Positions 1-64,000 are shown, counted from the stretch's first letter. The stretch is DNA of 64,000 nt from an uncultured Gammaproteobacteria bacterium (GCA_963748215.1 CAVVHS010000007.1:64001-128000); one strand, 5' to 3'. The notes: a model not told the origin generated them from the sequence alone. A program made the numbers and translations.

Positions 1-802
1 CAGTGCGCGTGGCCTGGGTAACTTCCAGTGCTTTACCACCACAGTGGCCAGCAACCCGGGTGGTAACCCGTCCTGTGCCTTCGGCGTGGCGGATTTGCCA
101 TCGCCTTACCTGACTGACAACAACAGCGACTGGTCCTACGGCGCCGGCGTGCGTGTGGGCTGGATCGGCGACATCACCCCGTCACTGACCCTGGGCGCCT
201 CGGCCGCCAGCAAGATCTATATGACGGAGTTCGACGATTACCGGGATCTGTTCGCCGAGCAGGGTGATCTGGATATCCCTGCCAATTTCGCGCTGAGTGC
301 CACCGTCAAGGCCACGCCGAAGCTGAACCTGTCATTCGATTTCCAGCGCATTCTCTACGAAGGCGTCGCTTCCATCTCCAACCCGGGACCGGTTGCCTCC
401 CCTGGCGGGCCGTTCTTCCCCGCTGGCAGCGGCCCGCTCGGTGCTGACAACGGCCTGGGTTTCGGCTGGGAAGACACGAATATCTATCGAATCGGTGCTG
501 AATACGCGTATGACAACGACTGGACCTTCCGCGCCGGTTTCGCCTATAACGATCAAACGATACCGGCAGACCAGGTACTGTTTAACATCCTGGCGCCGGC
601 TGTCATCCGCAAGCATGCCACCCTTGGCTTTACCTATAGTCCGGATTCCAGCAGTGAATGGAGCTTTGCCTACATGCATGCATTGAGTGAAACGACCCGG
701 ACAGCGGCGTCTCCATTCAGCATACCGGGTGTTGTGGATGTGCCGGCAGAAATCTCGATGTACCAGAACTCGGTCGATCTCAGCTATTCGCTGAAGTTCT
801 GA
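1..802 (+). CDS. OmpP1/FadL/TodX-family outer-membrane transporter, 5'-truncated by window edge
   Basis: Beta-barrel-like alternating residues, GFGWED..YRIGAEY and WTFRAGFAY segments, C-terminal Phe (YSLKF). Confidence 0.8.
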   Translation, partial: SARGLGNFQCFTTTVASNPGGNPSCAFGVADLPSPYLTDNNSDWSYGAGVRVGWIGDITPSLTLGASAASKIYMTEFDDYRDLFAEQGDLDIPANFALSATVKATPKLNLSFDFQRILYEGVASISNPGPVASPGGPFFPAGSGPLGADNGLGFGWEDTNIYRIGAEYAYDNDWTFRAGFAYNDQTIPADQVLFNILAPAVIRKHATLGFTYSPDSSSEWSFAYMHALSETTRTAASPFSIPGVVDVPAEISMYQNSVDLSYSLKF

Positions 803-827
803 TTGCAGCCACCGGGTGTTTACAACC

Positions 828-857
828 AAGGCCATCCTCCGGGATGGCCTTTTTTTT
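828..857 (+). terminator. Rho-independent terminator
   Basis: AAGGCCATCC-TCCG-GGATGGCCTT stem-loop followed by a T run, 25 nt after the stop codon. Confidence 0.9.
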
Positions 858-917
858 GTCGTGTTATCTCGTTGCTGACGACGCTAGCCAACCGGTGCGG
901 TTGCGGGTACGAGAGAG

Positions 918-1020
918 GTAGGGTGCGTTTTACGCACCGGCAATAGATGTAGTGACGGTGCACAAAGTGCACCCTACGCACGCATTGAGAATGCAGGGTG
1001 TAGGGTGCGTTTCACGCACC
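918..1020. repeat. Cluster of three GTAG-type REP palindromes
   Basis: GTAGGGTGCGTTTTACGCACC (918-938), inverted GGTGCACAAAGTGCACCCTAC (957-977), GTAGGGTGCGTTTCACGCACC (1000-1020); same family as in the 2066-3025 array. Confidence 0.85.
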
Positions 1021-1069
1021 GGTACCCTGACGGTCGTCATCCGGACCGTTTGCGGGCACAATAGTTCGC

Positions 1070-2053
1070 ATGAGCACGCTCTATTACGCTGCGGCCTGCC
1101 AGACCGATTTCGCTTGCCCGGCGACGCATGAGGAAATCGCCGAACGCACGGCGCACATGTGCCGGATGGCGGAGCAGACCATCATCGGTTACGAACCCTT
1201 TCACGATGTGCGCCTGCTGGCGTTTCCCGAGTTCGCGCATGCGGCACCGATCTACGACAGCGTGGCGAAACTGCGCGAGCGGCTGGCCGTGCCCGTGCCC
1301 AACGAACACACCGACCGTTACCACAAGCTATGCAGAAACTACGGCTGCTACATTCAGACCGGCACCTTCCTGGAGGCCGATCCCGCGTATCCCGATGCCG
1401 TGTTCAACACCACCGTGCTGGTGGGGCCGGGCGGCGTGCTGTCGAAATACCGCAAGGTGAACCCCTGGCTTCCCTGGGAACTGCACGCCAGCCCGCACGA
1501 CCTCGCCGACTACGCGGCGGAGCCGTTCCCCGTGGTGGACACGGAGCTGGGCCGGCTCGGCGTCGCCATCTGTTATGACTGGCTGTTTCCGGAGGCCATC
1601 CGCCAGATTGCATTCAACGGCGCGGAGGTCATTATCCGGGTGTCGGCCTACATGGACCCGTGGGGCGCGACGCCGCCCATGGACTGGTGGACACTGTTCA
1701 ATCGCGCGCGTGCCGCCGAGAACACGCTATACGTGGTGGCCGCCAACCAGGGCGCCAGCCTGGAACACTACCCGCCGTTCTCCTGGCCGGGCGGCAGCAT
1801 GGTCGTCGATTATGATGGTCGTATCCTGGCACAGACGGATGCCGGTCCCGGCGAGAAGGTGGTGCTGGCGCCCGTCGATATCGCGGCCTTGCGTCACGAG
1901 CGCGAGCGGCGGGTCGGGCATGATATGCGTGCGCACCTGCGCAGCGAGATGTATCCCTATCTGCAGCAACCGTACCTGGCGCCGGCCACTGCCCATCCGC
2001 TGACCGCCGAAGAGATCCGTATGCGGATCAAACAGGGCAAGCAGCGTACCTGA
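1070..2053 (+). CDS. Carbon-nitrogen hydrolase (nitrilase superfamily)
   Basis: Glu-Lys-Cys triad motifs FPEF, YRKV, ICYD; NRARAAEN and GGSMVVD segments. Confidence 0.9.
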   Translation: MSTLYYAAACQTDFACPATHEEIAERTAHMCRMAEQTIIGYEPFHDVRLLAFPEFAHAAPIYDSVAKLRERLAVPVPNEHTDRYHKLCRNYGCYIQTGTFLEADPAYPDAVFNTTVLVGPGGVLSKYRKVNPWLPWELHASPHDLADYAAEPFPVVDTELGRLGVAICYDWLFPEAIRQIAFNGAEVIIRVSAYMDPWGATPPMDWWTLFNRARAAENTLYVVAANQGASLEHYPPFSWPGGSMVVDYDGRILAQTDAGPGEKVVLAPVDIAALRHERERRVGHDMRAHLRSEMYPYLQQPYLAPATAHPLTAEEIRMRIKQGKQRT

Positions 2054-2065
2054 GAGTGTTTACTC

Positions 2066-3105
2066 AATGGCCACGGAAGCACACGGAAAAATCCAATAGG
2101 CAGGATGCGCCATAGGGTGAGACGTGAGCCGGCGTAGGGTGCACTTTGTGCACCATTCCCGGTGCGTAGAACGCACCCTACAACGAATGGCCACGGAAGC
2201 ACACGGAAGAATCCTTAGGCAGGATGCGCCATTGGGTGAGACGTGAGCCGGACGTAGGGTGCACTTTGTGCACCATTCCCGGTGCGTAGAACGCACCCTA
2301 CAACGAATGGCCACGGAAGCACACGGAAAAATCCAATAGGCAGGATGCGCCATAGGGTGAGACGTGAGCGGACGTAGGGTGCACTTTGTGCACCATTCCC
2401 GGTGCCTAGAACGCACCCTACAACGAATGGCCACGGAAGCACACGGAAAAATCCAATAGGCAGGATGCGCCATAGGGTGAGACGTGAGCCGGCGTAGGGT
2501 GCACTTTGTGCACCATTCCCGGTGCGTAGAACGCACCCTACAACGAATGGCCACGGAAGCACACGGAAGAATCCTTTAGGCAGGATGCGCCATAGGGTGA
2601 GACGTGAGCGGACGTAGGGTGCACTTTGTGCACCATTCCCGGTGCATAGAACGCACCCTACAACGAATGGCCACGGAAGCACACGGAAAAATCCAATAGG
2701 CAGGATGCGCCATAGGGTGAGACGTGAGCCGGCGTAGGGTGCACTTTGTGCACCATTCCCGGTGCGTAGAACGCACCCTACAACGAATGGCCACGGAAGC
2801 ACACGGAAGAATCCTTTAGGCAGGATGCGCCATAGGGTGAGACGTGAGCGGACGTAGGGTGCACTTTGTGCACCATTCCCGGTGCATAGAACGCACCCTA
2901 CAACGAATGGCCACGGAAGCACACGGAAAAATCCAATAGGCAGGATGCGCCATAGGGTGAGACGTGAGCCGGCGTAGGGTGCACTTTGTGCACCATTCCC
3001 GGTGCGTAGAACGCACCCTACAATAAATGGCCACGGAATCCACGGAAGCACACGGAATTACACGGAAAAAACTATTGGGATAATTCCGTGTGCTTCCGTG
3101 GCCAT
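2066..3105. repeat. Tandem array of eight 120-bp units, each with an inverted REP doublet (BIME/REPIN-like), closed by an inverted copy of the unit start
   Basis: Units start at 2066, 2186 ... 2906; each holds GTAGGGTGCACTTTGTGCACC-attccc-GGTGCGTAGAACGCACCCTAC; the ATGGCCACGGAAGCACACGGA start is inverted at 3085-3105. Confidence 0.95.
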
Positions 3106-3142
3106 GCAATAGAAAGCCCTGGCATTCGAAATGTCCGGATCG

Positions 3143-3925
3143 CTAGGGCCGGCAGTTCGGATTCCTGCCCTGCTGTTTCGCGCGCTGCTGCAGTTGCTGT
3201 GCGGCCGGTATGCGACGGGTGAGGTCACTGATGCGGGTACTGTGCGACGGGTGGGTCGACAGGAACTCCGGGGGCTGCCCCTTGTTGGCGCGACTCATGT
3301 TGATCCAGAGCTGGGTGCTCTCGCGCGGGTCGAAGCCGGCCTTCGCCATCAGGTCCAGCCCGAGCATGTCAGCCTCGCTTTCCTGCAGCCGGCTATAGGG
3401 CAGCAGCACGCCGTATTGCGCGCCGACACCCAGCAGACCCATCAGCGTCTGGCCGGTGCCGCTGGTCGGGTTGGCAACGGCGTTGATCAGGCCGATGCCC
3501 TGTTCGACGGCAAATTTCTGCGACACGCGCTCGTTGGAATGCCGTGCCTGAACATGGGCCACCTCGTGACCGATCACGGTCGCCAACTGGTGCTGGTTGG
3601 TGGCGATCTTGAGCAGGCCGGTATTGACGCCGATCTTGCCGCCCGGCAGGGCAAAGGCGTTGGCGCTGTCATCCTCGAATACGACGACTTCCCAGCTGCC
3701 GCCGACCTCGCGGGTGATGGCATTGGCCACGCATTGAACGAACTTGTTGGCCTTGCGGTCTTTCGATGCCGGCGTCTCGCCCTTGATGCTGGTGAAGGCC
3801 TGCAGCCCCATCTGGTCCATCTGGCTGTCCGGCATCAGTACCAGCTGGTTTCTGCCAGTGGGAGAGGTTGTGCAGGCGCCGAGCGCCAGCAGGGCGGTTA
3901 ACAGTAATGTGAAACGTTTAAACAT
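3143..3925 (-). CDS. M48-family zinc metallopeptidase lipoprotein (LoiP/YggG-like)
   Basis: Lipobox LGAC, NAFALPGG, HEVAH zinc motif, ESEAD, FLSTHP; GGAGG RBS upstream of ATG 3925. Confidence 0.9.
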   Translation of the reverse strand: MFKRFTLLLTALLALGACTTSPTGRNQLVLMPDSQMDQMGLQAFTSIKGETPASKDRKANKFVQCVANAITREVGGSWEVVVFEDDSANAFALPGGKIGVNTGLLKIATNQHQLATVIGHEVAHVQARHSNERVSQKFAVEQGIGLINAVANPTSGTGQTLMGLLGVGAQYGVLLPYSRLQESEADMLGLDLMAKAGFDPRESTQLWINMSRANKGQPPEFLSTHPSHSTRISDLTRRIPAAQQLQQRAKQQGRNPNCRP

Positions 3926-4053
3926 ACGGTGGCCTCCGGGTGTGCCTGCCCGCATTATAAACCGCTTTGCCACCCGGCAGCACCGGCCCCCACCAATAAC
4001 CCGCCTGTTGCGCCAGCATCCGGCATGCCGGCGCCAACAGGGGTAACAGGCGA

Positions 4054-4971
4054 CTACGGGACCGGTGTGCGCCTGACGAGCAGTTCCCGCAGCCGGGCCT
4101 TCCAGCCGTTCATGCGCTGGCCGTACTCGAACAGCAGCAGGCCGGTCAGGATGGTAGCGGTCCCGCCCCAGGCTTCCGCGTGGATGTCCTCGCCGTTCAG
4201 CAGCTTGCCGAGCAGCAGCGCGATCACCGGTGTCAGCAGCGTGATCAGGGCGACGCGGGTAGCCTCGACATGGCGCAGCACATAATAGTACAGGGCGAAG
4301 CCGAGCACCGAGCCGACCATGCCGAGGTAGGCAATCGACACGGCGACACGCGGCGGTACGTGCGACGGCAGCGGTTCGCCGGTCAGGACGTATACCGCGA
4401 GCAGCAAGGGCACGGTGACGGCCAGTCCACCCACGGTGGTTGCCAGCGCAGGGATATCGGCGCCGATGCGCTTGATGGCAATGGCACTGGCCGAGTAGGC
4501 CGTCACGGACAGCAGCAGGCCCGCGATCCCGAGTGCCGCTCCGGGACCGAGCGACCGCGTGCCGATCAGCATGATCGCCAGGCCGGCGATTCCCATCAGC
4601 AGGCCCGTGATGCGTGCCGGTGACAGGGCGGTTTCCTGCAACCAGAAATGCGCCATAACGCCGGTGATCATCGGGGCGATGCCGAACAGCACCGAGATCC
4701 AGCCGGACGGAATGTAGCGCGCGGACCAGTACACCAGCGTCATCGCGCAGAACAGACCCAGGCCGGCAGCCAGGTAGGTACGTCGTGCCGCGCTATGCCA
4801 GGGCAGGCTGATCCTGAACAGCAGCACAGCGACCAGGCCGGTCAGCACGCCGATGCACATGCGTGTGGTGATTCCGAACAGCCAGCCGACTTCGTCGCCG
4901 CTCCACTGGATAGCCAGTGGCGTGGTCGACCAGATCAGTATCACTCCGATGTATGCCGCCGGGATGGACAC
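4054..4971 (-). CDS. DMT/EamA-family transporter
   Basis: About ten hydrophobic helices in two EamA repeats; IWSTT start motif. Confidence 0.88.
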   Translation of the reverse strand: MSIPAAYIGVILIWSTTPLAIQWSGDEVGWLFGITTRMCIGVLTGLVAVLLFRISLPWHSAARRTYLAAGLGLFCAMTLVYWSARYIPSGWISVLFGIAPMITGVMAHFWLQETALSPARITGLLMGIAGLAIMLIGTRSLGPGAALGIAGLLLSVTAYSASAIAIKRIGADIPALATTVGGLAVTVPLLLAVYVLTGEPLPSHVPPRVAVSIAYLGMVGSVLGFALYYYVLRHVEATRVALITLLTPVIALLLGKLLNGEDIHAEAWGGTATILTGLLLFEYGQRMNGWKARLRELLVRRTPVP

Positions 4972-4998
4972 GACAATCTCCTTGAGGTTCTGGTTATG

Positions 4999-5038
4999 AA
5001 AAACGAAAAAGGCCGCAGGGTTTGCACCGTGCGGCCTT
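4999..5038 (-). terminator. Terminator hairpin in the 5' leader of the EamA gene (possible attenuator)
   Basis: Minus strand reads AAGGCCGCA-loop-TGCGGCCTTTTTCGTTTTT, ending about 28 nt before the EamA start. Confidence 0.75.
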
Positions 5039-5064
5039 CGGGATTCGCTGGTTTGATCAGTCTG

Positions 5065-5169
5065 CTACTGTATCGCAACCCCCGTCTCGCCACACCCGCG
5101 CACGGCCACCCGCCACGCCGGCAGTCGGCGGGCACGGATTGTGACGGGATGCATGTGACAGTGGTTCAT
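5065..5169 (-). CDS. Putative 34-aa leader peptide MNHCHMHPVTIRARRLPAWRVAVRGCGETGVAIQ
   Basis: Short ORF ending about 26 nt before the terminator stem; no strong RBS visible. Confidence 0.35.
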   Translation of the reverse strand: MNHCHMHPVTIRARRLPAWRVAVRGCGETGVAIQ

Positions 5170-5221
5170 GGGTTCGAGTCTTTCAGACGGGCCTGCGCGT
5201 GTCAAGCGCTGCAAGGAAAAG

Positions 5222-5980
5222 TCATTTCGGTTGCTTGACGAGCACGCGGAGTTTTTCGATATCGCGGCTCCGGAACGAGAAAGAAAAATTGCCGCTCCGG
5301 TTGCGCTGGGCAAATTGCAGCCTGCTCTTGGTGGCACCGGTCAGGCGGTATTCCTTTTCGACGACGTTCTTGCGCGTTACCTTGACGGTCGCGCCGATGT
5401 ATTTGTGTGCCTCCGATACATCGATCGGGATGTAGGTCACGCGATAGCCCGTGTTCTGCGACTTCACCTTCTTGCGCATGTCGTGGTAGGGGACCTCTTC
5501 GACCTCTTCGGCCTCGGCGGCTTCCGCGTCTTCGGCTTGCCTCATGGCTTCCAGTGCCTCCCTGACCAGCTGCTCGCGGGCAAATTCCGCCGCGGGTATG
5601 TTGCGTATATCGAGCCCGGACTTTTGCGCGAAGGCCAGGTTGGCCTTGAGGAAGTTGCTGGCATCGCGGCTGGCCAGCTTGTCGGACTGCATGCCCTGCT
5701 GGACGCGCACGCCGGTACGCAACAGTTCCCAGCCGCCCCAGGCATTGAACATGTACAGGGTCAGGCCCAGGGTCACGAGGAACGCGACGGCGTAGACCGT
5801 CAGCGGTTTCTTTACGTCTTTCCAGTACCGGCGGCCAAAGACGGCAGCGCCGAGCGGTGAAAACAGCAGGACGGCAAGGCCCCACCCGGCATGCCTGTGA
5901 AAGGCACGCATGGCGAGCCAGCACAGAGCAATCAGGGTGATGACGGCGGATACCTGGGCTGTTACATCGATTAAATTCAT
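5222..5980 (-). CDS. Hypothetical membrane protein
   Basis: 252-aa ORF with about three N-terminal hydrophobic segments and a soluble C-terminal domain. Confidence 0.7.
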   Translation of the reverse strand: MNLIDVTAQVSAVITLIALCWLAMRAFHRHAGWGLAVLLFSPLGAAVFGRRYWKDVKKPLTVYAVAFLVTLGLTLYMFNAWGGWELLRTGVRVQQGMQSDKLASRDASNFLKANLAFAQKSGLDIRNIPAAEFAREQLVREALEAMRQAEDAEAAEAEEVEEVPYHDMRKKVKSQNTGYRVTYIPIDVSEAHKYIGATVKVTRKNVVEKEYRLTGATKSRLQFAQRNRSGNFSFSFRSRDIEKLRVLVKQPK

Positions 5981-6186
5981 TTACTCAGACCAGCCGGATT
6001 TCGGGGACGGACATTCATCTACAGTGTTCGACAGACCCGGGAACAAGCTTTAGACGTTGATGGAGTTGGCTTATTACACCTGCCCCGGATAGTGACAAGT
6101 GTGACGCGCGTCACAAAACGGGTCCGGGCACCTGCGAAGGGGCGACAGCCGGACTGGCAGGCGGGATGCCTCGTCTGCCAGGTCTG

Positions 6187-6405
6187 TCAGTAGTGGGGGG
6201 GTGGCGGTTCCGCTTCCGGGGTCGCCGGGTAGCCTGCAGCCAGACCCCTGAGCTGTTCCTCGATGCGCTTGATCGTTTCCGCCTGGGTCCGTGTCAGTTG
6301 TTCCTGCCGGAGCAGGGAGCGGGTCATTTCATCGAGTGCTGCCTCGAGATGCATCAGGCGCATCTCGAGCGACTCCATGCGTTGCTCGAGTTCAGGCATA
6401 GACAT
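6187..6405 (-). CDS. slyX: SlyX-family protein
   Basis: Short coiled coil ending in the typical EPPPPHY. Confidence 0.88.
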   Translation of the reverse strand: MSMPELEQRMESLEMRLMHLEAALDEMTRSLLRQEQLTRTQAETIKRIEEQLRGLAAGYPATPEAEPPPPHY

Positions 6406-6449
6406 GGCAGCAATCGCCTGGGCGCAGTGGTGTGCGGTTCATGCCGGCA

Positions 6450-7631
<1,182 letters not shown>

Positions 7632-7759
7632 GCGTTCATCCTGCAAGCGGTTTCAACAGATAGCGGATGATACCTAACCTGGCTGCGAGAAGCACAGTAG
7701 CCGCCAGCGCGGTCATGCCGCGCCGGTGTGGAACTCTCCCTCGGGTGAGGCTGTCGCCG

Positions 7760-8422
7760 TCAGGCGGCGAGTGGTACTGCGACCTCGCGCAGGATTTCAT
7801 CCTTGCGCGCCAGAACGGCAGTGCGCAATCCCTCGAAGTCAGCGCCTACGGCCTCGAACAGGGCCTGCACGTCGATACCCGTCGCGAAGAAGGTGTGCGT
7901 CAGATCGGCAATGCGCTGAGGAATCCTGTCGAGGCAGGCCTGTCGCGCTGCAGGCTGCATGCGTGCCAGTTCCTCGCGCAGGCGATTGATACCGAAGGCA
8001 ATGTGGTTGAGCTCGTCCGCCAGCGGGATATGCAGGGATTCCTGTGTACCCGGGTCCGCCAGCGGCACGATCTGCTCGACGGCATCGCTGCCGAGTGCTT
8101 CCACGCACAGGTACATGTCAATGAGAAAATCGAGCCAGCCCAGCGCACGGAAGTGCGCGAGAATGGCCGCTTCCTGTGCCGCCGTTAGTAGCGGTGTACT
8201 ATCCCCGCCGAACTGCGCCATCCACTCCTGCTGGATGACGACATGCCGGGATTCGTCGCCGACCTGCCGTGCGAGACCCAGCCGCGCGGCATCATCAGGT
8301 GCATGGCCGATGCGCTCGGCACAGGCCAGCATGATCAGTTTGTCCACCTGTGTATACAACACCAGCAACTGTCCCATGGCGGAACGGTAGTCGGGTCGGG
8401 TCGGGGAATGGATCTGCTTCAT
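7760..8422 (-). CDS. Ferritin-like (di-iron carboxylate) protein
   Basis: Two ExxH motifs (DESRH, DELNH) with an intervening VEAL; GGAGG RBS before ATG 8422. Confidence 0.72.
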   Translation of the reverse strand: MKQIHSPTRPDYRSAMGQLLVLYTQVDKLIMLACAERIGHAPDDAARLGLARQVGDESRHVVIQQEWMAQFGGDSTPLLTAAQEAAILAHFRALGWLDFLIDMYLCVEALGSDAVEQIVPLADPGTQESLHIPLADELNHIAFGINRLREELARMQPAARQACLDRIPQRIADLTHTFFATGIDVQALFEAVGADFEGLRTAVLARKDEILREVAVPLAA

Positions 8423-8505
8423 GGTGGTTTCCTCCAGCAGTGGCTGATAGTTGTATGTGCGCAGGAATGCGCGAACGATGGATCCTGCCGGTGTGTCAAT
8501 TGGAT

Positions 8506-8615
8506 GCAGGAGCGCTTCGCACGGCCGTTCCCGCACATGGCCCGGGCCAGCCTCTCGACCCGGGCTATGTCCGTAAAAACAGTCTCACCTGTTCCCTGCA
8601 CATCGCGCGAGGTTT
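8506..8615. repeat. REP-like host element carrying a 55-nt mini-insert (8539-8593)
   Basis: Flanks match the reverse complement of 29247-29291; the insert is near-identical to 37429-37481. Confidence 0.75.
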
Positions 8616-8744
8616 TTCTCGAAAATATCGCGGACATCGTTCGCTCCTGCAGGTCGGGTTAATGGACGGGCAGATTGTCGGAGTGACAAAATCGAGTATA
8701 GACACGTTCCTCTGGTTTGCCAGAATGGTTTGCAGGTGACGGAA

Positions 8745-9386
8745 ATGAGCGTACAGGCATTCACATTACGGTTTTTCCTGTTGGCAGCACTCTGGCTCTG
8801 TACAGGGGTGGGGGCCATTGCCGCAGCCGACTGCCAGCCGTGGCGCCAGATTCGGGATACGGCCGAGGGGATGGTTTACCACCGCTGCCGGCCGGGCTCG
8901 CCCGTGGACGAGGTCATGATAGAGACGCACTTCAGTGCCACGCCGGAACGCCTGTATGCCCTGGTGAATAACTACGCGGCATTCGCAGGCTTCATACCGG
9001 GTGTGGCCGAGAGCCGGGTGCTGGAGGTTGCCGGCGCGGTCCAGTGGGTCTTTCACCGCCTGCATTTCCCCGGGCCGGTGGCCGATCGCGTCTATGTGAT
9101 GCAAAGCCGGGGCGATATATCGGGGACGCCGCCCGCTGCCTGGCGGGTCGAATGGGCGCTGACGGAGCGTGATTTTCCACAGGTTGATCTCTCTGCGGGC
9201 ATCCGGCCGGACAGCCTGTCCGGATTCTGGGAGATCGAGTCTGTTGATGACGCAGGTATGACCAAAGCGCGGTATGCTGTACACACTGACCCGGGCGGGC
9301 AGCTGCCGGCCTGGCTGGTGATGCGCATGACGGACCGCTACGTGCAGCGGGTGGTTGCCGCCATTCGCGGCCGACTGGAGAACTAG
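8745..9386 (+). CDS. Exported START/SRPBCC-domain protein
   Basis: Signal peptide; HFPGPVADR, GFWEIE and DPGGQLPAWL motifs typical of bacterial START domains. Confidence 0.78.
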   Translation: MSVQAFTLRFFLLAALWLCTGVGAIAAADCQPWRQIRDTAEGMVYHRCRPGSPVDEVMIETHFSATPERLYALVNNYAAFAGFIPGVAESRVLEVAGAVQWVFHRLHFPGPVADRVYVMQSRGDISGTPPAAWRVEWALTERDFPQVDLSAGIRPDSLSGFWEIESVDDAGMTKARYAVHTDPGGQLPAWLVMRMTDRYVQRVVAAIRGRLEN

Positions 9387-9387
9387 C

Positions 9388-9984
9388 GTGGCAGTGTGTT
9401 TACGACACTACAGTCTGTTGCTGGCCGGGCTGCTGCTTGCAGCGGCCGCCGCTGCCGATGTGCGCCACACGGTCAACGAAGACAACGGGCTGCGCGGCTG
9501 GGATTTTACCGCGGGTGATATCCAGATCGAGCTGATCCAGCGCCTGCCGGACCAGACCCGCGCGCTGTTCATGAACCACGAGTTCTCGCGCGAGGTCATC
9601 GAGCAGCTGGCCTTGAGCTGTATGTTCCAGACTATCATCCGCAACACCGGAAGCTCGGGCAGCGGCAAGCCGGTAGCCATCGATCTCACCCGCTGGCGCA
9701 TGCACCATGCGGGGAATACGGCCGGTATCCTGCTCAAGGAACCGCTGCTGGCGTCATGGAGCGATGCGGACGCCAGTGCGGCCGCGAAGCTGGTCGTACG
9801 CTGGGGCATGTTTCCGACACAGCAGGAATACTTGCCGAGTGACTACAACTGGGGGCTGATGGCGTTCGGGATACCGCCGGGTTCAAGATTCGATCTCGAT
9901 GTGACCTGGAACGAAGGCGGCGTGCCGCATGCCGCGACCATCGAGGGCATCGAGTGCGCGCCCGATGTCGACAAGCTGAAATGA
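9388..9984 (+). CDS. Exported hypothetical protein
   Basis: Signal-peptide-like N-terminus; sits 1 nt after the START gene and overlaps the next gene; start codon uncertain. Confidence 0.65.
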   Translation: MAVCLRHYSLLLAGLLLAAAAAADVRHTVNEDNGLRGWDFTAGDIQIELIQRLPDQTRALFMNHEFSREVIEQLALSCMFQTIIRNTGSSGSGKPVAIDLTRWRMHHAGNTAGILLKEPLLASWSDADASAAAKLVVRWGMFPTQQEYLPSDYNWGLMAFGIPPGSRFDLDVTWNEGGVPHAATIEGIECAPDVDKLK

Positions 9985-10493
9985 CAGCCATGTCCTGTTT
10001 GCGAACCGTGTTACTGCTGCTGTCCCTGCTGGCGCTCCCCGCGCAGGCCGGCCAGCTGCTGACGCCCGTGCCCGGCAAGGTGCCGGCGCCCGATTTTACG
10101 CTCCAGGATACCGAGGGCCGGTCGCATCGCCTGTCGGATTATCGCGGCAAGACGGTGATCATCAATTTCTGGACGACCTGGTGCCCGCCCTGTCGAGAGG
10201 AAATCCCTTCAATGAACCGCGCCTGGCAATCCCTGAAGGACGATGGCGTAGTGATGCTGGCCATCAACATGGGCGAGGACGAGGACACGATCTTCGTGTT
10301 TACCGCGGACTACCCGGCGGATTTCCCCCTGTTGCTGGACCGCGGCGGCGAGGTGATCGCGCAGTGGCCCGTCAAGGGTCTGCCGACCACCTATGTCATT
10401 GCACCGGACGGCACCATCGCCTTTCGGGCCATTGGCGGGCGCGAGTGGGACGAGGCCGGTTTCATGGAACAGATCAGGAGCCTGGGGAAGTGA
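9981..10493 (+). CDS. TlpA/ResA-family thiol-disulfide oxidoreductase
   Basis: APDFTL, NFWTTWCPPCREE, GLPTTY. Confidence 0.92.
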   Translation: MTAMSCLRTVLLLLSLLALPAQAGQLLTPVPGKVPAPDFTLQDTEGRSHRLSDYRGKTVIINFWTTWCPPCREEIPSMNRAWQSLKDDGVVMLAINMGEDEDTIFVFTADYPADFPLLLDRGGEVIAQWPVKGLPTTYVIAPDGTIAFRAIGGREWDEAGFMEQIRSLGK

Positions 10494-10597
10494 GCAGCTG
10501 GGGCGGTTCGTTTCACTCACCGCATCGACTCGGAACCGCCGACCATCTGCGGGATCGCGCACATGGCAGTATTGCTTCCGGGTCAACGGCAGGCAAT

Positions 10598-11203
10598 TCA
10601 GCACCTGCCCGGTTGCCGCCAGCGGCGCGCAATCCAGTAATCGAGGCTGAACCAGCGGCCGGCGCCGGTGAAAAACAGGGCCAGCAGCATGATGAAATAG
10701 GTTGCGGCGAATTCGATGCCGTTTTTCAGAATGGTGATACTGCCTGCCGAGGTCAGCCACTCGTAGTTGCCGTGTTCGCGCAGGATTTCGCGGGCCCGTT
10801 CCTTGCGGATGGTCCCTTCATCGATCAGGTCGCTGCGCCATTCCCAGGGGACCTGCAGCTCGGTTTCCGGCAGTGCATGCCAGCCGTTGTCCCAGTGCGC
10901 GGTGGTGGCGGCGACGACCATGGTGAACATCATGGGCAGGGCGAACCAGCGCACGGCCAGCCCGGCGAGCAGGGCGATGCCGCCCAGTAACTCGGTCAGT
11001 GCGGCGACGTAGACCATGATCTCCGGGGCCGGTATGCCCAGCGAGGCGAAGTAAGGACCGAGGTGCTCGGCGTGCGCCAGCTTGTTGGATCCGGCCAGGA
11101 TGAAGATCGGCGCGAGGTAGATACGCAGCGCCACCGGGGCGAGAAAGTCGAGTCCGCGCGTGCGATCCAGCAGGTCCTGCAGGCAGTTCAGAATTCCGGT
11201 CAT
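10598..11203 (-). CDS. DoxX-family membrane protein of the MNIO cluster (HvfX-like)
   Basis: LRIYLAPIF, ELLGGIALL, NGIEFAATY, GAGRWFSLD; last gene of the DUF692 operon. Confidence 0.85.
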   Translation of the reverse strand: MTGILNCLQDLLDRTRGLDFLAPVALRIYLAPIFILAGSNKLAHAEHLGPYFASLGIPAPEIMVYVAALTELLGGIALLAGLAVRWFALPMMFTMVVAATTAHWDNGWHALPETELQVPWEWRSDLIDEGTIRKERAREILREHGNYEWLTSAGSITILKNGIEFAATYFIMLLALFFTGAGRWFSLDYWIARRWRQPGRC

Positions 11204-11244
11204 GGCTCACTCTCTTGTGTGCTGCTGCTGCCGGGATCTGGCGT

Positions 11245-12018
11245 TCAGCGGTCGACTGTTCTGGTGCCGGGAACGATGTCCTTGTTGCGCAGATTTTCGA
11301 GGATGTCGAGGCCGCCGTTGATCACGACCTCCGGCTGCGGGTGTGACATTTCGGCGGCAATCGCGGTCAGCAGCTCCCGGCCGGTTGCGCCGCTGTTTGC
11401 CTCGAGCCCTTCCAGCAGACGCTTGGTGACCGGGTTGATTTCCATGAAGCCCACCTCGTCGTCCCGGTCGCGGTAGACCACCAGCCAGGTCGGCTGCCTG
11501 CCGAAGGCATCGGGCAGGAATTCCGGGCCGATCTTGTGTACCGGGTATTCGTAGGCCAGGTGCCATACCAGCGGGGAGAGCACCGGTATCGCGTCGAGCA
11601 GGTCGCCCGCGGGATCGATGGCATCCGGGTCCATGCTGTCCTCGGCCACGGATACCGCCAGCTCGACCCATTCATAGTGGGCGAGTTCGTACAGGAAGGG
11701 ATAGTCATCTCCGCGCGGTTCGCGTTCCTCGCGCAGCCAGTTCAGGAATTCGCGCGGGATTTCCAGGAACAGCGGGCTGTGCGAACGATGGCTGGAAAAG
11801 AAGGCGCGCGCCATGGCGTGCCAGGCCGTGTCATCGTGAATCCTGCGCAGTACCGGGAAGGTGCCGCTCAGGAAACTTTCCACGTTGTTGTAGAACAGCT
11901 CGCGGTAGATCGCCATGCGCCGGTCCTCGACATCGGCCGGAGCCGGGCGGTGATCCGGGTCGCGGATATGCGCGGCGAATTCGTATTGCCGGCGGACGAA
12001 CTCAGGCTGGCCGGCCAT
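11245..12018 (-). CDS. DUF2063/HvfC-like MNIO partner protein
   Basis: [34 protein letters not shown]; overlaps the DUF692 gene. Confidence 0.88.
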
Positions 12019-12869
12019 GCGCTGTCTCCCGTGCGGCACGGCCCATCCATTTTGCCTGCAGCTCGGCGATCTGGCCGACTTCGCCGAGCAGTTCCGGCAG
12101 GGGTGGAATGTTGAAATCGCGTTCCAGCAGGGTCGGCACCACGCCGAAGTGCGCGTAGGCCTTTTCCAGCAGCTCCCAGACCGGGTCGATGACCGGTGCG
12201 CCGTGGCTGTCCACTTTCAGGTCGTCGGCCTCGTCGAAGTGGCCGGCCACGTGAAAGTACACCACCCGTTCTGCAGGCAATGCCGTCAGGAACTGTTGCG
12301 CATCATAGCGGTGGTTGATGCTGTTGACGTAGATGTTGTTGACGTCCAGCAGCAGGTCGCAGTCGGCCTCGGCCAGTACCGCGTTGACGAAATCGATTTC
12401 CTCCATTTCCTTGCCGGGAGCCGCGTAGTAGGAGATGTTCTCCATGGCGATGCGCCGTTCCAGAATGTCCTGGACCCGGCGGATGCGGCCGGCAACATAG
12501 TGCACGGCTTCCTCCGTGAAAGGGATCGGCATCAGGTCATAGAGATGGCCGTCGTCGCTGCAATAGCTCAGGTGTTCCGTGTAAGCGCGGATGTCATGCT
12601 CATCAAGCAGGCGCTTGACGCGTTGCAGGAAGGTTTCGTCCAGCGGGGCAGGGCTGCCGATCGAGAGCGACAGGCCGTGTGCGACAAACGGGTAGCGTTC
12701 GGTGAAGTGACGGAACTGCCGCCCGAACTTGCCGCCGACGCCGATCCAGTTCTCCGGGGCGACCTCGAGGAAGTCGACATTGTCCGGCGGATTGTGCCTG
12801 CAGCGGACCCATCAGGGTCCGCCGCAGGCCAAGTCCGGAACCGCTGACAGGATAGCGTGAGTTATTCAC
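12002..12869 (-). CDS. DUF692 multinuclear non-heme iron oxidase (HvfB-like), frameshift near 12790
   Basis: GLGLRR start in one frame; [34 protein letters not shown] and LLERDFN in a second frame. Confidence 0.9.
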
Positions 12870-12899
12870 GTTTTGTCTGCCTGGGTTGCGGATTAAGCC

Positions 12900-13300
12900 T
12901 TACTCGGCCCCCTCGCCCTCATCGCCGCCGCCTTCAGCAGGCGTCATCATCTTCTCGCCGCCGCCTTCAGCAGGCGTCATCATCTTCTCGCCGCACTTGC
13001 CTTCGCCGCACTTGCCTTCACCGCACTTGCCTTCACTGGACTTCATCTTCTCGCCGCACTTGCCTTCACTGGCATGGACTTCATCTTCTCGCCACACTTG
13101 CCTTCACTGGACTTCATCTTCTCACCGCACTTGCCTTCCATGTCCTTGGTATGGCTTTCAGCGACCATGTAGCCACTGGAGAGGTCGGACATGGCAAACG
13201 GGTTGTCCGCGGCATTGGCAATGCCGGCACCTGCCAGGGATGTCACGAAGGCTGCACCCATGGCGACGGCCAGCGGTTTCAGAGTTGTTTTCTTGGACAT
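12900..13300 (-). CDS. EGKCG-repeat RiPP precursor (HvfA/oxazolin-like), frameshift near 13070
   Basis: Sec signal ending ANA, NPF motif, six EGKCG repeats across two frames, directly upstream of DUF692. Confidence 0.88.
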
Positions 13301-13532
13301 TGTATCTTTCTCCACAATTGATTAGACGGGTGGAACGGCTGTTCCGGTTGATTGCGGTCGTTTGCCACGACCCGGGTGTTGTCAAGGGCTGTGACCTTAC
13401 ACGATACGAAAAGTTTCTGATAATCGTTAGCACTACGGCAACTGCTGCTGCCGGGATGTATTAGTCACAGCTAAAGTATATGTCTGAATTATCACAAAAG
13501 TATCCATTCCAGGCACTTACCATGACCGGCTG

Positions 13533-14171
13533 TCATTTATCCGGCTCCTTTGCCTTGTATTCGCACAGGTCGAAGAGGGTGCAGGACTGGCAGCGCGGCT
13601 TGCGGGCGATGCAGGTGTAGCGGCCGAGCAGGATCAGCCAGTGGTGTGCGTCGTGCATGAATTCATCGGGTACCACCCGCAGCAGCCGCTCCTCGACCTC
13701 CCTGACGTTTTTGCCCGGTGCGATCCCGGTGCGGTTGGCGACACGGAAAATATGCGTGTCGACGGCGATGGTGGGATGTCCGAAGGCGACATTCAGCACC
13801 ACGTTGGCGGTCTTGCGGCCCACACCCGGCAATGCCTCCAGCGCGTCCCGGTCATCGGGCACCTTGCCGCCATGCTGATCCACCAGTATGGCGCAGGTCT
13901 TGATGATGTTGCCGGCCTTGGTATTGAACAGGCCGATGGTCTTGATGTAATCGCGCAGTCCCGCTTCGCCGAGCTTCAGCATGGCGGCCGGCGTTTTCAC
14001 CTTTTTGAACAGCGGGACGGTGGCCTTGTTGACACCGGTGTCGGTGGCCTGCGCCGACAGGATGACGGCGACCAGCAGCTGGAACGGGTTGCCGTACTTC
14101 AGCTCGGTGGCCGGATGGGGATTGGCGGCGCGCAGCCGCTCGAAGATGGTGCGACGTTTCTGCGCGTTCAA
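13533..14171 (-). CDS. nth: Endonuclease III
   Basis: LSAQATD, HhH motif LPGVGRKTA, AVDTH, C-terminal 4Fe-4S Cys cluster. Confidence 0.96.
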   Translation of the reverse strand: MNAQKRRTIFERLRAANPHPATELKYGNPFQLLVAVILSAQATDTGVNKATVPLFKKVKTPAAMLKLGEAGLRDYIKTIGLFNTKAGNIIKTCAILVDQHGGKVPDDRDALEALPGVGRKTANVVLNVAFGHPTIAVDTHIFRVANRTGIAPGKNVREVEERLLRVVPDEFMHDAHHWLILLGRYTCIARKPRCQSCTLFDLCEYKAKEPDK

Positions 14172-14860
14172 ACGGAGCCGGCCGCCTGCGGGGCCGGCAC
14201 GGCGACGCTGACGGCCTTGCGCGCACGCCGGGCATTGATGATGTTCATGCCGGCGATCAGCAGGCCGAGGCCCATGAACGCGCCGGGCGGCAGGATCGCC
14301 AGCAGGAAGCCGCGGTAGTCATCGATCACGGTGATGGTCCAGTCGCGCGCGACCTCGCCGAACATCAGGTGCGCCTGCGCCAGCAGCGTGCCCTGGCCGA
14401 ACAACTCGCGCATGCCGCCGAGTGCGACCAGCACCAGCGTGAAACCGATACCCATGGCCAGTCCGTCGAGCAGTGCGCGGTCGGCAGTGTTGCGCGAGGC
14501 GAACGACTCGGCGCGGCCGATGATGGAACAGTTGGTGACGATCAGCGGAATGAAGATACCGAGAATCTTGTACAGATCGTGCAGCCAGGCGTTCATGGCC
14601 AGTTCGATGACCGTCACAATGGAGGCGATCACCAGCACGAACACCGGGATGCGCACTTCCGGGCGCACCAGCTTGCGGATCAGCGACACGGTAAGATTCG
14701 AGCTCGCCAGGGTCAGGGTGGTGGCCAGGCCCAGGCCCAGGCCGTTGACCGCGCTGGTCGTGACCGCCAGCAGCGGGCACAGGCCGAGCAGCTGCACCAG
14801 CCCAGGGTTGTTCTGCCACAGTCCGTCCTGGATGATTTTTGCATAGCTCGGTTCGTTCAT
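14168..14860 (-). CDS. rsxE: Rnf/Rsx electron transport complex subunit E
   Basis: NNPGLVQLLGLCPLLAVT, IPLIVTNC, LPPGAF. Confidence 0.95.
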   Translation of the reverse strand: MNEPSYAKIIQDGLWQNNPGLVQLLGLCPLLAVTTSAVNGLGLGLATTLTLASSNLTVSLIRKLVRPEVRIPVFVLVIASIVTVIELAMNAWLHDLYKILGIFIPLIVTNCSIIGRAESFASRNTADRALLDGLAMGIGFTLVLVALGGMRELFGQGTLLAQAHLMFGEVARDWTITVIDDYRGFLLAILPPGAFMGLGLLIAGMNIINARRARKAVSVAVPAPQAAGSV

Positions 14861-15486
14861 GGCTGCTCCGGTGCTGCAGGTGTCGCAAACAGGGCATCGC
14901 GGTGTGCGCGATAGTATAGCAGGGCCGCATGCACCGCCTTGACCACGGCACGCGGCGAGATGGTGGCGCCGGTGAACTGGTCGAATACGCCACCGTCCTT
15001 CCTGACGGCCCATTGGCCGGGCGGCGGATCGTCCAGCGAGCGGCCGTCGAAGCCATGGATCCAGTCCGAGCGTTCCTCGTCGATGCCGTCACCCAGTCCG
15101 GGTGTTTCACGGTGTGTCACGACGCGCACGCCGGCCACGCTGCCGTCATGCCGGATACCCACCAGCAGGTAGATGGAGCCGCTGTAACCATCCGGCGCAA
15201 TGGCGTTCATCACCACGGCAACCGGCTGCCCCAGCCGGCGCGCGCGGTACACACGCAGTGGCCGGTCGGCAAGTTCCCCGGCGGGCAGCTCGATGCTGTC
15301 ATCCAGCAGGCTGTTGTCGTAGGCGTCCGGCGGAATCAGCTGGCTCAGCTTGCGCAGCAGCGTCTCGCGCTCGTTGGCGGCGATCCGTTCGCGGGTGCCT
15401 TCATAGGTTGCCGCCACCATGGCGGTGCCGATGACGGCGAACAGCAGCAGGATCGCGGCGGTGATGCCGATCTGGCGGACATTCAT
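14857..15486 (-). CDS. rsxG: Rnf/Rsx subunit G
   Basis: APDGYSG, HRETPGLGD, FMN-binding FTGATISP. Confidence 0.95.
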   Translation of the reverse strand: MNVRQIGITAAILLLFAVIGTAMVAATYEGTRERIAANERETLLRKLSQLIPPDAYDNSLLDDSIELPAGELADRPLRVYRARRLGQPVAVVMNAIAPDGYSGSIYLLVGIRHDGSVAGVRVVTHRETPGLGDGIDEERSDWIHGFDGRSLDDPPPGQWAVRKDGGVFDQFTGATISPRAVVKAVHAALLYYRAHRDALFATPAAPEQP

Positions 15487-16514
15487 CGCGGCGTCCCGTC
15501 CTGGTGGCCGAACACGCGCGGCCGCGTGTAGTGGTCGATGGTCGGTGCCGCCAGGTTCATCAGCAGCACGGCAAAGGCAATACCTTCCGGGTAGCCGCCC
15601 CAGGTGCGGATGATCCAGGTGATGACGCCGACGCCGAGCCCGAACCAGATGCGCCCCAGCGGCGTGGTGCAGGCCGATACCGGGTCGGTTGCGATGAAGA
15701 AGGCACCGAGCATGGCCGCGCCGCTGAACAGGTGAAACAGCGGGGTGGCATAGAGTTCCGGGTTGACGAGGTGGAAGATGCCCGCCATGCCCGCCAGCCC
15801 GGCCAGCATGGCCGCGGGGATCTGCCACTGGATGACTTTCGTCTGCAGCAGCCAGAGACCCCCGGCGAGATAGGCGAGATTGACCCACTCCCAGCCGAAG
15901 CCGGCGATGATGCCGAACAGCGGTTCCTTGCCCAGGTCGGTCAGCGTGGCGCCCAGGCCGAGCTGCATGCGCACGGTGTCCATGGGTGTCGCCATGGTGA
16001 TGGCGTCGATGGCGACACCGGCCGGTGGCGCGCCGGTGAAGATCATCGCCAGGGTCGTGGCCAGGTCCGGCGCATTGCCGGGCGCCGGCCACAGGGTCAG
16101 TTCCAGCGGGAACGACACCAGCAGCACGACGTAGCCGGCCATGGCCGGGTTGAACGGGTTGTAGCCCAGGCCGCCATAGAGCTGCTTGGCGACCACGATG
16201 GCAAACACGGTGCCGACCACCGCGATCCACCACGGCGCCAGCGGCGCCAGCGCCAGTGCCAGCAAGGCCCCGGTCAGCAGGGCGCTGCCATCCTGCAGCG
16301 TGGCGGTGACCGGCCGGCCGCGCAATATGAGCATGAAGGCTTCGGCGGCGAGTGCCGTGGCGCCGGCGATGAGCAGGTTGATCACCACGCCCCAGCCAAA
16401 CAGCCAGGTCATGCAGGCGGCGCCCGGCAGCAGCGCCAGCAGCACGCGCCGCATGACGACGTTGACGCTGCTTTCCACCGGCAGGTGCGGCGAGCTCCAG
16501 GTCTTGAATTCCAT
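15483..16514 (-). CDS. rsxD: Rnf/Rsx subunit D
   Basis: SSPH, KQLYGGLGYNPFNPA, TMATP, FFIATDP. Confidence 0.95.
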   Translation of the reverse strand: MEFKTWSSPHLPVESSVNVVMRRVLLALLPGAACMTWLFGWGVVINLLIAGATALAAEAFMLILRGRPVTATLQDGSALLTGALLALALAPLAPWWIAVVGTVFAIVVAKQLYGGLGYNPFNPAMAGYVVLLVSFPLELTLWPAPGNAPDLATTLAMIFTGAPPAGVAIDAITMATPMDTVRMQLGLGATLTDLGKEPLFGIIAGFGWEWVNLAYLAGGLWLLQTKVIQWQIPAAMLAGLAGMAGIFHLVNPELYATPLFHLFSGAAMLGAFFIATDPVSACTTPLGRIWFGLGVGVITWIIRTWGGYPEGIAFAVLLMNLAAPTIDHYTRPRVFGHQDGTPR

Positions 16515-18193
16515 CAGTCCGTATCCTGTGACTTTGCGGCCCGCTCGCGGCGCCGTTGTTCGACGGCCTCGATCTGGCGCTGCTGTTCGGGGGTCAGGTT
16601 GTCGGTATTGCGCGGCGCGGCGGCAGCCTCTTCCTTTTTCTGCCTGACGCGCTCCAGCGCGGCCTGGATCGCCGCCTGGCGCGCCGCGTCGCCGGCGCTC
16701 TTGCCGGTCACTGCCTGCTTCCTGCGCGCGAGCCGTTCCTCGCGCTCGTGCCTGATGCGTTCCAGCCGCTCCAGACGCGCCTCGTGACGCAGGCGCGCGA
16801 TGTCTGCCTTCTGCTTCTGCTTTTCCTGTTCCCAGATCGCGGTCTTGGCGTGGCGATAGTACTGCACCAGCGGGATATGGCTGGGGCAGACATGCGCGCA
16901 GCAGCCGCACTCGATGCAGTCGAACAGGCCATAGTCCTGCGCCGCATCGTGATTGCCGCTGCGTGCGAACCAGTACAGCTCCTGCGGCAGCAGGTTGGCC
17001 GGGCAGACCTCGGTGCACCGGCCGCAGCGGATGCAGGGCACTGCCGGCGGTGGTGCCGGCATGCTGCGCGCGGTGACTGCGAGAATGCAGTTGGTGGTCT
17101 TGATGACCGGCACGGCGTCGGTGCTGACGGCATAGCCCATCATCGGTCCGCCGATCAGCAGGCGCTCGATATGATCGGTATAGCCGCCGGCGGCCGCGAT
17201 GAGATGGCTGACCGGCGTGCCGATCAGCGCCTCCATGTTGCAGGCCTGTTGCACGCCGTCGCCGGTGACGGTGACGATGCGCGACAGCAGCGGCTGTGCC
17301 TTTATCACGGCGTCGTGCACGGCCGCGGCGGTGCCGACGTTCTGCACGATGATGCCGATGTCCGCCGGGAAACCCTGGCTGGGCACCTCGCGGCCGGTCA
17401 GCACCTTGATGAGCTGGCGCTCGCCGCCGGTCGGGTAGATGGTCGGCACGTTGACCACGCGGATGCCGGTTCCGTTACGCCCGTCCAGCGCGGCGCGCAG
17501 CGCCTGTTCCGCCTCCGGCATATTGTCTTCCACGGCGATCACGCAGGCGGCCGGCTGCACGATGTGCTGCAGGATGCGCGCGCCCTCGATCACCTCGTGT
17601 GCGCGTTCGCGTTGCAGGCCGTCATCGCAGGCGATGCAGGGTTCGCACTCGACGCCGTTGATCACCAGCAGCTCGATGGCGTCACGCCGTGCCAGCTTGG
17701 CATCGGTCGGGAAACCCGCGCCGCCGAGGCCGACGATGCCGGCGGCACGGATGCGCTCCAGCAGGGTGTCGATCTCGGTGTGCAGATAATCCAGCGCGGG
17801 CGGCAGGTCGGGCGCGGGCGTGTCCCTGCCGTCGGTCGCGATGACGATGCAGGGCGCCGGCAGACCGGACGGGTGCGGCACCGGGCGCGGTTCGATGGCC
17901 AGCACAGTGCCGGAGGTGGAGGCGTGCACGGGGGCGCTGATGCTGCCGACGGCCCGGGCAATGAGCTGGCCCCTGTAGACGGTGTCGCCGGGGCTGACCA
18001 GGCACTCGGCCGGTTCGCCGATATGCTGCGCCAGCGGCAGGATCAGCTGGTCAGGTATGCCCGCCGGCTGGATCGGCCGGCTGGACGCGGTCTCGCGGCA
18101 GCCCGCCAGTTTCAGGCCGCCGTGAAAGCGGTAGCGCCGCGTGAAGTCCGGGTCGATCGCCGGCGGCAGCGGCTTGCGCGATGCTTCAGCCAT
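16514..18193 (-). CDS. rsxC: Rnf/Rsx subunit C
   Basis: [25 protein letters not shown], two CxxCxxCxxxCP clusters. Confidence 0.95.
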
Positions 18194-18746
18194 GCTCTGC
18201 GACCTCCGTGCCCGGTTCGACCGGCAGCGGCCAGGACCAGTTACGCAGGGTTTTCGCGACCGGCACGATGTGGATGCACTCGACCGGGCAGGGCGGGATG
18301 CACAGGTTGCAGCCGGTGCATTCGCTCTCGATGACGGTGTGCATCTGCTTCGGCGCACCGAGGATGGCGTCGACCGGGCAGGCCTGGATGCACAGCGTGC
18401 AGCCGATGCACACCTGCTCGTCGATCACGACGACGGTCTTGTCCTTGTGCTCGCCGTGTTCCGGGTTGAGCGGCTTGGGGTCCACGCCGAGCAGGTCGGC
18501 CAGCGCCTGGATGGTCACCTCGCCGCCGGGCGGGCACTGGTTGATGTCCGCCTCGCCGGCGGCGATGGCCTCGGCGTAGGGCCGGCAGCCGGCGTAGGTG
18601 CACTGGCCGCACTGCGTCTGCGGCAGCAGCGCGTCGATCTGGTCGACGATCGGATCGCTGTCGACGCGGAAGCGGATCGCCGAATAACCGAGCACCAGTC
18701 CGATCACGATGGCGAGTACGCCCAGTGCTATGAGTGCGCTCAGCAT
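18186..18746 (-). CDS. rsxB: Rnf/Rsx subunit B
   Basis: [14 protein letters not shown], two ferredoxin motifs. Confidence 0.95.
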
Positions 18747-18767
18747 GTCGAGAGTGGGTTTACTTCC

Positions 18768-19349
18768 TCAACCCTTGATCAGTCCGGAAAAGCCCATGAA
18801 CGCCAGTGACATCAGGCCGGCCGTGACCAGGGCGATGGCCGAGCCGCGGAACGGCACCGGCACGTCGGCGGCCGCGACGCGTTCGCGGATGGCCGAAAAC
18901 AGGATCAGCACCAGCGAAAAGCCGACCGCTGCACCGAAGCCGTACACGGCGGACTCGATGAAGTTGAACTGCTGCTGCACATTCAGCAGCGCCACGCCCA
19001 GCACCGCGCAGTTGGTGGTGATCAGCGGCAGGAAGATGCCCAGCACCTTGTAGAGCAGCGGGCTGGTCTTGTGCACCACCATCTCGGTGAACTGCACCAC
19101 GGCGGCGATCACCAGGATGAAGGTGATGGTGCGCAGGTATTCCAGGCCCAGCGGCGCGAGCAGGTATTCGTTGGCGAGGTAGCTGCAGATCGAGGACAGC
19201 GTCAGCACGAAGGTGGTGGCCAGCGCCATGCCGGTCGCGGTGTCGACGTTGCGCGACACGCCCATGAACGGGCACAGGCCGAGGAACTTCACCAGCACGA
19301 AGTTGTTGACCAGCACCGTGCTGACAAGGATGAGGGCGAGTTCGGTCAT
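18768..19349 (-). CDS. rsxA: Rnf/Rsx subunit A
   Basis: [30 protein letters not shown]. Confidence 0.96.
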
Positions 19350-19374
19350 ATATTTCAGTTCATGGCAAACCTGT

Positions 19375-19440
19375 TAGGAGCGGACCTCGTCCGCGATCAT
19401 TTCAAACCCGGCGCAATTCGCGCTTGAGAAGCGCTCCTAC
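19375..19440. repeat. GTAGGAGCG-type REP doublet
   Basis: TAGGAGCGGACCTCGTCCGCGA ... TCGCGCTTGAGAAGCGCTCCTAC; related copies near 23826, 29309 and 36260. Confidence 0.7.
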
Positions 19441-19478
19441 ACCGATTTTATAGACCCTTTAAAAATGGCTTACGATAC

Positions 19479-21522
19479 CTATTTCACCCGCATACCCGGC
19501 TGGGCGCCGCTGTCCGGGTGCAGGATATACAGTTCCTTGCCACCCGGGCCGGCGGCCAGCACCATGCCCTCGGAGACACCGAAGCGCATCTTGCGCGGCG
19601 CCAGGTTGGCGACCATCACGGTGAGCCGGCCTTCCAGTTCCTCGGGGCGGTAGGCGGACTTGATGCCCGCGAATACGTTGCGTTGTTTCGCCGCCCAGAT
19701 CGAGTGTCAGCTGCAGCAGCTTGTCGGCGCCCTCGACCGGCGCGGCCTTCGCGATACGCACGACGCGCAGGTCGAGCTTCGCGAAGTCGTCGAACTGGAT
19801 GGTGTCCGCGATCGGGTCTGTTGCCAGCGGTCCGCTGCGCCGCGGGTGCGGCGGTGTTGGCGAGGTGTTCCTTCGAGTCTTCCAGCATGGCGTCGATCTT
19901 CTCCTGTTCCACGCGCGTCAGCAACGGCGTGAAGGGCTTGATGGTGTGATCGGTGAGCGGCGCCTCGACGCTGTCCCAGCGCAGGGCCGGGATGTCGAGG
20001 AACGCCTCCACGCGCTGCGCCATGACCGGCAGGATCGGCTGCAGCCAGGTGATCAGCACGCGGAACAGGTTGAGCCCGGTGCTGCACACGTCCTGCACGG
20101 CCTGTTCCTGGCCGGCCTGTTTGGCCAGGACCCAGGGCTTGTGGGCGTCGATGTACTGGTTGGCCCTGTCGGCCAGCGCCATGATGTCGCGCACCGCCTG
20201 GCTGAATTCGCGCTGCTCGTAATGCGTCGGCGATGGCCGCGCCTTCGGCGACGAACTCCGCGTACAGTGCCGGCTCGCTGCACTGTCCGGACAGCCGCCC
20301 GTCGAAACGCTTGTTGATGAAGCCGGCGCAGCGGCTGGCGATGTTGACCACCTTGCCGACCAGGTCGCTGTTGACGCGCGCGATGAAGTCCTCGAGGTTG
20401 AGGTCGATGTCGTCGACGCCGCTGCCCAGCTTGGCGGCGAAGTAGTAGCGCAGGTATTCCGGGTTCAGGTGGTCGAGGTAGGTGCGCGCCTTGATGAAGG
20501 TGCCGCGCGACTTGGACATCTTCTGGCCGTCGACGGTCAGGAAGCCGTGCGCGAAGACCGCCGTCGGCGTGCGGAAGCCGGCGCCGCGCAGCATGGCCGG
20601 CCAGAACAGGGTGTGGAAGTAGATGATGTCCTTGCCGATGAAGTGATACAGCTCGGTGGTCGCTGTCCGGGTTCCAGTAGTCGTCGAAGTCGAGCCCGCG
20701 CTGTTCGCACAGGTTCTTGAAGCTCGCCATGTAGCCGATCGGCGCATCCAGCCAGACGTAGAAGTACTTGCCCGGCGCATCCGGGATCTCGAAGCCGAAG
20801 TAGGGCGCATCGCGCGAGATGTCCCAGTCGCTGCAGGCCGGCCTCGAACCACTCGTTCAGCTTGTTGGCGACCTCGGCCTGCAGGTGGCCGGCGCGCGGT
20901 CCAGTCGCTGCAGCATGTCCGCGAAGTCGGCCAGCTTGAAGAAGTAGTGCTCGGACTCCTTTTCGCACCGGCGTGGCGCCGGACTCAGCACCGAGACGCG
21001 GGTTCTTCAGCTCGGCCGGCATCGTAGGTGGCGCCGCAGACCTCGCAGTTGTCGCCGTACTGGTCGGGGGCGCCGCAGCGCGGGCAGTCGCCCTTGATGA
21101 AGCGGTCCGGCAGGAACATCTGCTGTTCCGGGTCGAAGACCTGGCTGATGGTGCGCTGGCTGATGTGGCCGGCGTCGCGCAGTTGCCGGTAGATGTCTCC
21201 GGCCAGGCTGCGGTTTTCGTCCGAGTGCGTGCTGTGGTAGTTGTCGAAGCCGACCTCGAAGCCGGCGAAGTCGGCCTGGTGCTCCCCGGCCATGCGCGCG
21301 ATCAGCGCCTCCGGCGTGATGCCCTCCTGCCGGGCGCGCAGCATGATCGGCGTGCCGTGGGCATCGTCGGCGCAGACGTAGATAGCAGTCGTGGCCGCGC
21401 AGCTTCTGGAAGCGCACCCAGATATCGGTCTGGATGTATTCCACCAGGTGCCCGATGTGGATCGGGCCGTTGGCGTAGGGCAGGGCGCTGGTGACCAGCA
21501 GGGTGCGGATTTCCTGACTCAT
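19479..21522 (-). CDS. metG: Methionyl-tRNA synthetase with multiple frameshifts
   Basis: [25 protein letters not shown] and a C-terminal tRNA-binding domain ending PGMRVK, spread over several frames. Confidence 0.93.
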
Positions 21523-21711
21523 GCTCGGGTATCAGTCGGCTTGCATAAAATCGTTGCGAATGGACGGGTTAGTATGCCATAGACCCGCCGCTGCCGTGGT
21601 ATCCCGTATGGGTAGCCCCGGGGACGCCCCCGGCCAGTTGGTGTACAATGCCCGGTCAATTTTCACCTGCACGAATGCGGCGGGTGACCTGACTGACCCG
21701 GGAGTAAAAAA

Positions 21712-22804
21712 ATGGCTGCAAGCAAAGACCAGATCGAAGCCAAACTGGCGACCTACGTCGATCCCTACCTCGAAAAGGACCTGGTATCCACCAAGTGCAT
21801 CAAGGAGATTTCCATCGACGGCGACACCGCGACCGTGAAGGTCGTGCTGGGCTTTCCGGCCACCGGCTACCGCGACGACCTGGCCGCGAAGCTGAAGGCG
21901 CTGGTCGAGTCCGTGGAGGGCGTCAAGACCGCCATCATCGACGTGTCGAGCAAGATCGCCGCCCATTCCGCGCAGAAGGGCGTCAAGCACATCGAGGGCA
22001 TCACGAACATCATCGCCGTGGCCTCCGGCAAGGGCGGCGTCGGCAAGTCCACCACCGCCGTCAACCTGGCCCTGGCGCTGTCGGCCGAGGGCGCCAAGGT
22101 CGGCATTCTGGATGCCGACATCTACGGCCCCAGCCAGCCGCGCATGCTCGGCGTGCACGGCAAGCCGGAGTCGCAGGACGGCAAGACGCTGGAGCCGATG
22201 AACAGCTACCACCTGCAGGCCATGTCGATCGGCTTCCTGATCGACGAGGAGACGCCGATGATCTGGCGCGGCCCGATGGTCACCCAGGCCCTGGAGCAGC
22301 TGCTCAACGACACCAACTGGAAGGACCTCGACTACCTGATCGTCGACCTGCCGCCGGGCACCGGCGACATCCAGCTGACCCTGGCGCAGAAGGTGCCGGT
22401 CAGCGGCGCGGTCATCGTCACCACGCCGCAGGACATCGCGCTGCTCGATGCGCGCAAGGGTCTGAAGATGTTCGAGAAGGTCGAGGTGCCGGTGCTGGGC
22501 ATCGTCGAGAACATGAGCATCCACATCTGCACGCAAGTGCGGCCACGAGGAGCACATCTTCGGCGAGGGCGGCGGTCGCGCGCATGGCCGAGCAGATACG
22601 ACGTCGACTTCCTCGGCGCGCTGCCGCTCGACATGCGCATCCGCGAGGAGACCGACTCCGGCAAGCCGACCGTGGTCGCCGAGCCGGACAGCCGCATCGC
22701 GCAGATCTACCGCGAGATCGCCCGCCGCACCGCGGCGAAGCTGTCGCTGCAAGACCAAGGACTACGCAGCGCGCTTCCCGCAGATCGTGATTTCCAACGA
22801 CTAG
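21712..22804 (+). CDS. apbC: Mrp/ApbC Fe-S cluster carrier ATPase, indels near 22535-22600 and 22750-22770
   Basis: ASGKGGVGKST, DADIYGPS, WRGPM, DLPPGTGD, ENMS; divergent from metG. Confidence 0.93.
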
Positions 22805-22926
22805 GAATCTACCCAGGCGGCGCGATACGGCGTTGAAAACCGGCTCGGAATGCTCATGTATTCATCCATACACTCCGCTTCCTCGCCGGTTTTCGCCTTG
22901 TCTCGCATCCGCCTGAGCGATTCCCT
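22802..22926. mobile_element. MITE-like long imperfect hairpin element
   Basis: GGAATC/GATTCC ends, CAGGCGG/CCGCCTG and GAAAACCGGC/GCCGGTTTTC internal pairs; begins at the apbC stop TAG. Confidence 0.65.
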
Positions 22927-22990
22927 GGAAATATCGTCATTCCCGCGCAGGCGGAATCCGTAATTCACAGCGCAGGCGAAGACAGCTGAC

Positions 22991-23560
22991 ATGACCATCA
23001 AATCCGACAAGTGGATCCGCCGCATGGCGCAGGAGCACGGCATGATCGAGCCGTTCGAGCCGGGCCAGGTGCGCGAGAACGGCAACGGCAGCCGCATCGT
23101 CTCCTACGGCACGTCGAGCTACGGCTACGACATCCGCTGCTCCGACGAATTCAAGATCTTCACCAACATCAACTCGACCATCGTCGATCCCAAGAACTTC
23201 GACGCCAACAGCTTCGTCGACGTGAAGTCCGACGTCTGCATCATCCCGCCGAACTCGTTCGCGCTGGCGCGCACCGTGGAGTACTTCCGCATTCCGCGCA
23301 ACGTGCTGACCATCTGCCTCGGCAAGTCCACCTACGCGCGCTGCGGCATCATCGTCAACGTCACGCCGCTCGAGCCGGAGTGGGAAGGCCACGTGACGCT
23401 GGAGTTCTCCAACACCACGCCGCTGCCGGCCAAGATCTACGCCAACGAGGGCGTCGCGCAGGTGCTGTTCTTCGAATCCGACGAAGTCTGCGAGACCTCC
23501 TACAAGGACCGCGGCGGCAAGTACCAGGGCCAGCGCGGCGTCACGCTGCCCAAGACCTGA
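22991..23560 (+). CDS. dcd: dCTP deaminase
   Basis: [28 protein letters not shown]. Confidence 0.96.
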
Positions 23561-23599
23561 TTGCGCCCGCTGCGCTGAATCTGCAATAGCACCTCGCGC

Positions 23600-23739
23600 A
23601 CGACTACAGGGATGCAGGAGGTGCGAGTCCATGGATAGACTCGGTAGAGTGAAGCAGTAGAAGGTGAGATCGCGCAGCGATCGAGCGACTGTCCTGGGCC
23701 ATGCCAGAGACGAGGGCAACGCATGGAGCAGTTGCCGAG
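23600..23739. repeat. Nested small-repeat composite: about 50-nt host with internal inserts
   Basis: Host ACGACTACAGGGATGCAGGAGGT/AGAG/CAACGCATGGAGCAGTTGCCGAG matches the reverse complement of the 37391-37493 host; inserts at 23623-23645 and about 23650-23716, the latter containing the mini-insert 23659-23700. Confidence 0.7.
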
Positions 23740-23992
23740 AGCCGCAAGAAAACACTACATAAATACCACAGGGTACGCCGGGTACACAGAGATAGTCCGT
23801 CGCTCGCGGGATGCCGGAATCGCCCGCAGGAGCGGACCGCGTCCGCGATGTTTTTCAGAATGGCAGCACCGCAGGATATGTTTGCGTCCACGAACCGCAT
23901 CAAAAAATAATGTCCCGCGCCAGGTCGCAAAGCCACAAACAGAAATCAAAAGGGTCAGACTACATGGATTCCCCTCTGTCGTCGGGTGATAT

Positions 23993-24110
23993 TTAGGGAA
24001 CCTCTGATTAATTCACTCATCGTCATCCCGGCGCATGCCGGGATCCAGATTTTTCAATGACCTGGATGCCGGCCTTCGCCGGCATGACGAATTAATCAGA
24101 GATTCCTTAG
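23993..24110. mobile_element. MITE-like element enclosing a CGTC-type REP doublet
   Basis: 22-bp terminal inverted repeats with 3 mismatches (TTAGGGAACCTCTGATTAATTC / GAATTAATCAGAGATTCCTTAG); internal CGTCATCCCGGC..GCCGGGATCC and GGATGCCGGC..GCCGGCATGACG. Confidence 0.75.
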
Positions 24111-24113
24111 ATA

Positions 24114-24335
24114 ATGCCGACCAATAAAATCAATCCGAAGAAGTTGCTGAACAGTAAATGGACGGCCGTCAAACCGGTGCAAAAGGAAAAGCATTTTATT
24201 GTGACTGAAGTGGAGTTTGATGAGCAGGGAGCTGTCATTTTCTGCTTGATAGAAGCCGTAATATCCAGACACAGGTATCCAATAAAATGGCAGGATTTAA
24301 AAGATATGAGTCAGTGGATCCATGGCTGGAAATAA
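24114..24335 (+). CDS. Small Trp-rich protein (TIGR02450-like)
   Basis: NPKKLLNSKWTAV..EKHF and LKD..W..GW pattern; AT-rich. Confidence 0.8.
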   Translation: MPTNKINPKKLLNSKWTAVKPVQKEKHFIVTEVEFDEQGAVIFCLIEAVISRHRYPIKWQDLKDMSQWIHGWK

Positions 24336-24359
24336 TCTGCCTTGCAAAAAATAATTGGT

Positions 24360-24405
24360 GCCAGAGCACATTTTCGACTTATATTCGTAATCAGTGTGCT
24401 CTGGC
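24360..24405. repeat. 11-bp perfect inverted repeat between convergent genes
   Basis: GCCAGAGCACA ... TGTGCTCTGGC. Confidence 0.6.
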
Positions 24406-24427
24406 CCTTGTTTCCCTGTGTGCAGCG

Positions 24428-25021
24428 TCAACCCAGTTCGTGCAACACCTCGGCCAGCGAATGCGCGGCGAACTCCGGGTCACTGACGTCATGCCCCAGC
24501 AGTTTGCTGATGCACGGAATCGAGAACACGCCGCGGATGATCTGTAAGTCGCTGGTTCGATCGGTCTCGACCACCAGGATGTGCGGGCGCTCCTGCTTGC
24601 GCAGGGTATGGATGATATGACCGACGCGCGCATTGCGCACCGTGATCATGTCCATGGCCATGACCTCGTCGAGGGGTGTCATGAGCATGTCCACATGGAT
24701 GCGATGGCGTGGGATGCCTGCATTCTGGCCGATTCTGATTGGCCGTTCGCCCTGAATATCACAGGCCGTGATGATGCCGACAATGTTGTCCTCGCTGTCC
24801 GGCACCAGCAGGAGGCGGATGCCGGCAGCCTTCATCTTGCCGAGGGCCGCGTCGATGTTCATGGTCGGCTCGATGGTCAGCGGGGTCACTTTCAGGAAGT
24901 CCGTCATGACGCTGATAGCCGGGTCGTTGGTATGCGCCACCGGCGTAAGTCCATCGGGGGTGTGGCAGGGTATACCCACGTGCAGGCGAGTATGAGACAG
25001 CGCAGCATAATCGTTGGTCAT
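24428..25021 (-). CDS. CBS-domain protein
   Basis: DPAISVMTDF, IRLLLV, IVGIITACD, IRGVFS. Confidence 0.8.
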   Translation of the reverse strand: MTNDYAALSHTRLHVGIPCHTPDGLTPVAHTNDPAISVMTDFLKVTPLTIEPTMNIDAALGKMKAAGIRLLLVPDSEDNIVGIITACDIQGERPIRIGQNAGIPRHRIHVDMLMTPLDEVMAMDMITVRNARVGHIIHTLRKQERPHILVVETDRTSDLQIIRGVFSIPCISKLLGHDVSDPEFAAHSLAEVLHELG

Positions 25022-25210
25022 GGCTCGCCCCTTCGCTTGCTTCGCAAGCACCGTCCCTGGTCCGACTATTCCGGGCCCTTCAACAGTAAGCATAGTCCAT
25101 GTGGACGGCGTGGCCAGTCCGTCAAATTGATCTGTTGTCGGCAGAAATCGACCGGGTAACTCAGGGGCAGACCCCGTTTTCCGGCTATCAACCGCGGCAG
25201 GCTGCATCGG

Positions 25211-27092
25211 TCATTTCGGTTTCTTTTTCCGCACCTTCTTCTTGCTGCCGCCTTTACCCTTGAAGCCGTCTTTCTTGCGCGCCTTGTCCTTGTCTTTGGG
25301 TTTGCCGCGCTGGGGAGTCGGGAACGCCGGTCGGTTTTCTTCGCCCGCACGGGATATTCTCAGCTGCTGGCCCGACACCCAGACCTTCTTCAGGGTGTTG
25401 AACACGTCCCTGGGCATGCCCTTGGGCAGGTCGACCAGGCTGTAGTCGGAATGTATGTCGATGCGGCCGATATTCTTGCTGTCGAGGCCGGCTTCGTTGG
25501 CAATGGCGCCGACGATGTTGGCCGGTTTGACGTCGTGGTCATGGCCCACTTCGATGCGATAGCGTTCCATGTCGGCATCGGGCGTCCGCTTCACCGCACC
25601 AGGCTCGCGTTCCTTGCGCGGCTTCCCGTCTTCCCGGTCCCTGGGGCGTGCACCGTCGGTCTTGTGCGGCTTGCTGACCGCCTTGTCACGGGGGCGGGCG
25701 CCCTCGGTCTTGCGCGGCTTGCGCGCCGGGCTGGCTTCGGACCGGTTGCTGTCTGCCTTGCGCTGCGGCTTGTTCTGCAGCAGCAGGGGGGTGTCACCCT
25801 GCAGCAGCTGGGCCAGGGCGGCGGCGATTTCCAGTGCGGGTACGTTGTGTTCCTGCTGGTATTGCTCGATCAGCTGGGAAAACAAGCCGGAATCCTCGGT
25901 TGCCAGGGTGTCGGTGATGCGCTGCTTGAAGCGGGCGATGCGCTTGTCGTTGATCAGCTCGGTGGAGGGCAGCTCCATGATATCGATCTTCTTGCGCGTG
26001 GCCTTTTCGATGGCGCCCAGCAGGCGCTTCTCGCGCGGCGCGACGAACAGGATGGCATCGCCGGCGCGGCCGGCGCGGCCGGTGCGGCCGATGCGATGCA
26101 CGTAGGCCTCGGTGTCGTAGGGGATGTCGTAGTTCACCACGTGGCTGATGCGTGCTACGTCCAGGCCGCGTGCGGCCACGTCGGTGGCGACGATGATATC
26201 GAGTTTGCCGCTCTTCAATTGTTCGATGGTGCGCTCGCGCTGGGCCTGCGGGATGTCACCGCTGAGCGCCGCCGCGGCGTAACCACGTGCCTCCAGTTTT
26301 TCCGCGAGCTCGACCGTCGCAATCCTGGTGCGCACGAACACCAGCATGGCGTCGAAGGGTTCGGCCTCGAGGATGCGGGTCAGGGCGTCCAGCTTGTGCA
26401 CGCCGCTGACCGGCCAGTAGCGCTGGCGAATGGTCTCGGCCGTGGTGGTTTTGACCTTGATGGTGATTTCCGCGGGATCTTTCAGGTGGCGGGTGGCGAT
26501 ACGGCGGATCTGCTGCGGCATGGTGGCCGAGAACAGCGCGACCTGCCGGCCAGGCGGCGTCTGTTCGAGGATCCATTCCACGTCATCGATGAAGCCCATG
26601 CGCAGCATTTCATCGCCTTCGTCCAGCACCAGGGTGCGCAACTTGTCCAGCATCGAGGGTGCCGCGGCGCATATGGTCCATCACGCGACCGGGCGTACCC
26701 ACCACCACGTGCACGCCACGCTGCAGGGCGCGGATCTGGGTGCGGTAGTCCTGGCCGCCGTAAACCGGCAGCACATGAAAGCCTTTCAGGTGTGTGGCGT
26801 ATTTCTGGAACGCCTCGGCCACCTGTATGGCCAGTTCACGGGTCGGCACCAGCACCAGCACCTGAGGGTCTTTTTGCTTTAACTCGAGCCTGTTCAGGAT
26901 CGGCAGGGCGAAGGCCGCGGTCTTGCCGGTGCCGGTCTGTGCCTGGCCCACCAGGTCCCGGCCGGCCAGCAGCAACGGGATCGTTTGCGCCTGGATGGGC
27001 GAGGGTGTTTCATAGCCCACCTCGTCCAGTATCTGGAGAATGGGTTTGTTCAGCGCGAGTTGATTGAACGCGGTTACCGTGTCGGTGGTCAT
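25211..27092 (-). CDS. deaD: DeaD/CsdA RNA helicase, frameshift near 26655
   Basis: Q motif, AQTGTGKT, PTRELA, TPGR, DEGD, SAT, ARGLD, HRIGRTGRAG and DbpA-type RNA-binding domain. Confidence 0.92.
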
Positions 27093-27431
27093 TGTGCAGT
27101 ACCTGGGAAACAAGGGGCAGGCGTGGAACGCCGGGACCCGGGCGGTGTGCCCCGATTATCCGGGTCCATCAACTGCCGGGTCAAAGTCTGAAAGGCTGCG
27201 TAGTGTAACGGTTTGCATGCCCGGCGGCATGCCTTTTTCGGATAAAACCGGCGCCGGGGCAGGGTTGGCGCGGGGCGGGGCAGGCTGCCAGCCGGGGGGT
27301 CCCGGGTGCGTCCGTGGCATCGGCTGGCGTGCCGGAGCGTGCTGCGTCCGGACAAACACCGACTGCAGGCGGGCGGGTTCGTTATACTCCGCCCTGCAAA
27401 TTATCGTTACAGAACAGGCGGCGACAGACGC

Positions 27432-28103
27432 ATGAAATATTTCCTGGGCCTGCTGGTCGCGACACTGGTCGTGGCCGGCCTGCTGTTTCTCAACACCGGC
27501 GAACAACGCAGCGACCCGTCCGTCGATGCACTCGTGACCGGCCTGCCCTGGCAGATCGAGCTGTTGCCGGGCGGGGACACGCGAGTGTTCGGCATCACGC
27601 CTGGCCAGACCACGCTGGGCGAGGCCATGGAGCGGATGGGCGCTGACCTGGACCTGGCGATCATTGCGCCACCGCAGGAGGCCGGCACGCTGGAGGCCTA
27701 TTACAGCCACTACACGGCCGGGCCGATCACGGGCCGCCTGATCCTGGTGCTGGATGTCGCGGTTGACACGCTGCTGGCGATGCGCGCACGGGCGTTCCAG
27801 GACGGCGGCACGCGCCGCTACCACCTGCATCCCGACGACCTGCCGGTTGCCTACGCGGCACCGGTCAGGGTCATCACCTTTGTGCCCACGCTCAACCTGG
27901 ACGAGGCCATTGTGCAGGCCCGGTTCGGCGCGCCGGCCGAGGTCATGCACGCCAATGACCGGCAACAACACTGGCTCTATCCGGCACTGGGGCTGGACCT
28001 GGTTCTCGATGCGGACGGCAAGGATCTGCTGCAGTATTTATCACCCCGCAAATTCGGTGCCCATCGAGAGCGGCTGGGGCAGACGGCAGTGGCCGGTCAG
28101 TAG
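27432..28103 (+). CDS. Hypothetical membrane-anchored protein
   Basis: N-terminal hydrophobic helix followed by a soluble domain; genome-typical codon usage. Confidence 0.65.
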   Translation: MKYFLGLLVATLVVAGLLFLNTGEQRSDPSVDALVTGLPWQIELLPGGDTRVFGITPGQTTLGEAMERMGADLDLAIIAPPQEAGTLEAYYSHYTAGPITGRLILVLDVAVDTLLAMRARAFQDGGTRRYHLHPDDLPVAYAAPVRVITFVPTLNLDEAIVQARFGAPAEVMHANDRQQHWLYPALGLDLVLDADGKDLLQYLSPRKFGAHRERLGQTAVAGQ

Positions 28104-28319
28104 CCCCGATTGATGCGGTTCGCAGGCTCACCGCATCCTGCGGCAGGCGGCTTGACGGCTTTGGTGTATCCCTGTGAATCGACATGTGTTGTCAGGGAAA
28201 CGCGCAATCCGGGGTTTATACGGCCGGTCATTGATCTCCCGCCTGCATAGTCCTACCCTATCTCCTATACACGGCCCGGCTGGGTCGCTGATAACAAGCA
28301 CCGACAGTGAGGACTTTAC

Positions 28320-29216
28320 ATGCGTAATCTGTTCATTATCCTGCTATTGAGTTTTGGTCTGGCGTCCGCCGCATCTGCCGAGGTCGTTACCCTCTCGCAC
28401 AACGGTGTGACGCTTAACGCCAACCTGGAACAGGCCGGGTCGAGCTGGCCGGCCGGTCCCGTGGTGCTGATGACGCACGGCACGCTCGGGCACCGTGGCA
28501 TGGAAATCATGGCCACTCTGCAGGATTTGCTCGCCGAGCGCGGCATCAGCTCACTGGCGATCAATCTCAGCCTCGGCCTGGATGACCGTGACGCGGCGAT
28601 GTACGACTGCACCACCCCGCACACACACAAGCATACCGATGCGGTTGGCGAGATCGGGGCGTGGCTCGGCTGGCTGAAGGCGCAGGGCGCCAAACAGGTT
28701 GCATTGCTCGGCCATTCCCGCGGCGGTAACCAGACCGCGCGCTTTGCCGCTGCCAGTGACGACCCGGTCATCACCGCGGTGTTCCTGGTCGCGCCGCAGA
28801 CCTGGGACGCGGACAGCGAAACGCAGGGTTACAAAAAGCGTTTCGACGCCGATCTGTTCCCCTTGCTGACAAAGGCGCAGCAGATGGTCGCTGCCGACAA
28901 GGGCGCGGAGCTGATGGACGACATCGATTTTCTCTACTGCGAGAACACCCGCGCCAGCGCGGAATCCTTCCTTTCCTACCATGCGCCGGACGAGAACATG
29001 GACACGCCGCGGCTGATTCCGCAGATCAAGACGCCGGTCACGGTGTTCGCCGGCAGCGAGGACACCGTGGTCAAGGGACTGATCGACAAGGTCGAGCCGA
29101 TCGCCGATGGCGAGGCTGTGACGCTGGTGGTCATCGATGGTGCGGACCACTTCTTCCGCGACCTTTATGCGGAGGACATTGCCGACGCCATCGCGGCGAC
29201 GCTGGGCGTCGAATAG
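28320..29216 (+). CDS. Exported alpha/beta hydrolase
   Basis: Signal peptide, HG oxyanion motif, GHSRG nucleophile elbow, GSED and ADHFF. Confidence 0.88.
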   Translation: MRNLFIILLLSFGLASAASAEVVTLSHNGVTLNANLEQAGSSWPAGPVVLMTHGTLGHRGMEIMATLQDLLAERGISSLAINLSLGLDDRDAAMYDCTTPHTHKHTDAVGEIGAWLGWLKAQGAKQVALLGHSRGGNQTARFAAASDDPVITAVFLVAPQTWDADSETQGYKKRFDADLFPLLTKAQQMVAADKGAELMDDIDFLYCENTRASAESFLSYHAPDENMDTPRLIPQIKTPVTVFAGSEDTVVKGLIDKVEPIADGEAVTLVVIDGADHFFRDLYAEDIADAIAATLGVE

Positions 29217-29246
29217 CGGCCCGCGGCACGCAATGACGTCAGGTAT

Positions 29247-29345
29247 AAACCTCGCGTTATGTGCGGGAACGGCCTTGTGAAGCGCTCCTGCGCCCGATAG
29301 CCGCGCTTGTAGGAGCGGATCTCATCCGCGATTATTTACTCCTAC
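29247..29345. repeat. REP-like elements, including an uninterrupted version of the 8506-8615 host
   Basis: AAACCTCGCGTTATGTGCGGGAACGGCCTTGTGAAGCGCTCCTGC (29247-29291) and GTAGGAGCGGATCTCATCCGCGA..CTCCTAC (29309-29345). Confidence 0.7.
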
Positions 29346-29393
29346 AGAATAAGACCCTTCCGTAAGCGCCCGCGGTCTGCCTCCTGCGAGGCG

Positions 29394-29428
29394 AAAAAAA
29401 ACGGCGGGGCGTTTTACGCCCCGCCGTT
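29394..29428 (-). terminator. Rho-independent terminator
   Basis: AACGGCGGGGCG stem with T run on the minus strand just after the 29444 stop. Confidence 0.88.
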
Positions 29429-29443
29429 CATGCAGGTCAGCGG

Positions 29444-29905
29444 CTAGCTCTGTACGCGCCAGCTGCCGTCCGGCTGCCGGCAGGCGGTGCCGTAGACCTT
29501 TTCCTTGCGGCCGCCGATCACGGCATCGATAGTGTACTCCCTGCATGGCCCGCTGGCGGAGTCGTAGGTGCTGGTCGGTACCATCGTGTAGTCGTTGCCC
29601 GTATCCGGGTTGTGCCAGCGCGACGGTACGCCGGTGCGTACGGTCTCCAGTGACTGGCTGACCCGGGCGCGGTCGTTGGCGTCCATGTTGTGGCCGATTG
29701 CGCCTCCGATCGCGGCGCCGGCCAGTGTGCCGGCAATGATGGCGGCCGTACGGCCATGCCCGCCGCCCACCTGGTTGCCCAGCACGCCGCCGAGGATGCC
29801 GCCGATGACCATGCCGGTCTGTTCCTGCGGGCCCTGGTAGGTAGCGCAGCCGGTGACGGCAAGCGTGGTGGCGAGCGCGATTGAAGTGATAATTTTACCT
29901 TTCAT
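29444..29905 (-). CDS. Glycine-zipper surface lipoprotein (17-kDa antigen / RT0821-like)
   Basis: Lipobox VTGC, glycine zipper, WHNPDTG, CREY, GTACRQPDGSW. Confidence 0.9.
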   Translation of the reverse strand: MKGKIITSIALATTLAVTGCATYQGPQEQTGMVIGGILGGVLGNQVGGGHGRTAAIIAGTLAGAAIGGAIGHNMDANDRARVSQSLETVRTGVPSRWHNPDTGNDYTMVPTSTYDSASGPCREYTIDAVIGGRKEKVYGTACRQPDGSWRVQS

Positions 29906-30074
29906 GACGGTTCCTCTCTAGACTGTTCGAGTCAAATGTTAGTTGCCGGATTATACCGCCCACCGGTGTTGATGGCTGTTGACCGCGATCATTCATGCCT
30001 GTTAAAAAGCGTACCTGACAAGTCTGGCAGCTTCAAAAAACAGCTACATATATCTGACACCGAATTCCCGCGAA

Positions 30075-31172
30075 TTACTTCCGCAGTGTCCAGTGGCGTC
30101 CCAGCGGGGTGTCCACGGCCTGCAATCCGAAGCGCTGATCGGCGCGCTGGCCGGTCTGCAGCAGGGCGAAGATGTCTTCCATGATACGGCGGTCCTCGGC
30201 GAAATAGGAGTGACCCAGCAGGCCGCCCGTGACCTCGCTGGCATCGATGGTTTCCACGCCGTCCACCACGACCAGCCCGGCGCCCGATTCGCCCGCGCGC
30301 GAGTAGCCGTGAAAGGCCTTGGAAGCCATCAGTGCACGGTCATTGGACGAGGCGTACAGTGTGATGTGAATGCCGGTGCGCGCCAGGCGCGGGGCCATGT
30401 CGATGCGAAACACCTCGGCATCAATGTCCGGCGCGATCATGATGATTTCACGGAACAGCAGCATGTCGCTTTCCAGGCGGTCGCTGGCGAGCGAGGTCAT
30501 GGCGCGGCCAATGATGCGGTTGCCCATGCTGTGACCGACCAGGTAGATGTTCTTGACCGGGACATAGTCGAACAGCTCGCCCATCAGCCGGACGAAATCC
30601 GCCTGCGCCCACTCGGCGTTGGTTTCGTCCACGGTGTAGCCGGTGAGGCTGCCCTGCGACGGCCAGCTGAACAGTACCACCGGACCCGAGAATTTCATGT
30701 CACTGGCGAACTGCGCCACCCGCTTGCTGACGGAGGGGAAGTCCTCGTTGTAGCCGTGCACGAAAATCATCAGCTTGCCGCCCGCGCTGGCATCGATGGC
30801 CGTGCCGAGCCGGCTGGCGAACTCGTCACGCGTCAGTGACAGCACCTGCTGCAGCCGGATGTGTTTTGTCTCGTCGGGCGTCATTTCCAGCCGGAGCAGC
30901 GAGGGTTGCTCGTGTTGTCCCATGACGTGGCCGGGGGGGATGCCGACGGTGGAGATGCCGTAGCTCAGGTCGCCGCGCGCGCCGCCGAAGAACAGGCCGC
31001 CATCGCCGTCCGGTGCCCGGTTGGTCACAAAAAACAGTTCGACCTCGCGCGGTTGCGTGTCTTCCGCTGCCGCATACGGGCGCGTGCCGCCGGTCAGTCC
31101 GCAGCCGTTCAGCAGGGGCAGCGCGACCAGCGCGAGTACGATCATGTACAGGGTGTTTCGAAAGTGATTCAT
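30075..31172 (-). CDS. DUF900-like alpha/beta hydrolase lipoprotein
   Basis: Lipobox LNGC, FVHGYN, FSWPS, GHSMG, APDID, HSYF. Confidence 0.85.
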   Translation of the reverse strand: MNHFRNTLYMIVLALVALPLLNGCGLTGGTRPYAAAEDTQPREVELFFVTNRAPDGDGGLFFGGARGDLSYGISTVGIPPGHVMGQHEQPSLLRLEMTPDETKHIRLQQVLSLTRDEFASRLGTAIDASAGGKLMIFVHGYNEDFPSVSKRVAQFASDMKFSGPVVLFSWPSQGSLTGYTVDETNAEWAQADFVRLMGELFDYVPVKNIYLVGHSMGNRIIGRAMTSLASDRLESDMLLFREIIMIAPDIDAEVFRIDMAPRLARTGIHITLYASSNDRALMASKAFHGYSRAGESGAGLVVVDGVETIDASEVTGGLLGHSYFAEDRRIMEDIFALLQTGQRADQRFGLQAVDTPLGRHWTLRK

Positions 31173-31260
31173 GGGCTTGTTGTAAATGCCGTAGCTGGGG
31201 TAAACGGAACCGTGGCACCGGCGACGTGAACGACACGCGCGCCGCTGCCCCGGAATGATA

Positions 31261-32004
31261 CTACCGATTGTCGCTTGACGTCCTCAGGGAGGTGCTGAAA
31301 TATTCCAGGTCGCTCTGGTATTCGGCATCGTCTTTTTCGCGGTGCCAGATACGCACCGGGAGGTAGTGCAACGACGGCGCACACCAGATAAGGGTCTCGC
31401 GCTTGGTGTCTTCGCGCAGACGGGTGATCTTGACAGTCTCGAACATGCCGGCCGGCGTTTCCAGGGTTTCCTCGCCAACCACCTTGAAGCGGTACTCCTT
31501 GAGCTTGCCGCCATCGGCGATGTTGAAGGTGATGTCGGTATCGCCGCTGGCGAGCGCGTGCATCATGCCGAGTTGCGAGACCAGCTTGTCCAGGGTGCCG
31601 GCGGGGATGTCCATTTCCCACTTGCTGTCCTCGACATCATTCTGCACGCGCATATCTTTCCAGTTGAATGTCAGGTTGGCCTCGCGCTCTTTCCGCCCGC
31701 CGGTGCGCTGGTACGTATAGGTGTCAGGGCGTATCCCGGCAGCGGTGATCTTGCCGTGGCTGGTCTCGTACAGCTTGTCCTTCAGGAACCAGGCAACCCA
31801 TCGCACCGGCCAGCTGCGCGCTTTGTAGGTATAGCTGCCGTTGGCGCCGGTCGAGAGTTCGATGGTCGAGTTGCCGATTTTCATCGAGCCCCGCGAGAGC
31901 TCGTAGCTGGCCTTGAATGCGGGCATGACGAAACTGTCCTGTACACCGGCGGCAAGCAGTGTTGCCGCGAGCAGCAGGGCGACGGCAAGGATTGGTTTCA
32001 GCAT
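31261..32004 (-). CDS. DUF3108-family exported protein
   Basis: Signal peptide; ETLETPAGMFETV and WCAPSLHYLPVRI pattern; follows purN. Confidence 0.78.
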   Translation of the reverse strand: MLKPILAVALLLAATLLAAGVQDSFVMPAFKASYELSRGSMKIGNSTIELSTGANGSYTYKARSWPVRWVAWFLKDKLYETSHGKITAAGIRPDTYTYQRTGGRKEREANLTFNWKDMRVQNDVEDSKWEMDIPAGTLDKLVSQLGMMHALASGDTDITFNIADGGKLKEYRFKVVGEETLETPAGMFETVKITRLREDTKRETLIWCAPSLHYLPVRIWHREKDDAEYQSDLEYFSTSLRTSSDNR

Positions 32005-32678
32005 GGCAGTGGCTTCTCCCTGGCGAGATCTCTCGGTTGTGTCAAAGGATTGCCATCGAAAAGGATCTGACCGTTTTCATCAAGAAAAATTCGGCCGCTG
32101 GCAAACCACTGGATCGCCAGCGGATACATCCTGTGTTCCTGCGCCAGCACGCGGTCGGCGAGCGCGGCCGGGGTATCGCCGTCCAGGACGGGTACGCGCG
32201 CCTGCAGCAATACCGGCCCGCCATCCATTTTCGCGGTGACGAAATGCACGCTGGCGCCGTGCTCGGTCAGGCCGGCCTCGAGCGCGCGGCGGTGGGTGTC
32301 CAGACCGGGCAGTGCCGGCAGCAGCGAGGGATGGATATTCAGCATGCGGCCAGGATAGTGCGCGACGAAGCCGGCTGTCAGCAGGCGCATGAAGCCGGCC
32401 AGTACCACCAGGCCCGGCCGGCAGGCGTCGATACGTGACTGCAGGGCGTGCTCGAAGGCCGTGCGGTCGGCAAAGGCCGTATGATCGACGACCTCGGCGG
32501 GAATGCCGGCGGCCTGTGCGACACGCAATCCGGCGGCGTCCGGACGGTTGCTGATCACGGCGCGGATGTCGATGGCCAGCGCGCCGCTGGCGGCGCAGTT
32601 GATAAGGGCATCGAGGTTGCTGCCGCGCCCGGAAATGAGCATGACGACCTGCAGGCGTGCTGTTGCCGTGGTCGTCAT
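31998..32678 (-). CDS. purN: Phosphoribosylglycinamide formyltransferase
   Basis: ISGRGSNL, LAGFMR, NIHPSLLP, HFV..MDGGP, EH. Confidence 0.96.
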   Translation of the reverse strand: MTTTATARLQVVMLISGRGSNLDALINCAASGALAIDIRAVISNRPDAAGLRVAQAAGIPAEVVDHTAFADRTAFEHALQSRIDACRPGLVVLAGFMRLLTAGFVAHYPGRMLNIHPSLLPALPGLDTHRRALEAGLTEHGASVHFVTAKMDGGPVLLQARVPVLDGDTPAALADRVLAQEHRMYPLAIQWFASGRIFLDENGQILFDGNPLTQPRDLAREKPLPC

Positions 32679-32712
32679 GGGCGCTCTCTCAGGACAGCAG
32701 CCTCTGTCGGCA

Positions 32713-33783
32713 TCAGCGGGTCAGTCGTACCTCGGGCGCGCCACTGCCTGCCTCGATGTAGCCGATGCGTCGCGCGTCCTCACCCTGTTCGCCGAGGTGT
32801 GCGATGACGGCGTCACAGTCGCCGTCCGCGACACAGATGACCATGCCGATGCCGCAGTTGAACGTGCGGTACATTTCGTGCGGTTCGACGTTGCCATGGC
32901 GCTGCAGCCAGTCGAAGATCTCGGCGGGTTGCCAGGTGCCGGTGCTGATGACGGCGCGCATGCCGTCCGGCAGCACACGCGGCACGTTGTCGAGCAGGCC
33001 GCCGCCGGTGATGTGCGCCAGTGCGTGCACGTCGAACCGGCTGCATAGTGACAACAGCGGTTTGACGTAGATGCGGGTCGGCGCCAGCAGCCAGTCCGCC
33101 AGGCTGCGCCCGGCCAGGGTGTCGGTGAGCTTGCTGCCGCTGACTTCCAGGATCTTGCGGATCAGCGAGTAGCCATTGGAATGTGGACCGGAGGAGGCAA
33201 TGCCGACCAGCGCATCGCCGACCGCGACGCGGCTGCCGTCGATGATGGCGGACTTCTCCACGATGCCGACGCAGAAGCCGGCCAGGTCGTAGTCGCCACT
33301 GCCGTACATGCCGGGCATTTCCGCGGTCTCGCCGCCGATCAGTGCCGCGCCGGCCTGTTCGCAGCCGTCGGCGATACCGTTGATGACGGCGGCGGCGACG
33401 TCCAGCTCGAGCTTGCCGGTGGCGTAGTAGTCGAGAAAGAACAGCGGTTCGGCGCTGGTCACCACGATGTCGTTGACGCACATGGCGACCAGGTCGATGC
33501 CGATGCTGTCGTGGATGCCGGACTCGATGGCCAGCTTGAGCTTGGTGCCGACGCCGTCGGTGCCGGATACCAGCACCGGTGCGCGGTAGCGCTCCAGCGG
33601 CAGCTCGAACAGGGCGCCGAAGCCGCCCAGCCCTGCCAGGACCTCCGGGCGCCGGGTTCTCGCCACGGCGGGCTTGATGCGCTCGACCAGTTCCTCGCCG
33701 GCATCGATATCGACGCCGGCGTCGCGGTAGCTCAGCGCGTGCGCCGGGCTGCCGGAGGTACCGTGTTTGTCTTGAACAGTCAC
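32713..33783 (-). CDS. purM: Phosphoribosylformylglycinamidine cyclo-ligase
   Basis: [40 protein letters not shown]. Confidence 0.96.
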
Positions 33784-33934
33784 GCGCGGGCTCCAGTGGG
33801 CGGGGTGAAAACAGGGACGCTATGGTAGCGGTCGGCTGTAACCGCTGTAAACCCGCCGCCCGTGCCCGATATGGCCAAACCCGGCGGATATCCGTATGCT
33901 GTGCATCCATTAACGAAGCTGTTACCGGTAACGT

Positions 33935-34978
33935 ATGGATAAGTCTGGACAAAGAAGCCTGTTGCTCGTGCTGTTGCTGTGCCTGACGTGGCTGGCGCCC
34001 CAGGCCGCTACTGACCTCTTCGAGGCCGAGGTGGTGGTCAGCGACCAGACGCCCGCTGTGCGGCGTACCGCCCTGCAGGGCGCATTGCGCGAGGTGCTGG
34101 TACGGGTGACCGGGCAGCAGGACGTGCTGACCACCGAACCGGTGCAGGAATTGCTCGGCAATCCCGAGCAGCTCGTACAGCAGTACCGCTACTTCACCGA
34201 GCAGCAGCGGGAACCGCCGCTGCTCAAGCTGTGGGTACGCTTCGACGGTGATGCGATCCGCCAGGCCGTGCAGCAGCAGGGCCTGGCCTACTGGGGCGGT
34301 GAACGGCCGGACACGCTGGTCTGGCTGGCGGTCGAGGACCGTGGTCGTCGCTACGTGGTGTCGGCCGACGACAGCAGCGACGTGCACCGCGCGGTGGCGG
34401 CGGCTGCGCGCCAGCGTGGCGTGCCGGTGCTGTTCCCCCTGATGGACCTGGAAGACCAGGACCAGGTGCATTTCTCGGTAATCTGGGGCGGCTACCTCGA
34501 CAAGGTGCTGGCAGCCTCGCAGCGCTACAACCCGCAGTCGGTACTGATCGGTCGTCTCAACCGCAGTCCGTCGGGGGGCTGGGCCTCGCGCTGGGAACTG
34601 AACGTGGCCGGCCGTCCCAACAGCTGGTCCGACAGCCATCAGCAACTCGATGCGCTGGCGCGGCAGGGTATCGATGACGTGGCCGACCGGCTGGCCACGC
34701 AGTTCTCGGTCGCCGCCCCGGGCGGTGGCAGCGCCAACGGCGTGTCGATCCAGGTGCAGGGCATCGAGACGCTGGCGGCCTATGCGCGCATCAGCAATTA
34801 CCTGGCCACCCTGACCTCGGTCCGCGGGGTGCAGGTCAGCGAGGTGACGCCGACGGCAGTGCGCTATTCCCTGCAACTCAGCGGCAGCCAGGACAGTCTG
34901 ATGCGGACCATCGCCATCGGTACCGTGCTGGAGTCCGCGTCGGACGGTATCCCGGGGAATTACCGGCTGCGTCAATGA
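33935..34978 (+). CDS. DUF2066-family exported protein
   Basis: Signal peptide, VLVRVTG, LFPLMDLED; usual position divergent from purM. Confidence 0.82.
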   Translation: MDKSGQRSLLLVLLLCLTWLAPQAATDLFEAEVVVSDQTPAVRRTALQGALREVLVRVTGQQDVLTTEPVQELLGNPEQLVQQYRYFTEQQREPPLLKLWVRFDGDAIRQAVQQQGLAYWGGERPDTLVWLAVEDRGRRYVVSADDSSDVHRAVAAAARQRGVPVLFPLMDLEDQDQVHFSVIWGGYLDKVLAASQRYNPQSVLIGRLNRSPSGGWASRWELNVAGRPNSWSDSHQQLDALARQGIDDVADRLATQFSVAAPGGGSANGVSIQVQGIETLAAYARISNYLATLTSVRGVQVSEVTPTAVRYSLQLSGSQDSLMRTIAIGTVLESASDGIPGNYRLRQ

Positions 34979-35529
34979 AAACGAGCGATATACCGAACCT
35001 GATCACGGTATTCCGCTTCCTGCTGGTGCCGCCACTGGTCTGGCTGCTGCTCGATGACCGTTTCGCCGCGGCGCTGGTGGTGTTCGGCGTGGCGGGTTTC
35101 TCCGATGCGCTGGACGGTTACCTGGCCAAGCAGTTCCAGTGGACCAGCCGCCTCGGCTCCTTGCTGGATCCGCTGGCCGACAAGTTGTTGCTGATCGCTG
35201 CATTCGTGACGCTGGGCTGGCTGCACGTGATACCGCTGTGGCTGGTCGGACTGGTCTGCCTGCGTGACCTGGTGATCGTCGCGGGTGCGGTGAGCTATCA
35301 CTTCCTGATCGAGCCGCTGACGGCGGAGCCGAGCCTGATCAGCAAGCTGAACACGCTGGCACAGATCCTGCTGGTGCTGGCCGTCATGATCAACCGCGAC
35401 CTCTACGCCCTGCCGCCATTGTGGCTGGACGTGCTGATCTACAGCGTACTTGCCTCGACGCTCTGGAGCGGGTTCGATTATGTCTGGACCTGGAGTCGCA
35501 AGGCACTGCGCACACGTAATGGGGCCTGA
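34975..35529 (+). CDS. CDP-alcohol phosphatidyltransferase family protein
   Basis: PNLIT and DALDGYLA..G..LDPLADK signature. Confidence 0.92.
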   Translation: MKTSDIPNLITVFRFLLVPPLVWLLLDDRFAAALVVFGVAGFSDALDGYLAKQFQWTSRLGSLLDPLADKLLLIAAFVTLGWLHVIPLWLVGLVCLRDLVIVAGAVSYHFLIEPLTAEPSLISKLNTLAQILLVLAVMINRDLYALPPLWLDVLIYSVLASTLWSGFDYVWTWSRKALRTRNGA

Positions 35530-35564
35530 TACCTGACGCCCTGCCGGGCCGGATGCCAGCTGCC

Positions 35565-36263
35565 ATGAACAACCCCCAGTTGCCGCTTGGTCTCGCATTG
35601 CGTGACAGCGCGCGTTTCGAGAGCTTTTTCGGCGTACAGAACGGTGAGCTGGTCACCATCCTGCAGCAGGCCGCAACCGGTACAGGCGAAACCCTGGTTT
35701 ACCTCGCCGGTGCGGATGGCCTGGGCAAGACCCACCTGCTGCAGGCCGCCAGCCGGCATGCCACACAAGCCGGGCGCAGCAGTACCTATCTGCCGCTGGC
35801 CGCACGGGCGGAACTGGCGCCGGAAGTGCTGGCGGGGCTGGAACAGATGGACCTGGTATGCCTGGACGACATCCAGGCGATTGCCGGTGACGCTCCATGG
35901 GAACGTGGCGTGTTCGACCTGTTCAACCGTGTGCGCGCGGCCGGCGGCACACTGCTGGTCGCCGGGCAGCAGCGGCCGGACCGTACCGGCTTCGCATTGC
36001 CGGATCTTGTCTCGCGCCTGGCCTGGGGCGTGACCTACGTGCTCAAGCCGCTCGCCGAGGCGGACGTGCTGGCCGCACTGGACTGGCGTGCGCGCAGTCG
36101 TGGCCTGGAATTGCCCGACGTCACGGCACGCTTCCTGATCAAGCGCCTGCCGCGTGATCTGCCTACGGTATTCGACCTGCTGGATCGTCTCGACGAGGCC
36201 TCGATGGTCGAGCAGCGGCGCCTGACGGTGCCGTTCGTGAAGGCGGTACTGGGACTGTTGTAG
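35565..36263 (+). CDS. hda: DnaA regulatory inactivator Hda
   Basis: QLPL clamp-binding motif, GLGKTHLL, CLDD, DLVSRL, RRLTVPFVK. Confidence 0.93.
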   Translation: MNNPQLPLGLALRDSARFESFFGVQNGELVTILQQAATGTGETLVYLAGADGLGKTHLLQAASRHATQAGRSSTYLPLAARAELAPEVLAGLEQMDLVCLDDIQAIAGDAPWERGVFDLFNRVRAAGGTLLVAGQQRPDRTGFALPDLVSRLAWGVTYVLKPLAEADVLAALDWRARSRGLELPDVTARFLIKRLPRDLPTVFDLLDRLDEASMVEQRRLTVPFVKAVLGLL

Positions 36264-36295
36264 GAGCGCTTCGCAAGCGCGATCTTGTTTACAAC

Positions 36296-36655
36296 TTAAC
36301 GTCGGCTTGCCTCGCGCTTGCCTGTCTTGATATAGCTGATGCCGCCGACGAACCATGCGGTGGTCAGCACGATTTCCAGCAACCCGAGCGGGCGGGTGCT
36401 TGCCGAGTGCCAGGCCTCGATGACACCGTGCGTGAAGTAGAGCAGGGCGAGGAAACAGCTCCACGCGATGGTGTAGCGTCGTGCATGCAGCAGCCCGCGC
36501 AGCGGAAACAGCAGCGGGGTGACCAGCACCAGCAGCACCAGTGCCACCGGGAAGTGCGTGGAGGGTGCCAGCCAGACATACCAGGCAAGCAGCAGCGCGA
36601 AGGTGCCGAAATAGCCGGTCAGCGTGAGCGCATACAGCAGGCGTGGAGCCGGCAT
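36296..36655 (-). CDS. DUF2069-family membrane protein
   Basis: PLLFPLRGLL, LYFTHGV; follows wrbA. Confidence 0.82.
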   Translation of the reverse strand: MPAPRLLYALTLTGYFGTFALLLAWYVWLAPSTHFPVALVLLVLVTPLLFPLRGLLHARRYTIAWSCFLALLYFTHGVIEAWHSASTRPLGLLEIVLTTAWFVGGISYIKTGKREASRR

Positions 36656-36686
36656 CAGCGGACCGGTCTGGCGCAGGGCGCGCGTG

Positions 36687-37319
<633 letters not shown>

Positions 37320-37379
37320 TCAACAACCACGGTGTTCCTGTGCCAATGAACGCCACCCCGGGATCCGCTGTATTCTACT

Positions 37380-37506
37380 GTCATTCCGGCCTCGGCTTTG
37401 GCTTCCTGCGCCGCTCTACCTCCTGCATGGCCCAGGCCGCCTCTCGACCCGGGCTATGCCCGTAATAATGGCTCACCTTCTCCATGCAGTCGTGCGCCGG
37501 AATGAC
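37380..37506. repeat. Three-level nested repeat: REP palindrome containing a 50-nt element containing a 53-nt mini-insert
   Basis: Outer GTCATTCCGGC/GCCGGAATGAC; middle 37391-37428 plus 37482-37493; inner 37429-37481 inserted at CAT^CC. Confidence 0.8.
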
Positions 37507-37516
37507 GGAAGATGAA

Positions 37517-37885
37517 TTATCCAGGCCTTCCCGGGAGCAGCTCAAGCACCTTCTCCGGCGGCCGGCCGATGACCGCCTTGCCGTCGCGGACCACGATGGG
37601 GCGCTCGATCAGTTTTGGGTATTTGACCATGGCGTCGATCAGCTGCGCGCGCGTCAGCGCCGGGTCATCAAGCCCGGCGTCTTTATACTCCTGTTCATGT
37701 TTACGCATGAGTTCGCGCGGCTCCAGGCCGAGCATGTCCAGCAGGGCGGCGAGCCTGCCCCGGGTCGGCGGCGTCTTGAGGTATTCGACGACCGCCGGCT
37801 GCACGCCGTGACGGTCCAGCAGTTCCAGTGTCGCACGCGACTTGCTGCAGCGCGGATTGTGGTAGAGGGTGACGCTGTCGCTCAT
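37517..37885 (-). CDS. arsC: Arsenate reductase (glutaredoxin) / YfgD family
   Basis: HNPRCSKSR, LIERPIV, IGRPPE. Confidence 0.88.
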   Translation of the reverse strand: MSDSVTLYHNPRCSKSRATLELLDRHGVQPAVVEYLKTPPTRGRLAALLDMLGLEPRELMRKHEQEYKDAGLDDPALTRAQLIDAMVKYPKLIERPIVVRDGKAVIGRPPEKVLELLPGRPG

Positions 37886-37929
37886 GGTGTTGCTCCGCTC
37901 GTGTGGTGAATTCCCGGCCCGGCGCCGCG

Positions 37930-39453
37930 TCAGCCCTTGACCACCGGGATGCCGGCGATGCGCATGCGCCATTCTCGCGGACCGCTTTCATGTACCGAGT
38001 TGCCCCGCGCATCGACGGCCACGGTGACCGGCATGTCCTCGACCTCGAATTCGTACACGGCCTCCATGCCCAGTTCCGGGAACGCGACCACGCGGGCGGC
38101 GCGGATCGCCTTCGACACCAGGTAGGCGGCGCCGCCGGTGGCAATCAGGTAGACCGCGCCGTGCCGCGCGATGGACGCAATGGCCTGCGGCCCGCGTTCC
38201 GCCTTGCCGATCATGCCCAGCAGGCCGGTCTTTTCCAGCAGGGTGTCGGTGAACTTGTCCATGCGCGTGGCCGTGGTTGGCCCGGCCGGTCCGACTACCT
38301 CCTTGCCGACCGGGTCGACCGGCCCTACGTAGTAGATGAAGCGGCCGTTGAAATCCAGCCCGTCGGGCAGCGGTTCGCCGCGCGCGATGAGATCGACGAT
38401 GCGCTTGTGGGCGGCGTCGCGCCCGGTGAGGAATTTGCCGGAGAGCAGCAGCGTTTCGCCCGGTTGCCAGGTGCCGATGTCGGCGCGGGTCAGGCCGTCG
38501 AGCCGGACGCGCCGGCTGCTGCCGGTGTGGTCCTGCGTGATCTGCGGCCAGTCCTCCAGGCGCGGCGGCACCAGTTGCACCGGACCGCTGCCGTCCAGCG
38601 TGAAGTGGACATGGCGGGTCGCCGCGCAGTTCGGGATCAGGGCGACCGGCTTGGAGGCGGCGTGCGTCGGGTAATCCTTCAGCTTGACGTCCAGCACGGT
38701 GGTGAGTCCGCCGAGTCCCTGCGCGCCGATGCCGAGGGCGTTGATTTTGTCATAGAGTTCCAGGCGCAGTTCCTCCAGCCGGTTCTGCGCGCCGCGTGCC
38801 TGCAGCTCGTGGATGGTGATCGGTTCGAGGATCGCCTCCTTGGCCAGCAGCATCGCCTTTTCGGCAGTGCCGCCGATGCCGACGCCGAGGATGCCGGGCG
38901 GACACCAGCCGGCGCCCATGGTCGGCACCTGTGCCAGCACCCATTCGACGATGTCGTCGCTGGGGTTGAGGATGGCAAAGCGCGACTTGTTTTCCGAGCC
39001 GCCGCCCTTGGCGGCCACGGTGATTTCCACCGTGTTGCCCGGCACGACGTCCTTGTGGATCACGGCCGGCGTATTGTCACCGGTGTTGCGGCGCGCACCG
39101 GCCGGGTCGCTGACAATGGAGCCGCGCAGCGGGTTGCCGGGGTCGAGATAGGCGCGCCGTACCGCGGCGTTGACCATGTCATCGATGCTGCTGTCGGTAT
39201 CCCAGCGCACGTCCATGCCGATCTTCAGGAACACGTTGACGATGCCGGTGTCCTGGCAAATCGGCCGGTGTCCCTCGGCGCACAGGCGCGAGTTGATGAG
39301 GATCTGGGCCATGGCATCGCGCGCGGCCGGCGCCTGTTCGCGCTGCCAGGCCGCGTGCATGGCCTTGATGAAATCCGGCGGGTGGTAATAGGAAATGTAC
39401 TGCAGCGCGTCGCAGATGCTGTCGGTAAAGTCCTGTTTGCTGATGGTATTCAC
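37930..39453 (-). CDS. Class I Fe-S fumarate hydratase
   Basis: ICQDTG, KGGGSEN, WCPP, GRDAAH, GPTTATRMD, IGKAERG. Confidence 0.93.
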   Translation of the reverse strand: MNTISKQDFTDSICDALQYISYYHPPDFIKAMHAAWQREQAPAARDAMAQILINSRLCAEGHRPICQDTGIVNVFLKIGMDVRWDTDSSIDDMVNAAVRRAYLDPGNPLRGSIVSDPAGARRNTGDNTPAVIHKDVVPGNTVEITVAAKGGGSENKSRFAILNPSDDIVEWVLAQVPTMGAGWCPPGILGVGIGGTAEKAMLLAKEAILEPITIHELQARGAQNRLEELRLELYDKINALGIGAQGLGGLTTVLDVKLKDYPTHAASKPVALIPNCAATRHVHFTLDGSGPVQLVPPRLEDWPQITQDHTGSSRRVRLDGLTRADIGTWQPGETLLLSGKFLTGRDAAHKRIVDLIARGEPLPDGLDFNGRFIYYVGPVDPVGKEVVGPAGPTTATRMDKFTDTLLEKTGLLGMIGKAERGPQAIASIARHGAVYLIATGGAAYLVSKAIRAARVVAFPELGMEAVYEFEVEDMPVTVAVDARGNSVHESGPREWRMRIAGIPVVKG

Positions 39454-39586
39454 GTGCGAAAGTGGCGGAACCCTGTGCCTGTTCGGGAGTCACAAGTGTA
39501 GCCTGTTTGGGATGGGACAGGTAAATCACCCGCCGCCCGCGCGGTGCGGGGTATAATGCCCGCCAGAGTGTTATCAGGAGTCAAGC

Positions 39587-40102
39587 ATGCATCTGTTTAT
39601 ACTGATTGCCGCGCTGTTCGCCACCACGGCGCTGGCCGGTGACGAGGTCGATTTCACCCTGCCTGGCCTGGACGGCAAGCCGGTGTCGCTGTCGGATTAC
39701 CGTGGCAAGTGGGTGGTGGTGAATTACTGGGCCACCTGGTGTCCGCCCTGCCTGGAAGAGATCCCGGACCTGGTCGACCTGTACGAGGAAAACCGCGGGC
39801 GCCTGGTGGTGCTGGGCGTGAGCTACGAAGAGGTGAACGAGGAATACCTCAGGGAATTCGTCGAGAGCCACATGATGTCCTATCCCGTCATGCGTATGGA
39901 TCCACTGCCGGTGACTCCACTCGGCCCGGTACTGGGCCTGCCGACCACCTATATCATTTCGCCGGAAGGCGAGCGCGCGGCACGCCAGGAAGGGCCGGTG
40001 ACGCGTGCGGCCATCGAACAGTACATCGATCGCAAGGAAGCGGAACGTGCCAAACAGGCGGCCCTGTCGGGTTCCACAGCCGCTGCGGCTGGGATGCCCT
40101 GA
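39587..40102 (+). CDS. TlpA-family thiol-disulfide oxidoreductase
   Basis: Signal peptide, NYWATWCPPC, GLPTTY. Confidence 0.92.
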   Translation: MHLFILIAALFATTALAGDEVDFTLPGLDGKPVSLSDYRGKWVVVNYWATWCPPCLEEIPDLVDLYEENRGRLVVLGVSYEEVNEEYLREFVESHMMSYPVMRMDPLPVTPLGPVLGLPTTYIISPEGERAARQEGPVTRAAIEQYIDRKEAERAKQAALSGSTAAAAGMP

Positions 40103-40114
40103 GTAAGGACGGCC

Positions 40115-40381
40115 GTGATCTGCCGGCGCTGCATCGTGTCGGGACGGGTTCAGGGCGTATTCTTCCGCGCCAGTACGCAGGCGCAGGCACTTGCCCTGGG
40201 CGTTAGTGGCCATGCGCGCAATCTGCCGGATGGCCGCGTCGAGGTGCTGGCCTGCGGTGCGGAACAGGACGTTCGGTCGCTCTGTGCCTGGCTGCAGACG
40301 GGTCCTTCGCAGGCACGGGTCACCGCTGTGCAGTGTACGGACGTCGATGCGGCCGTGCCCGCGAAGTTCACCACCGGTTAG
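40115..40381 (+). CDS. Acylphosphatase
   Basis: GRVQGVFFR, NLPDGRVE. Confidence 0.93.
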   Translation: MICRRCIVSGRVQGVFFRASTQAQALALGVSGHARNLPDGRVEVLACGAEQDVRSLCAWLQTGPSQARVTAVQCTDVDAAVPAKFTTG

Positions 40382-40410
40382 GCTGCAGGCCTGTCGAGGC
40401 CGGTGACCGC

Positions 40411-42045
40411 TCAACCCGGCACGCGGGTCGTTTCGTTCCCGAAGGTCTGCGGATCGAGAACGGTATCCCCGGGCGGCCGCGAATGATCGGTCTGCGGGTA
40501 ATCGAGCGTGTAGTGCAGGCCGCGGCTTTCCTTGCGCAGCTGGGCCGAGCGGATGATCAGCTCCGCGACCTGCGCCAGGTTGCGCAGCTCGATCAGGTCG
40601 TTGGAGACGGTGAAATTGCTGTAGTACTCGTGGATTTCATGCTGCAGCAGGTCCACCCGGCGCCAGGCGCGCTCGAGGCGCTTGTTGGTGCGCACGATGC
40701 CCACGTAGTTCCACATGCAGCGGCGCAGTTCGTCCCAGTTGTGCATGACCACCACCTCTTCATCGGAATCCCTCACGCGTGATTCGTCCCAGGCGGGCAG
40801 CGGTGGCGGTGCCAGGGTGTCGGTCAGGGTGTCGCCGATATGCGCGGCGGCGGCCGCGGCGAACACCAGGCATTCCAGCAGCGAGTTGCTGGCCATGCGA
40901 TTGGCGCCGTGCAGACCGGTGCAGGCCACCTCGCCGATCGCGTAGAGGCCTGGCAGGTCGGTGCGGCCGTGCAGGTCGGTGATGACGCCGCCGCAGGTAT
41001 AGTGGGCCGCCGGTACCACCGGGATCGGCTCCAGCGTCATGTCATAGCCGAGTTCGCGGCAACGCGCATAGACATTCGGGAAATGCTCCTTGATGAAAGG
41101 CGCCGGCTTGTGACTGATATCCAGCAGCACGTACTCGATGCCGAGACGCTTCATCTCGTGGTCGATGGCGCGCGCCACGATGTCGCGCGGGGCCAGGTTG
41201 CCGCGCTCGTCGAAGTCTTCCATGAAGGGCGTGCCGTCGGGCAGCATCAGCACCCCGCCTTCGCCGCGCACGGCCTCGGTGACCAGAAACGACTTGGCCT
41301 GCGGGTGGTACAGGCAGGTCGGGTGGAACTGGTTGAACTCCATGTTTGCGACCCGGCAGCCGGCGCGCCAGGCCATGGCGATGCCGTCGCCGCTGGAGGT
41401 GTCCGGGTTGCTGGTGTACAGGTAGACCTTGCTGGCGCCGCCGGTGGCCAGTACGACATTGCGCGCGGCGAAGGCCTCGACCCGGTGGGCGTTGATATCC
41501 AGCACATAGGCACCCAGGCAGCGGTTTTCCTCCAGCCCGAGCTTGGCGCCGGTAATCAGGTCAATGGCGATGTGGTGTTCGAACAGGGTGATGTTGTCGC
41601 GCCTGCGGGTTTCATCGACCAGCGTGGTTTCCATGGCGCGGCCGGTTGCGTCGGCCGCGTGCAGTACCCGGCGCGTCGAATGCCCGCCCTCGCGGGTCAG
41701 GTGGAAGGTGATCGGCTCGCCGTCCGCGCCGTGCCGGGTGAACGGCACGCCGAGCTCGACCAGCCAGTCGATCGCCGCGGGGGCATGTTCGATGGTATAG
41801 CGCACCACGTCCGGTTTGTTCAGGCCGGCGCCGGCATCGAGGGTGTCGGCGATGTGCGATTCGAAGGTGTCTGCAGGATCGGTAACGGCCGAGATGCCGC
41901 CCTGGGCGTAGAGGGTGCTGCCTTCGTCGATGCGGCTCTTGGCCAGCACCGCGATCCGCACGGTCTCGGGCAGGCGCAGGGCGAGGCTGAGTCCCGCCGC
42001 GCCGCTGCCAATGATCAGGACATCGTACTGGTGGTGGTTTGGCAT
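40411..42045 (-). CDS. nadB: L-aspartate oxidase
   Basis: [40 protein letters not shown]; divergent from rpoE. Confidence 0.96.
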
Positions 42046-42184
42046 GCTGTGTCGGTCCTGAACGGGTCGGTCAATAATCGTTATCCGGACGGGTTACCGT
42101 CAAGAGAACGTGTACAATTCGCCTTCAGCAATGGACGCGATCTGCGGTTCCTGATGGAACTGTCTGATTCACTTACACTAACAT

Positions 42185-42211
42185 GAACTATCCAGGATCC
42201 GGGTTGTCGAT
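42185..42211 (+). promoter_or_regulatory. Possible sigmaE autoregulatory promoter
   Basis: GAACTA-N16-TCGAT resembles GAACTT-N16-TCTGA, about 30 nt upstream of rpoE. Confidence 0.4.
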
Positions 42212-42243
42212 GTGATGTGCCGGGTTGACGGGAGACGGCCCGG

Positions 42244-42819
42244 ATGGGCGAACGAAGCATAGATCAGGCGCTGGTAGAACGGGTACAGCAGGGCGACAAG
42301 CGGGCGTTTGATATTCTGGTTCTGAAATACCAGAATAAAATCATACAGTTGGCGTATCGCTACGTACATGATCACGATGAGGCGCTGGACGTCGCGCAGG
42401 AGGCCTTCATCAAGGCCTACAAGTCGCTGGACAATTTCCGCGGCGACAGCGCGTTCTTCACCTGGATCTACCGGATCGCGATCAACACGGCCAAGAACCA
42501 CCTGGTGGCCAGCGGCCGCCGGCCGCCGAGGACCGATCTCGATGCCCAGGAAGCGGAACAATATGACGGCGCTGATGGTCTCAGAGATTACGCCACCCCT
42601 GAGCACGTGTTGCTCCGGGACGAGCTGAAGGAAACGATCGCCAGCGCGATAAACGATTTGCCGGATGACCTGCGCACGGCAATCACCCTGCGTGAGCTGG
42701 AAGGACTGAGTTACGACGAAATCGCGCAGGCCATGGACTGTCCGATCGGTACCGTGCGTTCGAGGATCTTCCGGGCGCGTGATGCGATCGATGTGAAATT
42801 GAGGCCATTGTTGAAGTAA
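42244..42819 (+). CDS. rpoE: RNA polymerase sigma factor RpoE/AlgU
   Basis: DQALVERVQ, DVAQEAFIKAY, TAKNHL, CPIGTVRSRIFRAR. Confidence 0.96.
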   Translation: MGERSIDQALVERVQQGDKRAFDILVLKYQNKIIQLAYRYVHDHDEALDVAQEAFIKAYKSLDNFRGDSAFFTWIYRIAINTAKNHLVASGRRPPRTDLDAQEAEQYDGADGLRDYATPEHVLLRDELKETIASAINDLPDDLRTAITLRELEGLSYDEIAQAMDCPIGTVRSRIFRARDAIDVKLRPLLK

Positions 42820-42840
42820 TTGCACAACAGGTTGAATGAC

Positions 42841-43404
42841 ATGAAGGACACACTCTACGAACAGCTCTCGGCCCTGGTCGATGACGAACTGCACGAAGAC
42901 GAACATGCCCTGCTGCTCAGGCAACTGGAGCGGGATGACGGGCTGCGCGACCGGCTGGCACGCTACCAGGTTATCAGCGATGCCCTGCGCAGCAACCTGC
43001 CGCACCGGGTCAATACCGGTTTTCACCAGCGTGTCCACGCAGCACTGGAGCAGGAGGCGGAGATCCACGCCACCCCGTCCAGCGTCAAGGCCCTGTTCAG
43101 GCCGCTTGCCGGCCTGGCGCTGGCCGCATCGGTGGCCGCCGTGGCCGTGCTCTCGCTGCAGTCTGTCCGCCAGCAGGACCCGGCAGGTGCGCCGGCCGTC
43201 GCCAGTGCCCCGGGCGTGAATGACTATGTACGCGCCGACAACACCCCGCCGCCGGTCGCGCCGCGCAACAGCGCGCGCGGCCTGGATGTCTACCTGGTCA
43301 ATCACAACGAATATGCGGTCAATCGCGGCATGCAGGGCATGCTACCCTACGTACGACTCGTGGGTCAGGACCTGCAGCCCGACAACAACGAAGCTGCTGA
43401 ATGA
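42841..43404 (+). CDS. rseA: Anti-sigmaE factor RseA/MucA
   Basis: EQLSALVDDE, RYQVISDAL, LAASVAAV transmembrane segment; follows rpoE. Confidence 0.9.
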   Translation: MKDTLYEQLSALVDDELHEDEHALLLRQLERDDGLRDRLARYQVISDALRSNLPHRVNTGFHQRVHAALEQEAEIHATPSSVKALFRPLAGLALAASVAAVAVLSLQSVRQQDPAGAPAVASAPGVNDYVRADNTPPPVAPRNSARGLDVYLVNHNEYAVNRGMQGMLPYVRLVGQDLQPDNNEAAE

Positions 43405-43457
43405 CAATTGGCTGCAACAGGTCCGGATGAAGACCGGAGGTTCCGGGAAATGAAGCC

Positions 43458-44429
43458 GTGAAGGGGTTGCTGATACTACTGCTCGCCACGAGCGGCCAGT
43501 TGTTTGCAGGGGACAGCGCCCGTGACTGGCTGGACGATATGTCCACCGCCCTGCAGACGCTCGATTACGACGGCACCTTCGTCTACCTGCACGATGACAA
43601 GCTCGAGACAATGCGCATCATCCATCGCATGGACGCCGGTGGCCAGCGCGAGCGCCTGGTGTCGCTGACCGGCAGTGCGCGCGAGGTGCTGCGTGATGAC
43701 AAATCGGTCACCTGCATCATGCCGGACAATCGTTCGGTCATGATCGGACAGAGCCGGCCGCGCCAGCCGTTTCCGGTCGTGCCCAGGGACCTGGACAGCG
43801 TATCCCCGTACTATGCACTGGAAGACGTCGGCGATGATCGCATGGCCGGTTACAGCGCACGGGTAATCGCGATCACGCCGCGCGATGCATTCCGTTACGG
43901 CTACCGTTTCTGGATCGACAAGGACACCCGCATGCTGCTCAAGTCGGACCTGACCGGCGTCGATGGCAAGCCTATCGAGCAGGTCATGTTTACCCGGCTG
44001 CTGATCGGGCCGGATATCTCCAGCGACGACCTGCAACCCTCCCTGACCGGTGACGGCTACGCCTGGCACCGGCAGGAGGACATTCGCAATCCCGCCAGCG
44101 GCAGTCCGGCGGGAGAGCCGGGCTGGAGTGTGGGCCGGCTGCCCGGCGGCTTCAGGCTGACAAGTTTCCAGCACAAGCGCATGCAAGAGGGTCGCGGGGA
44201 TGCCGAGCACATGGTATTCACCGACGGCCTGGCGACCGTCTCCGTCTACGTCGAGCGCTCGCCCGCGGAGCGGCCCGGATTCATCGGCCTGTCGAGCATG
44301 GGCGCCATGAACGCCTACCGGGTCATGCATGACGACAGCCAGATCACGGTGGTGGGCGAGGTGCCGGCCACGACCGTCGAGATGATCGCGAATTCCGTCG
44401 CGCGCAATGCGGACGCAGCCGATGATTGA
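43458..44429 (+). CDS. rseB: RseB/MucB
   Basis: LDYDGTFVY, ERLVSLTG, FTDGLATVSVYVE, VVGEVP. Confidence 0.92.
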   Translation: MKGLLILLLATSGQLFAGDSARDWLDDMSTALQTLDYDGTFVYLHDDKLETMRIIHRMDAGGQRERLVSLTGSAREVLRDDKSVTCIMPDNRSVMIGQSRPRQPFPVVPRDLDSVSPYYALEDVGDDRMAGYSARVIAITPRDAFRYGYRFWIDKDTRMLLKSDLTGVDGKPIEQVMFTRLLIGPDISSDDLQPSLTGDGYAWHRQEDIRNPASGSPAGEPGWSVGRLPGGFRLTSFQHKRMQEGRGDAEHMVFTDGLATVSVYVERSPAERPGFIGLSSMGAMNAYRVMHDDSQITVVGEVPATTVEMIANSVARNADAADD

Positions 44430-44868
44430 AGAAACCGGGCGGGTCGTCGATGTGCAGGGTGAGTTCGCCTGGATCGAGAGCGAACGCCGCAGCGCCTGCG
44501 CCGGTTGTGCGTCGAACGAGGGGTGCGGCACGGGTGTTATTGCGCGTGCCTTCGGTAACCGCTCGGTGACACTGAAGGTGCTCAACCGCATTGGCGCCGG
44601 GATCGGCGACCGGGTCGTGATCGGTATTTCGGAAACCGGGCTGGTACGTGGCGCGCTCGCCGTATATGCGCTGCCACTGCTTGCCCTGTTCATTGGTGCG
44701 CTATGCGGTCAGTGGCTGGCCGGCGGCAGTGACCTGGCGGCAATCGCCGGTGCCGTGGCCGGACTGGCGGCCGGGCTGGCCTGGCTGGCGCGTTTCAGCC
44801 GGCGTACCCGGGTCGATGCCGCATTCCAGCCCGTGGTCCTGCGGCAGCAGGCGGGTGGCGGGCTCTGA
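44422..44868 (+). CDS. rseC: RseC/MucC
   Basis: SACAGC..GCG Cys motif and two C-terminal transmembrane segments. Confidence 0.9.
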   Translation: MIEETGRVVDVQGEFAWIESERRSACAGCASNEGCGTGVIARAFGNRSVTLKVLNRIGAGIGDRVVIGISETGLVRGALAVYALPLLALFIGALCGQWLAGGSDLAAIAGAVAGLAAGLAWLARFSRRTRVDAAFQPVVLRQQAGGGL

Positions 44869-44925
44869 TTGCAGCGGCCGGTTGATGGCCTTTGGTACAT
44901 TCGGATTACAGGTAGGGAGAAAAGT

Positions 44926-46359
44926 ATGATGATTCAAAAAGGATATGCAGGCCTCGTGTTGTCGGCAATGCTGTTCTGCCTTGCCGGTATGCAGGCCGTA
45001 CAGGCGGAGCATCTGCCGTCATTTACGGGACTGGTCAAGGAGGCGAGTCCGTCCGTGGTTAATATCAGTACCACGCAAAAAGTCAAAACCGGCATGCCGC
45101 ATCTGCCGGAAGGCTTCGAAATTCCGGAGCTGCCGGAGGGCAGCCCGTTCGGCGAACTGTTCAAGTATTTTTTCGACCAGGAAAACGAAGGTGAGCCCAG
45201 CTACCATGATTCCAAGTCGCTTGGTTCCGGTTTTATTATTTCCGCAGATGGCTACATCCTGACCAATTACCATGTCGTGAACGAGGCCGATGAAATCATC
45301 GTGCGCCTGAGCGACCGGCGCGAACTTAAGGCCGAGGTGATCGGTGAGGACAAGCGCAGTGATGTCGCGCTGGTCAAGATCGAGGCCACTGACCTGCCGG
45401 TGGTGAAGATCGGCAAGTCGCGCGACCTGGAAGTGGGCGAGTGGGTGCTGGCGATCGGCTCGCCGTTCGGCTTCGACCTGTCCGCCACCGCCGGTATCGT
45501 CAGCGCCAAGGGCCGCAGCCTGCCGCGCGAGAATTACGTGCCGTTCATCCAGACCGACGTGGCCATCAACCCGGGCAATTCGGGCGGTCCGCTGTTCAAC
45601 CAGAACGGCGAGGTGGTCGGGGTGAACTCGCAGATCTACAGCCGCACCGGCGGTTACATGGGCCTGTCGTTCGCGATCCCGATCGAGGTGGCCATGGATG
45701 TGGTCGACCAGCTCAAGACCAAGGGTCGCGTCAGCCGCGGCTGGCTGGGCGTGCTGATCCAGGACGTGACGCTGGACCTGGCCGAATCGTTCGGCATGAA
45801 GAAGCCGCGCGGTGCGCTGGTCGCCAAGGTGCTGCCTGACAGCCCGGCCCAGGACGCCGGCATCAAGGTCGGTGACGTTATCGTGAGGTTCAACAACAAC
45901 GAGGTGATCAATTCCGCCAACCTGCCGCCCATCGTCGGCAGCAGCGAGGTCGGCGTGAAGCTGCCGGTCGAGGTGGTGCGTAACGCGCGCAACCGCACCG
46001 TCATGGTCACGCTCGGTGAACTGCCGGAAGAGGGCGAGGAACTGGCCCGGGTCAGGGCGCCGGAAGCAGCGCAGGCGAACCGGCTCGGTATCATCGTGAT
46101 GCCCCTGACCGAAGAGCAGATCAGCGAAAACGGTGTCAGTTCCGGTGTGGTGGTATCGCAGGTGGACAACGGGGCAGCGGGGCGTGCCGGGCTGCGCAAG
46201 GGCGACATCATCCTGAGCGTGGACAATAAACCGGTGCAGGACATCAAGCAGTTCAACGCCATGGTGGACGGACTGCAGCCCGGCAAGTCAGTCGCGATGC
46301 TGGTGCAGCGCGGCGGCAGCCCGACATTTCTGGCACTCAAGGTGCCGGGGGATAACTAG
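44926..46359 (+). CDS. degP: DegP/MucD serine protease with two PDZ domains
   Basis: GSGFII, TNYHV, DVAL, GNSGGP, PDZ repeats; mucD position. Confidence 0.9.
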   Translation: MMIQKGYAGLVLSAMLFCLAGMQAVQAEHLPSFTGLVKEASPSVVNISTTQKVKTGMPHLPEGFEIPELPEGSPFGELFKYFFDQENEGEPSYHDSKSLGSGFIISADGYILTNYHVVNEADEIIVRLSDRRELKAEVIGEDKRSDVALVKIEATDLPVVKIGKSRDLEVGEWVLAIGSPFGFDLSATAGIVSAKGRSLPRENYVPFIQTDVAINPGNSGGPLFNQNGEVVGVNSQIYSRTGGYMGLSFAIPIEVAMDVVDQLKTKGRVSRGWLGVLIQDVTLDLAESFGMKKPRGALVAKVLPDSPAQDAGIKVGDVIVRFNNNEVINSANLPPIVGSSEVGVKLPVEVVRNARNRTVMVTLGELPEEGEELARVRAPEAAQANRLGIIVMPLTEEQISENGVSSGVVVSQVDNGAAGRAGLRKGDIILSVDNKPVQDIKQFNAMVDGLQPGKSVAMLVQRGGSPTFLALKVPGDN

Positions 46360-46384
46360 CCGGTCCGGATGGCCCCGGGCACCT

Positions 46385-46642
46385 GTGCCGAGTCAGCTGA
46401 CAGTCTACGTGCGCCGGGGCTGTCATCTCTGTACCGACATGACGCTGGCGCTTGAGCGCCTGCGTCATGAGCTGGATTTTACCTTCGTCACTGTCGATAT
46501 CGATCGCGACCCCGACCTGGCCGGCCGCTACGGCACCCGGGTGCCGGTGCTGGTCGGGGGCGGCGGGCACGAGCTCTGCTACTACTTCCTGGACGAGGAC
46601 CGCCTGCGCAGCCACTGTCAGCGCGTCCCTGATACGCCGTGA
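46385..46642 (+). CDS. Glutaredoxin-like protein (DUF836)
   Basis: GCHLC, VDID, RVPVL. Confidence 0.85.
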   Translation: MPSQLTVYVRRGCHLCTDMTLALERLRHELDFTFVTVDIDRDPDLAGRYGTRVPVLVGGGGHELCYYFLDEDRLRSHCQRVPDTP

Positions 46643-46775
46643 GTGACTTGCAACAGCGTTGCTGTATAATCCGGAACCTTTCCAGCAATCAGTAACTTGT
46701 GGCATATACCAGCGTGTTTCCCGATGCTCCCCCTGCAGGCGCCGAGCGCGCCCGTCCTGCGCCATGCAAACTGCG

Positions 46776-48579
46776 ATGACCGATAACCAGCACATTCGCA
46801 ATTTTTCCATCATTGCCCATATCGATCACGGCAAATCGACGCTGGCGGACCGCTTTATCCAGATCTGCGGCGGATTGACCGAGCGCGAGATGGAGAACCA
46901 GGTGCTCGACTCGATGGACCTGGAGCGCGAGCGCGGCATCACCATCAAGGCGCAGAGCGTGTCGCTGAACTACACGTCGCGGTCCGGCGCGGTTTATGAG
47001 CTCAACTTGATCGATACCCCCGGGCACGTGGATTTCTCCTACGAGGTGTCGCGTTCGCTGGCAGCCTGCGAAGGGGCACTGCTGGTGGTGGACGCGGCGC
47101 AGGGCGTGGAGGCGCAGAGCGTGGCCAACTGCTACACCGCCATCGACCAGGACCTCGAGGTGGTGCCGGTGCTGAACAAGATCGACCTGCCGGCCGCCGA
47201 TCCCGAGCGCGTGATCCGCGAGATCGAGGAGATCATCGGCATCGAGGCAACCGATGCCGTGCGCGTGCAGTGCCAAGACCGGTGAGGGCGTGGCGGACGT
47301 GCTGGAAGAACTGGTGCGCCGCATTCCGCCGCCGAGCGGCGACACCGAGGCGCCGCTGAAGGCGCTGATCATCGATTCCTGGTTCGACAACTACGTCGGC
47401 GTGATCTCGCTGATTCGTGTGATGGACGGCCGACTGACGCGACGCGAGAAGGTCCGCGTGATGTCGACCGGCCGCAACTTCCAGGTAGAACGGCTCGGCG
47501 TGTTCACGCCCAAGCAGGAAGACCGTGAGCTGCTGGAGGCCGGCGACGTCGGCTTCGTGATCGCCGGGATCAAGGACATCGACGGCGCGCCGGTAGGTGA
47601 CACGCTGACGCAGGCCAGCAACCCGGCCGCCAGCGCGCTGCCCGGTTTCAAGATGGCACAGCCGAACGTGTTCGCCGGGCTCTACCCGGTCAGCTCCGAC
47701 GACTACGAGGACCTGCGCGACGCGCTGCAGAAACTGCGGCTCAACGATGCGGCGCTGCACTACGAGCCGGAAACCTCCGATGCGCTGGGATTCGGTTTCC
47801 GCTGCGGTTTTCTCGGCATGCTGCACATGGAGATCGTGCAGGAACGGCTGGAGCGCGAATATGACCTGGACCTGATCACCACGGCGCCGACGGTGATCTA
47901 CGAGGTGCTGGATACGAAGGGCGAACTGCTGAGGATCGACAATCCGGCCAGTCTGCCGCCTGTCAGCCAGGTCGCTGAAATCCGCGAACCGATCATCCTG
48001 GCCAATATCCTGGTGCCGCAGGACTACGTCGGCAACGTCATCACGCTGTGCATCGAGAAGCGCGGTACGCAACGCGACATGCAGTACCTGGGCAACCAGG
48101 TGTCCCTGAACTACGAGTTGCCGCTGAGCGAGGTCGTGCTGGACTTCTTCGACCGGCTGAAGTCCGTCAGCCGCGGCTATGCCTCCTTCGACTACCATTT
48201 CCTGCGCTTCCAGTCGGCACCGCTGGTCAAGCTCGATATCATGATCAACGGCGAGCGGGTCGATGCGCTGTCGCTGATCGTGCATCGCGACCTGGCGCAG
48301 ACCCGCGGACGTCAGCTGGCTTCGCGCATGAAGGAGCTGATCCCGCGCCAGATGTACGATGTGGCCATCCAGGCGGCCATCGGCGGCCAGATCATCGCGC
48401 GCACGACTGTGAAGGCGTTGCGCAAGAATGTCACCGCAAAGTGCTATGGTGGCGACATCAGCCGCAAGCGCAAGCTGCTGGAAAAACAGAAGGCAGGCAA
48501 GAAGCGCATGAAACAGTTCGGCAAGGTAGAGATACCGCAGGCTGCCTTCCTGGCCGTGCTGCGCGTGGATAATGAATGA
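46776..48579 (+). CDS. lepA: Elongation factor 4, frameshift near 47268
   Basis: [41 protein letters not shown]. Confidence 0.95.
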
Positions 48580-48630
48580 GCGCCATGCATATAATGGCGA
48601 AAACTTGAACCTGGTGTGGATGATGGACCA

Positions 48631-49458
48631 ATGACTTTTGATTTTCCGACATTGCTGGTTGGCGCGACCCTGTTCACGGGCATTGCCTGGGCCCTGGATG
48701 CCCTGTTGCTGGCCCCGCGCCGGCGCCGCAAGGCGGCGGCACTGCTCGCAGATGGCAAGCCCGAGGAATCCGACGAGATCAGGGCGGTGCTCAAGGAGCC
48801 AACGCTGATCGAGTATTGCAAGTCTTTCTTTCCGGTTATCCTGGCGGTGCTGCTGCTGCGTTCGTTCCTGGTCGAGCCGTTTCGTATTCCGTCCGGCTCG
48901 ATGATGCCGACCCTGCTGGTAGGTGATTTCATCCTGGTCAACAAGTACGCCTACGGCATACGGCTGCCGGTACTGGATCACAAGATCATCGAGATTGGCG
49001 AACCCGGGCGCGGCGACGTGGTGGTGTTTCGCTATCCCAAGGATCCGTCGGTCGACTACATCAAGCGGGTCGTCGGTCTGCCCGGCGACCGGATTGGCTA
49101 TTACAACAAGGTCGTTTACATTAATGGCGAAGCGGTCGGCCAGATCCCTGCCGGGGTGTATATCGGCAGCGGCTCCGGCGTGCCGATGTCGGGTGCCAGC
49201 AAGCGCCAGGAACAGCTTGGCGACGTGCAGCATGACATCCTGGTCATGCCGCGCACACCGGGCCTGGAAGGCGAGTTCGTGGTCGGTGACAACGAATATT
49301 TCGTGATGGGGGACAACCGTGACAACAGCAACGACAGCCGTTACTGGGGCACGGTTCCGGAAGGCAACCTGGTCGGCAAGGCATTTCGTATCTGGATGAA
49401 CTGGGACAGTGCGGGCGGCGGCGTCGACCTGAAACGGGTCGGCAACCGAATTCAATAA
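48631..49458 (+). CDS. lepB: Signal peptidase I
   Basis: IPSGSMMPTL, YIKRVVG, GDNRDNSNDSR. Confidence 0.96.
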   Translation: MTFDFPTLLVGATLFTGIAWALDALLLAPRRRRKAAALLADGKPEESDEIRAVLKEPTLIEYCKSFFPVILAVLLLRSFLVEPFRIPSGSMMPTLLVGDFILVNKYAYGIRLPVLDHKIIEIGEPGRGDVVVFRYPKDPSVDYIKRVVGLPGDRIGYYNKVVYINGEAVGQIPAGVYIGSGSGVPMSGASKRQEQLGDVQHDILVMPRTPGLEGEFVVGDNEYFVMGDNRDNSNDSRYWGTVPEGNLVGKAFRIWMNWDSAGGGVDLKRVGNRIQ

Positions 49459-49479
49459 GGCTAATACGAGGGAAAAACA

Positions 49480-49848
49480 ATGCGTTCACTGACTCGACAG
49501 AAGGGGATGACGGGAATCGGCTGGCTGATCGTACTAGGCTTGATCGGCTTTTTCGCACTGCTTACCCTGAAGATGGTGCCGTCCTACCTCGAGTACTACA
49601 AGATTGTGTCGACACTTGAGTCACTCGAGGAGGAGTCCGGTTTCAATTCGCCCGTGGAGATAAGGAATCTGCTCGAGCGCCGATTCGATATCAGTTTTGT
49701 CAACACCATCCAGCCCAAGGACGTGATCGTCAAATCATCAGGCAAGAATTACAAAGTCCAGGCCAGGTATGATTCCAAGGTTCACCTGTTCGGCAACGTG
49801 TCCGTGTTGATGGCATTCGACAAGCAGGTGGTGGCGCGCAAGCTTTGA
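49480..49848 (+). CDS. DUF4845-family protein
   Basis: QKGMT pilin-like N-terminus; usual position between lepB and rnc. Confidence 0.85.
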   Translation: MRSLTRQKGMTGIGWLIVLGLIGFFALLTLKMVPSYLEYYKIVSTLESLEEESGFNSPVEIRNLLERRFDISFVNTIQPKDVIVKSSGKNYKVQARYDSKVHLFGNVSVLMAFDKQVVARKL

Positions 49849-50531
49849 TAAGTTCACCAGACCGGCTGGAGCAGCGCCTCGGTTACAGATTTACAGATGC
49901 CTCGCTGTTGCAGCAGGCGCTGTCGCATCGCAGCGTAGGCAGCAGTAATAACGAACGCCTGGAATTTCTCGGTGACGCCGTGCTCGGAACGGTCATCGCC
50001 GGTGAACTTTACCGCCGCTTCCCGAGGGCCAGCGAAGGCCGGCTCAGCCGGCTGCGTGCAACGCTGGTGCGGCGCGAGTCGCTGGCGGACATTGCCCGGA
50101 TCCTGGAGATCGGTCAGTACCTGCAACTGGGTCCTGGCGAGCGCAAGAGCGGTGGTCATCGCCGCGACTCCATCATGTCGGATGCCGTCGAGGCGGTATT
50201 GGGCGCCATTTACCTGGACAGCGACTTCGCGACCTGCAGGCGCTGCATCCTCGCGCTGTTCGAGGCACGACTGGAACAACTCACCGAAACGGCGGTGCTC
50301 AAGGATCCCAAGACGCGGCTGCAGGAATTCCTGCAGGCCAGGCGCCGGCCCCTGCCCGAGTATGCCGTGATCGACGTCAGCGGCGATGCGCATGCGCAGC
50401 AATTCCGGGTGGAATGCCGCGTGGACGGGGGCGAGCCGGCGACCGGCGCGGGTGGCAGCCGTCGCCAGGCGGAGCAGGATGCCGCCGCGCAGATACTGCA
50501 GCAGCTGGAGTCGGAGCGTTCTCATGACTGA
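49845..50531 (+). CDS. rnc: Ribonuclease III
   Basis: NERLEFLGD signature, KDPKTRLQE dsRBD. Confidence 0.96.
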   Translation: MISSPDRLEQRLGYRFTDASLLQQALSHRSVGSSNNERLEFLGDAVLGTVIAGELYRRFPRASEGRLSRLRATLVRRESLADIARILEIGQYLQLGPGERKSGGHRRDSIMSDAVEAVLGAIYLDSDFATCRRCILALFEARLEQLTETAVLKDPKTRLQEFLQARRRPLPEYAVIDVSGDAHAQQFRVECRVDGGEPATGAGGSRRQAEQDAAAQILQQLESERSHD

Positions 50532-51423
50532 ACCCTTTCGCTGCGGCTACATAGCGCTCGCCGGACGCCCCAATGTCGGCAAGTCCACCTTGCTGAACCG
50601 GATCCTGGGCCAGAAGATCAGCATCACGTCGAGACGTCCGCAAACCACGCGCCACAGCATTCTCGGCATCAAGACGCTGCCGCATGCCCAGCTGGTTTAC
50701 GTCGATACCCCCGGTATCCATGACTACAGCGGACGCGCCATGAACCGTCACATGAATCGCACGGCCAGCACGGCGCTGGCTGATGTCGATGTCGTGGTAT
50801 TCATTATCGAGGCCCTGCGCTGGCTGCCCGACGATGATCTGGTGCTGAAAAAACTCGCGGGACTGGACTGTCCGGTCATCCTCGCTGTAAACAAGATCGA
50901 TACGCTGGCCAGCCGTGAGGTGCTGTTGCCTGAGCTGGAGGCCTTGTCACGCAAGCGCGCCTTCAGCGAGATCATCCCTATTTCCGCCAGCAAGGGCACG
51001 AACGTCACCGCGCTGGAAACGGCCATCGAGGCCTTGTTGCCGCAGGCACCACCGTTCTTTCCGGAAGATCAGGTCACGGACCGTTCGGAACGCTTCCTGG
51101 TTGCAGAATTGATACGGGAGAAACTGTTTCGCAAGCTGACCCGCGAGCTGCCCTACGGCCTGACCGTGGAGGTGGAGGCATTCCGGAGCGAGCCGCGCAT
51201 CACCCATATACATGCGCTGATCTGGGTTGAGCGGCAGAGCCAGAAGAACATCGTCATCGGCAAGCAGGGTGCGGTACTCAAGGAAGTCGGACAGCAGGCA
51301 CGCCGGGATATCGAGGCGCTGATCGGCGGCAGGGTGAACCTGAAACTGTGGGTAAAGGTGAAGGAAGGCTGGGCGGACGACGAGCGGGCGCTGCGCAGCC
51401 TCGGTTATACTCACGACGACTAG
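50524..51423 (+). CDS. era: GTPase Era
   Basis: GRPNVGKS, QTTR, DTPG, NKID, VIGKQG KH domain. Confidence 0.96.
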   Translation: MTEPFRCGYIALAGRPNVGKSTLLNRILGQKISITSRRPQTTRHSILGIKTLPHAQLVYVDTPGIHDYSGRAMNRHMNRTASTALADVDVVVFIIEALRWLPDDDLVLKKLAGLDCPVILAVNKIDTLASREVLLPELEALSRKRAFSEIIPISASKGTNVTALETAIEALLPQAPPFFPEDQVTDRSERFLVAELIREKLFRKLTRELPYGLTVEVEAFRSEPRITHIHALIWVERQSQKNIVIGKQGAVLKEVGQQARRDIEALIGGRVNLKLWVKVKEGWADDERALRSLGYTHDD

Positions 51424-51585
51424 GAGCCTGTCGGACTTAGGGGTTCGTAGCGAGGCGAGTGGGAAAGCGAGATCAAATGGTCACGATTTTGAGGCGCATA
51501 GTAGTCCTACGTAACGAGAAATCGGGACCATTTGGGCCGCTTTCCCGCCGCCGCAGTAGAATCATCCTAAGTCCGACAGGCTCCT
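51422..51585. mobile_element. MITE-like element with perfect 20-bp terminal inverted repeats
   Basis: AGGAGCCTGTCGGACTTAGG (51422-51441) / CCTAAGTCCGACAGGCTCCT (51566-51585), self-complementary interior, overlaps the era stop codon. Confidence 0.82.
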
Positions 51586-51610
51586 GTCAGCCCGCATATA
51601 ACATCCGCCC

Positions 51611-52366
51611 ATGAGTGAACGCGTCAAGGTTTTGCTGGAGCCCGCCTGGGTGCTGCATCATTATCCCTACCGGGATTCGAGCCTGCTGCTCGAGGTGTTC
51701 AGCCGCGCGCACGGACGGGTCGGGCTGATCGCACGCGGTGCACGCGCAGCAAAAGGGCGCTGGCGCAACCAGCTGCAGATACTGCGGCCGCTGCTGCTGT
51801 CGTGGAGCATGCGCGGTGAACTCGGCACGCTGACCGATGCGGAAAGTGTGCGTGCGCCGCTCAACTGGTCCGGCCGCCAGGTGCTGTGCGCCAGCTACCT
51901 GAACGAGTTGCTGCTGCGCCTGGTGACACGCCACGACCCGCACCCGGCGCTGTTCGATGCCTACCAGCAGGCACTGGCACGGCTGACGGGGCACGAGGAA
52001 GCGGCGCTGCGCTGCTTTGAGAAGCACTTGCTGACCGAGCTGGGCTATGGCCTGTTACTGGACCACGACGTGCAGAGCGGGGTGCCGGTGGAGGCGACAG
52101 CTTGCTATGAATACCTGCTGGAGCGCGGCCCGATGCGCCGTGAACGGGCGGCCGGCGACGGCATCTTCCTGCGCGGCACCAGCCTGCTGGCACTGCACAA
52201 CGAGGAACTGACCGATACGCAGGCGTGCCGGGAGGTGAAGGTGCTGACGCGGGCGGCGCTGGACCTGTATCTCGGCGCGCGGCCGTTGAAGACGCGCGCG
52301 GTGCTGCGACAACTGGCGTCGCTGGCGCGGCCGGTCGTCGTGCCAGGCAGTCCACCCGGAACCTGA
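51611..52366 (+). CDS. recO: DNA repair protein RecO
   Basis: VLHHYPYRDSSLL, YLNELL, FEKHLL.ELGYG. Confidence 0.93.
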   Translation: MSERVKVLLEPAWVLHHYPYRDSSLLLEVFSRAHGRVGLIARGARAAKGRWRNQLQILRPLLLSWSMRGELGTLTDAESVRAPLNWSGRQVLCASYLNELLLRLVTRHDPHPALFDAYQQALARLTGHEEAALRCFEKHLLTELGYGLLLDHDVQSGVPVEATACYEYLLERGPMRRERAAGDGIFLRGTSLLALHNEELTDTQACREVKVLTRAALDLYLGARPLKTRAVLRQLASLARPVVVPGSPPGT

Positions 52367-52384
52367 GTAGGAGATCGTTCGAAC

Positions 52385-53107
52385 ATGCACCTGGGTGTCA
52401 ATATCGATCATGTCGCCACGCTCCGGCAGGCGCGCGGCACGCCGTATCCCGACCCGGTCGATGCGGCGCGGGTGGCCGAGCAGGCCGGCGCGGACAGTAT
52501 CACCCTGCACCTGCGCGAGGACCGGCGCCATATCCAGGAGCGGGACGTGATCGCCCTGCGGGACGTGCTCGCCACGCGCATGAACCTGGAGATGGCGGTG
52601 ACCGACGAAATGCTGGCCTTCGCCTGCAGGATCCGGCCCGCGGATTGCTGCCTGGTGCCGGAACGGCGCGAGGAACTCACCACCGAGGGTGGTCTTGACG
52701 TGGCCGGTCAGCTGCCACGCATGCGCGATGCCTGTGCGCGGCTGGCCGATGCCGGCATCCGCGTGTCGCTGTTCATCGACGCGGACCCGAAGCAGGTTGC
52801 GGCAGCCGCCGGAAGCGGCGCGCCCTGCATCGAGATCCATACCGGCCGCTTCGCCGATGCGGTGGATGCGCGGTCCGAGGTGGACGAGCTGGCGCGCATC
52901 GAGGCCGCCGTGCAACAGGGCGTGGCCGCGGGACTGACGGTGCACGCCGGTCACGGCCTGCACTATGGCAATGTGCACCGGATTGCCGCGTTGCCCGACC
53001 TGCGCGAACTGAATATCGGGCATGCGATCATTGCCCGTGCGTTATTTTCCGGGCTGTCTGCCGCTGTGACCGAGATGAAGGAGCTGATGATGCAGGCGCG
53101 CCGCTGA
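52385..53107 (+). CDS. pdxJ: Pyridoxine 5'-phosphate synthase
   Basis: [34 protein letters not shown]. Confidence 0.96.
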
Positions 53108-53132
53108 CCAGCTGCTGGCGGCCCGGCCGGCG

Positions 53133-53594
53133 TTATTCCATGTGCGTGCGATAGCCGCTGTTGTGCAGGGTGTGGTCCATGGCTTGCATGGCGCGGTCAA
53201 AGTAATGCTCGATAGTGCTGCAGTTACCCGTCTTCAGGGCCAGGCGCAGTTGCCTGAGACCCTGCTCCAGTTCATCCGCCTCGCAATAGGCGGCGGCGCC
53301 GAGGATCTGGTGCACGCTGTCGCGCAGGCGCCGGTGATCGCCGGCCGCGAACGACTCGGCCATCCGTTTGCGGTAGTCCGGCAGTTCGATCAGCAGCTGG
53401 GCAAACAGCTCGTGCGGGAATTCCCGCGCGAGCTCATCGATATGCAGGTCCTCGGCGGGAAGTTCAGGCGCTGCTGCTACCGGCGGCACGGCATCCGGTT
53501 GCGGCGGCCGTGACCCGGTGCGGTGTTCGGGACGCGGCCGTGCATCGCGCAGTTCCCTGTACAGGTCGATCAGTTCATCGAAAATGGTCTTCAT
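53133..53594 (-). CDS. Stand-alone Hpt (histidine phosphotransfer) protein
   Basis: VHQILGAAAYC matches the Hpt H-x-x-x-G pattern in a helical domain. Confidence 0.7.
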   Translation of the reverse strand: MKTIFDELIDLYRELRDARPRPEHRTGSRPPQPDAVPPVAAAPELPAEDLHIDELAREFPHELFAQLLIELPDYRKRMAESFAAGDHRRLRDSVHQILGAAAYCEADELEQGLRQLRLALKTGNCSTIEHYFDRAMQAMDHTLHNSGYRTHME

Positions 53595-53783
53595 ATCGCT
53601 TCCGGTGCGCGGTGCCGGCAGCGGACCGGGATAGCCCGACTGGCGCAGCGGCTGGATGGAAACAATGCTACTGCATCTCCGGCGCAGTCACCATCTGCAG
53701 CACGTCAGCGTATGCAGACAATGACTGTCTGAATTTCCCGGTTCTTCGGTATACTGTCTGCCTCCAACGAGGGTGGCTAACTG

Positions 53784-54674
53784 ATGGAATTCCCGACCAT
53801 TGAGGCAACGATCGGCAATACGCCACTGGTGCGTCTGCAGCGGCTGCCGGGTGCGACGGGCAACGCCGTGCTGGCAAAACTCGAGGGCAACAACCCGGCC
53901 GGGTCGGTGAAGGATCGTCCGGCGCTGAGCATGATCCGCCACGCCGAATTGCGCGGCGAAATCAGACCGGGCGACACCCTGATCGAGGCCACCAGCGGCA
54001 ATACCGGTATTGCGCTGGCGATGGTCGCGGCGATCAAGGGCTATCGCATGGTGCTGATCATGCCCGAACACATGAGCGTCGAACGGCGCGCCGTGATGAA
54101 GGCGTACGGCGCCGAAATCGTGCTGGTGAGCAAGGCCGCCAGCATGGAAGGCGCGCGTGACCTGGCCAAGGAGATGGAGACGCGCGGCGAGGGCAAGGTG
54201 CTCGACCAGTTTTCCAATCCCGACAATCCGCTTGCACATTACGAAGGCACCGGCCCGGAGATCTGGCGTGATACCGGGGGCAGGGTGACCCACTTCGTCA
54301 GTGCCATGGGCACCACCGGTACCATCATGGGGACCTCGCGCTACCTCAAGGAGCAGAATCCGGGCATCGAGATCGTCGGCGTCACGCCGGCCGAGGGCTC
54401 GGCGATTCCCGGCATACGCCGCTGGCCGGAGGCCTATCTGCCGTCCATTTTCAACGCTGCTGACGTGGACCGGACCATCGAGGTGACCCAGGCCGACGCC
54501 GAGGCGACCACGCTGGCGCTGGCGGCGCGTGAAGGCATCTTCGCCGGAATCTCGTCAGGTGGCGCGGTAGCCGCTGCCCTGGCGCTGGCGCGGCAGGTCG
54601 AAAACGCCATCATCGTGGCCATCATCTGCGACCGTGGTGACCGTTACCTCTCCACCGGGGTGTTTCCCGACTGA
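53784..54674 (+). CDS. cysM: Cysteine synthase B
   Basis: KLEGNNPAGSVKDR, TSGNTG, GTTGT, CDRGDRYLS. Confidence 0.95.
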   Translation: MEFPTIEATIGNTPLVRLQRLPGATGNAVLAKLEGNNPAGSVKDRPALSMIRHAELRGEIRPGDTLIEATSGNTGIALAMVAAIKGYRMVLIMPEHMSVERRAVMKAYGAEIVLVSKAASMEGARDLAKEMETRGEGKVLDQFSNPDNPLAHYEGTGPEIWRDTGGRVTHFVSAMGTTGTIMGTSRYLKEQNPGIEIVGVTPAEGSAIPGIRRWPEAYLPSIFNAADVDRTIEVTQADAEATTLALAAREGIFAGISSGGAVAAALALARQVENAIIVAIICDRGDRYLSTGVFPD

Positions 54675-56758
54675 ATGCCCATGCCCGGAGCACGGGTCAT
54701 CGCGGGATTGCTGCCGGGCCTGTGTCTGCTGGCGGTGACGAGTTTCTCTACCCTGGCCGTCGACGAGGCCGGTATCACGCTCGGCAGTGTGTCAGGGCCG
54801 GGCTGGTCGGTCGAGGACATCGCGCTGCATACCGGCTGGCCGCAGACCGGGCAGGCCAGCGTGCTGCTGACCGCGGCACGCGCCGACCTGCCGGAGCCGC
54901 TGGGTCGCATCACCGGTCTCAAGCTGACCTGCCCGGCACTGCAACTCGATAGCGAGATGCTCCGCTGTGCGGCCGGCACCCTCGAAGCACAATCCAGCCA
55001 GCTCGACCGTCAGACGAATCACAAGCAGCTTCAGTATCGCTTCAGCGATGGCCGGCTCGAGGTACGCCTGCAGGGTATCCGTTACCTGGGCGGACAACTC
55101 GCGCTGGCCGCGCGCTACACGGCAGCCGGCTGGACGCTGGATGTCGACGGCCGCAGCCTGTCGCTGCAGCAGGTAACCGCACAGGCCGGCAGGCTGGGGT
55201 ATCCGCTGCCGCTGCTGGAGGGTGACGGCGAGCTTGCGCTCACGGCCAGCCTGCGTGGTGCCGGTGGCGAGATCGCGGCTGCCGATGTACAGACCCGGGT
55301 GCAGGGGGCGGGGATTTCCAATGCGGCGGGCAGCATCGCCGGGGAGGATGTGGATCTCGGCATCGACGTGCAGGCCCGGCCGTATTCCTCCGGCTGGCAC
55401 GTGCAGCTGGCCGTGCGCGCCGAACGCGGCGGGTACTACGTGGAACCGGTGTATCTTGCCATCCCGGAACGGCCGGTGGAGGCCACGGTGCGCCTGGACT
55501 GGCTGGCACAGCGCAAGGTGCTCGTGTGCACGAACTCGACTACCGCCACCCCGGCTGCATCCAGCTGGCCGCGCGGGGCCGTATCGGTCTCGCGGCGGCG
55601 ACACTGGTGACCGAGCTTGAAGTCGATGTGCAGGAGGCCGCGCTGGGCCCGCTGTACATCAGCTACCTGCAGCCGTGGCTGACCGGTACGCCGGCCGGGC
55701 GCCTGACGGCGTCCGGTGCGCTGTCCGGCCGCCTGGTGGTGCGCGACAATGCCCCCGTCACGGCACAGCTGAAACTTCAGGATGTCAACCTGGATGACCA
55801 GGATGGCCTGTTCGGGTTCACGGGGCTGGCCGGTAACCTGGACTGGTCAGACACGCAGACCCCCGAATATTCAGCACTGACCTGGCAGGACGGTCATGTC
55901 TACCGCATCGCGCTGGGGCCGGTGCAGATCGAAGCGGAGTCGGTCGGCAACACGGTGCAGCTGGTGCGCCCGACCGGTATCCCGGTGCTGGACGGTACGC
56001 TGCAGATCGATTCCTTCGACCTGGCCCATGTCGCCGGAAAGCCCTTGCGCTGGCATGTGGATGGCCTGCTCACGCCGGTGTCGATGAAACAGCTCACCGC
56101 GGCGCTGGACTGGCCGGAATTCGGTGGCAAGCTGTCGGGCGTGATTCCGTCAGTCCGCTACGAGGACGGCAAGCTGGAAGTCGGTGGCGTGTTGCTGGTA
56201 CGCGTCTTCGATGGTGTGGTCACGCTGCGCAACCTGCAGCTGGACAGCCCGCTGGGGCTGGTGCCGCGCCTGCAGGTGGACGCGCGCATCGACAAGGTCG
56301 ACCTGGAACAGCTCACGCGGACTTTCTCCTTCGGCCGCATCGAGGGCCGTCTGGATGGCCGTATCGACGGCCTGCGCATGGAGTCCTGGCGACCGGTGGC
56401 GTTCGATGCGGAGTTTGCCACGCCCGAGGATGACAGGTCGCGGCACCGCATCAGCCAGAAGGCCGTCGACAATATCGCCAATATCGGCGGTGGGGGTGTC
56501 GGCGGCGCGGTGTCGCGCAGTTTCCTGCGCTTCCTGGAGGATTTTCCCTATGACCGGCTCGGGATCCGCTGCCGGCTGGAGAACGGCGTGTGCGATATGG
56601 GTGGCGTGGAGCCTGCGCAACAGGGCTACTACCTGGTCAAGGGGCGGTTCATCCCGCCGCGCCTGGACGTGGTCGGCTACGCGGAGCGGGTCAACTGGAA
56701 CAGCCTGGTGGCACAGATAATTTCAGTCACCGGCAAGCAGAATATTGTCGTAGAATGA
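54675..56758 (+). CDS. YdbH-like (AsmA-like) envelope protein, frameshift near 55525
   Basis: Long beta-rich exported protein over two overlapping frames, upstream of a YnbE/YdbL-like gene. Confidence 0.65.
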
Positions 56759-56842
56759 CCCGGCATGCCGGCGCCGTGTTAACCTCCCGGCCATAATTCC
56801 GTTAGTGATTTGAAGAGTTTCCAAACCTGCCAGAGGTATGTC

Positions 56843-57478
56843 ATGACAACACTGCGTATTCCGATGTCCCTGTTCCTGCTGCTGTTCGTCACCGCCTGCG
56901 TTACCATCAACGTGTATTTTCCGGCCGAGGCGGCCGAGAAGGCCGCGGACCGGATCATCATGGACGTCTACGGCGTTGCCCCGCCGCAAGTACCTCAGAC
57001 ACCGCAGACACCCCAGGTGCCGCAGCAGGCGCCGGCACAGCCGCAATCCATGCGCGATGTGACCGGATTACCGGCCCGGGCGTTGTCGGTTGTACTCGAC
57101 TGGCTGGTGAGCCCGGCGCATGCCGAAGCCGATCTGTCGATCAATACCCCGGCGATCCGGCAGCTCACCGCAAGCATGGAGGCGCGCCATCGTACGCTGG
57201 GGCCGTACTATGCCTCGGGGGCCGTAGGCATGACGCGTGATGGCCAGATCGACGTGCGCGACCAGAAGCTGGTGCCGCTGGCGGAGCGCAACACGGTCCG
57301 CAACCTGGTGGCGGAGGAAAACCGCGACCGCAGCGCACTGTATGCCGAGATGGCGAATGCCAACGGTCACCCGGAATGGGAGGGCGAGATTCGCGCGACG
57401 TTTGCCCGTCGCTGGGTGGACAATGCGCGTGCCGGCTGGTGGTACATGGACGGCAGCGGCGCCTGGAAACAGAAATAG
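56843..57478 (+). CDS. YdbL (DUF1318) family lipoprotein with YnbE-like N-terminus
   Basis: Lipobox VTAC, VTINVYFP, Gln/Pro linker, ENRDRSALY, GWW..W. Confidence 0.78.
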   Translation: MTTLRIPMSLFLLLFVTACVTINVYFPAEAAEKAADRIIMDVYGVAPPQVPQTPQTPQVPQQAPAQPQSMRDVTGLPARALSVVLDWLVSPAHAEADLSINTPAIRQLTASMEARHRTLGPYYASGAVGMTRDGQIDVRDQKLVPLAERNTVRNLVAEENRDRSALYAEMANANGHPEWEGEIRATFARRWVDNARAGWWYMDGSGAWKQK

Positions 57479-57507
57479 GTCGCGGAAGACACGTCGCAAC
57501 TATTACA

Positions 57508-57589
57508 GCCACAGAGGGCACAGAGTACACAGAGACTTTGACTGTCAAGAGAAACGGATTTTCTCTGTGACCTCTGTGTGCCCTGTGGC
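57508..57589. repeat. Inverted repeat built from 9-bp periodic units
   Basis: GCCACAGAG-GGCACAGAG-TACACAGAG ... CTCTGTGAC-CTCTGTGTG-CCCTGTGGC. Confidence 0.8.
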
Positions 57590-57604
57590 GTATATTCCCG
57601 TCTC

Positions 57605-58381
57605 ATGAACATATTCGTATTCGATATCGAGACCGTGCCGGACGTGGCGGCCGGCCGGCGCCTGTACGAGCTTGACGGCCTGGATGACAAGGACGTCGGA
57701 CGGGTGATGTTTCACAAACGCGCTGAGGAAACCGGTGGTTCCGAATTCCTGCGCCACCACCTGCATCGCATTGTCGCGATATCCGTAGTCTTGCGTACGC
57801 CGGATCGGTTCAAGGTATGGACACTCGGCGACACCGATGCGCCGGAGCAGGAACTGCTGCAGCGGTTTTTCGATGGTATCGACCGCTTCACGCCGACGCT
57901 GGTGTCCTGGAACGGCTCCGGCTTCGACCTGCCGGTGATTCACTATCGCAGCCTGCTGCGTGGCGTTGCCGCCCCGCGTTACTGGGAAACCGGTGGCAGC
58001 GACCGGGAGTTCAAGTGGAATAACTACATCAGTCGCTATCATGAGCGGCACACCGACCTGATGGATGTACTGGCAGGCTACCAGCCGCGCGCCAGTGCGA
58101 AACTGGACGAAATCGCGACCCTGCTGGGTTTCCCCGGCAAGATGGGCATGAGCGGCGCGCATGTCTGGGACAGCTACCTGGCCGGCGATATCGACGGCAT
58201 ACGCAATTACTGCGAAACCGACGTGCTGAATACCTACCTGGTGTTCCAGCGCTTCGAGCTGATCCGCGGCCACCTCAGTGCGGACCAGTATCGCAAGGTG
58301 TGTAACGAGGTGCGCGCGGAGCTGGCTGCAGAGGACAAGCCACACCTTTCCGAGTTTCTCGAGAACTGGCAGGAAACATGA
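57605..58381 (+). CDS. PolB-like 3'-5' exonuclease domain protein
   Basis: ExoI FDIET, ExoII WNGSGFD, ExoIII YCETD. Confidence 0.9.
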   Translation: MNIFVFDIETVPDVAAGRRLYELDGLDDKDVGRVMFHKRAEETGGSEFLRHHLHRIVAISVVLRTPDRFKVWTLGDTDAPEQELLQRFFDGIDRFTPTLVSWNGSGFDLPVIHYRSLLRGVAAPRYWETGGSDREFKWNNYISRYHERHTDLMDVLAGYQPRASAKLDEIATLLGFPGKMGMSGAHVWDSYLAGDIDGIRNYCETDVLNTYLVFQRFELIRGHLSADQYRKVCNEVRAELAAEDKPHLSEFLENWQET

Positions 58382-58384
58382 CCT

Positions 58385-58526
58385 TGCGCAGAGACGCAGA
58401 GTTCGCAGAGGCAGCAACAAGGCCTGAACCCCTGCATTTCATCAGGCAAGGTTGTTGAAGCGCAGGCGTATGGATTCCTGTGTATGTCGGCAATGTTTTT
58501 TCTGCGAACTCTGCGTCTCTGCGCGA
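58385..58526. repeat. Inverted repeat built from 9-bp periodic units
   Basis: GCGCAGAG-ACGCAGAG-TTCGCAGAG ... TCTGCGAACTCTGCGTCTCTGCGC. Confidence 0.8.
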
Positions 58527-58593
58527 GATAATTAACCTCATTTATTTTCACCGCGGTCTCGGTTGCTGATTTCGTTCTCCACTACCCCGAATC

Positions 58594-59925
58594 ATGAGTA
58601 AACGTACCCGCAAGAAGCGCCTGCCAGGTCCGGTCGATCAGGTCACGATCGAATCGCTGACGCACGACGGCCGGGGCGTGACGCATGTCGATGGCAAGGC
58701 CGTGTTCATCGAGGGTGCGCTGCCCGGCGAACTGATCCGATTCGAGTACCTGGCCACACACAGTAAATTCGATGAAGGCAGGGCCACCGGAATACACCGG
58801 GCCTCGGCGGACCGCGTCACGCCGCGTTGTCCGCATTTCGGTATCTGCGGCGGTTGCAGCCTGCAGCATCTGGAGGCCGGTGCGCAGATCCGCGCCAAGC
58901 AGCAGGTGCTGCTGGACAACCTGCAGCGGATCGGCGGCGTCGTCCCGGAAGACATCCTGCCGCCCCTGACCGGGCCGGTCTGGGGTTACCGCAACAAGGC
59001 CCGCCTGGGTGTCAAGTACGTCATCAAGAAGGGCAGGGTGCTGGTCGGCTTCCGGGAACGGCGTGCCCCCTATGTCGCCGACCTGACGCGCTGCGAGGTT
59101 CTGCACCCGTCAGTCGGTGAGCGTATCGATCAGCTGGCTACACTGCTGGGCGAGCTGGACGGTCGTGCCCGCATTCCGCAGATAGAGGTCGCCGTGAGTG
59201 ATGCAGCCACAGCACTGGTGTTTCGCCACCTCGATCCACTGAGCGCGGCCGATCAGACGCGCCTGCAGGGGGTCGCGGACGAGCTGCGGATGCATGTCTA
59301 CCTGCAGCCGGCGGGGCCGGACACTGTGCATTCCCTCATGCCGGTCAACTCGGTACTGTCCTACAGCCTGCCGGAACAGCAAGTGGAGCTGCGTTTCAGG
59401 CCCAACGATTTCACCCAGGTCAACAGCGTTATCAATCGCCAGATGGTTGCGCGCGTACTGGAGATGCTGGCGCTGGACCGGTCCGATACCGTGCTTGACC
59501 TGTTTTGCGGGCTGGGTAATTTCACGCTGCCGATGGCGCGCCTGGCCGGATCGGTGACCGGCGTGGAAGGTGAGGCCGGGCTGGTTGACCGCGCGCGCGA
59601 TAACGCCAGGCTGAACGGGCTGGATAATATCGCATTACATGTCGCCGACCTGACTGCAGACCAGCGCCATGTGGCGTGGGCCGGTGGCGGCTACAACAAG
59701 GTACTGCTCGATCCGCCGCGCAGCGGCGCGGTCGGGGTGCTGGATGTGCTGGGCAATATCCATCCGCAGCGCCTGGTCTACGTGTCCTGTCATCCCGGTT
59801 CACTGGCGCGCGATGCAGGTATGCTGGTCAGTACGTACGGTTACCGTTTGCGGGCTGCAGGAGTGATGGATATGTTCCCGCATACCGCACACGTGGAATC
59901 GATTGCGCTGTTCGAATCCGCCTGA
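58594..59925 (+). CDS. rlmD: 23S rRNA (uracil1939-C5)-methyltransferase
   Basis: TRAM domain, CPHFGICGGCSLQH, FTQVN, DLFCGLG, LDPPRSG, YVSC, DMFPHT. Confidence 0.95.
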   Translation: MSKRTRKKRLPGPVDQVTIESLTHDGRGVTHVDGKAVFIEGALPGELIRFEYLATHSKFDEGRATGIHRASADRVTPRCPHFGICGGCSLQHLEAGAQIRAKQQVLLDNLQRIGGVVPEDILPPLTGPVWGYRNKARLGVKYVIKKGRVLVGFRERRAPYVADLTRCEVLHPSVGERIDQLATLLGELDGRARIPQIEVAVSDAATALVFRHLDPLSAADQTRLQGVADELRMHVYLQPAGPDTVHSLMPVNSVLSYSLPEQQVELRFRPNDFTQVNSVINRQMVARVLEMLALDRSDTVLDLFCGLGNFTLPMARLAGSVTGVEGEAGLVDRARDNARLNGLDNIALHVADLTADQRHVAWAGGGYNKVLLDPPRSGAVGVLDVLGNIHPQRLVYVSCHPGSLARDAGMLVSTYGYRLRAAGVMDMFPHTAHVESIALFESA

Positions 59926-60088
59926 AAGGGAGGCGACATTGTGGCCGTGAATCCTGCAGACATCGCCGGCTGCTGTCTTGCGATGCGCCCGGCAACGAAA
60001 ACCCGGCGCTGCAGCACGGCCACAGCCACCCTGTCGTTGCGCCGTTGTTCATTCCGTCACCGTATGCCAGGTTCCCGGACCGGGATCG

Positions 60089-60685
60089 CTACTGGCGATA
60101 CCAGGTTTTCCTGAGTGCCTTGAACACCCGACGTGGGTACCAGTGTTTGCCAACGCTGCCGTTGTAGCGTGCCAGTGCCTTGTGCAGGTTGCCTCTCTCG
60201 CGTTTCAGGTAGATGCTGAGGATGGTGCAGCCAAAGCGCAGGTTGGTGGCGATGTCGAACAGGTTGTCTTCCGGATGACCGATCTCGTCCAGCCAGAACG
60301 GCATGATCTGCATCATGCCCTGTGCGCCGGCGGTGGAGATTGCGAAGCGATCGAAATTGCTTTCCACAGTGATCAGTGCCAGCACCAGCTCCGGTTCCAG
60401 GCCGGCGCGCCGGGCCTCGTAATGTACCTGCTTGAGGAAGTGCAGACGCTCCTGCGGGTCCTCGATGCGGGGCTCCAGGCGGTTGGACATGTCGGTAAGC
60501 CAGACCTCGGCATCGAAGCGGTCGATGAAGCTGTCGCTGGAGTTGATCGCCTCGATCAGCACCTGGCGCATTTCGGCATCCGGGCGTTCCAGGGTGGCGC
60601 TGCGGGTCTGCGGTGCGAGCAGCAGCAGGCCCGCCAGATAAACGGCAGTCAGGTAACGGGTTGTTTGCGGCGTGTGTGACGGCAT
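60089..60685 (-). CDS. SLT-domain lytic transglycosylase
   Basis: VESNFD, GAQGMMQIMP, ARYNG. Confidence 0.9.
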   Translation of the reverse strand: MPSHTPQTTRYLTAVYLAGLLLLAPQTRSATLERPDAEMRQVLIEAINSSDSFIDRFDAEVWLTDMSNRLEPRIEDPQERLHFLKQVHYEARRAGLEPELVLALITVESNFDRFAISTAGAQGMMQIMPFWLDEIGHPEDNLFDIATNLRFGCTILSIYLKRERGNLHKALARYNGSVGKHWYPRRVFKALRKTWYRQ

Positions 60686-60700
60686 ACCCGGTGTAACGGC

Positions 60701-62412
60701 TTAGTCCAGCAGCAGTTGATCCTGCAGGAAGGCGACGATTCCGCTACGCGGTATTTCCCGGTTCTCGCCGTCGCGCCGGGATTTGTATTCCAGTATGTCG
60801 TGATCGAGGTTTTTCTCACCCACCACGATACGGTGGGGAATGCCGATCAGCTCCATGTCGGAGAACATCACGCCGGGGCGCACCGGGCGGTCATCGAGCA
60901 GGACCTCGAAACCGGCCGCCAGCAACTCCTCGTAGAGCGCTTCGGTCGCCTCGCGCACCCGCTGGGATTTCTTCATGTTCATCGGCAGCAGCGCGACCTG
61001 GAAGGGTGCGATCGCATCCGGCCAGATGATGCCCTGCTCGTCGTTATTCTGCTCGATGGCGGCCGCGACCATGCGCGAGACGCCGATGCCGTAGCAGCCC
61101 ATGACCATGGGAATTTCCCTGCCCTGGTCATCCAGCACGGTGGCCTTCATCGCCTCGCTGTAGCGGGTCCCGAGCTGGAAGATATGGCCGACCTCGATGC
61201 CGCGTGCGATCACAAGCATGCCCTTGCCATCGGGGCTGGGGTCGCCGTCCACCACGTTACGCAGGTCGACGCTGTCCGGTGCAGGCAGGTCCCGCCCCCA
61301 GTTTACGCCACGCAGGTGCTGTCCATCCGTATTGGCACCGCAGATAAAATCTGCCAGCTGTGCGGCTGCATGGTCGACGATGACCGGGATCTGCAACCCG
61401 ACCGGCCCCAGCGAACCGCTCGGGCAGCCGGTCGATGCGATGATCTGGGCATCAGAGGCGAATTCCAGCGGCGCCTGGACGGCTGGGTGTTTTTCTGCCT
61501 TGATGGCGTTCAGGTCGTGGTCGCCGCGCAGCACCAGTGCGACGGCATCTGTTTTCTGCCCCTTACCACCAGGGTCTTGACGCACTGCTCAGGCCTGGCG
61601 TCCAGGAACGCACAAACCTCGGCAATACTGTGTGCTCCGGGCGTCGCCACGGTCTCCAGCTGCGCCTGCGGCGCCGGTGGCGTATCTGTTGCGGGTGGCG
61701 CCGGGACGGTCTCGACGTTGCCGGCGAAGTCGCTGTCGGTGGAAAACGCGATGGCGTCCTCACCGGAATCAGCCAGGACATGGAATTCCTGCGACATGCT
61801 GCCGCCGATGGCGCCGCTGTCCGCGCGCACGGCCCGGAATTTCAGGCCGGTGCGGCTGAAGATGCGCGAGTAGGTCTCGTACATGACCTGGTAGGTCGCT
61901 TCCAGCGAGGCCTGGTCGGCATGGAAGGAATAGGCGTCCTTCATGAGAAATTCACGCGCCCGCATGACGCCGAAGCGCGGGCGTATCTCGTCGCGGAACT
62001 TGGTCTGGATCTGGTAATAGTTGACCGGCAGCTGCTTGTAGCTGCGCAGCTCGCGGCGGGCGATGTCGGTGATGATTTCCTCGTGCGTCGGCCCGAAGCA
62101 GAATTCACGCGAGTGGCGGTCATTGATGCGCAGCAATTCCGGCCCGTACTTGTCCCAGCGACCGGATTCCTGCCAGAGCTCGGCCGGCTGTATGGCCGGC
62201 ATCAGCAGTTCCAGGGCGCCGGAATTGTCCATCTCCTCGCGCACGATGGCTTCGACCTTGCGCAGTACGCGCAGACCGAGCGGCAGCCAGCTGTAGACAC
62301 CGGCGGCCTGCTTGCGCAGCATGCCGGCACGCATCATGAGCTGGTGGCTGATGACCTCGGCATCGGCCGGGGTTTCTTTGAGGGTGGAGAGCGGGAATTG
62401 GGACAGGCGCAT
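60701..62412 (-). CDS. proS: Prolyl-tRNA synthetase, frameshift near 61565
   Basis: [31 protein letters not shown] editing domain, [18 protein letters not shown]. Confidence 0.95.
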
Positions 62413-62475
62413 GATAAGCGGAATGTATGGTTTGACAGGTTGCAGATTGTAGCGGTCCTGCCGGTATTGTACAGG

Positions 62476-62745
62476 CTAGCGCGTGGTGTCGAGCTGGGGC
62501 GGCACCGGCAGCACATTGACGTCCTCGCGGTAGTCAAGCGTCTCAAAGGAGGTGCCCGCCGGGGGCGGGGTATCGGTCACCTGCCATTCACCGCGGTCGT
62601 TGCGCCACTTGTAGAGTCGATCGGTCCCCGGGGTCGAAACGGCGTGTGGCAGGAGATCTTTCAGGTCTTTGACGGAGTCCGGATTGGTGTAGAGCCAGAG
62701 TCCGGCGCCTGCGGCCAGGATCACCAGCATCCAGACCGGCCGCAT
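62476..62745 (-). CDS. DUF4124-like protein
   Basis: N-terminal transmembrane segment; LYKWRNDRGEWQVTDTPP. Confidence 0.75.
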   Translation of the reverse strand: MRPVWMLVILAAGAGLWLYTNPDSVKDLKDLLPHAVSTPGTDRLYKWRNDRGEWQVTDTPPPAGTSFETLDYREDVNVLPVPPQLDTTR

Positions 62746-63089
62746 CAGAATGTGCCGCTGTTCCAGCCCCACATCTTGCGGGGTGCATCGCTGAATTCGA
62801 TATAGATACGCTCCGGGTCGATACCGGCTTCCCCGGCAACCAGCTGGCACAGGACGCGGGACGCGTCTGCGGTAGCAGATTCCGGCAAGCCGATACTTTT
62901 AAGTTCCAGGTAAGCCAGCGGGGCATCGGTGCCGGCAAACAGCATGGCGGGATTGTGTTCCACGGAGGTCATCACATAGCGCTCGGGCTTGCCCAGTTGC
63001 TCGGCCACCAGCGCGGAGGCCCTGGCGGCTAGACTCTTCGCCTGTGCGGGTGCCAGCCCGGTATTGACCTGGATCCTGAGAAATGGCAT
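62745..63089 (-). CDS. MIF / phenylpyruvate tautomerase-family protein
   Basis: Catalytic Pro1 (MPFL), LGKPERYV, LKSIG, RIYIEF..WGWNSGTF. Confidence 0.9.
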   Translation of the reverse strand: MPFLRIQVNTGLAPAQAKSLAARASALVAEQLGKPERYVMTSVEHNPAMLFAGTDAPLAYLELKSIGLPESATADASRVLCQLVAGEAGIDPERIYIEFSDAPRKMWGWNSGTF

Positions 63090-63556
63090 TACTTCGTTTC
63101 TTTTTTGCAGAACATCTCGATCTGCTTGTTGGCCTCGCCAATGCGTTTCTGGCGCTCTTCCTCGCCCATGGTGATGTATTCCCCCGCATCGTTGCGATAG
63201 CGCAGGTGTCCGCCCATGTTGAGCTGGGCGAGGTTGTTGCGTGCGATGGTGCAGTTTTGCTTGGAAATCTTCGCCACTTCGGCCTCGTACTCGGCCATGG
63301 CCTCCGCATCGGTCTGGGACGCTGATTTACCGGAATCTGCTTCCCCGGCAGGGGCTTCGACTTCGACATCGGCATCACTCTGGGCCTGAAGGGTGCCCGG
63401 ATGCTCGTTCGTCTGGATGCGGACATATTTGATACCGGGCGGCGGCGGCATCTGGGTGTATTGAACCTCGTTGTTTTCATTGATCCATTTGTATACATCC
63501 GCGCTTGCCGCAGACTGCAGCAGCAACAGGCAGACCGTCAGGATGAGGGAAAACAT
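63089..63556 (-). CDS. DUF4124-domain exported protein
   Basis: Signal peptide, VYKW..YTQMPP, C-terminal CxxARNNL..C coiled region. Confidence 0.82.
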   Translation of the reverse strand: MFSLILTVCLLLLQSAASADVYKWINENNEVQYTQMPPPPGIKYVRIQTNEHPGTLQAQSDADVEVEAPAGEADSGKSASQTDAEAMAEYEAEVAKISKQNCTIARNNLAQLNMGGHLRYRNDAGEYITMGEEERQKRIGEANKQIEMFCKKETK

Positions 63557-63724
63557 CGGGTTACGTGACACAGCAGGTAAGTGCGCGAGAATCATGGCTA
63601 AGTCCCTGTAATGTAAATCTGTACGGATACTATGGTTAATTCGGTGTCAGAACAAGTCATCCGATCACAGAATTCATGTCAGACAGTCTGACACCCGGGT
63701 TCTATCGGCAGTCCCGGGAATCCC

Positions 63725-63753
63725 TTGACCTTTACCTTGATTATCAGTAGTTT
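63725..63753 (+). promoter_or_regulatory. Putative sigma70 promoter for the ilv operon
   Basis: TTGACC-N17-TAGTTT. Confidence 0.55.
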
Positions 63754-63780
63754 TCTGGGTTTCAAGCAGGTGACCGGATT

Positions 63781-63803
63781 GCCCGTGTAGCGGGCTTTTT
63801 TTT
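63781..63803 (+). terminator. Terminator-like hairpin in the ilv leader
   Basis: GCCCG-TGTAG-CGGGC followed by eight T, about 40 nt before the start codon. Confidence 0.65.
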
Positions 63804-63844
63804 ACGCAATCACAATGCACTAGGGCGAGTCTCAGGAGTATCGG

Positions 63845-64000
63845 GTGGAATTGACAGGTGCGGAAATATTTGTGCGTTCACTGCAGGACGAGGGTGTCGA
63901 GTTTGTCTTCGGCTACCCGGGTGGTGCGGTGTTGCACATCTACGATGCACTGTATACACAGGACAAGGTCAAACACATCCTGGTGCGCCATGAGCAGGCG
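63845..64000 (+). CDS. ilvI: Acetolactate synthase large subunit, 3'-truncated by window edge
   Basis: GTG start after AGGAG; translates [45 protein letters not shown]. Confidence 0.9.

Follow-up and report, generated by a model that had tools for sequence, protein, structure and literature searches.

A candidate site-specific mobile element of 39-55 nt at the tips of repeat hairpins in an uncultured gammaproteobacterial order

Three related inserts in the window

The window analysed here, a stretch of 64,000 nucleotides, belongs to a genome of 3.52 Mb in 9 contigs with a G+C content of about 60%. It contains three related short inserts, copies A, B and C, which belong to a hairpin unit of 39-55 nt that we call X (Table 1). 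Copy A is the innermost of three layers: it splits a host repeat whose segments CTGCATGG and CCATGCAG are paired across the insert in a DNA fold, and this host in turn lies between the arms of an 11-bp palindrome. The 5' arm of copy A has a deletion of 1 nt. Closely similar flanks occur in this genome in uninterrupted form, with 17-22 paralogous matches, and the same host type is found within the window with its site intact. The host of copy B is a GTAG-type REP-like repeat (...ggccgttcccgcaCAT ^ CCctgcacatcgcgcg); its joined flanks have no empty paralogue in this genome, and the two flank halves probably represent two neighbouring target sites of the full host. Copy C, on the minus strand, is preceded by CAT and has AC after its 3' end.

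Table 1. Positions of X copies and of associated sites, counted from the first nucleotide of the window.
Feature	Position	Strand	Sequence or description	Evidence
Left arm of the outer 11-bp palindrome enclosing the host and copy A	37380-37390	+	GTCATTCCGGC	
Host repeat split by copy A	37391-37495	+	...gctctacctcctgCAT ^ CCatgcagtcgtgc	Sequence and DNA fold
CAT preceding copy A	37426-37428	+	Matching CC at 37482-37483	
Copy A	37429-37481	+	Long type, 53 nt	Direct sequence check
Inner hairpin of copy A	37450-37462		CGGGC-TAT-GCCCG	
Right arm of the outer 11-bp palindrome	37496-37506	+	GCCGGAATGAC	
Copy B	8539-8593	+	Long type, 55 nt, after CAT and before CC	
Copy C	23659-23700	-	Short type, 42 nt, hairpin GATCGC-TGC-GCGATC	
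CAT preceding copy C	23701-23703	-		
Empty site of the host type of copy A	23600-23622	-	CCTCCTGCAT^CCCTGTAGTCGT = cctcctgCAT^CCctgtagtcgt	

A preliminary description of this DNA had reported the three inserts with their ends and hairpins, the CAT before each of them and the CC after two, the intact host site, the outer palindrome, and the lack of both terminal inverted repeats and a target duplication. All of these observations hold at the positions in Table 1, the joints between filled and empty sites being ambiguous by a single T alone. The arm pattern in the window is not a chance occurrence: a search with a 23-nt 5' arm pattern, allowing up to 3 mismatches, returned 2 matches, while 0.00 were expected from 100 shuffles. 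Copy A was missed by this pattern because of the 1-nt deletion in its arm.

Anatomy of X

In order to collect the copies of X throughout the genome, we used a regular expression consisting of the 5' arm (up to 4 mismatches), 5-70 nt, and the 3' arm (up to 2 mismatches). It matched 69 copies, which together with copy A gives at least 70. The regex copies fall into 43 of 42 nt, 25 of 53-55 nt, and one of 93 nt, in which the inner hairpin is present three times in tandem. Among 145 copies from other genomes, 136 measure 39-45 nt, eight 54-55 nt, and one 74 nt.

X begins with an invariant 5' arm of 19 nt, GGCCCAGGCCAG(YY)TCTC, where YY stands for two variable pyrimidines, and ends with an invariant 3' arm of 10-11 nt, TCACCTTCT; the two arms are not complementary to each other. 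Between them is a hairpin with a 6-bp stem and a 3-nt loop, located 18-19 nt from the 5' end and 9-10 nt from the 3' end. The first pair of the stem is always G-C and the other five pairs vary. The long type has, in place of the hairpin top, another small hairpin, CGGGC-TAT-GCCCG, and an A-rich stretch. Copies are arranged as singlets or direct tandems, except for two convergent pairs.

The stem varies by compensatory changes. In an ungapped alignment of 106 different 64-nt sequences (X with its flanks), 96.4% of the hairpin cells are paired (609 of 636 are Watson-Crick, with 4 G-T and 8 A-C), and five of the six pairs have changed on both sides. The overall covariation score of this alignment, which also covers the flank helix described below, is 0.258, compared with 0.095 in shuffled alignments (none of 500 reaches the observed value) and 0.059-0.091 when the pairing partners are slid; because the sequences are related these figures are not to be read as probabilities, and the direction of the result is clear. 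The nearly exclusive use of Watson-Crick pairs, together with the lack of an Rfam match, points to a DNA rather than an RNA element.

Insertion site and empty sites

CAT precedes 64 and CC follows 63 of the 69 copies in this genome. We pooled 210 copies from this genome and from loci fetched from other genomes, which gave 165 different flank pairs. T stands at -1 in 161 of these non-redundant pairs, A at -2 in 141 and C at -3 in 152, and on the right side C occupies +1 in 155 and +2 also in 155; exact CAT^CC is found in 119. The flanks constitute a short inverted repeat, N4-CAT ^ CC-(A/C)TG-N'4, in which the outer bases are host-specific yet complementary. Pairing of positions -4 to -7 with +6 to +9 occurs in 82, 71, 60 and 33 of the 119 non-redundant CAT..CC flank pairs, against 52.8, 33.3, 38.2 and 20.9 after shuffling (0 of 1000 shuffles reach the observed values), and seven of the nine pairs of the flank helix have changes on both sides. 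X sits at the tips of host hairpins, between T and CC. (C/G)AT also precedes some copies in other genomes whose flanks are non-palindromic and seem to be unique, and therefore the left T is the most constant part of the target. The CATCC motif proposed in the preliminary description is present, and the flank tabulation shows both a shared insertion motif and defined ends; the target is sharper than this motif, being T^CC centred in a short covarying inverted repeat.

Empty counterparts of these sites are common. For 41 of the 69 copies a BLAST search of this genome finds at least one paralogous site in which the 16-nt flanks on either side (16+16 nt) are contiguous, and some flank types have up to 22 such empty sites. 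Comparison of filled with empty sites places the joints of X at CAT|GGCC and TTCT|CC, with the single-T ambiguity mentioned above.

Hosts, deletions and stacked copies

In this genome X is found solely within other repeats and never in unique DNA. Its hosts include the GTAG-type REP-like repeat, the repeat in the loop of an outer SRM-like palindrome, the end region of a repeat of about 600 nt, and a 67-nt MITE which is itself inserted in one of two copies of an IS91 transposase gene. The same subtype of X is nevertheless found in many of these surroundings: the 26 long-type copies of this genome occupy 21 different flank pairs, the 11 short copies with hairpin ACCGGTTCCCGG occupy 10, and the seven with hairpin ACCGCTACGCGG occupy six, while type ATCGCTGCGCGA is found almost exclusively in one host. 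Three 55-nt copies that are identical throughout occupy three different contexts. X, with its empty paralogues and its subtypes spread over many hosts, is not bound to a single longer repeat.

Several copies, including copy B, are flanked by the left half of one target site and the right half of the next in the same host, and these half-and-half flanks have no empty paralogue in this genome. They would be the product of a deletion between two X copies in tandem sites, and a tandem-site pair of this kind is seen intact at C7:218792/218873.

In two other genomes, G059 and G060, copies of different subtypes abut head to tail with exact TTCT|GGCC joints (...CACCTTCT|GGCCCAGG...), forming dimers and a single trimer within the usual host site. 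Nine such joints are found in G059 and five in G060, and none in the other 52 genomes. Since the neighbouring copies in these arrays are unlike, the joints are explained by a second insertion into the site and not by slippage. A single event, carried along by the host repeat, may lie behind most of the 14 joints. Both genomes belong to another genus than the source genome.

Distribution

Of 24 further genomes of the genus, 20 have the exact X pattern; of 16 genomes belonging to other families in the class, none has it. When mismatches are allowed, the 5' arm with CAT is found in 34 of 37 genomes of the genus in 0 to 64 copies, with the highest counts in the source genome (64), G044 (51), G018 (44) and G045 (36), and with a count of 0 in G010, G050 and G052, which are 93-100% complete. 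Across this uncultured gammaproteobacterial order the 5' arm is found in 50 of 54 genomes and in all six of six genera. A reversed control pattern matched nowhere in the genomes searched. When bacteria and archaea were scanned with one genome per species, more than 116 stretches were among the matches listed; those listed are all in metagenome-assembled genomes, nearly all of them labelled as uncultured Gammaproteobacteria. One viral contig has an X copy at its very end. The dominant hairpin variant tends to be species-specific on the same arms, as expected of subfamilies that arose by amplification of a small number of source copies.

A search against Rfam 15 gave no hit at the gathering score in the window and nothing relevant at E ≤5 or ≤1 for three X-bearing loci, and there was no match in plasmid records. 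In literature text the arm sequence had two unrelated coincidental 12-mer matches only, and among papers on similar elements we found nothing closer than those on REPs. The earlier impression that this is not a recognised family agrees with these searches. With its anatomy, target and distribution established as above, X is a real and sharply defined family, apparently undescribed.

Comparison of orthologous loci

The spacer orthologous to 37307-37535 has a length of 40-334 nt and contains different repeats in each of 11 relatives; in the two nearest genomes, with 93-97% identity in the flanking genes, it is replaced as well. The composite at 37429 is young or has been replaced, and X is therefore inseparable from its host there. 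The two nearest genomes were also compared at a second region, where synteny stops at the repeat cluster. No orthologous pair of a filled and an empty site was found at the 37429 spacer in the 11 relatives or at the second region in the two genomes.

Contigs of four public sequencing runs skip exactly 42 nt at one X copy and 55 nt at the next. We rejected these skips as alleles or excision products: they are in contigs, not reads, and cannot be distinguished from paralogous empty sites. Because the flanks are repeats that exist empty elsewhere, the skips say nothing about alleles.

Search for an enzyme

The source genome has nine candidate enzyme loci (five Y1, two IS110 and two IS91 fragments), all of them more than 6 kb from any X copy. 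No X arm was found at its five Y1 loci or at 29 Y1 loci fetched from relatives, and its four RAYT-like genes, at C3:109441, C9:316317, C9:71705 and C2:111905, have their own, different hairpins on their flanks. The sole Y1 gene near X, in G008, was set aside since it carries different flanking repeats of its own. A group of RAYT-like Y1 orthologs of 230-250 aa was likewise rejected as the enzyme of X because it is also present in X-free genomes; RAYT-like Y1 genes are carried by the X-free G050, G052 and G010. No Y1 hit was obtained in G044 (51 copies, 96% complete) or in G019 (23 copies), assemblies which are fragmented or incomplete.

The preliminary description had favoured HUH enzymes (IS200/IS605, IS91 or RAYT) or recombinases of the IS110 family. 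G018, a 96% complete genome in 20 contigs with 44 X copies, has no hit to PF01548 (IS110) and none to PF04986 (IS91), the latter domain being absent from G044 as well, and the X-free G050 has four hits to each. IS110 and IS91 are disfavoured because G018 has neither and because the joints of X are without a 2-nt core repeat, and of the classes suggested earlier this leaves HUH/Y1, by geometry only.

It had also been suggested to look for long copies with the same ends that enclose an open reading frame. No long element with X ends is present in this genome, where we found just truncated or degenerate lone arms, and the genes located between X pairs at six loci in five genomes are ordinary or not shared. 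A 97-aa GIY-YIG gene is present in this genome, with no X near it.

The orientation of X is independent of GC skew (plus strand with G>C 18 and with C>G 20, minus strand with G>C 16 and with C>G 16; 34 versus 36, Fisher p = 1). The CTCTCG located 5' of the hairpin foot is not complementary to (R)CAT or TTCT as guide bases would be, in a test that covers canonical pairing. Variants of the arms and variants of the flanks do not covary. The gene-strand majority around copies has a weak and unstable trend that depends on the window size chosen and on crude ORF calls, and was therefore disregarded.

Interpretation and alternatives

Judging from its paralogues and its distribution, X probably is, or recently was, a separately mobile unit. 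The fuller statement, which includes the mechanism, is that X is a discrete, non-coding, non-autonomous, site-specific mobile element whose DNA is cut and joined in single-stranded form by an enzyme acting in trans; we consider this somewhat better than an even bet. The gene for this enzyme would lie elsewhere, and the enzyme would place its cuts by distance from the hairpin (5' cut at 18-19 nt, 3' cut at 9-10 nt), in the manner of HUH enzymes of the IS200/IS605, RAYT and rolling-circle systems. When a host hairpin is extruded, its tip loop would supply the single-stranded T^CC target, and since such a loop offers it on either replichore, this would fit the absence of a strand bias. Recombination between two X copies in one host would then delete the DNA between them. 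The exact ends, the lack of duplication and inverted ends, the fixed left sequence, and the hairpin at constant distances are traits of single-strand cutting and joining of the HUH type. A HUH-like enzyme is our first choice for X, on geometry alone and at somewhat less than even chances. The preliminary reading of a tiny non-autonomous mobile element is supported, and the contrary outcomes it had named (copies without a shared motif or defined ends, a unit fixed within one longer repeat, a match to a described element) were not what we found.

A different account would make X a module of a BIME-type mosaic without transposition of its own, in which recombination or gene conversion and the spread of hosts produce the filled and empty sites. 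X in this genome is confined to repeated hosts, and co-movement with pieces of these hosts or gene conversion could therefore yield part of the pattern. Several neighbouring modules start with CC and end with CAT, which would make CAT^CC a general module joint; nearly all copies of type ATCGCTGCGCGA are in one host, and identical units of host plus X are found at several loci of single genomes. The hosts are mobile too, as the 67-nt host repeat is in one IS91 gene copy and not in the other, and the whole spacer differs among close relatives. Identical subtypes, however, occur in 6 to 21 flank pairs that share just CAT and CC(N)TG, and ordinary recombination is unlikely because this is too little homology. 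The arms of X are invariant across six genera while the host flanks vary and covary, and the copies in non-palindromic, apparently unique flanks elsewhere, as well as the different subtypes stacked at one site with exact joints, are also difficult to reconcile with a mosaic module. We regard this account as unlikely.

The invariant unpaired arms of 19 and 10-11 nt, the two covarying helices and the conservation in 50 of 54 genomes of the order would also be expected of a selected functional sequence, either a structured RNA motif or the binding site of a conserved host protein. Such a role agrees poorly with the lack of an Rfam match, with an orientation relative to flanking genes that is near background (-- 13, ++ 11, -+ 9, +- 6), and with the lack of a one-strand G-U bias in the hairpin. 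X is dispensable, since three genomes of 93-100% completeness have 0 copies while the source genome has 64; a regulatory motif would not be expected to show exact insertion joints, empty sites or stacking in tandem, and we consider a functional sequence distinctly improbable. X as a reverse-strand 5' leader was rejected as well: an ATG follows it on that strand, and across 145 copies the open frame has a median of 25 codons, with no recurring gene family. Finally, X might be moved by an IS110/IS1111 element with its bridge RNA, by a tyrosine or serine recombinase, or by homing, in which a nuclease would cut the empty palindromic site and repair from a filled paralogue would bring X in. The target is a near-palindrome disrupted by X, two IS110-type genes are present in this genome, and IS1111/IS110 elements target REP-like palindromes and are without inverted ends. 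Against this, the left and right junctions share one base, T, and no core of 2 nt or longer; the domain counts in G018 and G050 run opposite to those of X, and long elements with X ends are lacking in this genome. Homing would keep neither the arms of X nor the compensation in its hairpin. Movement by any of these enzymes is highly improbable.

Returning to the mobile element that we favour, it could be the minimal substrate of a single-strand DNA transposition system not yet recognised, a reading that is tentative and rather doubtful. Equally tentative are its particulars, in which one hairpin would serve as both ends with the 19/10 spacing of IS608 and insertion would take place into extruded tip loops. 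The trans enzyme could be a diverged Y1/RAYT-like protein or belong to a family not yet tied to transposition. If true, the minimal-substrate reading would explain why REP-like hairpins are nested within each other and would provide a tractable model for the spread of REP-type repeats. Together with a matched enzyme, if one is found, X would be among the smallest defined transposition substrates and a possible tool for the insertion of short sequences at single-stranded hairpin sites. The pattern needs explaining even if no dedicated enzyme exists. X also makes intergenic repeat mosaics readable as layered insertions, which helps in annotating metagenome-assembled genomes.

Comparison with known systems

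IS200/IS605 elements are reported to follow the replication fork. Unlike them, X has no replication-strand bias, no guide complementary to its cut sites, and no Y1 gene that shares its ends or adjoins it. To our knowledge, X with its 39-55 nt is far below the described IS200/IS605 derivatives (PATEs) in size. In IS608, the model of this family, the left cut lies 19 nt upstream of the hairpin foot at that end and the right cut 10 nt downstream of the foot at the other, and the element inserts 3' of the fixed tetranucleotide TTAC without duplication (PMC3201880). X is similar to the elements of this group, as portrayed there, in having neither inverted ends nor a target duplication, in inserting 3' of a short fixed sequence that stays on the left, and in having its ends set by a hairpin rather than by terminal bases. 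Its spacing of 18-19 and 9-10 nt is close to the approximately 19 and 10 nt from the hairpin foot given for IS608, a resemblance only (PMC3201880). The IS608 described there has two hairpins, whereas X has a single one, and the long type has a nested second hairpin rather than a left and right pair.

With the REP/REPIN-RAYT system X shares tens of short hairpin copies that are confined to a clade and persist within it (PMC3479197, PMC3116915). As in the REPs and REPINs described there, the stem varies while the adjoining bases are conserved, and the enzyme would act in trans. TnpA-REP is monomeric; it binds a single hairpin and cleaves the DNA to either side (PMC3479197). X differs from REPs as depicted in these texts in its head, CTCTCG without GTAG, and in its arrangement as singlets and direct tandems rather than inverted doublets; it further has exact insertion joints and a fixed target, which, judging from these papers, are not established for REPs. 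No RAYT gene flanked by X was found at any of 33 Y1 loci, unlike in REP-RAYT systems.

HUH substrates in general have a hairpin approximately 10 nt from the 3' end, a trait that X shares with IS91. It differs from IS91 and other Y2 HUH elements in its target, CAT^CC rather than one of the GTTC/CTTG type, and in its presence in G018 and G044, genomes without PF04986. The IS110/IS1111 group is set apart by the 44 copies in G018 without PF01548, by the absence of X from G050 with its four hits, and by joints that share 1 nt. Integron attC sites have complementary inverse-core and core sites on the two sides of a variable hairpin, and the arms of X are not complementary. IS1397/ISKpn1 and members of IS1111/IS110 insert at a specific position inside REP-like hairpins; all of these are full-size elements with enzyme genes of their own, the IS3-type ones duplicating their target and the IS110 types repeating a core dinucleotide, whereas X has neither a target duplication nor a core dinucleotide repeat and encodes nothing. 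The SDRs of Nostocaceae, which Elhai et al. reportedly presented in 2008, are said to be mobile-like repeats of less than 60 nt that also lie inside other repeats and have no known enzyme. These SDRs differ from X in phylum and sequence, and X has long asymmetric conserved arms and a defined T^CC target at hairpin tips.

The outer palindrome of copy A, GTCATTCC...GGAATGAC, resembles the foot of the NTS consensus, CGTCATTCCCGCG...GCGGGAATC (PMC11893778). The likeness to NTS/SRM concerns the outermost host layer only and not X. Ssn proteins of the GIY-YIG type are single-strand nucleases that cut NTS/SRM hairpins, with no joining activity known (PMC11893778).

Among all of these systems, X works most like a substrate of the IS200/IS605 or RAYT type, yet it has neither the guide, the strand bias and the linked Y1 gene of the former nor the flanked RAYT gene and GTAG head of the latter. 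Two REP papers state the spread of REPs and REPINs as an unsolved problem (PMC3479197, PMC3116915). With a unit of about 42 nt, conserved across a whole order, with nucleotide-exact ends, a fixed T^CC target at hairpin tips, species-specific hairpin subtypes, head-to-tail stacking, and many filled and empty sites in a single genome, X provides unusually clean sequence evidence on how REP-type repeats multiply.

Small repeats and modules around the mini-element

The spacer around copy A of the mini-element X (window 37307-37535) corresponds, in 11 related species (L170-L180), to spacers of 40 to 334 nt between the same pair of genes. Each of these species carries its own distinct repeat set there, and the spacer looks like an exchange hotspot for small repeats.

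The 19-nt inner hairpin of the long type occurs as three tandem units in an X copy located 7 kb ahead of the window, and elsewhere on the same contig (C7) the inner module is inverted within an X-like stem; therefore the inner hairpin may be a further separate module, constituting a fourth nesting level. Exact head-to-tail joints, namely X dimers and one trimer of unlike subtypes within the usual host site, were seen in just two genomes, both of a sister genus.

Several copies of a non-coding repeat of ~600 nt, with ends ctatcccggccctggctgg... and ...ccgggatcccggtgagaaatgcgggctag and no match in Rfam, are present in the genome studied (G000), and in several of them X lies 29 nt from the right end. 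The GCCACGGAATCCACGGAA and CGTGAGACGTGA motifs build another abundant family, often as tandem runs (C6:201534-201623 and ~130 other BLAST matches across the whole genome), which truncates some X copies.

Coordinates of features in G000, the window and individual loci (L)
Feature	Locus	G000 contig or window
X dimers and trimer	L191:290-380 and 1750-1900; L192:300-400 and 2060-2160	
X with three tandem inner hairpins		C7:56948-57040
Inverted inner module		C7:185487-185517
~600-nt repeat	L187	C8:281300-281900; C9:19850-20460; C9:2324
67-nt repeat in Y2 gene	L009:1435-1501	C6:837424-837490
Identical RAYT-like Y1 genes	L002; L003	C9:316317-316643; C9:333650-333976
Outer palindrome		window 37380-37390, 37496-37506
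NTS-like copy		C6:898694-898720
GIY-YIG gene	L184:1501-1713	C7:386584-386796

Enzyme genes and associated hairpins

A 67-nt miniature repeat breaks an IS91-family Y2 transposase gene whose 99.6% identical paralogue near C6:845000 lacks the repeat; the X copy at C6:898755 lies in a further copy of this repeat. Two identical RAYT-like Y1 genes (245 aa) are each flanked by inverted GGGGACAGACCACGTTTTC hairpins. The hairpins flanking the Y1 genes at C9:71705 and C2:111905 differ from GGGGACAGACCACGTTTTC, which suggests several separate REP-RAYT-like pairs within one genome.

G000 also encodes a 97-aa GIY-YIG protein, with no NTS/SRM-like hairpins visible beside its gene, and contains a close NTS-like copy on C6. 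The outer palindrome of the window, GTCATTCCGGC...GCCGGAATGAC, resembles the NTS/SRM hairpins, which are targets of the Ssn GIY-YIG single-strand nucleases (PMC11893778).
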